Shown: in pieces, positions 1 to 64,000 of the stretch
Layout of the letters: each line of letters starts with the position of its first letter
How positions within the stretch are numbered: position 1 is the stretch's first letter
From: Candidatus Calditenuis fumarioli
GTDB lineage: Archaea > Thermoproteota > Nitrososphaeria_A > Caldarchaeales > Calditenuaceae
Reading direction: 5' to 3'
DNA length: 64,000 nt
NCBI GenBank assembly: GCA_030059665.1
Contig: JANVYR010000001.1
Span: 160,001-224,000, forward strand
Notes under the pieces: model-generated
The model's database searches: none
The model's input: the letters and a program-made list of their open reading frames with translations, nothing else
Told to the model about the DNA's origin: nothing
Position numbers and translations under genes: made by a program

Positions 1-48
1 AGACGGGAGCACCGAGATCATATACAGCTGACTCTGTCGTTGAGGTGG

Positions 49-903
49 ATGCCGGACGCGAAGGTGCCCATCAAGGAGCTCGAGATCGATCCCGGACCGG
101 TGGTCGAGTACCTCACCAGGAGGCTCCGGCAGTACGTCGCCGAATTCGCGGGTAAGAAAGGCGGCGTTTTGGGGCTGAGCGGCGGCATCGACTCGACGGT
201 CACCGCGTACATAGCCGTCAGGGCCCTGGGCCCCGAGAACGTGACGTGCATGATCATGCCCTCAGCGGTCACGCCGAAGGAGGACCTGGAGGACGCCTTC
301 GAGGTCGTCGACAGGCTCGGCATCCCGGAGCGGAACGTCAAGCTCATCGACGTCGAGCCGATCGTCGGTTCCATCGTCACGGCACTCGGCGTAAGGGACC
401 GCGTCGTGAAGGGGAACGTAACCGCGCGTGTCAGGATGGTCCTCCTCCACGCTGAGGCCGCCGTCAGGAACGCCCTCGTGATAGGCACCAGCGACAAGTC
501 GGAGCTCACCATCGGCTACTTCACGAAGTACGGCGACGCTGGGGTCGACGTGATGCCGCTCGCTGACCTGTACAAGACGCAGGTGAGGCAGCTCGCGAGG
601 TACCTGGGCGTTCCGGAGCGGGTGATCGCGAAGCCCCCTTCGCCCAGGCTCTGGGAGGACCAGACGGCAGAGGGCGAGCTCGGCATCAGCTACGACCTCC
701 TCGACAGCATCCTCTACCTCAGGTTCGACAGGTGGATGGACGTCGATAGGGTGGCAGAGCAGCTCGGCATAGATAGGGAGACGGTCATGAGGGTTGAGCG
801 GATGGTGAGGTCCTCGCAGCACAAGAGGACGCTTCCGGAGGTCTTCAGGGTAAGCATGAGGGCCCACGGATCAGACTGGAGGTATCCGAGGGAGTGGAGG
901 TGA
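49..903 (+). CDS. nadE: NH3-dependent NAD+ synthetase
   Basis: LGLSGGIDS ATP-pyrophosphatase motif, GNVTARVRM, GYFTKYGD and KPPSPRLW. ATG at 49 follows a GAGGTGG SD-like element. Confidence 0.95.
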   Translation: MPDAKVPIKELEIDPGPVVEYLTRRLRQYVAEFAGKKGGVLGLSGGIDSTVTAYIAVRALGPENVTCMIMPSAVTPKEDLEDAFEVVDRLGIPERNVKLIDVEPIVGSIVTALGVRDRVVKGNVTARVRMVLLHAEAAVRNALVIGTSDKSELTIGYFTKYGDAGVDVMPLADLYKTQVRQLARYLGVPERVIAKPPSPRLWEDQTAEGELGISYDLLDSILYLRFDRWMDVDRVAEQLGIDRETVMRVERMVRSSQHKRTLPEVFRVSMRAHGSDWRYPREWR

Positions 904-906
904 GCA

Positions 907-2130
907 TCAGTAGATCGGCCCCACAACCCTCAGTTTCCTTGCCCTCCTCCTGACCAGGACCACCGAAAGGACCGCGATGGCCGCTGCTGCCGAGGCCAGT
1001 CCAGCGATGAGGAGGTGGAACTGCAGCGACGAGAGCGGAGCACCACCAATCTCGATGTAGACGGGAAGCACGACCCTCATCGGCTCACCGGACAGCGCCT
1101 GCGGTGTCAACCGGATCGTCTGGGTCAACCCCTTGTACTCCACCCGGAGGAAGTGCTCGACCGGGATCACGTTCTCGAGGACGGCGCGGCCTCCGGCATC
1201 GGTGAAGGCCGTTCCCACCTCGTTGCCCTCCCTCAGCAGCGAGACCCTCGCTCCCTGAAGGCCCTGTCCGCTCTCGCCGAGGACCAGCACGGTCAGCGTC
1301 CTTAGGTCTGCGGTGACGGTGAACGTGTAGCTCGTCGACGACGCGGTCAACGACCCTCGGTACAGCACGTACCCCATGTAGGTGACCTCCAGGTCGTACC
1401 TCACGGGCTCGCCCTTGTACTCCAGCGGGGCCCTCATGAGAACCGCCTTGCCGTCCTCCGCGGTGGTCAGGAGCTGGTTGGCGATCCTGACCTGGGCGCC
1501 TCCGATTCCCCTTCCTTGTTTGTCGATGACGGTCACCGTCAGGTCCCCTACGGGCAGCTTAACCACGCCCCTGCTCCTCAGCGACCACGCAGGCTCGGTC
1601 AGGTTCAGGCTCGCGCGCCTGACGTAGAGGGGGCTTTCCCACTCGACGTAGAGCGAGTACGCGATTGGCTCGAGCGCCCTCCGGATCACTATGGAGCTGC
1701 CGGTGACGGTGAGCTCGCTGTAGGCGTCCCTCGGCTCAGCGACGGCGTAGAGGCGACCCGAGAGCTCCCTGCCGCTCAGGTCCACGGCCCTCAGGACCAC
1801 GTCCACGAACGGTATCCCGATCTCGACCGCCACGTTCTCCCGGTTCACGGCCACAACCCGGGTCGCCACGAGGTAACCCCTGTAGTAGATCCGGACGGCG
1901 TAGGTGCCGCTGGTGACGCCGGACAGCGAGATCGTGGTCCTGCCCTCGAAGGTCCAGGTTCCGCCGGGCCCCTCGATCACCACCCTGATGTCGTACGGGT
2001 CGGGCGAGTTCGGCACCGTCACCTCGAGCTTGGGCCCCTCAGCGACGGCGATACGTGCAGTGTGCGCGGTGACTAAGAGCAACAACATCAGGAGCAGCGC
2101 GAGCGGCCCGATATCGACCCGTTCGGTCAA
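907..2130 (-). CDS. Membrane-anchored surface protein with repeated beta-sandwich (carboxypeptidase regulatory-like) domains
   Basis: N-terminal hydrophobic signal, about three repeats of V-x-V-x-D-x2-G-x2-(L/I)-x-GA-x-V, and a C-terminal TM helix followed by a basic tail (VRRRARK). Confidence 0.7.
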   Translation of the reverse strand: MTERVDIGPLALLLMLLLLVTAHTARIAVAEGPKLEVTVPNSPDPYDIRVVIEGPGGTWTFEGRTTISLSGVTSGTYAVRIYYRGYLVATRVVAVNRENVAVEIGIPFVDVVLRAVDLSGRELSGRLYAVAEPRDAYSELTVTGSSIVIRRALEPIAYSLYVEWESPLYVRRASLNLTEPAWSLRSRGVVKLPVGDLTVTVIDKQGRGIGGAQVRIANQLLTTAEDGKAVLMRAPLEYKGEPVRYDLEVTYMGYVLYRGSLTASSTSYTFTVTADLRTLTVLVLGESGQGLQGARVSLLREGNEVGTAFTDAGGRAVLENVIPVEHFLRVEYKGLTQTIRLTPQALSGEPMRVVLPVYIEIGGAPLSSLQFHLLIAGLASAAAAIAVLSVVLVRRRARKLRVVGPIY

Positions 2131-2141
2131 GGCCCTTCACC

Positions 2142-2954
2142 TCACAGGGTCATCCCTCTTCTCCCAGCGGCCCCGAGGAGCAGAAGCGCGGCCAGCAGCA
2201 GGAGGACCGTCAGCGACCCGGGAGGGAGGCCCACGAGGTAGGAGAGGGTGATGGCGGAGAAGGTCGAGAGTTCGGCGACGGCGACGGACGTGAGGATCGA
2301 CTTCCTCAGGGACGTGCAGACCGATGACGCGGCGACGACCGGGAGCACCAGAAGCGAGGTCACCATCAGGACGCCCATCAACTTCATCGACTCGATCACC
2401 GCGACCGCGACCACCACGGCGAATAGCGTCTCGAGCACTCCAGTCCTGACGCCCTTCAGGCGCGCCAGCTCCTCGTTCAGCGTGAAGAGTATCAGGTCGC
2501 CGAACCTCGTCACCACTATCCCGATGACGGCCGCGGTCACGACGAGCATGGCCATCAGGTCCTCGGGGCCCACGAGGAGGACGGAGCCGAAGAGCGCCGC
2601 CTGCAGGTTGACGCGGGAGCCGAGGCTTATCGAGGCCGAAGCGAGGGCCGCACCGGCCGTGAGGAAGACCGTGAGGGCCACGTCACCGCTCACGCCCATC
2701 CCCCTGATCAGCCTCAGCATGAGGACCGTCGCGAGGGCCGTTACGGGAACCGAGAGGGCGTCGGTGAACGCGAGGCCGATGAGGGACGCGAAGGCGGCAG
2801 CTCCGAAGGCGATGTGGGCCGACGTGTCGCCGAGCAGCGACAGCCTCTTCGGGACCACGAAGCTCCCGACGGTGGGCAGGAGCGCCCCGACCAGAAGCGC
2901 TGCCAGGTAGGCCCTCTGCATGAACGGGAGCGTGAAGACCTCGGGTGGCACCAT
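2142..2954 (-). CDS. Metal (Zn/Mn)-type ABC transporter permease, ZnuB-like, orphan
   Basis: FMQRAYLAALLVG, SLLGDTSAHIAFG, LFGSVLLV and MKLMGVLMVTSLLVLP motifs. Start taken at ATG 2954 because the longer ORF runs antisense through tRNA-His. Confidence 0.88.
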   Translation of the reverse strand: MVPPEVFTLPFMQRAYLAALLVGALLPTVGSFVVPKRLSLLGDTSAHIAFGAAAFASLIGLAFTDALSVPVTALATVLMLRLIRGMGVSGDVALTVFLTAGAALASASISLGSRVNLQAALFGSVLLVGPEDLMAMLVVTAAVIGIVVTRFGDLILFTLNEELARLKGVRTGVLETLFAVVVAVAVIESMKLMGVLMVTSLLVLPVVAASSVCTSLRKSILTSVAVAELSTFSAITLSYLVGLPPGSLTVLLLLAALLLLGAAGRRGMTL

Positions 2955-2977
2955 CCGGACCTGATCCCGTGCAGACG

Positions 2978-2985
2978 TTAAAAAG
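2978..2985 (+). promoter_or_regulatory. TATA box of tRNA-His
   Basis: TTAAAAAG about 30 nt upstream of the tRNA 5' end in an otherwise GC-rich context. Confidence 0.6.
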
Positions 2986-3010
2986 TTGGAAGGTGGCTTG
3001 AGCGGCGGGC

Positions 3011-3103
3011 GGCCGCGGTGGTGTAGCGGTAGCACCCCGGGCTGTGGACCACAGCGGAACGGCGGACACCCGGTGGTCGTGGGTTCGATTCCCACCCGCG
3101 GCC
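3011..3103 (+). tRNA. tRNA-His(GUG) with encoded G-1 and a 20-nt intron at 37/38 (3048-3067)
   Basis: Acceptor stem GCCGCGG/CCGCGGC, anticodon stem CCGGG/CCCGG with CT-GTG-G|A, T arm GTGGG-TTCGATT-CCCAC, and C73. Confidence 0.95.
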
Positions 3104-3158
3104 TGTTCAAGGTTGGGTCCTTGAGGGATCTCGGACCGGGCGAACGGAAAATATTGAG

Positions 3159-3233
3159 TGCCCCGGCCGGGATTTGAACCCGGGTCCCCGGCTCGAAAGG
3201 CCGGTATACTTGACCTGGCTATACGACCGGGGC
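3159..3233 (-). tRNA. tRNA-Glu(UUC), no intron
   Basis: Reverse complement folds as GCCCCGG...CCGGC-CTTTCGA-GCCGG...CCGGG-TTCAAAT-CCCGG-CCGGGGC-A. Confidence 0.96.
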
Positions 3234-3367
3234 CTCGGAACCCAGCGGTCGACCCGACATTTACCGTTGACGCCATCTACGTCCACGACAGCAGCTCAGG
3301 CCCCGCGATGCAGCCATCCGTGGAACCCAGCATAAATGATATCTATTGGACGCATCCTTTTCGCAAC

Positions 3368-5731
3368 GTGGCCGTTACCAAACTCTTCGGTGCAAGGGTA
3401 AAGAGGAAGGAGGACCCGAGGCTGATCACCGGGAAGGGCAGGTACACGGCGAACCTCAATTTCCCGGGGACGCTCTACGTCCACTTCGTCAGGAGCAGGG
3501 TCGCCCACGCGAGGATCAGATCGGTCGACGTCTCGAGGGCGCTGAAGGTGGATGGCGTGGTTGCGGTCCTCACAGGAGAGGACCTGATGGACGGACTGGG
3601 CATGATACCGACCGCGTGGCAGATACCTGGATCGGACCTGAGGACCACGCCCTACAGGCCCGTAGCGGTGGACAAGGTAAGGTACGTGGGTGACCCGTAC
3701 GCCGTGGTGGTGGCGAGGTCTCCCTACGCGGCGGCCGATGCGGCTGAGCTCGTCCGGGCCGACCTCGAGCCCCTGCCCGCGGTGGTGGATCCGGAGAAGG
3801 CCGTCCAGCCAGGTGCGCCCCAGCTCTACGACGAGGTGCCGAACAACACCGCCTTCGTCTGGAGGGCCTCCGGCGGAGACGTGGACGAGGCCTTCGCGAG
3901 GGCCGAGGTCGTGGTGAAGCAGAGGATGGTGAACACCAGGCTCCAGCCGACCGCCATGGAGACGAGGGCGGCCGTGGCGACCTACGACAGGTTCTCCGAC
4001 AGGTTCACGCTATACGTCACGAGCCAGAACCCGCACGTCCACCGGCTCCTGCTGAGCCTGATCACGGGGATACCCGAGCACAAGCTGAGGGTGATCTCGG
4101 CCGACGTGGGAGGTGGTTTCGGGTCGAAGATCCACGTCTACGGCCCCGAGGCGGTGGTGCTTCACCTGGCCAGGAAGTTCGAGGTTCCGATCAAGTGGGT
4201 GGAGACCAGGGAGGAGAACTTCCTCTCGACGATCCACGGAAGGGACCACGTGCAGTACGTCGAGGCCGCTGCCCTGAGATCCGGCAAGGTCCTCGGCCTG
4301 AAGGTGAGGTCGTATGCCAACATGGGAGCCTACCTCTCCACCGCTGCTCCGGGGATACCGACCATACTCTTCGGTCCGATGCTGAGCGGGCCCTACGAGA
4401 TCGGTGCGGTCTCGGTGGAGGTGATAGGAGCGCTGACCAACACCGCTCCCGTCGACGCCTACAGGGGTGCGGGGAGGCCGGAGGCGACGTACGTCCTCGA
4501 GAGGGTGATGGACCTGGTGGCGAGGGAGATCGGGAAGGACCCGGCCGACGTGAGGGCTTTGAACTTCGTGCCCAAGGAGAAGTTCCCGTACCAGGCCAAG
4601 CCCATCGGGATCACCTACGACAGCGGCGACTACATCACGGCCTTCAGGAAGGCGCTTGAGCTGGCCGAGTACAGGAAGTGGAGGGAGGAGCAGGAGAAGG
4701 CCAGGAGGAAGGGGAGGCTGATCGGGATAGGGATCTCCAGCTACGTCGAGATCTGCGGCATGGGCCCGTCGGCCGCGGTGAGGGCCACCGGATTCGGTCT
4801 GGGCCTCTGGGACAGCGCCGTCGTCAGGGTCCACCCGTCGGGGAAGGTGACGGTCTACACTGGAGGGCACCCGCACGGCCAGGGAGAGGAGACCACATTC
4901 GCCCAGATAGTGGCGGACAAGCTGGGGGTTCCGATAGAGGACGTGGAGGTCGTCCACGGAGACACGGACGCCATCCCCTTCGGCATGGGGACCTACGGCA
5001 GCAGGACCACACCGGTCGCTGGAGGCGCGATAGCCCTAGCGTGCAACAGGGTCCTGGAGAAGGCCCGTAAGATAGCGGCCCACATGCTCGAGGTGAGGGA
5101 GGAGGACCTGGTCTTCGAGCGCGGAAGGTTCTACGTGAGGGAGGCACCCGAGAAGCAGAAGACGATCCAAGAGGTGGCTTATGCCGCGTACGGTGCGGGC
5201 GCCAACGAGCTGCCTCCTGGGCTCGAGCCGGGACTCGAGGCGACGGTCTTCTACGACCCGCCGAACTTCACGTTCCCCTTCGGGACCCACGTCGCGGTAG
5301 TAGAGGTGGACCCTGAGACCGGTGCGGTCAAGGTCCTGAGGTACGTCGCGGTCGACGACTGCGGGAACCAGATCAACCCGATGATCGTCGAGGGCCAGAT
5401 TCACGGAGGGATCGCCCAGGGGCTGGCGCAGGCGCTGTACGAGTGGGCCGTCTACGACGAGAACGGTAACTTGCTAACCTCCACCCTGAACGACTACCTG
5501 GTGCCGACCGCCTGCGAGGTCCCGGACATCGTCACCGACCACACGGTCACGCCGTCTCCGCACAACCCGCTCGGCGTGAAGGGGATAGGTGAGGCAGGGA
5601 CGATCGCGGCGACTCCCGCGTTGGTGAACGCCGTCCTGGACGCTCTCTCCCACTTGGGCGTGAAGCACATCGACATGCCTCTGTGGCCGGAGAGGGTCCT
5701 CAGGGCGATAAAAGGGGCTAAGTCAGGTTAG
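3368..5731 (+). CDS. Xanthine oxidase-family molybdopterin-binding large subunit, CoxL/CutA-like (form II, AYRGAGR)
   Basis: RKEDPRLITGKGRY, VGGGFGSK, AYRGAGRPE, GQGEETTFAQ, GTYGSR and KGIGEAG motifs. GTG start at 3368; the longer ORF overlaps tRNA-Glu. Confidence 0.9.
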   Translation: MAVTKLFGARVKRKEDPRLITGKGRYTANLNFPGTLYVHFVRSRVAHARIRSVDVSRALKVDGVVAVLTGEDLMDGLGMIPTAWQIPGSDLRTTPYRPVAVDKVRYVGDPYAVVVARSPYAAADAAELVRADLEPLPAVVDPEKAVQPGAPQLYDEVPNNTAFVWRASGGDVDEAFARAEVVVKQRMVNTRLQPTAMETRAAVATYDRFSDRFTLYVTSQNPHVHRLLLSLITGIPEHKLRVISADVGGGFGSKIHVYGPEAVVLHLARKFEVPIKWVETREENFLSTIHGRDHVQYVEAAALRSGKVLGLKVRSYANMGAYLSTAAPGIPTILFGPMLSGPYEIGAVSVEVIGALTNTAPVDAYRGAGRPEATYVLERVMDLVAREIGKDPADVRALNFVPKEKFPYQAKPIGITYDSGDYITAFRKALELAEYRKWREEQEKARRKGRLIGIGISSYVEICGMGPSAAVRATGFGLGLWDSAVVRVHPSGKVTVYTGGHPHGQGEETTFAQIVADKLGVPIEDVEVVHGDTDAIPFGMGTYGSRTTPVAGGAIALACNRVLEKARKIAAHMLEVREEDLVFERGRFYVREAPEKQKTIQEVAYAAYGAGANELPPGLEPGLEATVFYDPPNFTFPFGTHVAVVEVDPETGAVKVLRYVAVDDCGNQINPMIVEGQIHGGIAQGLAQALYEWAVYDENGNLLTSTLNDYLVPTACEVPDIVTDHTVTPSPHNPLGVKGIGEAGTIAATPALVNAVLDALSHLGVKHIDMPLWPERVLRAIKGAKSG

Positions 5732-5740
5732 AGGCAAGAC

Positions 5741-6781
5741 TCAGATCGCGATCGTCTCGAGCAACCTGTTCTTGGGCATGCCCAGCTCGATCCCGGCACA
5801 GATCCCTGCCAGCTTCCTGACCTCCTCCTCTATGAGCATCAGGGAGCCGACGGCGAGGACCAGGTGGGAAACGGAGGTCAGGTACAGCTTCCGGAACCTC
5901 TCGACGGCGCTCCTCCATCCCCTCTCCCTGAGCTCGCCCGCCATCTCACCGTAGCTGCTCCTGGCGCTGATCCTGGGAACGGACTTGCCCTCGATCAGCT
6001 GGAGGGCCCTCGAGACCTCGTCGACGTCCTTGGACTCCAGGAGGACCTCGAGCACCTGCCTCGGAACCGTGAACCTGATGCCCTCGATCGCCCTCCGGAG
6101 CTCGGCCTGCTCGAACCCCCACTCCTTCCCCCTCAGGACCGTCTCGACGGCGAGGGAGTTGAGGTGCCATTCGAAGGCCCACGCGAGCCATCTCCTGTCC
6201 CAGCCCCTCAGGCGCCCGATTGCCCGCGTGAAGCCCGCAGCCGCCTCCCGGTCGAACTCCAGGTCTATTGCCGCCGGATCGCCGGTCCTCTCGTAGAGCG
6301 CGAGGGCCCTGGTGACGGGCCCCTCGAACCGCGTCCCCCTGACGGACCCGAGGAGCTCCTGGAAGTCCCTCGAGGCGAGGGCCCTGGCGAAGACGTCCCG
6401 CTCCTCGACGAGCTCCGCCGCGGTCGTGTCCACCTCCCTCATCAGGTCCTCCTGGGGGAGACGGGAGGCCATTCCGCGAACCAGCGCCTTCATGGCCCTG
6501 AACAGGTGACGCTCGTAGAGCGCCCAGAGGACCGGGCTCCAGCCAGTGAGCCGGAGTAGCCTCACGTGGTAGCGGTAGAGGTGGGACCAGAGGGCCCTCT
6601 CGACGACCCTCGCGTTGGGCCTCTGAGGCAGGGAGGTCAGGGCCTCGAAGTAGTGGGTGGCCCGCAAGGCCGCGACGAAGTCCTCAACGCTCTTCGATGA
6701 AGCCAGCTCCTCCAGGTCCCTCCTTCCGAGGAGCCTCCCCTTCACCGAGAACGCGAGGGCGTAAACGTATCCAGAGTCCAT
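5741..6781 (-). CDS. atpC: A/V-type ATP synthase subunit C
   Basis: N-terminal GY-x-YA...KGRLL...LEEL...SVEDFVAAL-x2-THY pattern typical of the AhaC/V0D family; 346 aa, helical. Confidence 0.8.
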   Translation of the reverse strand: MDSGYVYALAFSVKGRLLGRRDLEELASSKSVEDFVAALRATHYFEALTSLPQRPNARVVERALWSHLYRYHVRLLRLTGWSPVLWALYERHLFRAMKALVRGMASRLPQEDLMREVDTTAAELVEERDVFARALASRDFQELLGSVRGTRFEGPVTRALALYERTGDPAAIDLEFDREAAAGFTRAIGRLRGWDRRWLAWAFEWHLNSLAVETVLRGKEWGFEQAELRRAIEGIRFTVPRQVLEVLLESKDVDEVSRALQLIEGKSVPRISARSSYGEMAGELRERGWRSAVERFRKLYLTSVSHLVLAVGSLMLIEEEVRKLAGICAGIELGMPKNRLLETIAI

Positions 6782-6786
6782 GACGA

Positions 6787-7095
6787 TCAGCCCAGGATGG
6801 CCCTGACCAGTTCCTCTGCGATCTGTCCTGACCTCCGCTCGAAGGCCTCGGTGAGCGCCTTGATCCTGGTCCTCGACTCGGACCTCAGCCTCTCCGCATG
6901 GGAATTGACCTCCTGCTCCATCTCACGCATCATCCTGGCCCTCTCCGACTCAATCAGCCTGGATATTCCCTCCCTCAGCTCCGCGACCCTTTTCCTGACG
7001 TGCTCCTCGAGGTCCCTGATCTCCGTCTCGATCTCGCTCCCCAACTCGTCGAGGGCCCTGTCGACGTCCCTGACAGCCTCGAGGGTCTCCCTCAT
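6787..7095 (-). CDS. A/V-type ATP synthase peripheral-stalk subunit H (G-like)
   Basis: About 100-aa charged coiled coil ending in a ..IAEELVRAILG motif, directly upstream of atpC. Confidence 0.65.
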   Translation of the reverse strand: MRETLEAVRDVDRALDELGSEIETEIRDLEEHVRKRVAELREGISRLIESERARMMREMEQEVNSHAERLRSESRTRIKALTEAFERRSGQIAEELVRAILG

Positions 7096-7186
7096 GCCGG
7101 CCGTCCAGCTAACCGGCACCTGATAACCCCTTCAGGACATGGGACTGCCCGTCGTCGGTCTGGGGCCTTCGGCGCAACGCGGTGCC

Positions 7187-7595
7187 TCAGGAGGTCCAGT
7201 CGGTCACGAGCCTCCTGCAGAGCCCGAAGGCCTCCTCTGCCCGGCGAAGGGCCTCCAGAGCGTCCTCCCTTCTGAAGAGCGCGGAGGGTGGTTTGAGCGC
7301 TGTCTCGTCGCCGTACATCGCGAGGCCCCTCAGCGTCGCAAGCCTCCTGACGGTCTCCTGGATTGAGAGTCGCTCAAGACCCGATCCGACGGGCCATCGT
7401 GATGCCGGAGAGGTCCTCCACCACCAGCAGTACGTCCACGTCGGACTCGAGGTTGAACCTGCCAGTCGCCAGCGAGCCGAAGATCGCCGCCGAGACGAGC
7501 CTCTCTCCGAAAAGGTCCCGAACCAGCTTGACGAACCTGACCGCCAGCGCGAAGGCCAGCGCGCCGATCCCCTCCTCGCCAGCCCCGGAACCCAT
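7187..7595 (-). pseudogene. Collapsed MNT-HEPN toxin-antitoxin pair: MNT 5' part joined out of frame to HEPN 3' part
   Basis: One frame gives FGSLATGRFNLESDVDVLLVVEDL (MNT GSx10DxD) and stops at 7374. A second frame from about 7390 gives VGSGLERL...LATLRGLAMYGDE...REDALEAL, a HEPN C-terminal half. Confidence 0.75.
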
Positions 7596-7620
7596 CCAGT
7601 CCACAGTGGAACCCACAAGG

Positions 7621-7629
7621 GTATTAATC
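7621..7629. promoter_or_regulatory. Candidate bidirectional TATA box (GTATTAATC)
   Basis: Palindromic ATTAAT core lies about 26 nt from the nfo ATG (7651) and about 28 nt from the MNT ATG (7595). Confidence 0.5.
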
Positions 7630-7650
7630 ACGTCGAGATCGTCCGGTCGG

Positions 7651-8499
7651 ATGCTACTGCTCGGTGCCCACGTCTCCATCTCGGGATCGATCGCGAAGTC
7701 CGTGGACCGCGCAAAGGAGCTCGGCTGCACGACCTTCCAGATCTTCACCAGGAACCCCAGGGGATGGAGGGCGCAGAAGCTGAAGCAGGAGGAGGTGGAG
7801 GAGTTCAAGCGGAGGAGGAGGGAGGAGGGTTACCGCGTGGTCGTCGCCCACATGCCCTACCTCCCCAACATAGCCTCTCCGAAGCAGGACGGCTGGAGGA
7901 AGTCCGTGAACGTCTTGATCGACGAGCTGAGGAGGTGCGACGCGCTGGAGATCGACTACCTCGTCTGCCACCTGGGAAGCCACCTGGGTAAGGGCGTCCA
8001 GGCGGGGATCGAGAGGGTCGCGAGGGCGGTGAACGAGGCCCTCTCCAAGGTCGAGACGGGGTGCGTCCTGCTGCTGGAGAACATGGCCGGGCAGAAGGGG
8101 AGCGTGGGCTCGAGGTTCGAGGAGATCGGCGAGATCTTCTCGCGGATCGAGCAGCCGGACAGGGTCGGCGTCTGCCTGGACACGTGCCACCTCTATGCCG
8201 CCGGGTACGACGTCAGGAGCGAGGCGGGGCTCGAGGAGACGCTGAGGGCCTTCGAGGAGAAGGTCGGCCTCAGGAGGCTTAAGGTCCTTCACCTCAACGA
8301 CTCGAAGGGAGGCCTCGGGAGCGGGCTGGACAGGCACGAGCACATCGGTCACGGCCACATCGGAAAGGAGGGTTTCAGGAGGATCGTCAACCACAAAGTG
8401 CTCCGGGGGCTGCCGATGATCATAGAGACGCCCGAGGACGAGAAGGGCGACTACTCGTACGACCTGGGTGTGCTGAGGTCCCTCTACCGTCCGGAGTGA
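7651..8499 (+). CDS. nfo: Endonuclease IV (AP endonuclease)
   Basis: GAHVSISG, QIFTRNPR, HMPYLPN, HLGSH, LENMAG, CLDTCH, HLNDSK, DRHEHIG and ETP. Confidence 0.96.
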   Translation: MLLLGAHVSISGSIAKSVDRAKELGCTTFQIFTRNPRGWRAQKLKQEEVEEFKRRRREEGYRVVVAHMPYLPNIASPKQDGWRKSVNVLIDELRRCDALEIDYLVCHLGSHLGKGVQAGIERVARAVNEALSKVETGCVLLLENMAGQKGSVGSRFEEIGEIFSRIEQPDRVGVCLDTCHLYAAGYDVRSEAGLEETLRAFEEKVGLRRLKVLHLNDSKGGLGSGLDRHEHIGHGHIGKEGFRRIVNHKVLRGLPMIIETPEDEKGDYSYDLGVLRSLYRPE

Positions 8500-8505
8500 G
8501 CGGGG

Positions 8506-9042
8506 ATGAAATGCGCTCTGAGGGGCCTGCTCGGATTCGCCCTCTCACTGCTGCGCGACGTAAGGACTTACAAGTTCGTGGCGATCGGCGTTTCGACGCT
8601 GGTACTAGCCGAGGGGTTGATGTTCGTCTCGGTGGATCTGATGGGGATCGACTCCTTCCTCTCCGCGGTCCTGATAACGGAGGTCGTCCTCCTGATCAAC
8701 TTCCTCCTGAACGACCGACTCGTCTTCGGAGAGGAGGGCCGGAGGGGCAACCCGTTACTCCAAAGGCTGTTCAAGTACCACGTCTCCCGCGTCCTGAGCA
8801 TAGCCGTGAACCTCGCGGTCTTCTTCGCGCTGAACAAGCTGCTGTTGCTCAACCACCTACTGGCCTACTTCCTCGCCGTCGTCGTCGCCTTCGGCGTCAA
8901 CCTCCTGACGAGCTTCGTCTGGGTCTGGCGGGTCCGGCCCGTGGAGGGGAGGGAGGTCGTGGTGGGTGCCCGGCTCACCTCCTCGACCAGTCGAGCCAGT
9001 CCCACATCAGCTGCCAGTACCACTCGTCGCCCTCCTCGATGA
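8506..9042 (+). CDS. GtrA-family membrane protein
   Basis: Four TM helices with KFVAIG, INFLLNDRLVF, RLFKYH and VNLLTSFVWVW. The 3' end overlaps the convergent SWIM gene. Confidence 0.85.
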   Translation: MKCALRGLLGFALSLLRDVRTYKFVAIGVSTLVLAEGLMFVSVDLMGIDSFLSAVLITEVVLLINFLLNDRLVFGEEGRRGNPLLQRLFKYHVSRVLSIAVNLAVFFALNKLLLLNHLLAYFLAVVVAFGVNLLTSFVWVWRVRPVEGREVVVGARLTSSTSRASPTSAASTTRRPPR

Positions 9043-9301
9043 CCTCGTAGTTGCCCGACTCGGAGGCCATGCGGACCGCCATCAGGTGATAGCACATGGG
9101 CTTCTCGTTGTTGATCACCCGGAAGAAGAAGTCGTCGCAGGTGCAGTAGGGCACGTCCGGCATCACGAGGTAGTCCCGGTGCCTGCCGACCACGACCCAG
9201 ACGGACCTGCCGCTCGGCCTGAAGACGTAACGCTTCACCCTCCTCTCGGAGACGAGCTGCCGTGCCGCCGACTCCGCGTCAACCCTCCGCTGCCTCTGCA
9301 C
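8975..9301 (-). CDS. SWIM zinc-finger protein
   Basis: CTCDDF...CYH (CxC-xn-CxH) preceded by WVVVG...DYLV. Confidence 0.85.
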   Translation of the reverse strand: MQRQRRVDAESAARQLVSERRVKRYVFRPSGRSVWVVVGRHRDYLVMPDVPYCTCDDFFFRVINNEKPMCYHLMAVRMASESGNYEVIEEGDEWYWQLMWDWLDWSRR

Positions 9302-10085
9302 GGATCTCCCCCAACCTCCCTATCGGCTGGGCGTCGAGCGTAATGACCTCTGCACCCGCTAGGTCGAAGACCCCTGACCTGATCAGCGGGCTCGTCCCCG
9401 GAGAGCCCCTCAGCTCTTGGACGTCGACACCCGGCGCCAGAGGGCTGAAGTGCGCCAACACCACCAGCCTGAGCTTCCCCCGCGGCTTCCGACCCTCGAG
9501 CAGACGAGCGTAGCCCGGTCTCGATGTCAGCTCCTTCGCGAGCCTGGACCTGCTCGCCTCCATCAGCAGGTGGACCCTGGCCCTGACGGTCCCCTCCTCT
9601 GACCTGATCCTCAGGGTCGGATGTGTGTGGCCGATCACAACGGTTCTGGCCGAGAGGCAGTCGGGATGTGGCCAGGTGTGGCCGTGCATCACCCAGTAGT
9701 CGCCGAGCATGATTCCCCTGCTGTCCTCTATCCTCGCAAGCCCGGCCAGGAGCTCCGAGATGCCGCCGTCGTGGTTCCCCGGGAGGACGAGCACCTCTTC
9801 GAAGGAGGCCTTGACGATCCCGACGAGCTTCCGGACGCCGACCGCATCCCTCCAGCTGTAACCCGCGACGCGGTGCTTCACGTCGCCCAGCAGCACGAGG
9901 ACCTGGGCGCCGGTCTCCTCGCCGAGCCTCACCAGCTCGTTCGCTATCCTCTCCTCGTGGGGAGGGACGCGGACGCCCTTTGAGGATAGCTCCAGCTCGT
10001 AGCCCACGTGCAGGTCAGCGACCACCAGGTACCTGGTCGAGCCGACGTCGATCGTGACCGCGGGCCTTCCTGTCGGCCTCAGCAT
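9279..10085 (-). CDS. Metallophosphoesterase (ICC-like, COG1407-type)
   Basis: ADLHVG, LGDVKH, PGNHD, HGH and GHTHP motifs. Confidence 0.9.
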   Translation of the reverse strand: MLRPTGRPAVTIDVGSTRYLVVADLHVGYELELSSKGVRVPPHEERIANELVRLGEETGAQVLVLLGDVKHRVAGYSWRDAVGVRKLVGIVKASFEEVLVLPGNHDGGISELLAGLARIEDSRGIMLGDYWVMHGHTWPHPDCLSARTVVIGHTHPTLRIRSEEGTVRARVHLLMEASRSRLAKELTSRPGYARLLEGRKPRGKLRLVVLAHFSPLAPGVDVQELRGSPGTSPLIRSGVFDLAGAEVITLDAQPIGRLGEIRAEAAEG

Positions 10086-10206
10086 CCTCCATCACTTGAT
10101 CGCCTGCGAAGGTAATAGGGACTTTCGCCCGGTCATCCCCAGGAGCTCGCGGCCCACGTGGACGCGAACCGATTTTTAGCGGGGAGAGGCCGCAGCTCTG
10201 AAGGCG

Positions 10207-10404
10207 ATGGGCCTGCTCCGGTGGATCGGGTCGCTTCTGAGGAGAAAGGGCCGGAGGGTGGAGCCCGATCCGGTGAGGGTGGAGGAGCTGAGGCGGCTGC
10301 TCTCCGATTTCAGGAGGGAGGACCCGAGGGCCACCCGGCTGAGGGAGCTGAGGAGGAGGGTCGAGGAGGAGCTCGGAACCGGTGGGTCGGGCGATGGAGC
10401 CTGA
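10207..10404 (+). CDS. Small basic hypothetical protein with N-terminal amphipathic helix
   Basis: Host-like codon usage, a TTTTTAG element upstream, and an overlap with the rpiA start. Confidence 0.5.
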   Translation: MGLLRWIGSLLRRKGRRVEPDPVRVEELRRLLSDFRREDPRATRLRELRRRVEEELGTGGSGDGA

Positions 10405-11083
10405 GGTGCTCGCGGCGAGGAGGGCCGCCGCATCGAGGGCTGTCGAGGTCGTCCTCTCATCGGGCAAAGTGATCCTCGGCCTCGGAACCGGAACCACGGT
10501 GGCCACCTTCGTGGAGGTTTTGACGGAGGCGGGCGCTTCGGGGTCGATCGAGGCGGTGGTCCCGAGCTCCAGGCAGTCGGAGGAGCTGGCACGGAGGGCG
10601 GGCATCAGGGTGGCATCCCTGGCGGACTTCCCCGAGCTCGACGTCTACGTGGACTCCTTCGACCAGGTCGACCTTCGGGGGAACTCCGTGAAGGGAGGTG
10701 GTGCGGCGCACGCCAGGGAGAAGGTGCTGATGGCCGCATCGAGGAGGGTCGTGCTGGTGGGCGACCATCTCAAGCTGAGGGACAGGCTGACCGGGCCCGT
10801 GCCGGTCGAGGTGCTTCCGTTCGCTGTCGATTTCCTGCTCCGGAGCTTCGCATCGAAGGGGCTGAGGCCGGAGCTACGGCATTCTGGAAAGGGAAAGGTG
10901 GGCCCGGTGGTCACCGAGAACGGCAACTTCCTGATCGACATTTACCCTGATGAGATACGGGATCCAGCGGCCCTGGAGGCGGAGTTAAAGCTGATGCCCG
11001 GGGTCGTCGAGGTGGGGATCTGCCCCAACCGAGGGTACACCGTCTTCGTCGGACGTCCCGACGGCAGCGTGATCGAGCTTTAG
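10394..11083 (+). CDS. rpiA: Ribose-5-phosphate isomerase A
   Basis: GLGTGTT, DSFDQVD, KGGGAAHAREK, PVEVLP, TENGNFLID and PGVVEVG. Confidence 0.93.
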   Translation: MEPEVLAARRAAASRAVEVVLSSGKVILGLGTGTTVATFVEVLTEAGASGSIEAVVPSSRQSEELARRAGIRVASLADFPELDVYVDSFDQVDLRGNSVKGGGAAHAREKVLMAASRRVVLVGDHLKLRDRLTGPVPVEVLPFAVDFLLRSFASKGLRPELRHSGKGKVGPVVTENGNFLIDIYPDEIRDPAALEAELKLMPGVVEVGICPNRGYTVFVGRPDGSVIEL

Positions 11084-11119
11084 CAGCGCCTAGGCGGAGT
11101 GCGGTGCGAGGTCGGGCCC

Positions 11120-12541
11120 TCAGTCGGTTATGAGGACCTTCATCTCCTCCACAACGCCCTGGTAGCGACGCCTGAGCCGCTCCACCAGGTTGTCCGGACC
11201 TATTGCGACCTTCCCCACCACCACCAGGTCAGCGTCGCCGTAGACCTCGTCGACCGACTCGACCTCGGGCCAGGTTAGGAGGTCCTCGACGATCGAGGTG
11301 ACATCCACCTGAGGCCTCAGCTTCATCAGAACGTAGGCCCGCTCGAGGCCGAAGTAGGCCCTCATCGCCTCCTCCGGGACATCGAATCCCAGGACGTTCC
11401 GGAGCAGCTCTCTGAGCTCGGAGCTCCTGACGCGGCCGTTGTGCATGAGGTACAGCTGGGAGACCTGCTCCGCGGCCTTCCGCGCCTCCTCCTCGGTGAT
11501 CTTCACCCCGGCCCTCTTGGCCAGCTCGAGGAAGACCTTGTGGCTCATCAGCGGCGACGGCGCCAGCGTGAGGTCCTCGAAGTCGTTCCGCAGCTTCCCG
11601 GCCGGGACGTAGCCGTCGGGCCTCTTGAGCACCATCGCCTGGTGGACTCCAGCCCTCACGGTCCTGGCGTCCGATGAGAGGGGATGCCTCCATGGCAGCC
11701 TTATCCCGGTCAGGCGTGAGAACTCCGCGTAGGCCCACGCGAGCCTGTCCCTCCTGACCCCGAGGTCGATGCCGTGAAGGTCGGAGAGCGGAGCCACAAC
11801 CTCGTAAAGGTCAGCGATGCCGTTCCTGTCACCGATCCCCATCAGGGTCACGTGGGCCTCCTCCACGCCCTCCAGCACCGAGACCACTGTGTTGGCCGAG
11901 GCGAAGCCGTAGTCGTTGTGGTAGTGGCACGCGATCGGGAGCGCCGACCTCTCCCTGCAGTACCTGATGAAGGAGGAGGCCTGGGACGGGGTCATGAGGC
12001 CACTCGTGTCGGGTAGGCTCACCATCGTTGCGCCGGCGCTCCTCAGCTCCTCCGTGAAGGCCAGCAGCCCGTCCAGCTCGTCCCTGTTGCCCTCGACGTA
12101 GAGCCTCGAGACGTCCTCGAGCGTGACCCTGATGTACCTGTACCCGTAGGAGCGGCAGAGCTCCACCGCTTCCAGGAGCCTCAACCTCATCTCCTCCTCC
12201 GTCATCCCCCTCAGCTTGTGCTCCCGGTGAATTCTCGAGACCGCGAGGTAGACGGCGACTCCGTGAAGCTCGTACTTCCCGAAGGCCTCCACGTCGGACC
12301 TGTGGGCCCTTCCGTGCATGACGACCTCTATTCCGCGATCGTTCAGGTAATCGACGACCGGCCTCACCTCGGCCTCCGTGGTCTTCGGAGGGTAGTCCAA
12401 CGTCACCTCAACCCTCTTCAGACCGAGCTCCGCCAGGATCCCGGCGACCCGCAGCTTCTTCCTGAGCGGAAGGACCCTGTACAGCTCCCCCTCCCGGAGC
12501 GTAGAGTCGAGCAACACCGTACCGCTTCCCGCTTCAGGCAT
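11120..12541 (-). CDS. Homocitrate synthase-like DRE-TIM enzyme with C-terminal RAM (Lrp/AsnC ligand-binding) domain
   Basis: DSTLREGE, PDTSG, HYHND and GIGDRNG. The C-terminal AYVLMK...EVYGDADLV segment is RAM-like. Confidence 0.8.
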   Translation of the reverse strand: MPEAGSGTVLLDSTLREGELYRVLPLRKKLRVAGILAELGLKRVEVTLDYPPKTTEAEVRPVVDYLNDRGIEVVMHGRAHRSDVEAFGKYELHGVAVYLAVSRIHREHKLRGMTEEEMRLRLLEAVELCRSYGYRYIRVTLEDVSRLYVEGNRDELDGLLAFTEELRSAGATMVSLPDTSGLMTPSQASSFIRYCRERSALPIACHYHNDYGFASANTVVSVLEGVEEAHVTLMGIGDRNGIADLYEVVAPLSDLHGIDLGVRRDRLAWAYAEFSRLTGIRLPWRHPLSSDARTVRAGVHQAMVLKRPDGYVPAGKLRNDFEDLTLAPSPLMSHKVFLELAKRAGVKITEEEARKAAEQVSQLYLMHNGRVRSSELRELLRNVLGFDVPEEAMRAYFGLERAYVLMKLRPQVDVTSIVEDLLTWPEVESVDEVYGDADLVVVGKVAIGPDNLVERLRRRYQGVVEEMKVLITD

Positions 12542-12606
12542 CTTCGCAGTCGTCTCTAAACCGAAAATAAGAGGGTTTATTCGGACGTTTGTCGAGGTCG
12601 GTCCGC

Positions 12607-13482
12607 ATGGATCAGCAGCAGGCAGGGCTCTCGCTGGCGCTGCTCACCGCTCTCCTCTGGGGTGCGACCTCGCTGGAGATGAGGAAGGCGATGGTCAGGC
12701 TGTCGCCGCTCACGGTCACGGCGCTCACCTCCGCGATGGGAGCTGCGATGGGTTTCCTGGGCTCGGTGGTCGATGGGTCCGCGGGCAGGTACGCATCGCT
12801 GAGGACGGACGGCTTGATTTACGCGGCCCTCTCCGGTTTCCTCGTCTTCACGCTCGGCCGGTTCCTGTGGTACCTCGCCATCAACGAGATCGGCGCTTCC
12901 CGGTCCAACTCGGTGGTGGCCTCTGAGGCCTTGATAGCGCCGCTCGCGTCCATCGCCATCACCCGAGAGGGCTTCGGGCCCCTAACGGTCCTCGGGTCGG
13001 TGCTGGTAGTGTCTGGAGTCTGGATGGTCTACAGGTCCATGGGAGACCGCGACAGGTCGGGAAGGAGGTACCTCGGGCTCGGGGCCTCGATCGCCGCGGC
13101 GTTCGTCTTCGCCTTCGGCTCGGCCTTCGCGAGGCTGGCCAACTTCTCCATCGGATCGCCCACTGCGACCTACGCGATCAGCTCAGCTGCGGCGCTGCTC
13201 GCGGTCTCTCCTTTGCTGCCGCGGCACGGCGGCCTCAAGGGGGCCCTCAGGAACGGCCACGCAGCGCTCGGCGGCCTCTTCAACTCGCTCGCCAGCTTCT
13301 CCTACTGGGGCGCCCTCTCGCTCGCACCGGTCCCAGTTGTTGTCCCTGCCTCGCAGTCCTTCCCGGTCTTCACGGTGGTCCTCTCGCTCACCGCCTACAG
13401 GGGTTCGGAGCGGGTCGACGCCTACACGCTGCTCGGCGCCCTCCTCACGACTCTTGGCGTGGTCCTGGTCAGCGCGGCGTAG
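12607..13482 (+). CDS. EamA/DMT-family transporter
   Basis: Two EamA repeats (ALLWG...AINEIGASRS...PL; SFSYWGAL...P...VV-S) with about 10 TM helices. Confidence 0.9.
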   Translation: MDQQQAGLSLALLTALLWGATSLEMRKAMVRLSPLTVTALTSAMGAAMGFLGSVVDGSAGRYASLRTDGLIYAALSGFLVFTLGRFLWYLAINEIGASRSNSVVASEALIAPLASIAITREGFGPLTVLGSVLVVSGVWMVYRSMGDRDRSGRRYLGLGASIAAAFVFAFGSAFARLANFSIGSPTATYAISSAAALLAVSPLLPRHGGLKGALRNGHAALGGLFNSLASFSYWGALSLAPVPVVVPASQSFPVFTVVLSLTAYRGSERVDAYTLLGALLTTLGVVLVSAA

Positions 13483-13519
13483 GGATGATATTGCCTGAGG
13501 TGTTCTGGGGGGAAGAGGT

Positions 13520-14587
13520 TTGCTGAAGCTCGTCGGCCTCGGCCTCGGATCTCCGGAGTACTTCACGAGGGCTGCGCTGAGGGAGCTGGAGGACTCGGAC
13601 GTCGTCTACCTCGACACCTACACGGGCTTCCTCGATGAGCGGGCCGTCTCGGAGCTCAGGTCGCTACTCGGCGAGAGGCTGGTCCTTGCCGGCAGGAGGG
13701 ACCTCGAGGAGGGGTCGCGGAGGCTGGTCGAGCTCGCGGAGAAGGAGGAGGTCTCGGTCGCCGTCCCAGGTGATCCCCTGATAGCCACGACCCACTCTTC
13801 CCTTCTCGTCGAGGCCGCAAGGCGCGGCGTGAGCTGGCGCGTCGTCCACGGCGTCTCCGTCCTCTCGGCCGCCGTCTCGAGGTCTGGCCTCTCGGCCTAC
13901 CGCTTCGGCAGGACCGTCACGGTTCCCAGGCGTGCAGGTGCGGAGGAGTACGAGGGGATCTACAGGACCATCGCCTCGAACGTCGAGCTCGGCCTCCACA
14001 CGCTCGTCCTGCTCGACACAGCTGAGGGAGGGCTGACGGCCCATGAGGCCCTCAGGTCGTTGCTGGAGGTCGAGGCGTCGATGGGCTCAGAGGTCCTCTC
14101 GAGGTCGACCCTGATCACGCTGACGAGGATCGGGCTCGAGGGCGAAGCTGTGGTGTGCGGCGACGCGGACCGGGTGATGTGGTCCTCCCTCCCTCCGCCT
14201 CCCCACGTCCTGATAGTTCCCGGGAAGCTCCACTTCGCCGAGCGCGAGTTCCTCGAGCGGGTCCTGGGGTGCGAGGCTCCCCGATCCCGTGAGACGGTTA
14301 GCCCGACCGCGGCGAGGGCCAGGAGCTACATCGAGAAGGCGAGGGAGGTCATCGGGAAGCTCGAGGTGGTGGTTGAGGGCGGGGAGACGAGGCGTCTCCT
14401 CGAGCTGGCGGAGTCGTACGTGAACGACGCGGAGACGTTCCTTCGCTCCGGAAGGTCTGAGGACGCCCTCGTCGCGGTCTCCTACGCGGAGGGTATTTTC
14501 GATGCCCTCAGGCTTCTGGGGCTGGTGAGGTTCGAGTGGCCACGAGGAAGGGGAGGGTCGTTCTCACCACGGGAGCCTTCGAGGTGA
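13520..14587 (+). CDS. dph5: Diphthine synthase fused to a C-terminal DUF357-like domain
   Basis: LVGLGL, YLDTYT, GDPLIATTH, RFGRTVT and HTLVLLD. C-terminus has AESYVNDA...ALVAVSYAEGIFDALRLLG. Confidence 0.9.
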   Translation: MLKLVGLGLGSPEYFTRAALRELEDSDVVYLDTYTGFLDERAVSELRSLLGERLVLAGRRDLEEGSRRLVELAEKEEVSVAVPGDPLIATTHSSLLVEAARRGVSWRVVHGVSVLSAAVSRSGLSAYRFGRTVTVPRRAGAEEYEGIYRTIASNVELGLHTLVLLDTAEGGLTAHEALRSLLEVEASMGSEVLSRSTLITLTRIGLEGEAVVCGDADRVMWSSLPPPPHVLIVPGKLHFAEREFLERVLGCEAPRSRETVSPTAARARSYIEKAREVIGKLEVVVEGGETRRLLELAESYVNDAETFLRSGRSEDALVAVSYAEGIFDALRLLGLVRFEWPRGRGGSFSPREPSR

Positions 14588-15000
14588 TCCACCCCGGACA
14601 CGTCTACCTGCTCCGTCAGGCCAGGCGCCTCGCGGGGAAGAGGGGGAAGGTGATCGTGGTCCTGGCGACCGACGAAACCATCAGGCAGAGGAAGGGAAGG
14701 GAGCCGGTGATGGGCGAGCGCGAGCGGCTCCAGGTCGTCTCCAGCATCAGGTACGTCGACAAAGCGGTCATCGGTTACAGGCCCATGAGCTTCGAGAAGG
14801 TGCTGAGGCGCTTCAAACCCGACGTCGTCCTCTTCGGCTACGACCAGGGAGAGATCGAGCGGGCCTTCAGGGAGTTCGTCGCCTCGAAGGGGATCAAGGT
14901 CAGGATCGTCCGGGCTAAAGCCATGCCGGGTACCGAGAGGATCAGCACCACCGTCATTTTGAACAGGGCGCTGAGGAACGCCTCGCAGGGCACCGGGTGA
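14536..15000 (+). CDS. ribL: FAD synthase (cytidylyltransferase-like family)
   Basis: GAFEVIHPGH, ERERLQVVSSIRYVDKA, PDVVLFGYDQ and ISTT. Confidence 0.8.
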   Translation: MATRKGRVVLTTGAFEVIHPGHVYLLRQARRLAGKRGKVIVVLATDETIRQRKGREPVMGERERLQVVSSIRYVDKAVIGYRPMSFEKVLRRFKPDVVLFGYDQGEIERAFREFVASKGIKVRIVRAKAMPGTERISTTVILNRALRNASQGTG

Positions 15001-15076
15001 CCTAACGTCGGATTCTACGGTTGCGGTCTCGCGTTCCGGATGGGTTTAATTGACGGTACGGCAGCTGGGGGGAGGG

Positions 15077-15478
15077 ATGTCCCAGAAGCCCAACGTGCCA
15101 CGGCTGGTGCTCTCAGACCCGAGCACCGGGACCGCGAAGACCATCCAGCTGACGCCCCAGCAGTTCGCCGTCTTCAGGGGAAAGAGGATCGGAGACGTCA
15201 TCGACGGAGGGCCGCTCGGGCTCGGCGACTTCAAGATCAGGATAACCGGCGGCAGCGACTTCGCGGGGTTCCCGATGAGACCTGACGTGAGCGGTGCGAG
15301 GCTGGTACAGGTGCTGCTGACGAAGGGCATCGGGTTCAAGGCGCGCCGCAAGCCGCCCTCGAAGGCCAAGAAGCGGAGGAACAGGAGGACCGTGAAGGGC
15401 CTGAGGAAGAGGGTATCGGTCAGGGGCAACACGATCAGCGACGCGATAGTCCAGATCAACGCCGTCATCGTGAGGTGA
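15077..15478 (+). CDS. rps6e: 30S ribosomal protein S6e
   Basis: SDPSTG, KIRITGGSDFAGFPMRPDV, GLRKRVSVRGNTIS and QINAVIV. Confidence 0.96.
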   Translation: MSQKPNVPRLVLSDPSTGTAKTIQLTPQQFAVFRGKRIGDVIDGGPLGLGDFKIRITGGSDFAGFPMRPDVSGARLVQVLLTKGIGFKARRKPPSKAKKRRNRRTVKGLRKRVSVRGNTISDAIVQINAVIVR

Positions 15479-15789
15479 GGCCCTTGTCCCTCCCTGAGGT
15501 GAGGGTGGTCGAGCGGAGGAGGAACGAGCTGCTGAAGAGGGTCGAGTACGTCCTGGAGGTCGCCAACCAGAGCGGCACGCCGAGCAGGGCCGACCTGAGG
15601 AAGGTCCTCTCGACGGTGCTCGACGCGAAGGAGGACAACCTCGTGCTGGTGAAGGTGCTCACGCCCGCAGGAAGGAACTGGACCAGGGTGATCGCGAGGG
15701 TTTACGACTCGAGGGAGCAGCTGATGAGGATCGAGCCGAAGTACCTGCTGATGAGGGAGGGGTTCCTAGAGAGGCCCAAGAAGGGCTGA
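15475..15789 (+). CDS. rps24e: 30S ribosomal protein S24e
   Basis: RRNELLKRVE, TPSRADLR, ARVYDS and EPKYLLMR. Confidence 0.92.
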   Translation: MRPLSLPEVRVVERRRNELLKRVEYVLEVANQSGTPSRADLRKVLSTVLDAKEDNLVLVKVLTPAGRNWTRVIARVYDSREQLMRIEPKYLLMREGFLERPKKG

Positions 15790-15792
15790 CCC

Positions 15793-16842
15793 TCAGGCCC
15801 TGATCGTTTCTCCGCCGCTCGCCTTCCTGAGCCGGTTCATTATCGCGAGGCCGAGCCCCCGCTCCTCCACGCCCTCCGCGACGATCACGTCGACGCCCCT
15901 CTCGTCCAGCTCCCGGATCGAGGTGAAGAGCGATCTCGCCACCCTCCTGAGGTCGGATCTTGGGCCCAAGTCGATCACCTCAGCACCAGGGTACTCTGCT
16001 CCGTCCAGCGCCAGGACTCCGACGCGCTTGCCCTGGGAGGTCAGCTCCGCCACGAGCTCAGCGACCTTACGCCTCACGGACACCGGATCGCCCTCGACCA
16101 ACACAACCCTGCACCTCGGAGCGTAGTGCCGGTACTTCATCCCCGGAGACCTGGGTCGGCCCGAGAAGGATCCCAGGCCCCTCGCCGCCTCGGTCACACT
16201 CACCCTTCCCAGCACTCCCTCGATCTCCTCCACGGGCACCCCTCCCGGCCTCAGAAGCTCCGGCGGGTCCACCGTCAGGTCGATCACCGTCGACTCGACG
16301 CCGATCTCCGTCGGCCCTCCGTCCAGTACCATCTCGATCCTTCCACCGAGGTCCCTCAGCACGTGCTCGGCGGTGGTCGGGCTAGGGGATCCGGAGAGGT
16401 TGGCGCTCGGTGCTGCTATGGGTACGCCGGACTCCCTGATCAGGTCGAGAGCCACCCGGTGCGCAGGCATCCTGACAGCCACGGTCTCGAGCCCTCCGCA
16501 GGTGATCGGGGGAACCAACTCCGTCCTTTTCAGGACCAGCGTCAGCGGACCGGGCCAGAACCTCGAGATGAGCTCCTCTGCAGCAGGAGGGACCTCCGCA
16601 GCCAGCAAATAGATGCTGTCCTTGTCGGCCACGTGGACGATGATCGGGTTGTCGGGTGGTCTCCCCTTTACCTCGAAGATCCTCCGGACGGCCCGCTCGT
16701 TCAGCGCGTCGGCACCGAGTCCGTAGACCGTCTCCGTCGGGAACGCCACGAGCCCGCCTGCCCTGATCACCTCAGCCGCCTCCGCGATCGCCTCCCGCTC
16801 CGGTTCGTGCGGGTTCACCCTCAGCACCCGCGTCGTTCGCAT
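15793..16842 (-). CDS. sua5: Threonylcarbamoyl-AMP synthase Sua5
   Basis: AFPTETVYGLGAD, KGRPPDNP, FWPGPLT, AAPSANLSG, ESTVID, and C-terminal SPGMKYRHYAP. Confidence 0.96.
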   Translation of the reverse strand: MRTTRVLRVNPHEPEREAIAEAAEVIRAGGLVAFPTETVYGLGADALNERAVRRIFEVKGRPPDNPIIVHVADKDSIYLLAAEVPPAAEELISRFWPGPLTLVLKRTELVPPITCGGLETVAVRMPAHRVALDLIRESGVPIAAPSANLSGSPSPTTAEHVLRDLGGRIEMVLDGGPTEIGVESTVIDLTVDPPELLRPGGVPVEEIEGVLGRVSVTEAARGLGSFSGRPRSPGMKYRHYAPRCRVVLVEGDPVSVRRKVAELVAELTSQGKRVGVLALDGAEYPGAEVIDLGPRSDLRRVARSLFTSIRELDERGVDVIVAEGVEERGLGLAIMNRLRKASGGETIRA

Positions 16843-17234
16843 CCCGATGTTGGTAGATCCTCTCAGCACAAAAACTCCGAGCTTGGTGCGCGCCTGATCC
16901 TCGCGCCTGTATTGGACGCCAGCTCTCGAGGCCGCAAAGGTCCCTCCATTGACATCCCCCGAAACCTTGAAGCCGCCTGAGCCTGACGGCAAGGCGCAGA
17001 GACGGACGTTCGGGAGCTCGACGGGGCCACCAACCACCCGAGCTGCCCGTTTTCACACGATTCGCCCCTCTTTTGCAGAACTCATGGGAAATAGATGTAA
17101 CTGCGATTCCGAGAGCCGCCTAATGCCGGGCCCCGAGAAGCGCGTGAACGGTTCGCGGTTGAGGTATGGAGCTAGATGTGAGGGCCTGGCGTGCCACAAG
17201 GCACTTAAAGCGGTGGTCCGCTTTCGGTGATGGA

Positions 17235-17987
17235 TTGAGTCTGGACCTGAAGAAGGAGTTCCTGCGGCTCCTCGAGGAGGACGAGGAGTTCAGGTACGCG
17301 GTCGCCGGCAGGATAGGGATACTGGAGATACTGAAGAGGATGGACGCCCTGGAGGAGAGAATGGACAGGCTCTGGGAGAACCAGAACAAACTTTGGGAGG
17401 AGGTCAGATACCTTAGGGAAGGGCAGAACAGACTTTGGGAGAGCCTAAACAGACTTTGGGAGAGCGTGAAGCGACTCGAGGAGAACCAGAACAGACTGTG
17501 GGAGAATATCACCAAGCTGTGGGAGGAAGTGAAGGCCTTAAGGGAGGAATACCGAAAGCTCCGGAATTACGTGGTGGCCGGCTTCTCCGATCTGAGGTCT
17601 GCCCTGGGGGTTACGTTCGAGATGCAGGCGGCCTCATACCTCCAGCTGGTTCTCGAGCAGATGGGCTACGGATTAGCGCGGGTTGAGAGGAAGTTTCTGG
17701 TTCACGACGGCGACGTGATCGAGATCAACCTCTTCTGCGAGGAGCCCCTGGTCGTCGGCGAGGTGACCTTGACCGTCAGGAGTGAGGAGGAGGCAGTGCG
17801 CGAGGTCTCCAAGCTGTTGAAGAGGATCGAGGCGGTCGTCTCGAGGTACGGAAGGAGGCCCGTGTTATCGGTCCTGTCTGTGGCCAGGGCTACACCCGAA
17901 GCAGCCCAGAAGCTGAGGAGCGAGGCGGAGAAACACGGTATCAGATTGATCCTGGGAGCCGAGATAGAGGAAGCGCTGCGGATTTGA
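17235..17987 (+). CDS. Coiled-coil heptad-repeat protein with C-terminal PD-(D/E)XK-like domain
   Basis: N-terminal LKKEFLRLLEEDEEFRYAVAG, tandem xNxLWEx heptads, and C-terminal EINLF...VVGEVT. TTG start follows a GGTGA SD. Confidence 0.8.
   Translation: MSLDLKKEFLRLLEEDEEFRYAVAGRIGILEILKRMDALEERMDRLWENQNKLWEEVRYLREGQNRLWESLNRLWESVKRLEENQNRLWENITKLWEEVKALREEYRKLRNYVVAGFSDLRSALGVTFEMQAASYLQLVLEQMGYGLARVERKFLVHDGDVIEINLFCEEPLVVGEVTLTVRSEEEAVREVSKLLKRIEAVVSRYGRRPVLSVLSVARATPEAAQKLRSEAEKHGIRLILGAEIEEALRI
17361..17549 (+). repeat. Nine degenerate 21-bp tandem units encoding heptads
   Basis: Units include cagaacaaactttgggaggag, cagaacagactttgggagagc, ctaaacagactttgggagagc and cagaacagactgtgggagaat. 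Confidence 0.9.
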
Positions 17988-18152
17988 ATTGGGCCCATTG
18001 TCGAATTGGACCGGTGACCTAGGAGGGTCGCGGGGGCGTCGACCTTTCCTCAGAAACATCCCCAAAATTCCTGATGGGTAGACGCGCATGTTCGGTCATA
18101 GCTGAGGTTCTCTCCCACTGCGCCCGTAATGCAACGCGGAACGTTCCCTGCG

Positions 18153-18653
18153 CTACGGCACCAGAAGCACCGGAACCCTGGATCGCCTGGCCACCTCCAC
18201 CGCAACGCGCCAGAAGAAGTCGCCCTCGTCGTCCCCCCTGCCCATCACGATCATCGCGCATCCCTCCTCCGCCTCAGCCAGGATCCCTGACCAGGCGTCA
18301 CCGGTCCTTTTGACTGGCTTGAAGGTGGCGGTTATCCCGAGCTCCCTTGCCCTAGCGAGCACTTGATCAGCCGTCTCGTGGACCCTGATCACCTCCTTCG
18401 TCCGTGCAGTCGTCGGGAGGGGTACGGGTGCGACCGGCCCCCGCTCGGCCGTTGAGGGCTTCAGGAGCTGGTCCAGCGGCCCCTGGAGCACGTGGGGTGA
18501 CGTCACCGCCGTTATCCTCAGGTCCAGTCCGAGCTCTTCCGCCAGCCAGAGGGCCGTCTCCCCCGCCCTCCTCGACGATTCGCCCGCGGTAACCACCAGC
18601 AGCAGGTAACGCCTCGATTCGCGACCGCCGGCCCGCTCCTCAGCACCCGTCAA
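18153..18653 (-). CDS. Universal stress protein (Usp domain)
   Basis: LLVV...SSRRAGETALWLA, MIVMGR and VARRSRVPVLLVP. Confidence 0.85.
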   Translation of the reverse strand: MTGAEERAGGRESRRYLLLVVTAGESSRRAGETALWLAEELGLDLRITAVTSPHVLQGPLDQLLKPSTAERGPVAPVPLPTTARTKEVIRVHETADQVLARARELGITATFKPVKRTGDAWSGILAEAEEGCAMIVMGRGDDEGDFFWRVAVEVARRSRVPVLLVP

Positions 18654-18921
18654 TCGTCATCACCCGCCTCTTCCCGAATCGGAAGTCCTTGCAGCCGGAC
18701 GTGACGATCCATGAGCCGTTCGCCGACCCAATCAAGTGGCTTCTGCCCACCGCGTTCTCCTTCTTTGCTATCGAATAAAGGATGAAGGACCAAGATGACT
18801 TGGCAGCATACATGGAACCTCATTGAGTTGCACCAGTGCGGTCTGGTGTTCCGTGAACCCTCATTGACGTTAGCGGGTGCTGATTGGCATGTGTCAAATC
18901 GCAGGCCAGCCACCTCAGCCC

Positions 18922-20115
18922 TCACCGCACATACCTGTTAAGCCTGAAGTGCAGCACACCAAAGACGAACCTCCCCACAGTAGAGAGCAGGTACACCGGG
19001 ATCATGGCCGCTGCGACGTCCCCGTTCAGCGACGTCAGCTGATCCACCAGGGCCCCGCCCACCGTCGAGCCGACGAAGCTGGAGATCCCCTGGAGCACGT
19101 TCGCTATGGCAACGTACGTAGCCCTCCCCTCGACCGGAACCACCGCGAGCAGGTAGAGGGTCCTTGCGGTGTTAATCACCGGGAACAAAAGGCCCGTCAT
19201 CACGTTCACTGCCACCAGCATCGGAACCACCGGCGTGAAGCCGTATACCAGCGGAACCGCAGCGAATGCCGCCCTCGAGATCGCCTGAAGCTTCACGAAC
19301 CCAATCAGGTCCACGTTTGCCCTCGAGACCAGGTAGATCGTCGCGATCGAGGCGATATCGCTAACGACGCTGAGCGCCGCTATCACGGAGAGGTCGAGCC
19401 GCGCGACCCTTGTCACTGTGATCGTGAAGAGGGGCCAGGCGATCGACATGAAGAGTATGTAAAGGGTGTTCAGTAGGACGTACTGCAGGTACGCCGAGTT
19501 CGCGGTTATCTCGCTGATCACAGAAAGGGAAGGCATCCTCTTTCCAACTTTCTGTTCCCTGATGCCTAGCAAAACCACCGCAGAGGCGAGCTCCGCGACC
19601 ATTGCGATCAGGAAGCCTATGTGGTAACCGTTCAGGCCGAACAGGCTCACGGCAGCCACCGTCGATGTTGCCACCGCAGCTCCCACGGTGCTCCAGGCAT
19701 TGATCTGGACGGTCACCCGCGTGCGCTCGGCCGGCTCCGTCACATCGGCTATGAGGGCCGTGAAGGTCGGGAGAGTCATCGAGTAGAAGGCGAACCTGAG
19801 AGCCATCAGCAGGACGAATGTGCCCGGAGAGGTGGTCATCAGGGCCAGCGGCCAGATGGCCGCCGAGAGCAGTCCTCCCGCCACAAGAAGCGGCACCCTC
19901 CTTCCCATCGCGTCCGATATCGAACCCCAGATCAGCTGGGCCGCGTTCGTCGTGAAGTTCATCGAGGCGTGCAGGAGGCCGAGCTCCGTCGGCGACGCGC
20001 CTAACTGGGCCGCATAGACCGCTATGAAGGGCTGAGCCGATCCCATTGCGACCGAAGAGGCGAGCGAGTTGGCGTACAGCGCTTTGGTCCTGCTCAACCC
20101 GATCCCTCCGTTCAT
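18922..20115 (-). CDS. MFS transporter
   Basis: About 12 TM helices, WGSISDAMGRR motif A, ALIADVTEPAER and EGRATYVAI. Confidence 0.9.
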   Translation of the reverse strand: MNGGIGLSRTKALYANSLASSVAMGSAQPFIAVYAAQLGASPTELGLLHASMNFTTNAAQLIWGSISDAMGRRVPLLVAGGLLSAAIWPLALMTTSPGTFVLLMALRFAFYSMTLPTFTALIADVTEPAERTRVTVQINAWSTVGAAVATSTVAAVSLFGLNGYHIGFLIAMVAELASAVVLLGIREQKVGKRMPSLSVISEITANSAYLQYVLLNTLYILFMSIAWPLFTITVTRVARLDLSVIAALSVVSDIASIATIYLVSRANVDLIGFVKLQAISRAAFAAVPLVYGFTPVVPMLVAVNVMTGLLFPVINTARTLYLLAVVPVEGRATYVAIANVLQGISSFVGSTVGGALVDQLTSLNGDVAAAMIPVYLLSTVGRFVFGVLHFRLNRYVR

Positions 20116-20183
20116 CGGTCGCTCAAAACCCCAGCACCGGTTCAGCTCTTTACTCAGCTTAATGGCGGAATTCTGGGAGCGGG

Positions 20184-20951
20184 ATGTCGGGACTCGGCGA
20201 GGTCTGGCCGACTGTCGAGAGGGCGCTGGTGCAGATCGGCGGCACATACGACAGGATAAACCGGTTCCTCTCCCTCGGGTTCGATGTGCGGCTCAGGGAG
20301 AGGGCCATCCGGATCGCTGGGAGGGACTGCAACGGCAGGGTTCTCGACGCAGGAAGCGGTCCTGGAACTTTCTCGCAGCTGGCCCTGAGGATCTGGCGCG
20401 GTGCTGACTTGGTGGCGATGGATCCCTTGGACGTCATGGTCAACCTCTGCAAGCGGAGGATCAGAACCGAGCGGTTCGATGCCGTCAGGGGTGTCTTCGA
20501 GAGGATGCCCTTCAGGGACGGTTGCTTTGACGTCGTGCTGACCGGGTTCTCGATCAGGGACGCGATAGACCTCAGGAAGGCCATCTCGGAGGTGAGGGGG
20601 GTCCTTAGAGAGGGCGGAAGTTACGTCCTATGCGACATCTCAAAGCCCGACCTGGCACCGATGAGGTTCATCGTCTCCGCTTACTGGTTCCTCGTGGCAC
20701 CTCTGCTAGGACTGCTTGCAGCGGGCGTTAAGGGCCTAAGGGTCTGGGACATTTACCGGACCTACCGGAGGTGGCCGGAGAGGGGGAAACTGATAGGGCT
20801 TCTTAGAAGGTACTTCTCGGTCGAGAAAGTGGTGAATGCGCTGTTGGGCGGCGCACTTATCGTTATGTGCAGGAAAAATACTTTCCGGAAATTTTTGTCA
20901 CTAACATCGAATGTAGAAATTCGCCCGGGTAACTCTCGGAATGAGGGATGA
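20184..20951 (+). CDS. UbiE/COQ5-family class I SAM methyltransferase
   Basis: YDRINRFLSLG, VLDAGSGPG, MPFRDGCFD and EVRGVLREGG. The final codons are AT-rich. Confidence 0.88.
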   Translation: MSGLGEVWPTVERALVQIGGTYDRINRFLSLGFDVRLRERAIRIAGRDCNGRVLDAGSGPGTFSQLALRIWRGADLVAMDPLDVMVNLCKRRIRTERFDAVRGVFERMPFRDGCFDVVLTGFSIRDAIDLRKAISEVRGVLREGGSYVLCDISKPDLAPMRFIVSAYWFLVAPLLGLLAAGVKGLRVWDIYRTYRRWPERGKLIGLLRRYFSVEKVVNALLGGALIVMCRKNTFRKFLSLTSNVEIRPGNSRNEG

Positions 20952-21208
20952 CCTCATCGTTGATAATTCTGATAAGTTTAAATCTTAGTTGTAATTGATA
21001 AAATGTGCGAATTACTGCAAGATCATGCGAAAAAGGGGAGGGTTGGTGGGTTTAAAGCAGATCTTTCAGCTGTAATCCGCTAGGGGGCCACCAAAAAGGG
21101 GATGGTATCAGGTGAATGGATATATTAAAAACTTAAAATGGAAAGTTGGGAGGCGCTTTGAATCTTTCTTAAGATACGTTTTTATAAAACTAATGTATAA
21201 TTGGATTT

Positions 21209-22381
21209 ATGAAGATTGATAACAGAAAATCACTAATAATCGTCGGCATTTTAGCTGCAACTAGTAGTTTGGTCCACTTCGGAAATGCTAATCAGGTTCG
21301 TGGCAACCCAATGCTAGATTTCGATTCACCTTACTATGTTCATTTGATTCTATGGATGGGGGGAGAAATCGACAGTTTACCACCTCAACCCTTCCGAATG
21401 AGGATTACCGTTCCAGCTCTCGCAAGTTTAATATATAGGTATATAGGGGTGAACAACGCATTTGGATTGATAAACTCGATTTTGTGGATAGCAACAGTTT
21501 TAATATACTTCTATGCAGTCAGAAAACTCTACGATATAAAGACAGCAACCGTCACCTCTGTTCTTTTCTCTTATTCTGTCCCTGTTATGGTCTATGGGGC
21601 AGCTATTTCGACTGATATGCTAGGATATTTGGCTTTAGCGGCAACGACTTTATATCTCGTAAAAAGCTCGTCCCAAGAAACAAAGTCGATGATTTTGCTA
21701 GGTGTTTTATTATATTTCGCAACTATGGGCAGGGAGGTAAGCATCCTCGCTATAGCGTATGTGTTTATATATAGAATTCTTACCGATAGGAAAAGATTTT
21801 ATTCTGCGGTCGTGGAGGTTTTCTATCTCTTAGTTTTTGCCGTTTTAGGTCTAGTAACGGCAAGTCTATTGATACCTCAACCTGGATATACCGCATACTT
21901 TTATCAAGCGTTACAGGGTTCGTTATCAGTGGATAAAGTATTGAGAGAAGCCTATCAAATCATAGCCACTTATCATATTGGATGGATATTCATCTGCTGG
22001 AATTTAATTAATGTAAGGCGTTCGGAAAAGGATAGGGGAGACGTACTATTTCTAACGTCACTGATTGTGGGAAGCACTTTCCTTATTATCGATCATTTTA
22101 TAGGAGTTATCAGTTCTCGGTTTGTTTTCTTAACATATCTAGGTTTTATAATCGCAATCTATAGGGGAATGGAATCTATTAGGGATTTGTTATGCCTGAA
22201 GCCAAAATTAGGTTTTTGTCGGCACATCAGCTGGATGGTTTTTACCGTGTACGTCGGAGTTGGCTTAATTTTCACAGCCGAGAGCAATTTATCTTTCCCA
22301 ACAATATCTGATACCCAAATCGCTCAACTTTTTCCGAAAAATTATCCCATAGAAAAACTTTGGCGAATCAAGGGTGAATGA
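21209..22381 (+). CDS. AT-rich polytopic membrane protein, probable GT-C glycosyltransferase
   Basis: About 10 TM helices, DSPYY after TM1, PFRMRITVP, TDML and REVSIL. These resemble ArnT/PMT-like GT-C patterns. Confidence 0.55.
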   Translation: MKIDNRKSLIIVGILAATSSLVHFGNANQVRGNPMLDFDSPYYVHLILWMGGEIDSLPPQPFRMRITVPALASLIYRYIGVNNAFGLINSILWIATVLIYFYAVRKLYDIKTATVTSVLFSYSVPVMVYGAAISTDMLGYLALAATTLYLVKSSSQETKSMILLGVLLYFATMGREVSILAIAYVFIYRILTDRKRFYSAVVEVFYLLVFAVLGLVTASLLIPQPGYTAYFYQALQGSLSVDKVLREAYQIIATYHIGWIFICWNLINVRRSEKDRGDVLFLTSLIVGSTFLIIDHFIGVISSRFVFLTYLGFIIAIYRGMESIRDLLCLKPKLGFCRHISWMVFTVYVGVGLIFTAESNLSFPTISDTQIAQLFPKNYPIEKLWRIKGE

Positions 22382-22667
22382 TAATTTTGTTTTTACTTAT
22401 AATGCTATCCGTATATCCTCGCTACGAATAAAATATACTTTAAGTTTATATAAAAAATCTTGATCGAACACCAGCAGTTTATTATTATATCCTTTAAAGG
22501 TAGTTTCCTTAAGTTAATCATTTACTAGTGAGGAGTACAGGTAATGGCTTGTGAAGGGCGGGTTCTCTCTTTCAGGCAGCTTCGAGGAAGGGAGGTCAGG
22601 CAGCCGCGACAGCCCGTATTTTCCAATTGTTAAATAAGGGCTCCGGACGAGATGGTGAAGCGAAAGG

Positions 22668-23876
22668 ATGGTAAGACGCCGCCTGCGGATCCTCTTCACC
22701 TCTAGCGGATACAGCATTGGAGGGGCTACGATGGCTATGATGCACTTGGCAATCGGACTGGCCAGTCTCGGACACGAGCCGATCGTGCTGACCTCAAGAC
22801 CGGCATCGAGATACTCTCACCTCTTCGAGAGACTCAGGCGCAACGGCGTCAGGGTCTTATCGTTTGGAGGGGATTACAGGTCGATACTTTACTGGGTCTG
22901 GCTCTTCTTCAGGACATTACGTACTATAAGGGCCATGGCAGTGGACATCGTCCATTGTCACGGCACCAAGGAAGCTGTAGTTGTCGGGGTCGCCGCGAAG
23001 CTGGGCCGCAAAACGGTCGTCTACACGCTGGAAGGTGACCCGCTGATTGAACTTCAACTCGCGGGTGCTGGGCCTCTCTCGAGGCTCCTCATGCTCCTCT
23101 TGCTTCACGTGGGTCTCAGGCTTGCAGACAGGGTCGCCGCGTGCAGCAGTTGGCTCGCGGAACACGTGAGGGCAAGGTACGGTGTTGAGGCAATAGGCAT
23201 CTGGAACCCGATAGATTACGAGAGGTTCTCCGAGGTGAGGAAGGCCGAATCGGCAGTGCCCATCATAACGTTCGTCGGGAGGCTGGAGAGGGTCAAGGGG
23301 GTCGAGACGCTACTGATGGCGCTCAGCGAGCTGAGGAAAAGTGGTCGCAGCGATGTAACCCTGCGACTAATAGGCGAGGGGCCGCTGAGGAGGAGGCTGG
23401 AAAGGCTCTGCAAAGATCTGGGGATCGACGGAGGCGTGATTTTCGTGGGACATGTGGGTGACGTCGAACGTCACCTGGCGGACTCTTGGGCCTTCGTTCT
23501 ACCGTCCCTCTACGAGCCGTTTGGCATGGCCGCTGCGGAGGCATCCGTGGCCGGACTTCCTGTTATCGCATCAAACGTAGGGGGTCTCAGGGAGATCGTC
23601 GTGGAGGGCGAGACCGGATTCCTCTTCAGACCAGGAGATTACAGGGAGCTTTCAAAACTTTTAGCCACAGTTCTGGACAACGAGAATTTGAGGAGAAGGC
23701 TGGGGGAAAAAGGACGTGAGCGCGCGAAGGAATTCGCTGCTGCGAAAATAGCGGAGAAATATGTTGAACTCTATCTCAGCGTTCTTGCTAGAAAGGAGGG
23801 CCCAAACAGATGCAATAAGACGGTTAACATCCACGGCTACACCCCAGACTATCTTAAACGGTACACAATGAGGTAG
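22668..23876 (+). CDS. GT4 glycosyltransferase
   Basis: GGATMAM, FVGRLERVKG, PSLYEPFGMAAAEA and GETGFLF. Confidence 0.93.
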   Translation: MVRRRLRILFTSSGYSIGGATMAMMHLAIGLASLGHEPIVLTSRPASRYSHLFERLRRNGVRVLSFGGDYRSILYWVWLFFRTLRTIRAMAVDIVHCHGTKEAVVVGVAAKLGRKTVVYTLEGDPLIELQLAGAGPLSRLLMLLLLHVGLRLADRVAACSSWLAEHVRARYGVEAIGIWNPIDYERFSEVRKAESAVPIITFVGRLERVKGVETLLMALSELRKSGRSDVTLRLIGEGPLRRRLERLCKDLGIDGGVIFVGHVGDVERHLADSWAFVLPSLYEPFGMAAAEASVAGLPVIASNVGGLREIVVEGETGFLFRPGDYRELSKLLATVLDNENLRRRLGEKGRERAKEFAAAKIAEKYVELYLSVLARKEGPNRCNKTVNIHGYTPDYLKRYTMR

Positions 23877-23931
23877 TGCCTTAAGGTGAAGCATCGCTTA
23901 TCGCAGAATGCGAAACTCATTACTGGTTTAG

Positions 23932-25158
23932 ATGGGGAGCAGTACGAAGGGTATCCACATAAATTCCCAGACGATTTTTGGAGCAGGTGCTATGGTTTCG
24001 GTGATGACTTTCACTGGTAAGATCAGCGGTCTGAAAGCCTCATCGCTTCACGCCCAGTACTTTGAGGAGTACGTCGCGTTAGCAGGTCATTTAGATAGGC
24101 TACTGGTGGTTACTGACACGATCGAGTACTTGCCACCTGACCTTCCTTCTAACCTGGAGGTCGTGAAGGTCGATGTCGTCAGACTCCCTGAAGTTTACGG
24201 CGTAACTAAGATGGCCGGTTTTTGCCTCCAGCCACTTCTCAAGAGCGTAGACGTCGTCTACGTACGGACGTTCAGCCCACCGGAGCTGGCGGCCCTTTGG
24301 ATCGCAGGGACCTTGAAGGGCGTTCCCTCGGTCCTCACCATAGGCGGGACCTGGCTCTTCGGGAAGCCGCATGAGTCGCCAGGGGTTAAGAAGTCAGTCT
24401 TCAGGTGGATCCTGAGGAGGGCTGCTTACACGGCCTCGAGGGTAACCCTCTACTCCCGTTATATGTTGCCCGAGGTGATGTATTTCATTCCACGCATCGA
24501 TCTAGGTAGGGTCAGGTTCATACACAACTCGGTGAACGTTGAGAGGTTCAGGCCCGGGTTGAGACCACCCTCGAGTTGGGAGGGCGACGGCAGGCGCAAG
24601 GTCTTCTGGGTCGGTCGGATAAACGAGGGGAAGGGCGTCGAGGACCTGATAGCTGCTTTCGCCAAGGTAGCCACTAGTTTCAAGGACGTCGATTTGTGGA
24701 TCGCTGGGACTGGAGATCGACAGTACGTCGACCACCTGAAGAGGCGGTGCAGGGAACTCGGGATGGCGGACAGGGTCGTGTTTCCGGGGCCGATCCCAAA
24801 CGAGGAGGTGCCGAGGTACATGGCTAACGCCACGGTCTTCGCTTACCCCTCAAGAGGGGGAGAGGGTATCCCGAGGGCTCTGCTCGAGGCTATGGCGTGC
24901 GAGGCGGCCGTCGTTGCAACCAAGGTCTCGGGGATACCTGAGGCAGTGATAGACGGCGAGACTGGACTACTGGTTGGGAAGCAGGATGTAGAGGGGCTAT
25001 CGAGGGCACTCGAGTTGCTGTTAGCTGACGAGGGGTTGGCGCGTAGGTTGGGTCGCAACGCAAGGGCGAAGATCGTCAGCGAGTTCAGCCACGAGGTCGT
25101 AATTCCACAGATAGCGTCGCTTCTGAGAGAAGTCAGCGCCGAGAGGAGCAGATTTTGA
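23932..25158 (+). CDS. GT4 glycosyltransferase
   Basis: VGRINEGKG, EGIPRALLEAMAC and GIPEAVIDGETG. The true start may be 23992 or 24004. Confidence 0.92.
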   Translation: MGSSTKGIHINSQTIFGAGAMVSVMTFTGKISGLKASSLHAQYFEEYVALAGHLDRLLVVTDTIEYLPPDLPSNLEVVKVDVVRLPEVYGVTKMAGFCLQPLLKSVDVVYVRTFSPPELAALWIAGTLKGVPSVLTIGGTWLFGKPHESPGVKKSVFRWILRRAAYTASRVTLYSRYMLPEVMYFIPRIDLGRVRFIHNSVNVERFRPGLRPPSSWEGDGRRKVFWVGRINEGKGVEDLIAAFAKVATSFKDVDLWIAGTGDRQYVDHLKRRCRELGMADRVVFPGPIPNEEVPRYMANATVFAYPSRGGEGIPRALLEAMACEAAVVATKVSGIPEAVIDGETGLLVGKQDVEGLSRALELLLADEGLARRLGRNARAKIVSEFSHEVVIPQIASLLREVSAERSRF

Positions 25159-26098
25159 GGTAAGCTTCCGCGTACCTCCTGACGGCCTTCTCCCACTCGA
25201 ACTCCCTTGCCACGACCTCCCTTCCCCTCTCACCCATCTCTTCCCTCAACTCTGGGTCACCGAGCAGTGCCGATATGTATTCCGCGATCTTGACCGGGTC
25301 CCTTTCCCGGACGATGAAGCCCTCACGGCCGTGCGTGAAGACCTCTGGGACGAGACCTACTGCTGTCGAGACGAAGGGCGTCTGACAGGCCGCTGCCTCG
25401 AAGACGGTCCTTGGACCTCCCTCGTAGTGTGACGTGCAGACGAAGACCGCAGCCTCATTGTAGTGCCTCACGAGCTCGTCTTGCCCCACCCATCCGTAGA
25501 ACCTGACCACGGACCCGACCCCTAATCGGTCCGCCAGGGACTTCAGCGGCCTTCTCTCAGGGCCGTCACCGACGATCCTGACCTCCAGCCCGGGGAAATC
25601 CCTAGCCAGAACCGGAACGGCCTCGATGAGGAGCTCAAGCCCCTTTTCAGGTACTAGTCGGGAAGCCGACAGCACAATGGGCCGCCTCGATGAATGCGGG
25701 TTCAGTGGTCTGAAGAGGTCCAACTTAATGTAAACCGATGGGATGACCATCACGTTCCTGACACCCATTCTTTTCAGGCTCGAAGCTATCTGCCTGCTGA
25801 CGGCCCTAACGAATTGGGACTGCCTCAGTACGAACCTCGCGGCCAAGAGGTCCTTTAACGGCAGGAAACCGCCCTCGAGGTAGTTGCCGTGAACCTCGCA
25901 TATCATGGTCGCTCCCGAGAGCTTGGCCTGCATTAGTGCCGGTAGCCCGATCCTCAGGGTGGGCTCTTGGGCTACCACGAGGTCGTAGCGCCTAGCCCGT
26001 GGCAGATGAAGGCCGTCTGAGACCTCAACCTCTCCCCAATATCTCCGAAGCTCGTCTATGGCGATCGATGGCCTTCTGCCGACCATCAACACCCTCAA
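25133..26098 (-). CDS. GT4 glycosyltransferase
   Basis: SRLVPEKG, EGGPRTVFEAAAC and GLVPEVF. Confidence 0.92.
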   Translation of the reverse strand: MRVLMVGRRPSIAIDELRRYWGEVEVSDGLHLPRARRYDLVVAQEPTLRIGLPALMQAKLSGATMICEVHGNYLEGGFLPLKDLLAARFVLRQSQFVRAVSRQIASSLKRMGVRNVMVIPSVYIKLDLFRPLNPHSSRRPIVLSASRLVPEKGLELLIEAVPVLARDFPGLEVRIVGDGPERRPLKSLADRLGVGSVVRFYGWVGQDELVRHYNEAAVFVCTSHYEGGPRTVFEAAACQTPFVSTAVGLVPEVFTHGREGFIVRERDPVKIAEYISALLGDPELREEMGERGREVVAREFEWEKAVRRYAEAYLKICSSRR

Positions 26099-26490
26099 GC
26101 CGCTTTCTACAGCAGAATTGAGATAGGATGTGAAATTAGGTGTTTCTCTGTCCGGACCTTCCGGTTATTCGATCAAGGGTTATTCATCTTGCAGGTATGG
26201 CTGGGCATTGATCCATCCATTCACGGCAATTGAGCAATTTTATAGAGTTCCTGAAAACATTGCCCGTTTAAGGGTGGGACCCATGCTATTTCTCGATCGA
26301 GACACCGGCTAAGTTGGACACGTCTAGACGGCTTCACACTTCCGTTCCACAACTAGATGGCTCGACGGGAAGAAGATGGTGTCGGCGGAGGTTCTATTTC
26401 AGATCCAACACCGAGTTTTACGCTCGGTGAAGCCTCGTTTTCGTGGTTATTAGGGGGCGAGGTTCGAAAAAGCGTATTCGTCACCATCTT

Positions 26491-26877
26491 TTAGCCATCG
26501 CTTAGCCCCAGATCGTTTAGAAGTACTTTCAGTTGATCCTTGATAATTATGCCCTTTCGGATTGCCTCAATCACCATCGGTGTCCTTAATTTCTTCTGTC
26601 TGAGGAATTCCTGCGGTGTCAGCGGTATTATCTCCAAGTCCGGATACTCTCGCAATACGTCTATGAGTTGGTCGAACCTTTTCAGTGGATTCCGTGCAAA
26701 CCTTGGTGATATTACTAAAAGGTCCACATCGCTCCACTCGTTGAAGTCCCCCCTGGCGTACGATCCTATGATTGCAGCTGAAACTGGACCTAAGATCCGT
26801 TCTATCATGCAGACTGCCTCGGCGGCCGATTCAATGGCTGCTTTTCTCACGCGCTTCCTTTCTTCAAGGATTCCCAT
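26491..26877 (-). CDS. Minimal nucleotidyltransferase (MNT) antitoxin
   Basis: IGSYARGDFNEWSDVDLLV; overlaps the upstream HEPN gene. Confidence 0.9.
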   Translation of the reverse strand: MGILEERKRVRKAAIESAAEAVCMIERILGPVSAAIIGSYARGDFNEWSDVDLLVISPRFARNPLKRFDQLIDVLREYPDLEIIPLTPQEFLRQKKLRTPMVIEAIRKGIIIKDQLKVLLNDLGLSDG

Positions 26878-27260
26878 TTCGCCTTCACCCAACTCAGAAC
26901 CTCTTCCGCTCTCCTAATGGCTTCCAGAGCCTCGCTCTCGGAAAAGTACTCTTCAGGCATACCTGACTCCCATACATCTGGATGTCTTGTCGACGTATAA
27001 TACTTGTCGAGTCGCAGACAGTCCTCCTTAATTCTGTCATCGCCGCCGATGAGGCCTTCCAGAGCGTCGTACAATTTCTTGAGGCTGTGACCATAGCGCG
27101 GATTGCCGGAACCCCACAATAGAGCCCTCAATGCCTTCTCTGTTGCTTGGTGCGACTTGAAGCACGCCCAGTTGTATTCACCGCCCCTCAAGTCCTTGAC
27201 GGCTGAGTTCAGAGTTGCCTGAGCACTTGTTATCCACCTGCCGAACTCGTCTTCGTCCAA
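26847..27260 (-). CDS. HEPN-domain protein
   Basis: ACFKSHQATEKALRA, GHSL and LDKYYTSTRHPD...AEEVL. Confidence 0.9.
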   Translation of the reverse strand: MDEDEFGRWITSAQATLNSAVKDLRGGEYNWACFKSHQATEKALRALLWGSGNPRYGHSLKKLYDALEGLIGGDDRIKEDCLRLDKYYTSTRHPDVWESGMPEEYFSESEALEAIRRAEEVLSWVKAKWESLKKGSA

Positions 27261-27476
27261 GGATCAGCACCGTAAATATTTGTCTAACCTGCTGATAAAA
27301 GTGCTCCTACAGATTGGGCTCAAGTGCGAGATCACGGACACATTAATTGGATGCGGGCGTCACATTCCATAAGTGACCTGTCCTATTCTCAGAGATATTC
27401 GGATAGGTTGCGATGCGAGGTTCTGAAGACAAAAAGGATGGGTGATGGGGATGGAAGTAGCTAGTTTCTGACAGAT

Positions 27477-28370
27477 CTATTCCTCAACAGGGTTTGAAGA
27501 GCCAACGCCAGTTGTTTCGTCAACATGGGCATGAGGCGTATGCCGGTGATTCACGGGAATAAATAACATGTTCTTAGCAGGCCTGTACATCGTTAAGTCT
27601 ATATCCTCTTTCATCATATATCCTAATTGAGATAGCAACTTTACTACGTCGTCGAAGTTTTGGTGCCAGACTTCTACGAGGAGAAGCGGATATCTTTCCC
27701 TTAATGTCCTCGTCATCCCCTTCAGGACGTCCAGTTCATGCCCTTCCACATCTATTTTGACGAACTCGGGCCCGGATTGGGGGAAGAAACGCACTACTAC
27801 GTCGTCTATTCTGATCGTTTGGACGTTGCCTGGGCCTTGCGTCACCCTAGCACTACCACCTGAACCTATTATTGCCATCGTTTTACTGGACTCCGAACTT
27901 GCAGCGTAAGGCAATACGATGACGTTTCCGATTTTGTTAAGCCTTATGTTCCTAAGGAGAACCTTTCTAACTGCCTCCTGCGGTTCGACTGCTATCACTT
28001 TCTCGCATATTTGCGAGAGAAGCAGCGAATAAGCTCCCATATGTGCTCCGACATCTATAGCAGTTCTTGGCTTCAGTTCTGCCAATAGACGCTTCTCCAC
28101 CTTTTCATACTCGTCCGAGAACACGACGATTTCTAATTTACATTCGCCGAGAAGGACCCTGATTCTAAATCTATAATAAATCACTTCAATAGGTATTTTT
28201 CTCACTAACCGCGAGTCTACAAACTTATAAAAATCGAGACCCCATCGTCGGAGTGCAACTCTTCTAAGAACGCGCAGAAGAACGTATGAACCAAGGATTA
28301 AAATCAGCTGAGGGTAGGACCGCCAGGAAATCTTCAGCCGACGCAACAGCCCGGGCAGCCCCCACCTCAA
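27477..28370 (-). CDS. FkbM-family methyltransferase
   Basis: IDVGAHMGAYS, AVEPQ, FVKIDVEGHELDVLKG and LLVEV. Confidence 0.93.
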   Translation of the reverse strand: MRWGLPGLLRRLKISWRSYPQLILILGSYVLLRVLRRVALRRWGLDFYKFVDSRLVRKIPIEVIYYRFRIRVLLGECKLEIVVFSDEYEKVEKRLLAELKPRTAIDVGAHMGAYSLLLSQICEKVIAVEPQEAVRKVLLRNIRLNKIGNVIVLPYAASSESSKTMAIIGSGGSARVTQGPGNVQTIRIDDVVVRFFPQSGPEFVKIDVEGHELDVLKGMTRTLRERYPLLLVEVWHQNFDDVVKLLSQLGYMMKEDIDLTMYRPAKNMLFIPVNHRHTPHAHVDETTGVGSSNPVEE

Positions 28371-29470
28371 CGACCCAATTTCACCTCCTGAAAGATATCA
28401 ATGTAGCGTTCCGCGATGCGGTCCCACGAGTAGTTCCTAGCAAAGGCTACCCCTCTGGACGCGAGTTCCTGAGATAGCTTGCGATCATCTAGCAGCTTCA
28501 GGATGGCCTCCGCGAAGGCTTCTGGATCCACCGGAGTGATGATTCCTGCACCCGACTCCTTCACTAGGAAGGATTCATCGACGTCCGTCGCGACTATTGG
28601 CCTGCCGCATGCCATGTATTCCAGTAATTTAAACGATACTCTCCCTCCGAGCGAAACTGACTGGGGTAATATCCCTACAGCCCCCTTCTTGATGTAAACC
28701 GGAACCCTATCATGACTGACATAGCCAGCTAATTCAACGCTGTCAAGGCAAGCTTCTATTGACTTGATGAATCTAGGTGTTGGGTCACCTATAATTATGA
28801 ATCTTACGGTTTTGTCCCTGTGATTGACTTCTCTTATCACCTGACTGAGGAACTCAGACCTGTGGGGTGCGAGCGTGCCTACATACACCACCGTCCTAGA
28901 ATCGGGTATTGGCGTTGGCGTAAAGCTCCTCAGATCGACACCATCAGGGATGACTTCAAGCATGCGAGCGTCGAGACCGTAAAGCTCAATGAACTTCTTC
29001 TTGATCATCTCGGTGTGTACGATCACTTTCACAACCCGTCGGTCATAGAGCAAAGGATGGGGGGGTTGACTAAAATCGGGGTCGTCGGCATCGAGAACGA
29101 ATGGCTTCTCTCCGAGCAAGCGATAAACCAGCAGTGGGAACGCCGTGTCGAACAACCAGTAGACGTCCGCTCTATCGGTTCGCGTGAGGAGGGCGGCGAG
29201 GGGCCCGAGGAATTTGGTGGCATAAGGTCTCCCTAATCGCGCCCTGACTGGCAACAGAACCCTGGCATAGCGCCTCACCCCCTCTATTTCGGGATAACCG
29301 GAACCAGTGGTTGCCCAGATACGGAGGTTAAGCCTTCCTATCAATCTCTCCATCAACTCTGCATACCTGACGTTTCCGATCGGGAAGTGAGAGAGGAGCG
29401 TTGAGACGACGATATTGCCTCCTCGAACGCCCATTGGCAACACCAATTCATTCGACTCCAACTTGCACAT
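28367..29470 (-). CDS. GT4 glycosyltransferase
   Basis: IPDGVD, YVGTL, SFKLLEYMACGRPIVAT and YSWDRIA. Confidence 0.92.
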   Translation of the reverse strand: MCKLESNELVLPMGVRGGNIVVSTLLSHFPIGNVRYAELMERLIGRLNLRIWATTGSGYPEIEGVRRYARVLLPVRARLGRPYATKFLGPLAALLTRTDRADVYWLFDTAFPLLVYRLLGEKPFVLDADDPDFSQPPHPLLYDRRVVKVIVHTEMIKKKFIELYGLDARMLEVIPDGVDLRSFTPTPIPDSRTVVYVGTLAPHRSEFLSQVIREVNHRDKTVRFIIIGDPTPRFIKSIEACLDSVELAGYVSHDRVPVYIKKGAVGILPQSVSLGGRVSFKLLEYMACGRPIVATDVDESFLVKESGAGIITPVDPEAFAEAILKLLDDRKLSQELASRGVAFARNYSWDRIAERYIDIFQEVKLGR

Positions 29471-29969
29471 AAGTATTGGCGTTCATTTAGATAACGTAAA
29501 CTAAAAGGATAACGAGGAACAGTATAACCCTGAGGAACCTCGACCCACAGCGACAACGATGATCGGTGTCCTTAGGATGGCATACTACGTCATCTTTAGA
29601 TCTCTGGGGATGATAAGATGGAGGATCGATTGAGCGTTCTGTTGATCCATAGAGCAAAAAAGAGAAGCGTGCTTGAAAAATTTCTTACTTACTCTGCCAA
29701 CCTTCAGACCTTATCCCCCTTAGGTGTTCGGGGCACCGTCCCTTTTGTAATAGGGGACTAGACTACATCCTTAAAGTCCATGACCAACGAATGCCGAGGC
29801 GAATCCATTGAGAGAAGGAGATGAGCTGCCACTTATTTGCCCCAAATGGGACGCTTTCCCCAGAATCGGGTTAAGGGGGCGTGGACCGACAGTCTTAAGT
29901 TACTTGATACTTCGGAGACCAACGTGTGCGAAGGCTAATATATTCAATTAAGTAAAGCTTATCCAAGGT

Positions 29970-31010
29970 TTGAACTGGAAGAGGAAAAGGGTAATCGTTA
30001 CAGGTGGTGCAGGGTTCATAGGAGGCGCTCTAACCGACAAGCTCTTATCACTAGGATCCGACGTCACAGTTGTCGACAAGTTACTGATTCCTAACGATTC
30101 ATGGATCTGGGAGGCCAAACTGCAAAGGCTTCGGGAAATTTACAGAAGTCATGGTTATGAAAACCCGCAGTTAGAAATTATGGACCTCAGAATCGACAGG
30201 TATCAATTCCAGAGTTTGGCCGAGGACCATGATATCGTTTTCCATCTCAGCGCGCTCTTCGGTGGAAGGGAATTCGTGGACAAGTATCAGACAGAGACCT
30301 CGGAGATCCTAGCAATTGATCATAATGTGATCATGGCATCCTATGAAGCAGGGATCGAGAGGTTCCACTATGCCTCATCGGCATGCGTCTATCCACCATC
30401 GTTAAACAAGCCTGGATACCTCCTGAAGGAGGATGACGTCCTCAGCACAGGCGAGGGATGGAAGAGCAGCGACAACCTATACGGATTCGCGAAGTTGATG
30501 GGCGAGCTGCCGCTCAAAGTCCTACACGAGGAGAAAGGCTTCAAAAGCAATATATGCAGATACCTTACGGTATACGGGCCGGGTCAGTTCGACACGTCTC
30601 ATGCCATACCGGCCCTGATCGATAGGGCGTTAGACCGAGAGGATCCCTATGTAGTCTGGGGATCCGGCGAACAGGAGCGTGGATTCACATACGTCGATGA
30701 CATCGTTGAGGGCACGATTTTGGCGACCGAAAAAATAGTCGATGCAACCCCCGTTAACCTAGGCTGGGACAAGAGGTACAAAATAAAGGAAGTGGTACGG
30801 ATAATCCTAGAGGTCGTCGGACATAGGCCTAAGGAGGTGGTCTTCGACAGGACTAAGCCAGAGGGGCCCTTCAGCAGGGCTCTCGATATAACCAGAGCGA
30901 GGGAGATTTTGGGCTGGTATCCACGCGTCGACCTCGAAGAAGGAATTAGGAGAACTGTGGAGTGGAGGAAGGAGATGAGAGCTAAGTTCAAAGTGAAGAT
31001 AACCGGTTGA
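29970..31010 (+). CDS. NAD-dependent nucleotide-sugar epimerase/dehydratase (GDP-mannose epimerase-like subgroup)
   Basis: TGGAGFIG, SSACVYP, YGFAK, VYGP, GSGEQERGFTYVDD and LGWYP. Confidence 0.9.
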   Translation: MNWKRKRVIVTGGAGFIGGALTDKLLSLGSDVTVVDKLLIPNDSWIWEAKLQRLREIYRSHGYENPQLEIMDLRIDRYQFQSLAEDHDIVFHLSALFGGREFVDKYQTETSEILAIDHNVIMASYEAGIERFHYASSACVYPPSLNKPGYLLKEDDVLSTGEGWKSSDNLYGFAKLMGELPLKVLHEEKGFKSNICRYLTVYGPGQFDTSHAIPALIDRALDREDPYVVWGSGEQERGFTYVDDIVEGTILATEKIVDATPVNLGWDKRYKIKEVVRIILEVVGHRPKEVVFDRTKPEGPFSRALDITRAREILGWYPRVDLEEGIRRTVEWRKEMRAKFKVKITG

Positions 31011-31016
31011 TGTGGT

Positions 31017-31610
31017 ATGGCGACTATGATAAAGAGCATAACAGTGGTTGGACTGGGCAAGCTCGGCCTTTGCATAGCGGCCGTTTTGGCGGATGCAGGA
31101 TTCAAGGTCGTAGGTGTAGACGTTGACGAGGGGCGCGTGAGGGCGGTCAATTCGGGCGAGGTCTACATCAAGGAGCCTAAGTTACCCCACCTCATTCGGA
31201 AAAATCGGAAAAGAATACGGGCCACGACAGCTCTCGATGACGCTATCGCATCTTCTCAAGCCACGTTCGTAATATTGCCTACTCCCAGCGAGCCTGACGG
31301 TACCTTCTCGCTCAAGCACGTGCTGCCAGTGGTAAAAGAAGCGGCAAGGGCAATCTCAAGAAAGGACGAATACCACTTAATGGTAATAAATAGCACTATC
31401 ATGCCAGGCTCAATGGATAATTATATTAAACCAACATTGGAAGAGCACTCAGGTAAACTCGTCGGGAATGGTGTAGGGCTTTGTTATAACCCCGAGTTCG
31501 TCGCACTAGGGGACGTCATAAACGGTCTCACTCGTCCTGATCGAAGGATTAACCCGATTCATTGCAACATATATAAATTGGGGGAGACTAGCTATGACCA
31601 TCAGTTTTAG
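31017..31610 (+). pseudogene. Truncated UDP-glucose/GDP-mannose dehydrogenase (N-terminal NAD domain only)
   Basis: VGLGKLG, ILPTP, INSTIMPG and YNPEFV. Homology ends at ..PDR (about 31545), followed by an AT-rich tail; the catalytic K-x3-N helix and Cys are absent. Confidence 0.85.
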
Positions 31611-32532
31611 TATTATAACTACAACATTGGATAGACCTGAATTGTTGAAAGAGGCTATAGTGTCAGTGATTAATCAAAATTATGACAAGTCTTTAATTGA
31701 ACACATAATCATTGATGCGTCTCCCAAGAAAACAGCAAAGGATACGGTGGAAAAATTGTCGGGGGGAGTCGATTTCGCCATAAAATACGTCCACATGCCG
31801 CGCGTGAACATACCAACTGCTATAAACGAAGGCATTAAAATATCCACAAACGACGTCATAGTGATATTACATGATGACGATCTGTTACCTCCTGAAGCGC
31901 TCCGACATGCTGCAAACCGGTTTGATGAATTCTGTCAGCGTGGTGTTGATCTGGACATCGTATGTGGTGATGTTGCGGTCATACGGACTAATCATCGAAC
32001 CAATGGCTTTATTGTAGAGAGAGTTATAAATCTCAATTTCTCTATTTACGATTTATTGTTTAAGACCCCTTATGAGCCGACGAAATTTATTAAAAGATCA
32101 GCATTCCATAAAATTGGAATTTTCTACGAAAAATTTAATTATGCTTGGCATAGAGAGTGGTTGTTAAGAGCTGCAATAATGGGTTTAAGTAGTTCGCACA
32201 CCAGAACAGTTTGTTATCTATTTCGGCGACACACTTTATCTACTACATTACCATTGATCTGGAATGAGTATAAGAGATTGAAATGGCTAAAGGAGCATTT
32301 AATAATGGATAAAAATCTTATCAGTTTAGCAAAAAAATGCAATAATCAAGTTGCTATAACTTTACTGAAAAAACATTTGATGAGAGAATCAATGAGCGGG
32401 TTGCGACTTTCAATTAAAAAAGCCAAGATTCAAGAGGCTGCCTATTATGCCATGTTTCCGATGTTCGTAGACTCTGGTCTATATATTAAATTTATCAAAA
32501 GAAAATTTATTACATCACACGCCTTAATATAG
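31594..32532 (+). CDS. GT2 glycosyltransferase, very AT-rich
   Basis: SIITTT, LKEAIVSVINQ, IIDASP, AINEGI and ILHDDD. Confidence 0.88.
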   Translation: MTISFSIITTTLDRPELLKEAIVSVINQNYDKSLIEHIIIDASPKKTAKDTVEKLSGGVDFAIKYVHMPRVNIPTAINEGIKISTNDVIVILHDDDLLPPEALRHAANRFDEFCQRGVDLDIVCGDVAVIRTNHRTNGFIVERVINLNFSIYDLLFKTPYEPTKFIKRSAFHKIGIFYEKFNYAWHREWLLRAAIMGLSSSHTRTVCYLFRRHTLSTTLPLIWNEYKRLKWLKEHLIMDKNLISLAKKCNNQVAITLLKKHLMRESMSGLRLSIKKAKIQEAAYYAMFPMFVDSGLYIKFIKRKFITSHALI

Positions 32533-32653
32533 CGCAGATTTTATAAGTTCCGCCTCGAATTTTCTCTTGAAATAAGACCTGTGACAGTAAATAGTATCTC
32601 ATCCTAGAGGGATGTCTACTTATAAATCCCAAACGATGATATTTAAAATTTCA

Positions 32654-34147
32654 TTACTTCAAAAGGCTTATCACGAACACCCTAACTTCCTTTAGCAATT
32701 GCCTGAACTGCGACGACGTTGCGTAGAGCGACGCGAAATAGATCATAGCCCCCAATCCGGTTAACGAGGAGAGCTCAGTCAACGTACTCAAGAAACCCCT
32801 TTCGGGGCCGCTCAATGCGATCTTGCCCAGTGTGACAGCCATTGCCATTATGGCTCCCGATGCGAAGTAAGGCACGAGTTCCCTGAACTGGACCCTGAAG
32901 CCGGTGTATTTTGCCGCATGCGAACTATAGATAACCAGCTGCACGATGGTCACCACCGTCTTAACCGCGGCCAAAACCGTGACCAAGAGATTGACCTGAA
33001 GCCTCAGAAACGCCAGCACCAACGCGATTGGCACCAGGTACGATGGGGCGGTTAAGGCCGAGACGTACAACCCGAAGGACAGCCTGCTTCGGAGGTACTG
33101 TCTCACGGTTGGTACGCCCTCCTCATCGATCCTTTCCGACGCGAGTATCAGGGTGCCGTAATAATTGCTCAACAGTCCGACGAAGGTGGAGACCAAAAGG
33201 AGCGAAGCGGCCGGCCACGATCCGGAGTAAACCGGGTTCAGGACGGAAAGCAGGTAATCCGAAAGGACAACGGAACCGAAGAGCGCGGGCACCCCGAGCG
33301 TCATCATGAAGTGGAGCGATTTGAGGGCATCCCTCACGTCCCCTCCTGATAGGAGTCGTGGGTAGAGGCCTCCGATGAGGTTGCCAGTAGCGTTAACCAA
33401 TAGCGATATCGTGAACGCTGCTTGCCAGTGGGCAGTGACGAGCGTCCCTCCGGTGAAGAGCGACATCATGATGACGTCTAGGGAGTAAACCTGACCGACT
33501 AGCAGTGACAGCGCGTTGACCACGGAGCCGCGGAACCATCTCGCCAGCTCCTCACCGACGTTCTCACGGCCTAAGGTTCCCCTCACGCCATAAGCGAGGA
33601 CCGACAGGTAGGCAAGGTGGCCCACGAATACCGCCGTGATGACAGAACGGAGGGACGGGTCCCCTAAACCGAGAACCAGAACCAGGGCAGCGATCAGCTT
33701 CACGGTCTCAAAGGCCATGGATCCAAGACCCGTGAACTGCGGCGCATGTCCCCACGCGATCGCCAGGTAGAGGTTCACGAGGGAGTTGGGAACGAGCACC
33801 AGAAGCCCCAAGAGGAGGTCGTTGAAAGTCGAACCCACCTGTGAGTAGGTCAACGACGAGGCCGCTATGTAGAGACCGGCACCAGCGGGGATTAAGATTG
33901 AACCCGAGACGAGTGAGGGCACCATGACCTTTCTGCCCCTCGCCGCGTCCCTGCCTATCCAGCTGCCGATCAGGTTGACGGGTATCAACGAGTAGGAGAC
34001 CAGAGTCCCGATGTAGGCCCAAAGCCCGAAGGTTTCTGGATTCAACCGCCTCGCTATGAGGACCGAGAAGAGCAGACCCACTATCTGCCCGTAAACCGCT
34101 GCCGCGAAGGATATAGCTCCAGGGAGCCTCAGCCTTACCCTGCTCAC
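32654..34147 (-). CDS. Oligosaccharide flippase (Wzx/MOP-like)
   Basis: About 13-14 TM helices, IARRLNPETFGLW, GLYPRL and LSVLNPVY, located in a glycan cluster. Confidence 0.75.
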   Translation of the reverse strand: MSRVRLRLPGAISFAAAVYGQIVGLLFSVLIARRLNPETFGLWAYIGTLVSYSLIPVNLIGSWIGRDAARGRKVMVPSLVSGSILIPAGAGLYIAASSLTYSQVGSTFNDLLLGLLVLVPNSLVNLYLAIAWGHAPQFTGLGSMAFETVKLIAALVLVLGLGDPSLRSVITAVFVGHLAYLSVLAYGVRGTLGRENVGEELARWFRGSVVNALSLLVGQVYSLDVIMMSLFTGGTLVTAHWQAAFTISLLVNATGNLIGGLYPRLLSGGDVRDALKSLHFMMTLGVPALFGSVVLSDYLLSVLNPVYSGSWPAASLLLVSTFVGLLSNYYGTLILASERIDEEGVPTVRQYLRSRLSFGLYVSALTAPSYLVPIALVLAFLRLQVNLLVTVLAAVKTVVTIVQLVIYSSHAAKYTGFRVQFRELVPYFASGAIMAMAVTLGKIALSGPERGFLSTLTELSSLTGLGAMIYFASLYATSSQFRQLLKEVRVFVISLLK

Positions 34148-34743
34148 CGCACTCGACGCTCAAACGCCGCTATATTGGGTAGTGCACCAGGTTTCGCAGC
34201 TGGCGATAATTGGAGATTTTGCTGACGCAAGGTACTCATCGACGTTATCGAATGTGTTGAAAGGCCCGTTAAGTTGGTATTACTCAATTTTGATCGCCCC
34301 CACCGGTCTTCTCAGCGAGTCCTTCACCCGTTCTTCTCGGAACAGCATTCTCAGCTTCATCCAGCCCAGTTCGTGTTATGGGAGGTAGTTTTTCAAAATG
34401 CCCGGCTGCATGTTACTCACTATCACCCAGTACGTTGTGCTACCGAGCAGTGATTCCTACCATCGAAATGTAATGGGTGCATCAAGAAGCCCTTGAAGAG
34501 TTCCCTCAGGACCCTCCGGAAGCCCTCCACCACCAGCGGGTTACTGGTTAATTTAGGATCCACGTACCGAGTATCCTCACAAACGACTCGTATGTTGTGA
34601 AGAACCGTGCGCTAAAACTACCTATATCGTCTGCCAGGAACAGCAATGCCCTACACCTGAAGGTTTAGACGCACCGAAGTCCCCGCTCGGCCGTATAGAA
34701 AAACCATAAAAAGCATCTTAACACCCCCAATACAGCACATCGG

Positions 34744-35136
34744 ATGTCAAAATACGAGGAGTACAACGCTCTGCTCAGGAGGTCGAGCGGGTTCTACGAG
34801 ACGGCGCGTATGCAGGCCGAAGCCGGAATGTACGACCTTGCAGTCTTCAGCTTGGAGCAATCGCTTCAGCTCTTCCTCAAGGCAAACCTGCTGCGTGCCG
34901 GCTCCGATTATCCGAGGACCCACAGTGTCAGGAGACTTCTGGAGCTGCTCGCGGAAGTCACGGGCCGTGAGGAGCTGAGGCACATCGCATCTAGGTACAG
35001 CGTTGAGTTGGGATCGCTCGAGGACACTTACATAACATCAAGGTGCGTTCCCCGGGTTTACGCTCGGGAGGAGTTCGAGAGGCTCCACAAGGTCGTCGAC
35101 GAGGTGATGGCGCTTGTCAGCGGATCCGTTCGTTAG
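34744..35136 (+). CDS. HEPN-domain protein
   Basis: YDLAVFSLEQSLQLFLKA, YPRTHSVRRLL and LEDTYITSRC. Confidence 0.9.
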   Translation: MSKYEEYNALLRRSSGFYETARMQAEAGMYDLAVFSLEQSLQLFLKANLLRAGSDYPRTHSVRRLLELLAEVTGREELRHIASRYSVELGSLEDTYITSRCVPRVYAREEFERLHKVVDEVMALVSGSVR

Positions 35137-35434
35137 GGACTCCAAGCGACGGATCGAGGTCTTCAGCCGGCTCGAGAGCCACCTTGCGAGGCTGGCGGAG
35201 GTCGTCAAATCGCTGGATCCAAATGCGGAGGTGTACCTATTCGGTAGCGTCGCCGAGGGGAGGCATCTCCTATCGAGCGATGCGGACGTGCTGGTCGTCA
35301 CGGACAGGTTGAGGCCGGGGGAGGTCATCGCGTCGCTGAAGGATGAGGGGTTCGACGATCCCCTCGAGATCCACGTCATCGGCAGAGAGCTGCTGGACCT
35401 GTATGCGAGGAGGTCAAAGCTTGTCAGACTCTAG
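35114..35434 (+). CDS. Minimal nucleotidyltransferase (MNT) antitoxin
   Basis: YLFGSVAEG...SDADVLVV and PLEIHV; overlaps the HEPN 3' end. Confidence 0.9.
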   Translation: MSADPFVRDSKRRIEVFSRLESHLARLAEVVKSLDPNAEVYLFGSVAEGRHLLSSDADVLVVTDRLRPGEVIASLKDEGFDDPLEIHVIGRELLDLYARRSKLVRL

Positions 35435-35539
35435 GTCCGCGATGCATGTCCGGTCAGTTGCGTCGTGATGGTCGACTCGGAGAAGGCACCGTCCTAGGAA
35501 GATCCCTAAACCTGTCCGGGGACGTAAGCCCATAAGCCG

Positions 35540-37126
35540 GTGCGAACGCAGCGCAGCGGGTTGGTCTCCTGGGAGCTGGTGCACAAGGCCACGGCATTCA
35601 TCGCGGAGGAGATGGGGGTGGCGCTGAAGAGGTCGGCCTTCTCTCCGAACATCAAGGAGCGGATGGACCACAGCTGCGCGGTCCTGGACGGGGAGGAAAG
35701 GATAGTGGCCCAGGCGAAGCACATTCCGGTCCACCTCGGCTCTTTCAGGGTCTGCGCGCTGAACGCAGTCCGGATCCTCAGCGAGGAGGGGATCGAGCTG
35801 GAGGAGGGGGACATGCTGGCCTTCAACGACCCCTACATCTCAGGCACCCACCTGAACGACCTGGCGGTGATGGCGCCCGTAAAGCGTAACGGCGAGACGG
35901 TGGCGTACGTGATCAACAAGGCCCACCTGGTGGACGTGGGCGGCCCGATGCCGGGCAGCATCAACCCCAACGCGCGAACCTTGTACGAGGAGGGGATGAT
36001 AGCTCCACCGGTGAAGCTGGTTAAGTCCGGTCAACTCGATCCGGAGCTGATCAGGTTCATGGCTTCCAACTTCAAGACGCCGGACGTAACGATCGGCGAC
36101 GTGATCGCGCAGGTGGCTGCGAACAGAGTCGGGGTCAGGCGGGTCGGCGAGCTCATGGAGAAGTACGGGCTGGAGACGGTGCTCGAGGCGTGGAGGCGCT
36201 CGATAGAATATTCCAGGAGCATAGCCTCCTCGGAGATCTCGGGCTGGAGGTCAGGGTCCTTCGACGCTGAGGACTACCTCGAGGCACCCGACGGCGACCT
36301 AGCAGTGCGGGGCAGGCTCGAGATAGGCGGTGGAAAGGTCAGGGCGGGCTTCTCGGGGTCCTCCCCTCAGGTCGAGTACCCGCTCAACGCGGTCTACGGC
36401 GTTACCTACGCGGCCACCGTCTTCGCGGTCCGTAGCCTCTTCCGGAGGGACGTGCCCGTGAACGAGGGCCTCTACTCGGCGATCGAGGTCGTAGCGCCGG
36501 AGGGTACCATCGTCAACCCGAGGAGGCCCGCACCGGTTGGGGGAGGGAACGTCGAGACCTCCCAGCGCGTGGCCGACACAGTTTTCCTAGCCCTCTCCAA
36601 ATCGATGCCCGAGCTGACGCCTGCGGCAGGCTCCGGGACGATGACCAACGTGATGATGGGAGGCAGGCTACCCGACGGCACCTACTGGGCCTACTACGAG
36701 ACGATCGGCGGAGGAACAGGGGGAAGGCCCGGGAAGGACGGCGTCTCAGGGGTCCACGTCAACATGACCAACACCCTCAACACGCCGATCGAGGTGGCCG
36801 AGCGCGAATATCCCCTTGTTCACCGCCTACAGGATACGGGAGGGCAGCGGTGGCGACGGGCTCTACAGGGGAGGTGACGGAGTCGTGAGGGCCTTCAGGG
36901 TCCTGCAGCCCTGCAGGCTCTCGGTCCTCTCGGACCGCTTCAGGCGGGGCCCCTGGGGGCTTTGGGGAGGTGAGAGCGGTAAGCCGGGAAGGATAACGAT
37001 AGTCCGCTCCGACGGCAGGAGGGAGGAGATGCCGAGCAAGTTCGCCGTTGACCTCTCCCCGGTGACGAGGTCGTGATCGAGACGCCCGGAGGGGGAGGCC
37101 TGTACCGCCGGTTTCGAGGACCGTAG
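35540..37126 (+). pseudogene. Hydantoinase B/5-oxoprolinase subunit B with two frameshifts
   Basis: SPNIKERMDHSC, NDPYISGTHLND and NTLNTPIE. Frameshifts at about 36815 (continues FTAYRIREGSGG) and about 37060 (continues GDEVVIETPGGGG). Confidence 0.85.
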
Positions 37127-37238
37127 TTTCCAACATTCCCATTGCTATGGATGCCGTGTGAGGGGCCGCAGCGCGCTGGAAACTTCAGATAATCGGGGGT
37201 TCGAGTCGGAGCTCGGCAGGCTTCTGGAGGAGCTCTGA

Positions 37239-37788
37239 TCAGGACCTCTCCAGCACGATGCAGGACGAGGGCCCAACCGAGAAAGACCAGCCGTCGGGCA
37301 CCACGGTCGTGGAGTCGTACTCGTCCATCAGCGCTGGACCCTCTGCCCTGAACCCCCTCGGAAGCCTCTCCCTCCTGTAAACAGGGACCTCCTCCCATTC
37401 GTCCCGAAGCATCGCCCTCAGTTCCCTAGGCACAAATGGCCTCGGCTTCTCGAAGAGGAGGTCGTAGAGCCTGGGCCTGTTCTGCCTTCCGATCTCAATG
37501 GCGTCCCTGAAACCCCGTGTCACCAGCATGCCCACCCTCGGACGCTCAAGCCGCATCTGTCCCCGGAGCGCGTTGGTCGCAATCGTCGAGGCGTGCAAAA
37601 CCTCCCTCGCGCCACACCCTCCTGAAGCCCTCGATGACCGTCCTCTCGGGGGCCCTGACGTCGGTCAGGGACTTGGAGTGCCTGAGGTTGCCGCGCTCAT
37701 CGAGGTGGACGAAGTCCGTGAAGGTCCCTCCCACATCGACGTCCAGCGTGGACAAGAGTTGGTCATCCAGAGTCCGGAAGAAGCCCAC
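37239..37788 (-). pseudogene. Hydantoinase A/5-oxoprolinase subunit A remnant with frameshift and large internal deletion
   Basis: DVGGTFTD, a frameshift at about 37603, HASTIATNAL...GFRDAIEIGRQNRPRLY, then directly the extreme C-terminus (VPVYRR...GPALMDEYDSTTVVP). Confidence 0.85.
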
Positions 37789-37812
37789 TAATTTTTTCTC
37801 CTTGTCTGTAGC

Positions 37813-38030
37813 GGCACCGTCAATCTGGTATTACGCCTCTTCTTCAATTACGTTCAATAGTATGTTGTGGATAAGCGCTATTCAGCATATGCTTTCCCGA
37901 GCGGGAACAATTGTTGAACAGCGAAGACATCTTTTCGATCAGGTAATCGGGAACGCGAACTAGGGGTTGAGGACGAGCAAGTTCATAGGACCTTAATTGT
38001 AAAAGCTCAAGAGTAAAACTTGACGGTGCC
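37813..38030 (-). mobile_element. Non-autonomous IS6-family-like element (MITE or internal-deletion derivative)
   Basis: Perfect terminal inverted repeats GGCACCGTCAA (37813-37823 and 38020-38030) bound an AT-rich 218-bp segment. A minus-strand fragment IALIHNILLNVIEEEA* ends beside the repeat. No target-site duplication seen. Confidence 0.6.
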
Positions 38031-38054
38031 GAGACCGAGAAGAGTGCATTTGTT

Positions 38055-39719
38055 TTATTCTCTACCGGAGGCTCCCTGCAGTGTCGGCACGTTGTTGAGG
38101 CCCCCGAAACCTGCGGTCTTGGTTGAGGCCAGCGGCACTGATGCCTGCTTCGTCGGCAGCTTCCTCTTGTAGAAGTCGTCGCTGAGCTTTCTGCCAGTCC
38201 TCCTCTCCCACTCCTCGATGGAGATACCGTAGACCGCCTGGATCCTGTCCCTGTACCACTCCGGGATGACGTTGAAGGCGCAGAACGGAATGATCCTGCC
38301 GTCCGGCGTCAGGTAGTGGATGTCGCACCGCCTGAGGCGCTCCTCGTCGTGATTGTACTTGTCCTGGAAGTGCATCATCCCAAGGAACAGAGACTTCCTG
38401 TGCCAGTCGCCGACGCTCTTGTAGTCGTGCTTCACCAAAATGTCGAAGAGCATCCGCTTCAGGTTCATCCCCGCGGGCTGCTTCTTCTCGTTGATGAACT
38501 TCCCGATGTTCCAGAGGACCTTCATCCCCACCCATACCCTGTTCCTTCCGGCCTCGATCTCCTCGGCCTTGTCCTGGAGGTACTTGATCAGGCCCTCGAC
38601 GTCGACGAACTCCGTGATGGGAACCATCCTCTCTCCGTCCTTGAAGACGTAGGTTCCGGCGCCGCAGGCGAAGTGAATGCTCAGCTCGTAGTGGGCCCTC
38701 CTCGTGAGCGCCTCGAGGAATCCGGTCAGGGGCGTGCACGCGGGGACCGGGAACCAGGCGTCCCTGGGTATCTCGCCGTTGGTCTGCTCCTCGATCCTGA
38801 TGATGCAGTCGGGTATCGTGATCCTGTACTTCTCGCGCTCCCTCTTGGGCATCCTCCCGGTCAGCGAGACGGGCTGGAAGTTGACGGCCCTGATCACGTC
38901 GATGTTCCTGAAGGCGAACCGGATGATGTCGCCGAGCTCGTGGTCGTTCACGCTCTTGATCACGGTCGGAACCAGCACGATTCCTACGCCCAGCTTCCTC
39001 GCGTTCTCGAGGACCCCTGGCACCTCCCAGTGGTTCTTCGGGTTGGTCCTGGGTGTCACGCCGTCGAAGCTCATGTAGAGGTTGCTGACGCCTGCCTCCT
39101 TCAGCCGCTTGAAGTACTCGAAGTCCCTGCTGAGCCGTATCCCGTTGGTGTTAAGCTGTATGTGGTCGACCCCGACCTCCTTCAGGATCCTGATGATCTC
39201 CGGGAGGTCGTCGCGGAGCGTCGGCTCCCCTCCGGTTATCTGGATCGAGTTCCCGGGCACCGGCCTCTCGGCCCTGAGGTTCAGGGCCATCTCCCTGATC
39301 TGATCCAGCGTGGGCTCGTAGATGTAACCGGCCTTCTCCGCGTAGAAGAAGCAGTACCAGCAGTGCAGGTCGCACCTGTTCGTCACGACGAGGTTTGCGA
39401 GGCCCGTGTGGCTGAGGTGGCTGCTGCAGAGGCCGCAGTTCGCCGGGCAGGCGCACCTCGGCATCTCCACGTCCGGGTTGCCCGTTCCCTTGCCGTCCTT
39501 CAGCCACCGCGCGAACTTGTAGTACATCTGGGCGTCGCCGAAGTAGAGCTCGTCGAACTCGCCGTGGACCGGACAGACCTTCTTGATGTAGATCTTGTTG
39601 TTCTCCTCGAAGACCTCCGCCGGTAATATCCTGTTGCACTCCGGGCAGATGCTCCTGGTGATCGTGACCACCTTCTTCGCGGCCTTCTCCTGCTGCCTTA
39701 TCTCGAGTGCCGTCGCCAT
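38055..39719 (-). CDS. tes: Tetraether lipid synthase (GDGT macrocyclase, MJ0619-type radical SAM enzyme)
   Basis: N-terminal CPEC...CPVH metal site, CPANCGLC, radical SAM NRCDLHCWYC, QITGGEP, QLNTNG, HFACG and RCDIHY...IPFC. A TATA at 39745-39750 favours ATG 39719. Confidence 0.88.
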   Translation of the reverse strand: MATALEIRQQEKAAKKVVTITRSICPECNRILPAEVFEENNKIYIKKVCPVHGEFDELYFGDAQMYYKFARWLKDGKGTGNPDVEMPRCACPANCGLCSSHLSHTGLANLVVTNRCDLHCWYCFFYAEKAGYIYEPTLDQIREMALNLRAERPVPGNSIQITGGEPTLRDDLPEIIRILKEVGVDHIQLNTNGIRLSRDFEYFKRLKEAGVSNLYMSFDGVTPRTNPKNHWEVPGVLENARKLGVGIVLVPTVIKSVNDHELGDIIRFAFRNIDVIRAVNFQPVSLTGRMPKREREKYRITIPDCIIRIEEQTNGEIPRDAWFPVPACTPLTGFLEALTRRAHYELSIHFACGAGTYVFKDGERMVPITEFVDVEGLIKYLQDKAEEIEAGRNRVWVGMKVLWNIGKFINEKKQPAGMNLKRMLFDILVKHDYKSVGDWHRKSLFLGMMHFQDKYNHDEERLRRCDIHYLTPDGRIIPFCAFNVIPEWYRDRIQAVYGISIEEWERRTGRKLSDDFYKRKLPTKQASVPLASTKTAGFGGLNNVPTLQGASGRE

Positions 39720-39826
39720 CTCGCCGGGCCCGTCACTGGACATCATTTAAGCATTTTCACACATCTGCGAGGTTGCGGAGTGGGTCAGGTCCGTTTAAAG
39801 ACTCGGATTGCTTGCTCCCAACGGCG

Positions 39827-40636
39827 ATGCGGAGGATCCTGATCTCGAGGGCAGACGGCTCCTCGATGCTCGTCCGTCGTTACCTCCTGGAGGTCATGGG
39901 TTTCGAGCGGATCGAGCGAAACGGAAGGGAGGTTCTCAGGAAGGGGAGCGTGGAGGCCGTGGTCACCGACGGTCTTCACCTCCACCTCTCACCGGAAGAT
40001 ATCGCGTCCGTGGCGGACGAGCTGGTAGTCGTGGCCTCCACCCACAGGTCCGAGCAGGGGGTGAACGCGCTGACGGTCCACGCCACGGGCAACTGGACCT
40101 CCGAGGCCCGCTACGGCGGCCTTCCGAGAGCCCTCTCCTCGACGATGGCCGGTGCCATCAGAACCGCCTTTGACGCCCTCCGGGAGGAGGCCTCGACGGA
40201 GAGGGAGCTCGAGGGTTGGTGGGTCGGTCTGGAGGTCACGCACCACGGCCCTCATTCTATGGTTCCCCTGATCTACGTCGAGTTCGGCGGCGACGAGAGA
40301 GCCAGGGCGAGCGAGGCCGGTGCGGCGGCCGTAGCGGAGGCCTGCGTCGAGGTGGTCACCAAGGCGAGGCCCTCGAACCGCGCAGCGGTCGGCGTGGGTG
40401 GGGGCCACTACGCTCCGGCCTTCGTCAGGCTGATGGCCGAGGGTTCGTTCGACTTCGGGCACGTCCTGCCCAAGTACGCCATCCCCCAGGGCCTCGATCT
40501 CCTCCCCGAAGCGGTGGCGAGGACCGCCGACGGGTGCAGGGCCGTGGTCCTCGACCGGAAGGGGATCCCCGGTGCCCACCGGCGCGAGGCGATCGCCGCC
40601 GCGGAGTCCCTCGGCCTTGAGGTAGTCCAGCTGTGA
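39827..40636 (+). CDS. dtdA: Archaeal D-aminoacyl-tRNA deacylase (DTD2/GEK1 type)
   Basis: STHRS, LTVHATGNW, EVTHHGP and GVGGGHYAP. TTTAAAG lies about 28 nt upstream. Confidence 0.88.
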   Translation: MRRILISRADGSSMLVRRYLLEVMGFERIERNGREVLRKGSVEAVVTDGLHLHLSPEDIASVADELVVVASTHRSEQGVNALTVHATGNWTSEARYGGLPRALSSTMAGAIRTAFDALREEASTERELEGWWVGLEVTHHGPHSMVPLIYVEFGGDERARASEAGAAAVAEACVEVVTKARPSNRAAVGVGGGHYAPAFVRLMAEGSFDFGHVLPKYAIPQGLDLLPEAVARTADGCRAVVLDRKGIPGAHRREAIAAAESLGLEVVQL

Positions 40637-40699
40637 TGTCAGGCCTCACGAACGCTCGTTGTGCCCCAACTTATATAACGGAGTTATGGGTTTTGTTGG

Positions 40700-41083
40700 T
40701 TGGGAATGCTGCTGCCGAGCGAGATAGAGGCCAGATGGCTGCTGCCGGTTCTGAGGGCGCTCGTGGTCAGGCGCCTCATCTCGAAGTACGGGATGACGCA
40801 GGAGAGGGTGGCGCAGCTGCTCGGGATAACCCAGGCGAGCGTGAGCAACTACGTCAGGGCGGTGCGTGCCAGGGGCCTGAGGCCCGAGGCGATCACGCTC
40901 CTCTCGAGGTACGCACAGGAGCTGGCGGACACGGCATACCGGACGCAGGACCCACACCTCGTCGCGAGAGCGATCCAGGAGACGCTGACCAGGATACGGA
41001 GGGACAGGGTCCTCTGTGAGCTCCACCAGAACCTCGAGCCTGGGATCGACGTGGAGAACTGCGACCTCTGCGATCTGGACTGA
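40700..41083 (+). CDS. XRE/ThiN-like HTH transcriptional regulator (COG2522-like)
   Basis: LLPSEIEARWLLPVLRA, MTQERVAQLLGITQASVSNY and C-terminal CELH...CDLC. Confidence 0.8.
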   Translation: MGMLLPSEIEARWLLPVLRALVVRRLISKYGMTQERVAQLLGITQASVSNYVRAVRARGLRPEAITLLSRYAQELADTAYRTQDPHLVARAIQETLTRIRRDRVLCELHQNLEPGIDVENCDLCDLD

Positions 41084-41144
41084 TCTGGACCCTTCCTCGA
41101 GCTTTCATCTCACCGAGCAGCTCGTAACCCGACCTCCAAAATTG

Positions 41145-41257
41145 CAGCCCGGGCCGGATTCGAACCGGCGTCTCCGGGTCTCCCCTCCCAGGGGGATCCA
41201 AAGCCCGGAATCCCTGGTCCGCCTCTGGCCAGCGATTGACCGCTAGACGACCGGGCT
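41145..41257 (-). tRNA. tRNA-Gln(UUG) with two introns: 22 nt at 21/22 (41214-41235) and 18 nt at 37/38 (41180-41197)
   Basis: Removing both inserts gives a 73-nt cloverleaf with A1-U72. Both inserts fit bulge-helix-bulge geometry. Confidence 0.92.
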
Positions 41258-41306
41258 ACCGGCATGAGACCATCCAGCCCAGATTTAACCGTCAACAGGC
41301 CCCTCG

Positions 41307-42053
41307 TCAGGGCGAGACGTCCCGGAGGGCGATTATCTGCGTTGAGACCGAGACCATGAACTCGTCGAGGAACCTGAGGACGTTGTTCTGGTAAGCGTCG
41401 AACGACTGCGGGTACCTCTGGAGCCAGCTGACCACCTCCTCCGCGCTGGCCCCTTCCCCTGGCGCTGCCAAGAGCCACTTGATGTAATCTATCACGCCGT
41501 CGACGCTGTTTATCACCCTGTCGACCGATGGCGTCAGCGCCGGGTCGTACTCGGCCACCGATGACTTGACCCCCTCCCAGTAGGAGACGAGTTGCTGCCG
41601 GAACCGGGTGAGGTTCTCGAACCTTTGCAGCTGCAGGTCCCTCAGCAAAATGTTGAGGATCTTGTCCCTGCCCGCGATCTGGTTGTACACCGGCACCGCC
41701 CTCTCCAGCTTCTCGACGACGCCCTTCGCCTTCTCCACCTTCACCCTGAGCTCGTTGAGGGAGCCGCGGAGGTCCGAGTTCTCCCGGGTCAGCGAGTTGA
41801 CCGAGCGCTCGAGCTCCGAAATGCTGTTCCTGAGGGCCTCGTACCTCGACGACAGCTCGTCCCGTTCGGCCTTGAGGTCCGCGACCGTCTTCGTCAGCGA
41901 CGCGATCTCCTCCGAGAGCCTTCGGTTCTCCTCCACCAACCCCGGCAAGGGCCTGGAGCCCTCGTTCAGGCCTACGAGGTATCCGGCGATCAAGCCCGCG
42001 ATCAGCGCGAAGACCACGAGGGCCGCGGTGATCCTGGTCGACACCTCACCCAC
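41307..42053 (-). CDS. Membrane-anchored coiled-coil hypothetical protein
   Basis: N-terminal TM helix, about 85-aa heptad coiled coil and a helical C-terminal domain; overlaps the stop of the upstream gene. Confidence 0.75.
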   Translation of the reverse strand: MGEVSTRITAALVVFALIAGLIAGYLVGLNEGSRPLPGLVEENRRLSEEIASLTKTVADLKAERDELSSRYEALRNSISELERSVNSLTRENSDLRGSLNELRVKVEKAKGVVEKLERAVPVYNQIAGRDKILNILLRDLQLQRFENLTRFRQQLVSYWEGVKSSVAEYDPALTPSVDRVINSVDGVIDYIKWLLAAPGEGASAEEVVSWLQRYPQSFDAYQNNVLRFLDEFMVSVSTQIIALRDVSP

Positions 42054-42744
42054 CTCCCTGCTGGCTGGACTTCTCCTCAGCTGGCTTCGGAGCCCCTGCG
42101 CGCAGGCCCGAGAAGGAGGCGCCCACGACGACCGATGCGACGACGAGGCCCACCGCTATCGCGAGCATGCCGAGGAGGTTGAAGAGCGGGCCGCGATCCT
42201 CTGCGACCTGCTGGGCGACCGTCCTCACCACCACCGCCTCCCTCGTGACCGTGATGGCCGGCACCGCGACCGTGACGTACCTGTACTCCGTGACCGTGAC
42301 GGTGGCAGTCACGCTCGGCTCGTCGGCGACGCTCACCTCCAGCGTGTACGACCCGGACGATGCCCCGAACGGGTAAACCACGACGTAGTAGCTGCCCGCT
42401 CTTGACGCCTTCACGCTGACCCTCTCGTAGTATCCGGCCGGCTTGACGCCCGACTCGAGGAGATCCCTCTCGGGAGAGAGCACGGCGACGTCGAAATCCA
42501 CATCCGCTGCCATCCTAACCGTGACATAGAGCGTCTGGCCCTGCCGGAGCGTGACCTTGAAGAAGTGCAGGTCCCCCGGCTGGAGGTGGAAGCTGTAAAC
42601 CCCTGGCTGGAGCTCGGCCGCGGTGGCGAAGTTCGTCCCCGGCACCGGCCCCTCTCCGAAGACCGAGGTGGTTCCCAGGACCGAGGCGGCGACGAGGAGC
42701 GCGACGATCAAAACCCTGTTCCCGTCCAACCCGGTTCCCACCAT
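42046..42744 (-). CDS. Secreted membrane-anchored protein with PPC-like beta domain and Thr/Val-rich linker
   Basis: Signal peptide, GDLHFFKV...DFDVAVL...GSYYVVVY...SGSYTLEV, a TVTVT linker and a C-terminal TM helix. The start may be TTG 42729. Confidence 0.75.
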   Translation of the reverse strand: MVGTGLDGNRVLIVALLVAASVLGTTSVFGEGPVPGTNFATAAELQPGVYSFHLQPGDLHFFKVTLRQGQTLYVTVRMAADVDFDVAVLSPERDLLESGVKPAGYYERVSVKASRAGSYYVVVYPFGASSGSYTLEVSVADEPSVTATVTVTEYRYVTVAVPAITVTREAVVVRTVAQQVAEDRGPLFNLLGMLAIAVGLVVASVVVGASFSGLRAGAPKPAEEKSSQQGGG

Positions 42745-42997
42745 TTCACCGAATAATAAAGCCACGTGTTCGCGTGACGGGTTTCAGGGACCTCGAGAGC
42801 TCCTTGCCGACAACGCGGCGGAAAGCGCCCCTCTGCACAGGCGGCTCAGTCAAATGCCATCCGCTCACCGGTCGACGTAATCCTGACGCGTCATCGCCGC
42901 CACCCGTCGACCTGAAGACCAGAGACTTATGCCTTAAGCGGTCACCCGCGGAATGTTGAGCATGGTTAATATTGTTCACCACGGTTAACTTTCTGGA

Positions 42998-43717
42998 ATG
43001 GCCGTCAAGGTCTTCGGGCTAACCGTGTTTTACAACGGTAACTCCAGGCCGGCGCTGGAGGACGTCACGGTCGAGTTCCGGAAGGGAGAGATGGTGCTGC
43101 TGATGGGGCCCAACGGAGCCGGCAAGTCGACGCTGATCAGGGCGATCCTCGGGCTGGTGAGACCAGCAGCTGGCAGGGTCGAGGTCCTCGGAACCGACCC
43201 GGCGAGGGACAGGTCCGTGAGGAGGAGGATCGCGTACGTCCCCCAGGCCAGGAGCCTGAACGTTCAGGCGCCGCTGAGGGTGAGGGACCTGGTCGAGATG
43301 GGAGCCCTCCTCTCGCCCAGAAGGCCAGACCACGACGGAGAGCTCGCCAGACGCATCGAGACCGCGCTGGAGTCGGTGGGGCTCCTGGACAAGATCAACG
43401 CCAGGATCGCGCACCTCTCCGGCGGTCAGCTGGCTAGGGCGCTGCTGGCGAGGGCCCTGGCTCAGGACCCCGAGATCTACCTCCTGGACGAGCCCTTCGA
43501 GTCGATCGACGCTGCGAGCGAGGCCGCAGTCCTGAGGGCGCTCAGGTCGGAGCGGGAAAGGGGAAAGCTGGTCCTGGTGACGGAGCACCACATCACAGAC
43601 TTCTCCGAGTTCGACAGGATCGTGTTTCTCAACCGGAGGGTGATCGCGTCGGGCAGACCCGATGAGGTCCTCTCGAACCGTTCCGTCACGGACCTCCTCC
43701 TCGCGGGTCACCGGTGA
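42998..43717 (+). CDS. Metal-type ABC transporter ATPase (ZnuC/TroB-like)
   Basis: GPNGAGKS, YVPQ, LSGGQ, LLDEPF and VTEHH. Confidence 0.92.
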   Translation: MAVKVFGLTVFYNGNSRPALEDVTVEFRKGEMVLLMGPNGAGKSTLIRAILGLVRPAAGRVEVLGTDPARDRSVRRRIAYVPQARSLNVQAPLRVRDLVEMGALLSPRRPDHDGELARRIETALESVGLLDKINARIAHLSGGQLARALLARALAQDPEIYLLDEPFESIDAASEAAVLRALRSERERGKLVLVTEHHITDFSEFDRIVFLNRRVIASGRPDEVLSNRSVTDLLLAGHR

Positions 43718-43724
43718 ACGGCCC

Positions 43725-45425
43725 TTGAGGGGCCTCTCCGCACTCTCCCTGATCGCAGTGGTGGCATTCGTGCCGCTGCTTGTGCCCGTCGCGGATTCAG
43801 ATGTCGGTTCGAAGGGGTTGCCGACGGTGCTGGTGACGACGGAGGTGCTCGCTGACCTCGCGGCTAAGGTCGGCAGAGGCGTCGTCAGGGTCGAGAGCGT
43901 TCTCGGGAGGACCAGCCCCGAGACCTTCACCCTGACTCCCGGCACGGCCATGAAGGTGGCTGACGCAGACGCCTTCCTGTACGTGGGCTACGGCTCGGAG
44001 GACAAGGTAGGGAGGCTCGCAGCCGACGTGAGGAGAGGGGTCAGGACCTTCAGGCTCCTCGACGTGATCGAGGGTGTGAACCCGAACGAGGCCTTCTGGG
44101 CCTCGCCGAAGGGGGCCCTTAAGCTCGCGGAGGCGATCGGGCTCGTGCTCGTCCAGCTCTACCCCGAGAGGTCGGACGTCATCGCGCGGAACCTAGAAGC
44201 TCTGAGGAGGGAGCTCAGCGGGCTCGACGCCTGGATCAGATCTGAGCTCGAATCGACGCGACGCCCCCTCAGGGTGGCAACGATCAGACCCTCCCTCAAC
44301 GCATTCGCTAGGGAGTACGGCCTCGAGGTCGTGGCGCGGCTCGCGGACCATTTCGGCACCTACGAGCCCAACGCCGCCAGCACGCTCCACTTCTTCGAGC
44401 GGGTCTCCGGGACCGGCGCCGTCATCCTGATGGAGGCGGAGGAGGAGGGATCGACGCTCGCGGAGGTCGTGTCGGCGAACGCGAGGAGGATCGGGATCAG
44501 GCTTGCGGGGCCCATCTACTACGAGCGCCTCGACCCCGAAGGCGGAATCAGCAGCTACGAGGACATGGTCAGGTGGAACGTGCGGGTGATCGCGTCCGCT
44601 GCGGCCGAGCCGACAGAGCCCCGTACGGGCCTTCCTCTCATCGCAGCGGTCCTCCTGCCCGGTTTCGTCGCGCTCCTCGCGGTCTCGGTTAGCACCTCCC
44701 TCGTCGGCAGCTTCGCGGTGATGAGGGGATGGGCGATCTTCGGAGACGCCCTATCGCACGGGGCCATCGCCGGGCTCGTCGCGGCCTACCTGGTGGGGTT
44801 CGACTTCTACCTCGGAGCGCTCGCCGCAGGCCTCGTCGTGGCCCTCTCCGTCTCCTACCTCGAGCGGAGGACCGGCCTGAGAGGGGACCTCGTGATCGCG
44901 GTTACCTTCACCTCGATGCTGGCGCTGGCCGTGGTCATGCTCTCGAAGTCCGGAGGCGCGACGCTCAAACTCGAGGACGTCCTCTTCGCCGACGTCACTG
45001 CCTCGACCGAGGAGGGAGTGCTGGGGACGGCGGTCTTCTCTCTCGGTGTGGTGGCCTTTCTGCTGGCCTTCAGGAGGCCCCTCCTGGCGTACGTCACGGA
45101 CCCTTACTGGTCCGAGGCCGCTGGCATCAGGACGGCACTCGTCCACTACGCGCTGCTGACGCTCCTCTCGGTCACGGTGATCACCGCCTTCATGACCGTC
45201 GGGGCCATCCCAGCCGTCGCATCGATGATCATACCGCCTGCCACAGCGCTCCTCCTCTCGAGCTCACCGAGGAGCTACCTGATCGCCTCGGCGCTGATAC
45301 CCGCGCTCTCTGCGGCAGCGGGCGTTGCGGCATCGGTCCTTTTCGACACCAACGTGGGATCGACCGTCGTTCTCGTTTACGCCGTGACCTTCGTCGCGGT
45401 GGCGCTCACCCGTCGCCGGCCATGA
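43725..45425 (+). CDS. Fused TroA-fold substrate-binding protein plus ZnuB/TroC-like permease
   Basis: Signal peptide, a TroA-like fold (VTTEVLADLA...SYEDMVRWNV), a linker, then a permease domain with GDALSH, EDVLFAD and VGAI...MIIPP. TTG start at 43725 follows the ATPase stop. Confidence 0.88.
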   Translation: MRGLSALSLIAVVAFVPLLVPVADSDVGSKGLPTVLVTTEVLADLAAKVGRGVVRVESVLGRTSPETFTLTPGTAMKVADADAFLYVGYGSEDKVGRLAADVRRGVRTFRLLDVIEGVNPNEAFWASPKGALKLAEAIGLVLVQLYPERSDVIARNLEALRRELSGLDAWIRSELESTRRPLRVATIRPSLNAFAREYGLEVVARLADHFGTYEPNAASTLHFFERVSGTGAVILMEAEEEGSTLAEVVSANARRIGIRLAGPIYYERLDPEGGISSYEDMVRWNVRVIASAAAEPTEPRTGLPLIAAVLLPGFVALLAVSVSTSLVGSFAVMRGWAIFGDALSHGAIAGLVAAYLVGFDFYLGALAAGLVVALSVSYLERRTGLRGDLVIAVTFTSMLALAVVMLSKSGGATLKLEDVLFADVTASTEEGVLGTAVFSLGVVAFLLAFRRPLLAYVTDPYWSEAAGIRTALVHYALLTLLSVTVITAFMTVGAIPAVASMIIPPATALLLSSSPRSYLIASALIPALSAAAGVAASVLFDTNVGSTVVLVYAVTFVAVALTRRRP

Positions 45426-45431
45426 GGATCA

Positions 45432-46118
45432 TCAGGGCCTGACCACGGTCCCCGCCTCTCCGTAAAGGATGGCCCTCCTGATGGATTCGGGAGACCTCCC
45501 GTCGACGATCAGGAGCCTTATCCCGGACCGCTTCAGCACGCTCAGCCCCACCGAGTCGATCATCCTGTACTCCCCAGCCGCATGAGATGTCCTCGCGAGG
45601 AGCGCCATCACCTCGTCGTACGTGGTCTCATCGATCAGCCTCGCGTCGGGATGGACCCTTGGATCCCTGTCGTAAAGCCCCTTCACGTTGGTCGCCATGA
45701 TCAGCCTGTCGGAACCTGTGGCCTCAGCGCAGAGGGCAGAGACCGCGAAGGTCGACTGACCGGGCCAGAAGCCGCCCGTCACGGCGATCGGTCTCACCGC
45801 GAGCGCCCTCCTCAGCTCGCCCACGTCCCTGACCACCTCGGGATACGCGAGCTCCCCAAGGGCCAAAAGCATCAGCGTGGCGTGGATCCTCGTCACCGAG
45901 ATGGCTATCTCGTCGCACCTAGCCTCGTCTGCGCCGAGCTTTCTCGCCGCGTCGATGTAGGCCCTCGCTGGCTCCCCTCCACCCACCACCACCGCCCAGC
46001 GGTCCCTGCCGTCGTGGCACTCCCTTATCACGTCGGCGATCGCCCTCAGGAGGGCAACATCGACCTCGTTCCGTGCGAAGAGATGGCCTCCGATCTTGAC
46101 CGTGAGCGGCACGACCAC
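45432..46118 (-). CDS. pyrH: Uridylate kinase
   Basis: VKIGG, VVGGG...AR, GGFWPGQST, TNVKGLYDRDP and GTVV. Confidence 0.94.
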   Translation of the reverse strand: MVVPLTVKIGGHLFARNEVDVALLRAIADVIRECHDGRDRWAVVVGGGEPARAYIDAARKLGADEARCDEIAISVTRIHATLMLLALGELAYPEVVRDVGELRRALAVRPIAVTGGFWPGQSTFAVSALCAEATGSDRLIMATNVKGLYDRDPRVHPDARLIDETTYDEVMALLARTSHAAGEYRMIDSVGLSVLKRSGIRLLIVDGRSPESIRRAILYGEAGTVVRP

Positions 46119-46151
46119 CCACGCCTCTCCCTCGCTAAAAACGAGCGCCCC

Positions 46152-47240
46152 TCAGTCTCCCGGTCCGAGGCCGAGGTCCGATGCGGTAACCCTGTCTATC
46201 CCGAGGACGCCGCCTAAGCCCATCACCCTCTCGTGGTCCTCCCCTCCGGTCAGGAGCACCCTGATCCCGACGGAGCCCGACTCGGCCGCCCTCAGAACCA
46301 GGTCGAGGTCCGGGTCGTCGATCCTCTGCCAGAGGAAGTCCTCCGCTATCAGGACGTATCCCAGCCTGCCCTCCTCCAGCATGCGGAGCACGTCGTTCAG
46401 CCCGAACCCGAAGCCCTCCGGTGACCTCGTAAGGCGCTCCAGGACCCTCTCCACCAGCAGGGCGTCGCTCAGGGGCCTCAGGTCCTTCCCCAGCCCTCCC
46501 CTCCGGATCACCTCCGTCACTCCTTCGAGCCCTCCCGCCGACGCTGGAACCGTCCTCCGCCTCACCTCTACCCTCCCCGAGAGAGCCCTCCTCACCTCGC
46601 TCCCGACCGCGTCGAGAAGGGCCGATGGCGCCACGACGACCAGCTCGTCGACCCTGTACCGCTCCACCGCCTCGCCGACGTCCTCCAGAGCCTCCCTCAG
46701 CGCCTCCACCGGCGACGCCGCCTCCCTGTATGGCCCGAACTTGACGCCTGACGATGACTCGACGTAGCGGAGCAGCCTCGTGCCCTCGTCGGAGATCAGA
46801 ACCAGGGCGGCCCTCTCGTCGTCCGCGGACAACACGAGCATCCTCTTGACCGGGGTTGACCTCGAACGGCGAGCTATGGCCTCGAACCTCGCGAAGCCCT
46901 CCCTCGACACGATCTCCACCTCCCTGCCGCGCTCTATGTGGACCGTGTGGTGCTTCTTCAGGAGGTCCTCGTAGCCCTCCGCGCTGACGATCCTGCCGAG
47001 GAACGAGATCCTCTTTGTCGCGGGGTCCGCGGACTTCTTCTCCACCTCTATCCCTATCCGGATTGAGACCCTCTTGCTGTCCACCTCGCCCGTGGCCCTC
47101 TCCCTCTTCAGCTCCCGCGTCGTCTCCGAGAAGACCAGGTCGCCTGGGCTGACGGAGCGGTAGATGTTGACGAGGTCCACACCAGACTCGGGGATCAACC
47201 TCACGCTCCTCTTGACCGCGTCGATTCCCAGCACCCTCAA
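46152..47240 (-). CDS. pelA: Pelota/Dom34 ribosome-rescue factor
   Basis: IPESGVDLVNIY...GDLV...TTRELK, HHTVHIE and GGVLGI (eRF1-like domains). Confidence 0.85.
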   Translation of the reverse strand: MRVLGIDAVKRSVRLIPESGVDLVNIYRSVSPGDLVFSETTRELKRERATGEVDSKRVSIRIGIEVEKKSADPATKRISFLGRIVSAEGYEDLLKKHHTVHIERGREVEIVSREGFARFEAIARRSRSTPVKRMLVLSADDERAALVLISDEGTRLLRYVESSSGVKFGPYREAASPVEALREALEDVGEAVERYRVDELVVVAPSALLDAVGSEVRRALSGRVEVRRRTVPASAGGLEGVTEVIRRGGLGKDLRPLSDALLVERVLERLTRSPEGFGFGLNDVLRMLEEGRLGYVLIAEDFLWQRIDDPDLDLVLRAAESGSVGIRVLLTGGEDHERVMGLGGVLGIDRVTASDLGLGPGD

Positions 47241-47265
47241 CCCGCACGTACCCCCTTCGGCCGCA

Positions 47266-47961
47266 TCAGACCATTCGCCTCCTCAGGTGAGGGTTCGTCT
47301 CGATAAGCCGCTTGAGGACGCCGGAGAACGTCTCCTCCCCGGAGAGCTCCAACTCGCGGTAAAGGCCCGTTCGACCGTGATCCCGCCTCCTCCTCAGCAC
47401 CCTAACCCTCTCCCTCAGCGCTCTGGGGTTGACCCCGATCAGCTTCGCGGCCTTCTCCACGTCCAGCTCCACCGGGTACTCCAGGTGACCGTCCTCGACG
47501 GGGATGATCGCCATCAGGGACTTGTTCATTCCGGGAACCCTGATCCCCCTCCTGATGCCGTCCAGATCTATCTTCCCTGCGACGTTGTAGAACTCGTGCT
47601 CCGAAGGAAGCATCTCCACCAGCGGGAAGGAGATCGAAGTCAGCTCGTCCAGGTAGATGTAGCCCTTGACCGCGTAGGTTGGCGTAGCCTGGACCACGAC
47701 CCTCCTCGCCCAGCCGCCGAGGGCCTCCTCTATTCGGGCCTGCAGGAGCTCCGGGTTCACGGTGTGGGGTATGAAGGCGTCCACGTCGCTATCCTCGTCG
47801 ACGTCACCCCTCGCGACGCTGCCGTAGACGAACGCATCGGTTATGCCGACCTGGTGCAGGACCGAGAGTATACGCTCTGCAACCCCACGCTTCTCGCGAA
47901 GTATCCTCCACCTCCTCTCGTCGTAGACCACCTTCCGGTACGCGGTACCCTCCTCCGCCAC
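47266..47961 (-). CDS. Predicted archaeal nucleotidyltransferase (COG2413-like)
   Basis: YGSVARGDVDEDSDVD, VQATP, EFYNVAG, RVPGMNKSL and HGRTG. Start estimated at GTG 47961. Confidence 0.8.
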   Translation of the reverse strand: MAEEGTAYRKVVYDERRWRILREKRGVAERILSVLHQVGITDAFVYGSVARGDVDEDSDVDAFIPHTVNPELLQARIEEALGGWARRVVVQATPTYAVKGYIYLDELTSISFPLVEMLPSEHEFYNVAGKIDLDGIRRGIRVPGMNKSLMAIIPVEDGHLEYPVELDVEKAAKLIGVNPRALRERVRVLRRRRDHGRTGLYRELELSGEETFSGVLKRLIETNPHLRRRMV

Positions 47962-48051
47962 CGCACGGAGACAGCACCACCCGGAATTAAACCACCGGCG
48001 ACAGCGATGGGACCCGGTAGCCTTATCCGTCCGGAAAGAGGTGAAGGGAGG

Positions 48052-49437
48052 ATGCACGAGCTGGTGGAGAGGATCTGGAAGAGGATCAAGGAGAACGAGT
48101 CGAAGTACGTCAACGACCTGAAGAGGCTGCTCGAGCAGAAAGGCGTCTCGGCCACCGGAGAGGGGATCGAGGAGTGCGCCTCCACCGTCCGGGAGATGAT
48201 GGAGGAGGTGGGCCTGAGGGCAGAGCTGATCAGGACGCGCGGAAACCCGGTAGTTTTCGGGGAGTTCAGGGAAGAGCGCCACGGCACCCTGATGTTCTAC
48301 AACCACTACGACGTCCAGCCCCCGGATCCCGTCTCCGAGTGGACCACGCCACCCTTCGAGCCCTCGGTGAGGAACGGCCGCGTATTCGCGAGGGGTGCGG
48401 CCGACAACAAGGGGAACCTCGTAGCCCGTCTGAAGGCGATCGAGGTGGTTAACGAGGTGGCGGGGGAGCTTCCGGTGAACCTCAAGATGGTCGCGGAGGG
48501 CGAGGAGGAGATCGGGAGTCCACACCTGCCCGAGTTCGTAGGGATGAACCGGCACCTGCTCGAGGCCGACGCCTGCCTCTGGGAGATGTCCTACATCGAC
48601 GACCGCGACAGGCCCGTGATCGCCCTCGGAGCCAAGGGGATAGTTTACCTCGAGCTGCGCGCCAGGCGGCCCGGTCCGGACCTCCACTCCTCGTGGGGAG
48701 CTGTGGCGGTGAACCCAGCCTGGAGGTTGATAGGCGCGCTCAGCGTCATCGCCGACGACAGGGGTAACCCGAGGATCGGAGAACTTCTCGAAGACGTTCA
48801 GATGGACGATCGGTTGCTGGCGCTGGTCGAGCGGGCCGACGTGGACCCCGAGGAGATAGCTCAGGGAGCTGGCGAGCTGATCCCTGAGGTCAGGGGGAAC
48901 GTGAAGGAGGCGGTGAAGCGGCTGACCATGATGCCGGTCGTGAACGTCTGCGGCCTCCTCTCCGGTTACACTGGTGAGGGTTCCAAGACGGTGCTGCCGT
49001 CGAGGGCGATCGCCAAGGTCGACGTCCGTCTGGTCCCGAGGATGAGGCCGGAGAAGGTGGTCGAGGCAGTCAAGAGGGCACTCGCTAAGGCCGGTTACGG
49101 CGACATAGAGGTCGTCCAGCTCGGAGGCTCTTACCCCGCTGCGGTGACCGATCCCGACTCTCCCTTCGTTGAGGCGGTTACCGGTACGGCGCGCGTCGCC
49201 TTCGGTAACGAACCGGTGGTGCTGCCCTCAATGCAGGGCTCCGGGCCGCTCTACCTCTTCGCGGAGGTCCTTGAGCAGCCGACGGTCCTGGCCGGCGTGA
49301 GCAGGCGCGACTCCAGGTACCACGCACCCGACGAGAACCTCAGGATCGACGACTACCTCCGCGGGATATTCCACGTCGCTCTCATGATCGTCAACTTCGT
49401 CCCGATGATGAGGTGGGGTGTGATGCCGTACCGGTGA
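48052..49437 (+). CDS. M20/ArgE-DapE family metallopeptidase
   Basis: YNHYDVQP, RGAADNKG, EGEEEIGS and YHAPDE; SD-like GGGAGG upstream. Confidence 0.93.
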   Translation: MHELVERIWKRIKENESKYVNDLKRLLEQKGVSATGEGIEECASTVREMMEEVGLRAELIRTRGNPVVFGEFREERHGTLMFYNHYDVQPPDPVSEWTTPPFEPSVRNGRVFARGAADNKGNLVARLKAIEVVNEVAGELPVNLKMVAEGEEEIGSPHLPEFVGMNRHLLEADACLWEMSYIDDRDRPVIALGAKGIVYLELRARRPGPDLHSSWGAVAVNPAWRLIGALSVIADDRGNPRIGELLEDVQMDDRLLALVERADVDPEEIAQGAGELIPEVRGNVKEAVKRLTMMPVVNVCGLLSGYTGEGSKTVLPSRAIAKVDVRLVPRMRPEKVVEAVKRALAKAGYGDIEVVQLGGSYPAAVTDPDSPFVEAVTGTARVAFGNEPVVLPSMQGSGPLYLFAEVLEQPTVLAGVSRRDSRYHAPDENLRIDDYLRGIFHVALMIVNFVPMMRWGVMPYR

Positions 49438-50542
49438 TTGCGGGACTGGACTCCCTCGACTTCGCGTTTCTGTAAAGGAGATAGAGCATCCCGGCGAGCG
49501 CCGCAGCGCGAACCAGCGCCATAGTCTGCGGCAGCGTCCACGGGTGGGTCGGCCGATCGGTGGTGAACCAGGTAAGGAGGATGTAGACGTTGCTGATTTC
49601 GAAGGCCGGCCACAGCACAAGCAGCGGTGGGAGGGCTGCAACGAAGGGAACCATCCAGATGACCATCTGGGGCGTGAAGACGTAGCTCGTGAGGAGCCAG
49701 GACCCGATCGCCATCGCACTCTTCTCTAGGAGGCCCGACCTCAGCGAGTAGGACCTGAGCAGGAGGGGAACGAAGAGCGCCAGCCCGAAGAGCTTCGCCG
49801 TCGGAGAGAAGGGGTCGCCGAAGATCCAGACGTACCAGGCGTTCTCCAGTCCCCAGCCCGAGTGGTACCGGACGAACTCCGTCACCCATCCCGGGTTCAG
49901 CAGCAAAACGGGCAACGAGGGGACCAGTGCGCCCGCAACGAAAGCGACGAAGACCCGCTTCCGCTCGCCCCTCGCCTCCATCAGGTAGAGGGGAAGTATC
50001 AGAACCGACATCAGCTTCGTGGCCGCGGCAACCCCCAGAACCGCGCTCCCGAGGGCGTGCCTGCCACGCGTGAAGAGGAGGAGGGAGAGGGCCAGTAGCG
50101 CCGCGAAGAAGTGGTCGAAGTTGTAGATCCCGTACATCACGAGGCTCGGCGAGAGCAGTGCGATCAACGGAAGGTAGGGCTGGTTCAGGTTCAGTCCGGA
50201 CGTCGAGTACGCGAGGACGGCGTATGCAGGCAAGCTGATCAGCCCGAATGCGAAATAGTACGGCAGCAGCTCCGGCCCTCCGGCGAGCCGCGCGAGGTAG
50301 ACCAGGTAGCAGGCGACCGGCGGGTACTCGAGGAAGTAGCCGATGCAGGGCACCTCGCCGTTCCTGAGGTGCTCCTCCCTGTACCAGAAGCTCGCGACGT
50401 CGGAGTACACGGTCCACGGCTGCCCGGGCACGTGAAGGAAGAGGCTAAGGGCCCACGATGCGGCGGCTATGTACGGCACCGCGAATGCAACCGCTTCGAG
50501 CACTGGCCCTCTAAGCCGTCTTGCGTCCATCCGGTCCAGCAT
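49391..50542 (-). CDS. Polytopic GT-C glycosyltransferase, GT87/DUF2029-like
   Basis: YSD, LEYPP, NFDHF, AAATKL and PQMVIW, with about 10 TM helices. Confidence 0.7.
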   Translation of the reverse strand: MLDRMDARRLRGPVLEAVAFAVPYIAAASWALSLFLHVPGQPWTVYSDVASFWYREEHLRNGEVPCIGYFLEYPPVACYLVYLARLAGGPELLPYYFAFGLISLPAYAVLAYSTSGLNLNQPYLPLIALLSPSLVMYGIYNFDHFFAALLALSLLLFTRGRHALGSAVLGVAAATKLMSVLILPLYLMEARGERKRVFVAFVAGALVPSLPVLLLNPGWVTEFVRYHSGWGLENAWYVWIFGDPFSPTAKLFGLALFVPLLLRSYSLRSGLLEKSAMAIGSWLLTSYVFTPQMVIWMVPFVAALPPLLVLWPAFEISNVYILLTWFTTDRPTHPWTLPQTMALVRAAALAGMLYLLYRNAKSRESSPAITGTASHPTSSSGRS

Positions 50543-50759
50543 CCCTCCCCCGTCCGATATATCCCTCTGAACTCGGCTTTGCGCGTGGAGGTCGATCGCA
50601 ACGGAGTTCAGGGCGACGTCGCTCGGCGCGCCGATCCCGATGTAGACCGCGGTGACCGCTCTCCCCGAGGTGCCATTATATCAACGGGACGTTCCGACCT
50701 GGTTGAATCCTAATATTCGGTCGTTGTCGGATAACCTGCACGGCGATGAGGTGAGATCG

Positions 50760-51143
50760 ATGCCCGCACAGGCGTTCTACGTCAAGTTCCAGACGCCCAA
50801 GGACGTGGCGAACGCCACACTGGAGGTCATCAAGCTCGTGAGGAACTCGGGTCGATTGAAGAAGGGGATCAACGAGGTGACACGTGCGGTGGAGAGGGGC
50901 CAGGCGAAGTTCGTCGTGATCGCGGAGGACGTTGACCCACCGGAGATAGTCGCCTTCCTCCCGATACTCTGCGACGAGAAGAGGGTGCCTTACGTCTACG
51001 TTCCGAGCAAGAAGGACCTCGGCGCCGCTGCGGGACTCGAGGTCTCTGCGAGCGCTGTCGCGGTGATCGACCCCGGAGAGGCCAAGGCTTACCTCGAGGA
51101 GCTGGTGAAGAAGGTCAACGAGATAAGGGGTAAGGCGACATGA
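50760..51143 (+). CDS. rpl7ae: 50S ribosomal protein L7Ae
   Basis: [25 protein letters not shown] and VPSKKDLG; GAGGTGA SD upstream. Confidence 0.97.
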
Positions 51144-51370
51144 GCACGAAGGAGAAGGCCCCGCCCAAGGTGGAGGAACCGGTCCCAGCGGTGGTCGAGC
51201 ACATAGTGGGCCGGACCGGCGTATACGGCGACATCACCCAGGTCCGCGTCAGGATACTTGAGGGCAAGGACGCCGGAAGGGTTCTGACGCGCAACGTGAG
51301 GGGACCTGTGAGGGTTGGCGACGTGCTGATGCTCCTGGACGCCGAGCGCGAGGCGGAGAAGATCAAGTGA
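51140..51370 (+). CDS. rps28e: 30S ribosomal protein S28e
   Basis: GRTGVYG...QVRVRIL...[11 protein letters not shown]. Confidence 0.96.
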
Positions 51371-51376
51371 TCGGAG

Positions 51377-51568
51377 ATGCCGACCATGCACAGATGCGCC
51401 TTCTGCGGCCGCGAGTTCCCCCACGGGGTCGGTACCCTCTACGTCAAGCGAGATGGATCCCTCCTTTGGTTCTGCAGCAGGAAGTGCCGCGTTTACATGA
51501 TCGAGCAGAGGAAGGATCCGAGGAAGCTGAGGTGGACGGTGGCAGGCTCCAAGTCAAGGACCGGCTGA
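51377..51568 (+). CDS. rpl24e: 50S ribosomal protein L24e
   Basis: CAFCG...G...YVKRDG...FCSRKC...PRKLRWT. Confidence 0.96.
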   Translation: MPTMHRCAFCGREFPHGVGTLYVKRDGSLLWFCSRKCRVYMIEQRKDPRKLRWTVAGSKSRTG

Positions 51569-51578
51569 AGGAGTTTCA

Positions 51579-52475
51579 TCACTCCTCTATCCTGAGCTCC
51601 CTTCCCGAACTGATGAGCTCTGGCTTCTCGAGCAGTTGGATGATCAGCTTGGGCACGTCGCCCCTACGCTTGAGCACCGAGGCGAGCCTCTTCATGACGC
51701 TCCTCGTCCTCTCGTTGAGCCACACGACATCAGACCCTTTCGCCCTCTCGAGGTACTCGTTCCCCATCTTCACCAGCACCTCCCTATCTATCCTGCCCCG
51801 AGCGTAGGCTATGCCGAGCAGTCCGATGTAGACGATCGGCCTCTCGCGCTCCGGAAGCCGGTCCCGCTCGGCCACCAGGTGCTCGAAGAACTCGGTGTAC
51901 TCGTCGATCACCACGGATTCTTCTGCTGCCGCGCTGCGGGGGGCCTCCGTCGTGACGGCCTCTCCTTTCACGGGGGGCTCCGTTGGTCTCAGTGCGGTGC
52001 GCGGTGGCTCGGCGGTGGTAGCGGCGGGCTTCGGTGCGGTCTCCTCGGGAACCGTTTGCACAGGTGGCGGACCGGCATCGGCCACGTTCCCTTGCAGCAC
52101 CAGCGAGCACCACCTGACCTCCTTGTGCGTGAGCTTCGCCCTCTCGTACGACATCATCAGGAACGTGACGAGCTTCGTGACCGACGGCTCCGAGAAGACC
52201 TCGGAATAGGACTGGAAGAACTCGTTCGGGTAGTTCGATTCCAGGGCGTTCAGTAAAATCCTCCTGATGCCGTCGTAGTACCTCGTCATCAGGTCAAGGT
52301 ACGTCGCACGGTCCACGATGCCCATGAGCAGGTTGCGCGTCACGTGGACCATCGCGTCCCTGATGACCTCGAGCTCCCTCAGGCTCGAAATCCATTCCTC
52401 CCGGAGGCCGCCGACCTCAGGGAACTCCGCCTGCCCCGTTCTGCCGGTCGTCCTCTCCCTTACCGCCACCGGCAT
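51579..52475 (-). CDS. Hypothetical two-domain helical protein with Pro/Thr/Ala-rich linker
   Basis: Host-like codon usage and an AT-rich TATA element at 52487-52500, about 25 nt upstream. No family recognised. Confidence 0.7.
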   Translation of the reverse strand: MPVAVRERTTGRTGQAEFPEVGGLREEWISSLRELEVIRDAMVHVTRNLLMGIVDRATYLDLMTRYYDGIRRILLNALESNYPNEFFQSYSEVFSEPSVTKLVTFLMMSYERAKLTHKEVRWCSLVLQGNVADAGPPPVQTVPEETAPKPAATTAEPPRTALRPTEPPVKGEAVTTEAPRSAAAEESVVIDEYTEFFEHLVAERDRLPERERPIVYIGLLGIAYARGRIDREVLVKMGNEYLERAKGSDVVWLNERTRSVMKRLASVLKRRGDVPKLIIQLLEKPELISSGRELRIEE

Positions 52476-52528
52476 GAAGAATGGGGTTTATGATATAAAT
52501 TTTGCACGCAGGGTTATCGGGTGGATCC

Positions 52529-52948
52529 TCAGGCCACCAGATCCGACTCGCTGAAGAAGATCCGGTGTTCGTACTCGTAGCTCTCGGCGCTGTCAGAGGC
52601 GTGGACCAGGTTGTCGGTTATGTCGAGGCCGAAATCTCCCCTGATGGTTCCAGGCTCCGCGTTGACGGGGTCCGTGGCGCCCAGCATCTTCCTGACCACC
52701 GAGATCGCTGACCTCCCCTCCAGGACCATCACGACGACCCTTCTGCCGGCGATGGTGGAGACCAGCTGTTCGTAGAAGTGCTTGCCCCTGTGGACGGCGT
52801 AGAGCCGCTCGGCGTCCTCCCGCCGCATCCTGATCAGCTTCATCGCCACCACTTTCAGCCCCTTCCTCTCGAACCTCGAGATGATCTCGCCCATCAGGCC
52901 GCGCTCGACGGCGCTCGGCTTCAGCATAACGAACGTCCTCTCGCTCAC
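52529..52948 (-). CDS. ndk: Nucleoside diphosphate kinase
   Basis: ERTFVMLKP, HRGKHFY, PGTIRGDF and NLVHASDS. Confidence 0.97.
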   Translation of the reverse strand: MSERTFVMLKPSAVERGLMGEIISRFERKGLKVVAMKLIRMRREDAERLYAVHRGKHFYEQLVSTIAGRRVVVMVLEGRSAISVVRKMLGATDPVNAEPGTIRGDFGLDITDNLVHASDSAESYEYEHRIFFSESDLVA

Positions 52949-53024
52949 AACAGGCCCTCCTACGGTCTGCATTTAATGATGACATGAGCCCCTCTCAGGT
53001 ACCGAAATTAAGCACCGCTACCGG

Positions 53025-53375
53025 GTGAGCGCGGTGACCAGGGTAAGGGTCTTCAGGGTGACGGCCTACAACGACCCCGACACGGGGAGGCCCGGGAAGG
53101 TCATCGAGCTGGTCGAGGTCAGGAGCACGTACCAGCAGGCAGCCAGGGGAGTTGTGTCCGAGGAGTTCGTGATGGCCCAGCAGCTCTTCCAGTCCCTGAT
53201 GACGCAGCTCCAGTCGATGGGGTTCGTCCCGGTCCAGCGCGACCGCTTCCTGCCCAAGATCGTCCTGTACCTCACCGAGGAGGAGTACGAGAGGCTCGGT
53301 GTGAGGTTCGAGGTGAACGAGGAGTTCGAGCTGGTCCTCGAGGAAGGCAGGTTGATCTTCAGGAAGGTTCCGTGA
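53025..53375 (+). CDS. Arcadin-1-like protein
   Basis: DPDTGRPGKVIELVE and PKIVLYLTEEEYERLGVRFEVNEEF resemble the arcadin-1 family from memory; not searched. The start may be 53034. Confidence 0.72.
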   Translation: MSAVTRVRVFRVTAYNDPDTGRPGKVIELVEVRSTYQQAARGVVSEEFVMAQQLFQSLMTQLQSMGFVPVQRDRFLPKIVLYLTEEEYERLGVRFEVNEEFELVLEEGRLIFRKVP

Positions 53376-53381
53376 TGGGCG

Positions 53382-53516
53382 ATGAGGTTCAGGTGCGTCA
53401 TCTGCAGGATAGAGGTCGAGGCGGTCCACGCGGAGGACAGGGGCGACAAATACTACGTCATCTGCCCGAGGGGCCACGAGCAGTACGTCAGGAAGGGGAG
53501 CGTCACCGGTGCGTGA
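53382..53516 (+). CDS. 44-aa zinc-ribbon microprotein (absent from the ORF track)
   Basis: MRFRCVICRIEVEAVHAEDRGDKYYVICPRGHEQYVRKGSVTGA*: CxxC plus CxxxH, host-like codons, ATG 6 nt after the arcadin stop. Confidence 0.7.
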   Translation: MRFRCVICRIEVEAVHAEDRGDKYYVICPRGHEQYVRKGSVTGA

Positions 53517-55239
53517 AGACGAACACCGGCTCCTCGTCCGAGTCCCGGACGCAGTAACCGAACCTCTCGAACTGGACCCTATCGCCTCTCTTGAGGTTCA
53601 GGACGTTTCGCTCCGCGTACCCCTCAACCACCCGCAGGCTCTCCTCGTTGAAGGCGCCGTCCGGACCGAAGAGCGGCCCCGGCACGAGGACCCTCACGGG
53701 AACCGCCGATTCGACCGGCACCCACTGGACCACCCTCATCCCGGGCTCGGGTGGACCGGGCAGCGCCTCGCCGAGGGCCCTCCCGTCTCCTATCTCGAGG
53801 ACCCTCACGTTGGCCAGGTGCTTGAGCCGAAGAACTCCTCCAACGCCCACCTCGAGCAGGTCCTGGAACCTCACGTACAGCTCCCCTGAGGCCCTAATCT
53901 TCCTCGTCCCCATGTGACCCTCCGGGTGGAGCGGCAGCTCGACCTCGACGGGCTCAAAGCCGCGCAACTTCAGCAGAGCTGGGCCGTCTACGAAGAACAT
54001 CCGTGGCGTGGTTCCGTCGATTAGGCGCCTGTTGATGGCGTGCAGCAGTTCCCACGAGTAGACCTTCCGGCTTTGGGTCATGGCCACGTACCTCAGGACG
54101 AACTCCCTCAGCGCCTCCGGCACTATCCCCCTCCGCCTGATCGCCGCCACGGTCGCGAGCCTCGGGTCGTCCCATCCTCCGATCACGCCCTTCTCGATCA
54201 GCGCCCTGATCTCCCTCCTCGCCACCGGCGTGCCCTCGAACTCGAACCTCTCGTACTCGACGTAGGTCGGGTTGGGCATCCCCAGGTAGCTCCTGATCAG
54301 GTCCTGCAGCTCGTTCCTCAGCGCGAACTCGGAGGTGCGCAGGACGTGCGTCACCCCGCAGACGGCGTCCTCTATGCTGACGGCGAAGTCGTACGTCGGC
54401 CATACGTGATAGCGATCGCCCTTCAGGGGGTGCGGGTGGTCGACGATCCGCATGATCACCGGGTCCCGGAGGGTTGTGTTGGCTGACCTCATGTCCCCCA
54501 TCAGCCTGAGCGAGACCTCGCCCTCACCGAACCTGCCCGAGAGCATGCCGTCCCACATCTCGAGGTGCCACTCCCTCTCCCTGGACCGGTGCTCGCACTC
54601 GACGCCCTCAGCCCTGAGCCTCCTCATCCGCTCCCTGTCGCACGTGCATGCGTACGCCTTCCCCTCCTCTATCAGCCGCCTGGCGTGCTCGTAGAAGAGC
54701 TCCATGTCGTCGCTGTTGTTCTTCTCGTGATCCCACCTGATCCCGACCCACGAGTACCCGTCCCTGTAGGAGTCGTAGTACTCCGGTCTCACCTTCCTCG
54801 GATCCGTGTCCTCGAACCGGAGCCAGAGCTTGCCGCCGTACATCTCCTTGTAGAGGTAGTTGAGGAGCCCGCTCAGCGCGTGGCCTATGTGCATGAACCC
54901 GCTGGGCTCCGGCGGCAGCCTCGTCACCACGTTCCCCTTCACGGCGTTCGGCAGCGGCGGCAGCGTCCTCCTCTCCTCCCTCGCCCTCCGCTCGGTCAGA
55001 AGCGACGGGTCTATCTCCGAAAGGGCCTGCGCTATCTCCTCGAGGCTCATGGCGTTCACTCGCTCCACCACGGCCTTCACCTCCCGGAGCAGGAACGACA
55101 TCGCCGCCTTCGCCCCCGGGTCCTCCGCCACGACCTTCGCTATCACTGGCTTCTCCTGGGCCCTGCCGCCGTGGTCGAGCGCGTTCTTCAACGCCCACTT
55201 GTAGAGCAGTAGCCGGAGCCTCGACTCGTCCGTTACCAT
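53503..55239 (-). CDS. gltX: Glutamyl-tRNA synthetase
   Basis: PPEPSGFMHIGH, RFEDTDP, PTYDFA, THVLRTSEF, GWDDPRL and QFERFG. Confidence 0.95.
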   Translation of the reverse strand: MVTDESRLRLLLYKWALKNALDHGGRAQEKPVIAKVVAEDPGAKAAMSFLLREVKAVVERVNAMSLEEIAQALSEIDPSLLTERRAREERRTLPPLPNAVKGNVVTRLPPEPSGFMHIGHALSGLLNYLYKEMYGGKLWLRFEDTDPRKVRPEYYDSYRDGYSWVGIRWDHEKNNSDDMELFYEHARRLIEEGKAYACTCDRERMRRLRAEGVECEHRSREREWHLEMWDGMLSGRFGEGEVSLRLMGDMRSANTTLRDPVIMRIVDHPHPLKGDRYHVWPTYDFAVSIEDAVCGVTHVLRTSEFALRNELQDLIRSYLGMPNPTYVEYERFEFEGTPVARREIRALIEKGVIGGWDDPRLATVAAIRRRGIVPEALREFVLRYVAMTQSRKVYSWELLHAINRRLIDGTTPRMFFVDGPALLKLRGFEPVEVELPLHPEGHMGTRKIRASGELYVRFQDLLEVGVGGVLRLKHLANVRVLEIGDGRALGEALPGPPEPGMRVVQWVPVESAVPVRVLVPGPLFGPDGAFNEESLRVVEGYAERNVLNLKRGDRVQFERFGYCVRDSDEEPVFVFTHR

Positions 55240-55249
55240 CCCGATCGGT

Positions 55250-56461
55250 TCACCCGTGGGCCGTCGTCGAGACGATCTTGATCACGTCCCTGTCCTTCAG
55301 CCTGTAGTCCGCCGGGAGCCTGAGGCCTGTCCTGACGTCGATGGCGTACAGCAGGCCCTTCGCGAGGTCCTTGTGGATCCGCTCGGCGAGGTCCCTCACC
55401 GTCGCATCAGCGGGCACGAGGAACGCGTCGGGCAGCACGTTCCCCTGCCTGTCGGTCAGCGTCCGGACGTCGTAGACCGGATAGACCACGTTCATCCTTA
55501 GCAGCTTGAAGACAGCGACGTTGATCGCGAACTGGACACCGGTGCGCATGTACTTCCCGAAGACGCGCTCGTTGATGACGTCGAGCGCCCACCTCTGCTG
55601 CTCCGTCAGCGCGCTCCCTCCGGTGATCACGAACTTCTCCTCGCCCGGCTTGTACCTGATCAGCCCCTTCTGCTCGGCCCTCCTGAGGATCAGCTCCGCC
55701 TCGGCGCTCACCGGAACCACTATCCTGTCGGGGAACTTCTCCACCAGCTCCTGGTAGAACTTCTCCGATCCCTCGACGTCTATCTTGTTGGCCACGATTA
55801 TCGTCGGCTTGGTCACCTCCCTCAGCACCTGCGCGAATTTCCTGTCGTCGTTCATGTTCCAGTTCTCGAAGTCCTTGTTGCTCAGCCCCGCCAGCCGCAA
55901 CGCCATCTCGATGTGCTGCTCCGTAACCCTCATCCCCCTCAGCGGTTCAGCCATCGCCTCCGGCAGGGACTTCCCTGACCTGAGGGCCCTCGATATCCGC
56001 TCCTCGTTCCTCTCGAGCACCTTCATCAGCCATATCACCAGCTCCTCCTCGATGTCGTACACGTCTGCCACCGGGTTGCCCTTCCCTGGCTCCGTCAGCC
56101 TTCCCTCCTCGTCGACGCTGGCCGACGCGTCGACCACGTGGAGCAGCGCGTCCGACTGGGATGCCACCGAGAGGAACTGGTTGCCGAGCCCCTTCCCGGC
56201 CCACGCTCCCTTGATCAGCCCAGGAAGGTCTATCAGCTCGAGCGGGAGGTACCGCCAGCCGTCGACGCACGGCGCCGACTTGGGGTTGCACTTCACGTTG
56301 AACTCGCTGTCCACGCATGGGCTCAGCGCGTATGCTATGCCGTAGTTAGGCTGCTTAGTGGTGAAGGGGTAGGTGGAGACCTCGGCCGACTGGAGGGTGG
56401 CCGCGTTGAAGAACGTGGTCTTGCCGGTGTTGGTCTTCCCTATCAGGCCGAGACGGATCAA
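55250..56461 (-). CDS. ychF: Obg-family ATPase/GTPase, archaeal YchF-type with TGS domain
   Basis: GKTNTGKTT, YPFTT, DLPGL, GLGNQFL, ANKID and IHKDL. Confidence 0.92.
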   Translation of the reverse strand: MIRLGLIGKTNTGKTTFFNAATLQSAEVSTYPFTTKQPNYGIAYALSPCVDSEFNVKCNPKSAPCVDGWRYLPLELIDLPGLIKGAWAGKGLGNQFLSVASQSDALLHVVDASASVDEEGRLTEPGKGNPVADVYDIEEELVIWLMKVLERNEERISRALRSGKSLPEAMAEPLRGMRVTEQHIEMALRLAGLSNKDFENWNMNDDRKFAQVLREVTKPTIIVANKIDVEGSEKFYQELVEKFPDRIVVPVSAEAELILRRAEQKGLIRYKPGEEKFVITGGSALTEQQRWALDVINERVFGKYMRTGVQFAINVAVFKLLRMNVVYPVYDVRTLTDRQGNVLPDAFLVPADATVRDLAERIHKDLAKGLLYAIDVRTGLRLPADYRLKDRDVIKIVSTTAHG

Positions 56462-56567
56462 GCCCTGTGCTACCTGTCCCAGCTCGACTAATAAGTGATG
56501 GTCCGGCCTGCGGACCGTGGCTTATCGGTGGCACAGGTCTGCCGAGAAAATCGCGTGGGGGTCGGCC

Positions 56568-58904
56568 TCAGATCAGGTAGAAGAGCGGGAAGAGGAATAC
56601 CCAGACTATGTCGACGAAGTGCCAGTAGTAGCCGAAGTACTCGATCGCCTCCCAGTTGTCCTTGCCGTAGTGGCCCTTGGCTGCCCGGTAGATCAGGTAG
56701 ATCAGCGCCAGCAGTCCAGCCGTGACGTGGGCGCCGTGTACGCCGGTCGTGAGGAAGAACGTCGAGGCCGGCAGCGAGCTCGAGAAGGTGATCCCGTGCT
56801 CGAATAGCTCCCTCCACTCGTTGTACTTGTTGAACAGGAAGGCGAGACCGAGCAGCAGCGTCGCACCCAGGAACCCCGCGGTCAGACTCCTCTTGTCTGC
56901 CCTGGCTGAGGCGAGCGCGAGGACAACGGTCAGGCTGCTCGTCAACAGTATGAAGGTGTTGGTGGCGCCGTGCCAAATGTCCAGCATCTCGCCGGGTGCG
57001 GGCCAGGAGCTGCTGGCCGACCTGACGAACAGGTACGCGGAGATCAGCACGCCGAAGAGGGTGACCTCGGAGGCGATGAACGTCCACCAGCCCAGCTTGA
57101 CCCTGTCGATCTTCTCGAACGGCCACCGCTCGCCGAAGGGCTCCTCGTGGGCGATGAAGCGCTCCCTTGCCCATCCCACCACAGACAGCGCGAAGACGAT
57201 CAGGCCGGGTATCAGCAGCGCGTTGTGCACCGTGAGGCCAGCCAGCGAGAGGAACGCTCCCAGGCTCACCGCGAACGGGTAGATCGAGTGGTGTGTCGCC
57301 TCAGCGAGGTGGGAGTGGGCACCGTTCATCGAGACGAACGCGAGCTTGCCTCCAGCGAAGCTCGGTATCGCGGGGAAGTTGCCGGGCGGTGGCGGCGACT
57401 CGGTGGCCCACTCCAGCGTGAAGGCGTCCCAAGGGTTGCTCCCCGCTGGGCTGCCGTTCCGGAGGCTGTAGAGGAAGTTCCAGAACATGATCAGGAACGA
57501 GAGGCCGAAGATCAGCCCTCCTATGGTCGCCAGCTGGTGGTACGGCAGCAGTTCGGGCTGGTAGATCGGAACCCTCCTGGGCGTCTGCCACGCGAGGAAG
57601 AGCGGGAAGTACAGCAGGTTGTACCCTATAATCGCGGTGACGAAGTGGATCCTCCCGAGTTTCTCGTCGAACATCCTCCCGGTCATCTTCGGATACCAGT
57701 AGTAGAGGCCTGCGATGAGCCCCAGCAGACCGCCGCCAACCATGGTGTAGTGGAAGTGCGCCACGACGAAGTACGTCCCCCTCAGTATGTAGTCGAGCGC
57801 GTTGGACCCCAGGAAGACTCCTGTTATGCCGCCGACGATGAAGACGCCTATCGAGCCAACCGCGAACAGCAAAGGCGTGCTGACCCTGATCTTCCCCTTC
57901 GCAAGGGAGTAGATGTAGGAGAGGATGATGGCGTCGAATGGTATCGAGATAGCTATCGTCGTTATCGTGAAGACCCTCCTGATGTCCTGGCTGATTCCCG
58001 TGTTGAACATGTGATGACCCCAGACGAGGAAGCTCAGCACAGCCACGATGGTCATGGCCGCCATCACTGCGGTCCTTCCGTAGAGGTGCCTCCTCGTCGA
58101 TGCCTGGATGATCTCTGCCATTGCGCCTAGCGCCGGGAAGAGGACGATGTACACCTCAGGGTGGCCGAAGAACCAGAAGACGTGGTCCCAGAGCAGTGAT
58201 CCGCCCTCAGGGCTCGAGAGGTACACCGTGCCCAAGAGCCTGTCGGAAGCCAACAGGATGATCCCAGCCAGCAGAGGCGGGAATGCGTAAAGCATCATCA
58301 GCACCGTCAGGAGCACCGAGAAGGTGAAGAGCGGCATCCTCCGTATCGTGAGGCCCTGGGCCCTGGACCTGAATATCGTGACGACGAAGTTCACCGTGGA
58401 GACGGTCACAGACGCCGTCAGGAGCGCGAGCCCGAGACCGCCTGTGTTGACGCCTACGTAGGGCGAGAACCGCGAGGTCGTCAGAGGTGCGTACATGGTC
58501 CATCCTGCGTCTATCGCGCTGTCCTGGAAGAACGAGATGAGCGTGAGGACGCCTCCGAAGAGATATAGCCAGTAGCTCAGCGCGTTCAGCCTCGGGAAGG
58601 CGAGATCCCTCGCTCCTATCTGGAGGGGCACGACGTAGTTAGCCAGCGCGAAGGCCAGGGGTGAGATCACGAAAAGTATCATGATCAGGCCGTGCATTGA
58701 GACGGCCTGGTTGAACTGCTGCGGGTTCAGCAGCTTTATCGCCGGATCGGCGAGCTGGAACCTGAAGAGCAGCGCAAGGGTCCCGCCGACGATCAGGAAG
58801 TAGAGAGAAGTGACCAGATACAGGATTCCGACGTCCTTGTGGTCGGTCGTCGTCAGCCAGCGCCTGATCGAAGAGGCGGGAAGGTGCTGACCCTGATGCG
58901 CCAT
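56568..58904 (-). CDS. Heme-copper oxygen reductase, fused subunits I+III (A1-type core)
   Basis: TTDHKDVG, MHG, DLAFPRLN, GHPEVY, WGHH, AHFHY and PRR; subunit III motifs SEVTLF, HGAHV and YWHFVDIVW. Confidence 0.95.
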   Translation of the reverse strand: MAHQGQHLPASSIRRWLTTTDHKDVGILYLVTSLYFLIVGGTLALLFRFQLADPAIKLLNPQQFNQAVSMHGLIMILFVISPLAFALANYVVPLQIGARDLAFPRLNALSYWLYLFGGVLTLISFFQDSAIDAGWTMYAPLTTSRFSPYVGVNTGGLGLALLTASVTVSTVNFVVTIFRSRAQGLTIRRMPLFTFSVLLTVLMMLYAFPPLLAGIILLASDRLLGTVYLSSPEGGSLLWDHVFWFFGHPEVYIVLFPALGAMAEIIQASTRRHLYGRTAVMAAMTIVAVLSFLVWGHHMFNTGISQDIRRVFTITTIAISIPFDAIILSYIYSLAKGKIRVSTPLLFAVGSIGVFIVGGITGVFLGSNALDYILRGTYFVVAHFHYTMVGGGLLGLIAGLYYWYPKMTGRMFDEKLGRIHFVTAIIGYNLLYFPLFLAWQTPRRVPIYQPELLPYHQLATIGGLIFGLSFLIMFWNFLYSLRNGSPAGSNPWDAFTLEWATESPPPPGNFPAIPSFAGGKLAFVSMNGAHSHLAEATHHSIYPFAVSLGAFLSLAGLTVHNALLIPGLIVFALSVVGWARERFIAHEEPFGERWPFEKIDRVKLGWWTFIASEVTLFGVLISAYLFVRSASSSWPAPGEMLDIWHGATNTFILLTSSLTVVLALASARADKRSLTAGFLGATLLLGLAFLFNKYNEWRELFEHGITFSSSLPASTFFLTTGVHGAHVTAGLLALIYLIYRAAKGHYGKDNWEAIEYFGYYWHFVDIVWVFLFPLFYLI

Positions 58905-58905
58905 C

Positions 58906-59529
58906 TCAACCACCCCCCTCGTACCAGGCCTTGAACTCCTGCTCCGTGACCGCGACGATCCTGCCGGTCATCACGCCGTGACCGGTCCCGCAGAGCTCGA
59001 AGCATCTGACCTCATAGGTCCCAGGTACCCTGATGACGGTCCAGTAGGTGTTGATCTTCCCCGGTACCGCGTCGATCCCGATGCCGAGGGAGAGGACGCC
59101 GAACTTGTGGAAGACGTCCCTGCTGGTGACGTAGAACTTGATCGGCCTGTCTATCGGAACGCGCGCCTCACCCAGGACCGTCTTGCCGTTCGGGTAGGTG
59201 AACTCCCAGCCCCACTGGAACGCGGTCACCCTGATCTCGAGAGCATCAGCCGGAGGCGTCTCGAGGTACGCGAGGGTCGAGAACGTGCTGAAGATCAGCG
59301 TTGTCACGATCGTCGCGCTCAGCGCAATGGAGATCAGCAACCTGTACGGAAAGCCCTCCGAGGTCGGCAGCTCGCCCAGCTCCACGTCCCTCCCCTTCAC
59401 CTCCTTTGCCCTGACGTGCTTGATCAGGTGGTACAGCATGTAGCCCAGCACCACGAAGAAGACGATAGTGCCCAGGGTGAGGAACGTGTCGAAGAGGGAG
59501 TAGACGGCTTCGGCCGTCGTGCTCACCAT
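58906..59529 (-). CDS. coxB: Heme-copper oxidase subunit II with CuA centre
   Basis: Two TM helices, FQWGW, DVFH and CFELCGTGHGVM. Confidence 0.95.
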   Translation of the reverse strand: MVSTTAEAVYSLFDTFLTLGTIVFFVVLGYMLYHLIKHVRAKEVKGRDVELGELPTSEGFPYRLLISIALSATIVTTLIFSTFSTLAYLETPPADALEIRVTAFQWGWEFTYPNGKTVLGEARVPIDRPIKFYVTSRDVFHKFGVLSLGIGIDAVPGKINTYWTVIRVPGTYEVRCFELCGTGHGVMTGRIVAVTEQEFKAWYEGGG

Positions 59530-59550
59530 CGGCGAATGGTCGGCATCCTC

Positions 59551-59575
59551 ATAATATTAACCTCTTTTGAGTTAA
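59551..59575 (-). promoter_or_regulatory. cox operon TATA box plus adjacent TTAAC-N9-GTTAA palindrome
   Basis: TTAATATTAT lies about 26 nt upstream of the coxB ATG; the inverted repeat spans 59557-59575. Confidence 0.5.
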
Positions 59576-59688
59576 CGCATGAGTGGCACTTGCGCGCTCC
59601 TAACTGGTTGACTGCTCTGCCGGTTTCGCAGAGGACACAGTCATCACCGGAGAGTTCAAAACGTGAAGGCTCTGGTCCCGATTACCCA

Positions 59689-60063
59689 TCAGGAGACTTC
59701 TTTCCGGCCTTCGCGGTACGACCTGATGACCCAGTCCTCGATCAGGGTGCATCCCACCGGGCTGACGCTCTGGTCGGGGCCGCAGTTGGGGTTGAAGGGG
59801 CAGAGGGGACAGGGAGCGCCGAAGAGGGGCGACGGATCGAACCGCTTGATGAGCGGGATCAGCTTGAGCGTCCACCTCTCGTTCGCGAGCACCTTCTCCC
59901 TCCTCACTATGCCCTTCTTCTCCAGCTTGATGGCCAGCCTCGACCCCTCCCTGCTCGAGATGCCGAGCATGTGCCAGAGCTCCGACTGCAGGATTCCCTC
60001 CTCGTGCTCTAGGAGGATGCGAATGGCTTGCTCCTCCAACCGAGCGAGCTTAGAGGTCTGCAT
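59689..60063 (-). CDS. tfeB: Transcription factor E beta subunit (RPC34/RPC39-like winged helix plus Fe-S domain)
   Basis: Winged helix GILQSELWHMLGISSREGSRL...LEKKG, followed by PCPLCP...C...SPVGC...W (four Cys). Confidence 0.82.
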   Translation of the reverse strand: MQTSKLARLEEQAIRILLEHEEGILQSELWHMLGISSREGSRLAIKLEKKGIVRREKVLANERWTLKLIPLIKRFDPSPLFGAPCPLCPFNPNCGPDQSVSPVGCTLIEDWVIRSYREGRKEVS

Positions 60064-60153
60064 CTTCCGTCTCTGCTGATGATAATTGCGTTCCCCTGTA
60101 TTTAAGTAAAGTCTCACGAAACGGAAAAGGAGATCCTAAGTCCCCTCTAGTCC

Positions 60154-63100
60154 TTACGCGTCGTCGAGACCGGTCGCGCCCACACCCGAATTTCCTACGG
60201 CCGGGCGTTCCGGAGCCACCGAGTGCAGCTCGTTCAGCGACCTGAACTCGGGGCTTGAGGACCTGATCCACCGTACGACCCTGATGGCTGCTGAGACGCC
60301 CTGGTACGTTGTGACGTACGGGATGCCGGTGATGACGGCGCCCCTCCGGAGCCGGTAGCCCGTTAGGTCCGACCTTCCCGCCTTTCGCCTGAGGTCCACC
60401 ACCATCTTCACCCGCTCAGACCTCAGCGCCACCGCCGCGTCCACCTCGTCCCTCCAGGAGGAGGCTTCCAGTATCCTGTCAGCAATATCTGGGAGACCGC
60501 CGACGTCACCCTCGACTTCGCTGAGCAGGAGCACCTCGAACCCCAGCGACTTGAGCTGCGAGATCACGTAACGGGCCTCCTCAACGCTCGACCCGTCGGC
60601 CGCCATCAGAACCCTTCCCTCAGCCGGTATCGGGTTGTTCGCACCGAGCTCGGCCTTCCAGTACGCCTCCTCGAAGCACCTTCCGATGCCCATGCACTCG
60701 CCGGTCGACTTCATCCTCGGCTCGAGCACCGGGTCGACGCCCGGGAGCTTCGCGAACGAGAAGACCGATTCCTTGACAGCGACGAAGCGCGGGGTTACCT
60801 CCGAGGTCAGCCCGAGCTCCCTCAGCTTTTTGCCCAGCATCAGCTTCGTGGCGACCTTAGCCATCGGCACGTTGATCACCTTGCTGAGGAACGGAACTGT
60901 CCTGGAGGCCCGCGCGTTGACCTCGAGGACGTAGACCTCGTCGCCCATCACCGCGAACTGGACGTTCAGGAGACCCACGACCTTCAGCTCCAGCGCGATC
61001 CGCCTGGTGTACTCCTTGATCCTCTCGACGGCCCTCTGGGAGAGCGAGACCGGAGGTATAACCATAGCAGCGTCACCGCTGTGGACGCCCGCGAGCTCTA
61101 TGTGCTCCAGGATCCCGCAAACTAACACGTCCTCGCCGTCGGAGAGCGCATCCACGTCCACCTCGACCGCTGGGTGAAGGTACTTGTCGATCAGGACCGG
61201 CCTATCCTCAGAGACCTGGATGGCGTCCTCGACCAGCTCCCTCAGCTCGCGCTCCGACCAGACCACGCCCATAGCCCTGCCGCCGAGCACGTAGGAGGGC
61301 CTGACGAGCACCGGGTAACCTATGGTTGCGGCGACTCGAACAGCTTCCTCGACGCTCCTGACCGTCGCGCCCTGTGGCTGTAGTATCCCCAACCGCTCAA
61401 GGAACCTCCGGAACCTGTCCCTGTCCTCCGTGATGTCGATGCTCTCCGGACTAGTGCCGAGCACCCTAACCCCGGCCGCCTCGAGCCTCTTGGCCAGCTT
61501 CAAGGGCGTCTGCCCGCCGAGCTGCAGTATGACCCCCTCGGGCCTCTCCCGCTCTATCACGTTCATCACGTGCTCGAAGGTTATCGGCTCGAAGTAGAGC
61601 CTCGTGGAGACGTCGAAGTCGGTGCTGACCGTCTCGGGGTTGTTGTTCACGATCACCGCCTCTATCCCCTCCTCCCTCAACGCTATTGCCGCGTGCACCG
61701 AGCAGTAGTCGAACTCGATACCCTGACCGATCCTAATTGGCCCGCTGCCGACGATCAGGACCCTCCTCCTTCCGGTCTCTGCCCTCGACTCGTCGGTCTC
61801 CTCGTAGGTCGAGTAGTAGTAGGGCGTCACCGCCTCGAACTCGCCGGCACAGGTGTCGACCATCTTGAAGACCGGCACCACCCCCAGCCTCTTCCTGATG
61901 CGCCTCACCTCCTCCTCGGTCAGGCCCGTGAGCCTCGCGATCTGCCAGTCCGTGAAGCCCATCCTCTTGGCCTCCCTCAGCAGCTCGGGGAAGTTCGGGT
62001 CCTCGACGGAAGTCCTCCGGAGCCTCTGCTCGGTCTCCACGATCCTCCTGATCCCGTTCAGGAACCACCGGTCGATCTTGGTCAGGGCGTGAATTTCGTC
62101 CACGGTCATCCCGAGCAGGAAAGCCCTCCTGATCGCGAAGACCCTTTGCCAGGTCGGCTTAGCGAGGAGCTCCCTCACCTTCTCGGGCGGCCATTCGTCC
62201 TCCGAGTAGAGACCGAGCCTACCGATCTCGAGCGATGAGATTGCCTTCTGGAGCGCCTCCTCGAAGGTTCTGCCGATGCCCATCGCCTCGCCCGTGGACT
62301 TCATCATCGTCCCTATCACGGGATCCATCGTCTCGAAGACGTCAACCGGCCACCTCGGTATCTTCACCACCACGTAGTCCACCGTCGGCTCCATCGCTGC
62401 GGTGACCTTCCCCACCACCCGGTTCGGTATCTCGTCGAGGGTGTAACCGAGCGCGATCTTCGCAGCCACCCTCGCGATGGGGTACCCGGTCGCCTTGGAT
62501 GCCAGGGCGGAGCTCCTGCTGACCCTGGGGTTGACCTCGATCACGGCGTACTCGAAGCTCTCAGGGTTGACGGCGAACTGGATGTTGCATGCCCCGACCA
62601 CACCAATGGCCCTCACCACCTTGAACGCGGCCCTTCTGAGGACGTGGTACTCCTCATCCGTGAGCGTCTGCGCAGGCGCCACCACAATGCTCTCGCCGGT
62701 ATGGATCCCGAGCGGGTCGACGTTCTCCATCGGGCAGACCGAGATGCAGTTGTCAGCGGAGTCCCGGATCACCTCGAGCTCGTACTCCTTCCATCCGTCG
62801 AGGTACTCGTCGATCGCAACCCTTCCGTTCATGCTCACCATAAGACCCGCGTTCACGAGGCGCCTGAGCTCATCGAGGTTCCGGGCGACACCCGATCCAG
62901 TCCCGCCGAGGGCGTAGCTGGCCCTGCAGAGGACCGGGAAGCCGCCGAGCTCCCTGACCGCATCCACAGCCTCCTCGAAGCTGCCCACCTCGATCGACCT
63001 CGGTATCCTCTCCCCGATGGACGTGACCAGATCGTGGAAGAGCCTCCTGTCCTCTGCCCTCTTGATCGCCTCCACCGGCGTCCCTATCACCTTCACGCCC

Positions 63101-63432
63101 AGCTCGTCGAGGACCCCCATCTCCTGGAGCTTAACGGCGAGGTTCAGGCCTGTCTGTCCTCCCATCGTCGGCAGGATCGCGTCGGGCCGCTCCTTCCTCA
63201 GGATCTCAGCGATCACCTCAGGGACCAGAGGCTCGATGTATACCACGTCGGCTATCTCGAAGTCGGTCTGTATGGTCGCCGGGTTCGAGTTCACGACTAT
63301 CGTCCTGATCCCTTCCTCCCTCAGCGCTATGCAAGCTTGGGACCCCGAGTAATCGAACTCGGCCGCCTGACCTATCACGATCGGGCCCGAGCCTATGACC
63401 AGGACGCTCTTGATCCAGTCGAGCTTGGGCAT
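60154..63432 (-). CDS. carB: Carbamoyl-phosphate synthase large subunit
   Basis: GSGPIVIGQAAEFDYSG, EVNPRVSRSS, GSGPIRIGQGIEFDY and EVNARASRT. The ATG overlaps the carA stop. Confidence 0.98.
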   Translation of the reverse strand: MPKLDWIKSVLVIGSGPIVIGQAAEFDYSGSQACIALREEGIRTIVVNSNPATIQTDFEIADVVYIEPLVPEVIAEILRKERPDAILPTMGGQTGLNLAVKLQEMGVLDELGVKVIGTPVEAIKRAEDRRLFHDLVTSIGERIPRSIEVGSFEEAVDAVRELGGFPVLCRASYALGGTGSGVARNLDELRRLVNAGLMVSMNGRVAIDEYLDGWKEYELEVIRDSADNCISVCPMENVDPLGIHTGESIVVAPAQTLTDEEYHVLRRAAFKVVRAIGVVGACNIQFAVNPESFEYAVIEVNPRVSRSSALASKATGYPIARVAAKIALGYTLDEIPNRVVGKVTAAMEPTVDYVVVKIPRWPVDVFETMDPVIGTMMKSTGEAMGIGRTFEEALQKAISSLEIGRLGLYSEDEWPPEKVRELLAKPTWQRVFAIRRAFLLGMTVDEIHALTKIDRWFLNGIRRIVETEQRLRRTSVEDPNFPELLREAKRMGFTDWQIARLTGLTEEEVRRIRKRLGVVPVFKMVDTCAGEFEAVTPYYYSTYEETDESRAETGRRRVLIVGSGPIRIGQGIEFDYCSVHAAIALREEGIEAVIVNNNPETVSTDFDVSTRLYFEPITFEHVMNVIERERPEGVILQLGGQTPLKLAKRLEAAGVRVLGTSPESIDITEDRDRFRRFLERLGILQPQGATVRSVEEAVRVAATIGYPVLVRPSYVLGGRAMGVVWSERELRELVEDAIQVSEDRPVLIDKYLHPAVEVDVDALSDGEDVLVCGILEHIELAGVHSGDAAMVIPPVSLSQRAVERIKEYTRRIALELKVVGLLNVQFAVMGDEVYVLEVNARASRTVPFLSKVINVPMAKVATKLMLGKKLRELGLTSEVTPRFVAVKESVFSFAKLPGVDPVLEPRMKSTGECMGIGRCFEEAYWKAELGANNPIPAEGRVLMAADGSSVEEARYVISQLKSLGFEVLLLSEVEGDVGGLPDIADRILEASSWRDEVDAAVALRSERVKMVVDLRRKAGRSDLTGYRLRRGAVITGIPYVTTYQGVSAAIRVVRWIRSSSPEFRSLNELHSVAPERPAVGNSGVGATGLDDA

Positions 63433-64000
63433 CACAACCACCCCAGGAATTCGTCGAAGACCCGGTCGGCGTCGGAGGGCCCAGGATGACCCTCGGGGTG
63501 GTACTGCGTGGTCAGGACCATCAGGTCTTCGTGCTCGAGGCCCTCGACGGTTCCGTCGTTGAGGCTGATCTGTCTGACCTTTAGCCCGGTTCCCTCGATC
63601 GACCTGGGATCTACGGCGTATCCGTGGTTCTGCAGCGTGATGTGGATCCTCCCGGTCTTCAGGTCCTTCACCGGGTGATTGGTCCCCCTGTGCCCGAACT
63701 TCATCTTGTACGTCCTGCACCCCATCGCGAGCGCTATCAGCTGGTGTCCAAGGCAGACCCCCATCATGGGGACCTTTCCGATCAGCCTTCGCACGGTCTC
63801 GATCGCGTATCCGATCACCGTCGGGTCTCCGGGGCCGTTGGAGACGAGGACGCCGTCCGGTCTCCAGGAGAGGATCTCATCGGCCTCCGTCCAGGCGGGG
63901 AACCTCACCACGGTGACGTTCGAGCTGAGGAGCCTCCTGACGATGCCCATCTTCACGCCGCAGTCGAGGAGCGCCACGGTCTTCCGTCCAGATCCGAGGA
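63432..64000 (-). CDS. carA: Carbamoyl-phosphate synthase small subunit (partial, 5' end outside the window)
   Basis: LDCGVK, SNGPGDP, GVCLGHQ, FGHRGTNHPV, QNHGY and QYHPE. Confidence 0.96.
   Translation of the reverse strand, partial: LGSGRKTVALLDCGVKMGIVRRLLSSNVTVVRFPAWTEADEILSWRPDGVLVSNGPGDPTVIGYAIETVRRLIGKVPMMGVCLGHQLIALAMGCRTYKMKFGHRGTNHPVKDLKTGRIHITLQNHGYAVDPRSIEGTGLKVRQISLNDGTVEGLEHEDLMVLTTQYHPEGHPGPSDADRVFDEFLGWL

Follow-up and report, generated by a model that had tools for sequence, protein, structure and literature searches.

A-type oxidases are classically defined by two proton channels, and K362M mutants of the canonical enzymes are almost inactive. The coxB–coxAC locus, which lies in the window (the whole stretch of 64,000 nucleotides from Candidatus Calditenuis fumarioli that was analysed), encodes an oxidase of this type in which the K-channel residues are replaced. 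This raises the question of whether such an enzyme still works as an oxygen reductase and, if so, how protons might reach its active site.

Gene Organization and Domain Architecture

The locus comprises two genes and a putative promoter element:

59543–59550, minus strand: TATA-like box TTAATATT, 14–21 nt 5′ of the coxB ATG (a sequence reading only)
58906–59529, minus strand: coxB, subunit II, 207 aa, with two TM helices and a CuA cupredoxin domain
56568–58913, minus strand: coxAC, fused subunit I+III, 781 aa counted from GTG
56568–57311, minus strand: subunit III domain of coxAC, residues ~535–781, seven-helix type, including the stop codon

In the profile search, coxB matched PF00116 (9e-17) and TIGR02866 (160.6 bits, exceeding the cut-off). 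The single 781-aa frame of coxAC contains both PF00115 (5.5e-131) and PF00510 (1.4e-20) and is a fusion of subunits I and III. Its subunit III domain covers positions 16–254 of the 258 in the COX3 profile and is alignable with bovine and Rhodobacter subunit III. Translation more likely starts at an ATG at 58904, 2 nt past the coxB stop and preceded by a G-rich ribosome-binding stretch, which gives a protein of 778 aa. The top PDB sequence match of coxAC is the I+III chain of Thermus caa3 (2YEV_A, 2.7e-132), to which the predicted AlphaFold structure (pLDDT 85.5) is similar over the full length, with a TM value of 0.88. A purine-rich stretch precedes the TATA-like box, which is a candidate archaeal promoter for a near-leaderless coxB–coxAC transcript.

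Active Site, D-Channel, and CuA Center

Residues of coxAC were placed by HMMER alignments to Thermus caa3 (2YEV) and mycobacterial aa3 and by MAFFT alignment with E. coli CyoB (Ec) as a ruler; subunit II positions were read by alignment to PDB subunit II chains. The following elements are kept:

58149–58166, minus strand: GHPEVY, residues 250–255, with the CuB ligand H251, the D-channel Glu E253, and the cross-link Tyr Y255
58584–58646, minus strand: D-channel entrance, with N92, D103, and N110 (Ec N124, D135, and N142)
58969–59004, minus strand: CuA motif of coxB, C176-x-E178-x-C180-G-x2-H184-x2-M187, ligands intact
59107–59109, minus strand: first CuA His of coxB, H141

The six His ligands H74, H251, H300, H301, H386, and H388 correspond to Ec H106, H284, H333, H334, H419, and H421, and R446-R447 are also present. 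The D-channel set N92, D103, N110, and E253 is retained, and this NDNE pattern is invariant across the clade described below. The six His, GHPEVY, and the D-channel residues were all placed by both alignments where the first-pass annotation had located them. On these sequence features, coxB–coxAC is an A1-type heme-copper oxidase (Pereira 2001; Sousa 2011). Table 2 of the classifier of Sousa 2011 (PMC3084760) gives Lys354, Thr351, and Ser291 (Paracoccus numbering) as the K-channel residues of type A, and coxAC has Ile, Phe, and Ala there. It nevertheless stays classed as A1, because this classifier splits A1 from A2 by D-channel residues alone.

Replacement of the K-Channel and the Mg Site

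The departures from canonical enzymes are concentrated in four elements:

57903–57968, minus strand: helix VIII, residues 316–337, in a gap-free alignment anchored on TT and P
58113–58118, minus strand: A266-E267 in helix VI (Ec S299-E300), K-channel Ser replaced by Ala
57771–57785, minus strand: LRGTY, with the HD of the Mg/Mn site replaced by R378-G379
59338–59340, minus strand: L64 of subunit II, in the column of the K-channel entry Glu (CyoA E89 and the Glu of Thermus caa3)

The helix VIII motif reads IPFDAIILSY (residues 324–333, 57915–57944), and the reference motif is IPTGVKIFNW. In Ec numbering, I320 stands at 353, S323 at 356, F326 at T359, D327 at G360, I329 at K362, and S332 at 365. 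The codon of D327 occupies 57933–57935 on the minus strand, and this residue is predicted to lie mid-helix since the AlphaFold model shows a helix at 309–339. The membrane part of helix VIII in coxAC contains no Lys. A Lys shifted along or near this helix was considered and rejected: the only Lys residues nearby belong to the cytoplasmic loop that follows (LAKGK), where ordinary enzymes have them too. E267 was likewise rejected as a new acidic element, since Glu or Asp is also found there in CyoB of E. coli and in the majority of A-type enzymes.

Hydrophobic residues thereby occupy the canonical K-pathway, with T359F, K362I, and S299A in subunit I and Leu for Glu in subunit II. The subunit II Glu is absent from every K-less clade locus examined and is retained in essentially all Lys-containing loci among the matches listed, which are mostly bacterial controls. 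At the Mg site, Arg and Gly are found in 94% and 100% of the clade, respectively, whereas His and Asp are each found in 82% of Lys-containing enzymes; in the AlphaFold model, the loop with R378-G379 has a pLDDT below 50. The alignments agree with the Thr-to-Phe and Lys-to-Ile changes, the new Asp, the Mg-site RG, and the missing TM2 Glu of subunit II reported in the first-pass annotation. That annotation also identified the helix VIII motif correctly, but the interval it gave, 21 nt, is shorter than the 30 nt that the motif spans.

Phylogenetic Distribution and Selection

Residues this unusual could be read as assembly errors or as signs of relaxed selection on a decaying gene; nothing beyond the residues themselves speaks for this reading, and it is already refuted. 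The same substitutions are common to 120 of the 120 closest database homologues and to the genomes of 14 relatives, the coxAC frame is open with no stops, and its dN/dS is 0.07–0.15 (comparisons with dS below ~1.5); for coxB, dN/dS is 0.10–0.36. Within the family, the gene was found in 15 of 18 genomes, and within the genus all six other genomes carry it.

In the tree, coxAC belongs to a K-less PF/RG clade of 84 non-redundant tips with SH-like support of 1.0, all without K362 and D412, and the sister sequence of this clade carries the Lys. The suggestion that the substitutions mark a real clade rather than decay is therefore well founded. The members comprise Aigarchaeota, non-ammonia-oxidising Nitrososphaerota, haloarchaeal CoxAC2, the Aeropyrum AoxA type, Marsarchaeota, and Thermoplasmata. 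Desulfurococcales, Marsarchaeota, Ferroplasma, and Sysuiplasma are among the cluster names, which places coxAC with archaeal COX13 sequences. The similar PFD/RG signature that the first-pass annotation attributed to haloarchaea was indeed found in haloarchaeal CoxAC homologues.

Ammonia-oxidising archaea were considered as further holders of coxAC and rejected: the amoA-positive family (45/45 sampled genomes) has an unfused A-family subunit I, ~35% identical. This subunit is also Lys-less (PASAM), with Tyr for Ser299 and HD kept, and falls outside the PF/RG clade. The amoA-negative family f20, of SoxM-like length, and family f13 retain the Lys.

Physiological Role and Chemistry

In the genome, which is 91% complete so that a further oxidase may be missing, coxAC is the only Tyr-bearing heme-copper oxidase found, and no cytochrome bd was found. 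The only other heme-copper protein, P0123, has no Tyr, carries H-x3-E, and has a His/Met low-spin heme, which fits the description of nNOR; this divergent protein has no PDB sequence matches. For heme synthesis, the genome encodes a short heme A synthase and two heme O synthases; a cytochrome b and seven blue copper proteins are encoded as well. Calditenuis, a related genus in cultivation, is aerobic, and its heme-copper oxidase is expressed (PMC12979851).

The joint loss of the K-channel and the Mg site had led the first-pass annotation to propose altered chemistry. On this reading, the enzyme would not conserve energy as an oxidase but would mainly reduce NO or peroxide, or scavenge O2 without pumping. 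A-family oxidases do show some NO reductase activity, as described in PMC11214002. Yet coxAC retains the His-Tyr motif, the three CuB His, and the pump-associated E253, and the known NOR families described in that source are without the Tyr. With Y255 kept, coxAC does not show the NOR pattern of a lost Tyr and a Glu ligand for FeB (H-x3-E). Nor does it follow the B-type pattern, as it has a D-channel, hydrophobic K positions, and no subunit II Glu. Moreover, the separate Tyr-less nNOR-like enzyme is already present, no other O2 reductase was found, cultivated relatives of the lineage are aerobic, and the Aeropyrum homologue functions as an oxidase. Altered chemistry is accordingly very improbable, because the O2-reducing site is complete and belongs to the sole Tyr-bearing oxidase found in the genome.

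Comparison with Known Oxidases

Supplementary Table S1 and the Fig. S7 table of Degli Esposti et al. 2021 (PMC8239418) list archaeal fused COX1-3 as “K-channel: no, modified/hybrid”, with examples from Marsarchaeota, Aeropyrum, Ferroplasma/Picrophilus, and Haloarcula hispanica in which T351F is found and K354 and COX2 E78 are hydrophobic. The COX13 oxidases tabulated there resemble coxAC in being A1 type with a COX3 fusion, a modified K-channel, and a replaced COX2 E78, and coxAC has F326, I329, A266, and subunit II L64 at the positions of T351, K354, S291, and COX2 E78. These tables are without Aigarchaeota or Caldarchaeales and do not score positions 353, 356, and 360 or the Mg-site RG. Archaeal fused COX1-3 proteins are already on record as lacking the K-channel, and coxAC is less novel than the first-pass annotation implied.

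The Aeropyrum pernix AoxA (I+III) enzyme has been purified and oxidises TMPD/cytochrome c (Ishikawa et al. 2002, as cited in PMC3062577 and PMC8305020). Since K-loss is tabulated in PMC8239418 and this enzyme is purified and active, coxAC is a further example of a known group. The residue pattern attributed here to Aeropyrum is that of Aeropyrum camini in PMC8239418, which matches cluster P0126. Cytochrome aa3 (oa3) of A. pernix, AoxABC, shares with coxB–coxAC the K-less clade, the I+III fusion, the CuA subunit II, T359F, a hydrophobic residue at 362, A299, the Mg-site RG, and the missing subunit II Glu. AoxA and coxAC are ~49% identical and differ in the acid at position 360, which is Glu in AoxA and Asp here.

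Haloferax volcanii CoxAC2 (HVO_1645, annotated as a homologue of APE_0793.1; PMC8305020) and other haloarchaeal fused I+III proteins are 50–55% identical to coxAC, with PFDLMVF in helix VIII and the Mg-site RG. They differ in having Met at 362 and acidic N-terminal extensions, and their hosts also hold a Lys-containing CoxA1 and other oxidases. Thermus thermophilus caa3 (2YEV), the best match of solved structure, has the I+III fusion in common with coxAC. However, it is of A2 type (Y-S for the helix VI Glu), retains PTGVK, the Mg-site HD, and the Glu of subunit II, and bears a cytochrome c domain on that subunit, unlike coxB. Rhodobacter sphaeroides aa3 K362M (3OM3) has the same fold and a hydrophobic residue for the same Lys; its one substitution was, however, engineered and cripples the enzyme, whereas the replacement in coxAC is natural and comes with T359F, S299A, loss of the subunit II Glu, S356, D360, and RG. 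B-type ba3 offers a precedent for a Lys-less input path and for a single-channel enzyme without the Mg site, but it has no D-channel and its K analogue is lined by hydroxyls (Thr/Ser/Tyr plus the subunit II Glu), whereas coxAC combines an intact D-channel with hydrophobic K positions.

A Conserved Carboxylate in Helix VIII

Exactly one helix VIII acid is present in each of the 136 clade sequences, at position 360 in 104 and at 353 in 32, and Ser356 is found in 135. No acid occurs at 353 or 360 in the 79 Lys-containing sequences. Seven residues separate the two positions, which share one helical face, and N401 of helix IX accompanies E353 in 26 of 32 cases. By parsimony, the carboxylate switched position at least five times independently and was lost in no lineage. 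Among 13 loci, no systematic ionisable difference was seen between the subunit II TM-helix partners of the 353 and the 360 acid. We found no earlier description of this single 353/360 carboxylate with Ser356 in the literature.

The first-pass annotation described the enzyme as having no K-channel. This holds for the canonical residues but calls for a qualification, as the Asp of coxAC occupies one of two alternative sites for a carboxylate that every clade member carries. Because the clade never lacks it, the K side looks remodelled rather than simply lost, and its presence in all clade members and in none of the Lys-containing oxidases suggests a remodelled proton route. The location of the acid permits another reading. 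Helical-wheel arithmetic places the 353/356/360 face ~100–140° from the K362/T359/T352 face, and in canonical enzymes 356 is Ala and 360 is Gly, opposite the GxxxG of helix IX. The acid may thus be a packing or hydrogen-bonding element instead of a proton carrier.

Proposed Mechanism

An altered proton supply in coxB–coxAC is the natural inference from these data. We consider it likely that the pair is a working terminal oxygen reductase of an aerobic Caldarchaeales archaeon, a member of the CoxAC/AoxA lineage that would use the D-channel together with a remodelled helix VIII route. The enzyme would be heme A-type and CuA-containing, with electrons probably supplied by one of the blue copper proteins of the genome. 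In this archaeal fused-I+III lineage, hydrophobic residues stand where the canonical K-pathway was (II-Glu, S299, K362, and T359) and Arg-Gly where the Mg site was. The intact D-channel (D103, N92, and N110 to E253) would carry both pumped and chemical protons. In the reductive half-cycle, protons may reach heme a3-CuB by the remodelled route, along the adjacent face of helix VIII. D327 (E353 in other members) and the almost invariant Ser323, where helices VIII and IX meet, would form the core of this route. R378 probably substitutes for Mg2+, forming a pair with subunit II E178.

In a simpler alternative, which we regard as possible though rather unlikely, the K side would be closed, the D-channel would admit the chemical as well as the pumped protons, eight per O2 in all, and the helix VIII carboxylate would be structural. 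Such an enzyme would mirror the B- and C-type oxidases, each with a single K-analogue channel (PMC11214002). It would also agree with the hydrophobic nature of all canonical K residues, including that of the subunit II Glu position, with the invariant NDNE, and with an acid on the Ala356/Gly360 packing face. However, this alternative leaves unexplained why a single carboxylate persists in 136/136 sequences through at least five switches and occurs in 0/79 Lys-containing ones. In canonical enzymes, moreover, the D-channel is unable to rescue K362M, and a cycle run by the D-channel alone would need compensation because those mutants are almost inactive. Returning to the remodelled route, its most specific form, in which protons of the CoxAC lineage enter along helices VIII/IX via the 353-or-360 carboxylate and Ser356, by a path novel among heme-copper oxidases that co-evolved with the Mg-site Arg, is put forward tentatively.

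Implications for Archaeal Respiration

Genome papers routinely label archaeal coxAC “D- and K-channel possessing A1” (PMC10640624 and PMC9287336), because the classifier checks the D-channel only. As the coxAC locus shows, this label is wrong for a whole archaeal lineage, which supplies Caldarchaeales with their main or sole oxidase and is represented by paralogues in haloarchaea, Thermoplasmata, Marsarchaeota, and Desulfurococcales. The carboxylate that switches position and is never lost is a concrete mutational target for asking how the active site is reduced in an A-type oxidase that has no Lys. Two systems for such work are already available: Haloferax volcanii (HVO_1645), which is genetically tractable, and Aeropyrum, whose thermostable homologue can be purified.

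Gene organization and genomic context

The oxidase is encoded by two genes with overlapping frames:

58906-59529, minus strand: coxB, CuA subunit II (207 aa)
56568-58913, minus strand: coxAC, a 781-aa frame with a complete subunit I (PF00115, 5.5e-131) and a seven-helix subunit III (PF00510)

The start of coxAC is more probably the ATG at 58904, which lies 2 nt past the coxB stop and is preceded by a G-rich stretch. A TATA-like element, TTAATATT, was read from the sequence 14-21 nt upstream of coxB. The gene pair is surrounded by archaeal housekeeping genes (archaeal GluRS, a YchF-like GTPase, carB, and ndk), and the nearest database proteins carry the label Nitrososphaerota/Aigarchaeota. Immediately upstream of coxB, a 142-aa ORF (59689-60117, minus strand) gave a weak MarR-type HTH match (E 1.2e-4, under the Pfam cut-off) and may encode a regulator of the operon.

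A search of the genome assembly (three contigs, 1.57 Mb, completeness 91%) yielded no cytochrome bd. The only other heme-copper protein found is encoded outside the window (contig 1, 88023-89369, minus strand). This protein (L002:1429-2892, 487 aa), which is adjacent to a CuA subunit II gene (L002:2894-3445), is very divergent and has no sequence match in the PDB. It carries H-N-L-M-E versus H-P-E-V-Y, i.e., Glu for the Tyr and Leu for the D-channel Glu, and A-H-L-M versus A-H-F-H, with Met as the second axial ligand of the low-spin heme instead of His. Since these residues fit nNOR as characterized in PMC11214002 (a cNOR-type active site with a His/Met low-spin heme), the protein is a candidate nitric oxide reductase. 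Relatives' genomes gave weak matches to genes of this kind (520-530 aa frames). The genome also encodes two heme O synthases, a cytochrome b, seven blue copper proteins, and a short heme A synthase (165-aa frame; contig 1, 233871-234098, ~10 kb past the window end). This synthase has the four-helix archaeal architecture and would fit a heme A oxidase of the aa3 or a related type. Obligately aerobic activity and heme-copper oxidase expression have been reported for the related genus Calditenuis in cultivated and in-situ studies (PMC12979851, PMC4681859).

Active site and proton channels

Residues were placed by pairwise HMMER alignments with Thermus caa3 (2YEV) and mycobacterial aa3, and again in a 268-sequence alignment numbered after E. 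coli CyoB. Both bore out all coxAC residues assigned in the first-pass annotation. The O2-reducing site and the D-channel residues are intact: CoxAC retains the six His ligands, GHPEVY (the CuB His, D-channel Glu, and cross-link Tyr), N124/D135/N142, and R481/R482 (E. coli numbering). The canonical K-channel residues are hydrophobic, with Ala at S299, Phe326 at T359, and Ile329 at K362. The helix VIII G360 column holds Asp327, and the Mg-site columns H411 and D412 hold Arg378 and Gly379. CoxB has the full set of CuA ligands, and Leu64 occupies the TM2 Glu column (CyoA E89; the Glu of Thermus subunit II). The AlphaFold model of CoxAC (pLDDT 85.5) superposes end to end on 2YEV chain A with a TM-score of 0.88 and places Asp327 at the middle of a 31-residue helix.

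Conservation and phylogeny

All 120 closest database homologues, including those from haloarchaea of named cultured genera, have P-F-(D/G/E) and lack the Lys. A tree built from 188 non-redundant subunit I cores groups the sequences with Phe359 and the Mg-site Arg-Gly (RG) in a single clade (84 tips; SH-like support 1.0). Throughout this clade Lys362 is absent and position 412 is Gly; the nearest outgroup has PTGIK. By cluster name, members include Desulfurococcales, Marsarchaeota, Ferroplasma, Sysuiplasma, marine Euryarchaeota, and Hydrothermarchaeota. Within the family, coxAC was found in 15 of 18 genomes, with dN/dS of 0.07-0.15 against same-family orthologues in comparisons with unsaturated dS. 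The shared changes, single clade, and dN/dS values exclude decay or assembly error as the source of the substitutions, and the clade and dN/dS values support the earlier proposal of a real clade.

The sister family has an unfused A1 oxidase with the Lys, whose subunit II retains the Glu; part of its genomes hold a fused K-less copy as well. At L104 and related loci of this family, subunit II of the Lys-containing oxidase appears to begin at the Glu-bearing TM helix (M-E-R-x-K-x-V-E-N) and, if so, would have one TM helix rather than two.

Comparison with other Lys-less oxidases

A family A-wide classification of K-channel variants inferred several independent K-channel losses, and lists the archaeal fused COX1-3 of Marsarchaeota, Aeropyrum, Ferroplasmaceae, and Haloarcula hispanica as "K-channel: no, modified/hybrid" (Degli Esposti et al. 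2021, PMC8239418). The pattern given there is T351F, hydrophobic K354, S291A, and non-ionisable COX2 (subunit II) E78; that of Aeropyrum camini equals the pattern of P0126, a sequence cluster inside the clade. The A. pernix AoxA (I+III)/AoxB enzyme has been purified and oxidises TMPD and cytochrome c (PMC3062577); Haloferax HVO_1645 "coxAC2" is annotated as an AoxA homologue (PMC8305020). On these accounts, the absence of the K-channel in this archaeal group was described before, the clade contains at least one active oxidase, and the novelty of the observation was overstated. Such genes are still labelled "D- and K-channel possessing A1" in genome papers (PMC10640624, PMC9287336), because the classifier (PMC3084760) relies on D-channel residues only.

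All 45 sampled genomes of ammonia-oxidising archaea encode an unfused A-family subunit I without the helix VIII Lys (A-V-P-A-S-A-M-V). Tyr stands in for Ser299 (loci L125 and L127; amoA-positive genomes G050 and G071, family f5), a feature shared with B-type enzymes, and the HD Mg site is retained. This is a Lys-less lineage distinct from that of coxAC.

Helix VIII carboxylate

Clade-specific positions were identified by contrast with 45 Lys-containing A1 enzymes.

Clade-specific substitutions in subunit I (E. coli numbering; share of clade)
A356 to Ser, 99%
T359 to Phe, 94%
H411 to Arg, 94%
D412 to Gly, 100%
M116 to Ser, 94%
G327 to Ser, 100%

A Phe-to-Tyr change marks three more positions. 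The Asp at 360 noted in the first-pass annotation is not universal, and all 28 clade tips with Gly or Ala at 360 have Glu at 353. Each of the 136 clade sequences has exactly one helix VIII carboxylate, at position 360 (99 Asp and 5 Glu) or 353 (32 Glu); none has both and none has neither. By this sequence count, a single helix VIII carboxylate is obligatory in the clade. Ser356, between the two positions, is present in 135 of 136, and Asn401 of helix IX accompanies E353 in 26 of 32. An acid at either position is absent from all 79 Lys-containing sequences, and E353 occurs in 4 of 44 Lys-less sequences outside the clade. Under parsimony on the tree, E353 is the ancestral state, and the acid shifted to position 360 independently at least five times. 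In every locus with both genes readable, absence of the subunit II Glu parallels absence of the Lys (18 K-less clade versus ~45 Lys-containing loci, among the matches listed).

Positions 353, 356, and 360 would lie on one helical face, ~100-140° from that of K362/T359/T352. In ordinary enzymes, 356 is Ala and 360 is Gly, and both are predicted to face the invariant G394/G398 of helix IX; thus, the Ser and Asp of the clade probably fill the contact between helices VIII and IX, next to the former channel. We favour a remodelled K-side proton relay at this interface, which would feed the binuclear centre during reduction, while the D-channel would serve the oxidative phase and pumping. Arg378, in a loop that is poorly modelled by AlphaFold, probably replaces Mg2+ opposite Glu178 of subunit II. 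The main rival to the relay is an enzyme supplied through the D-channel alone, where the carboxylate would have a structural role. No description of an obligatory, position-switching helix VIII carboxylate was found in the literature searched; this feature is a testable addition to the known K-less group.
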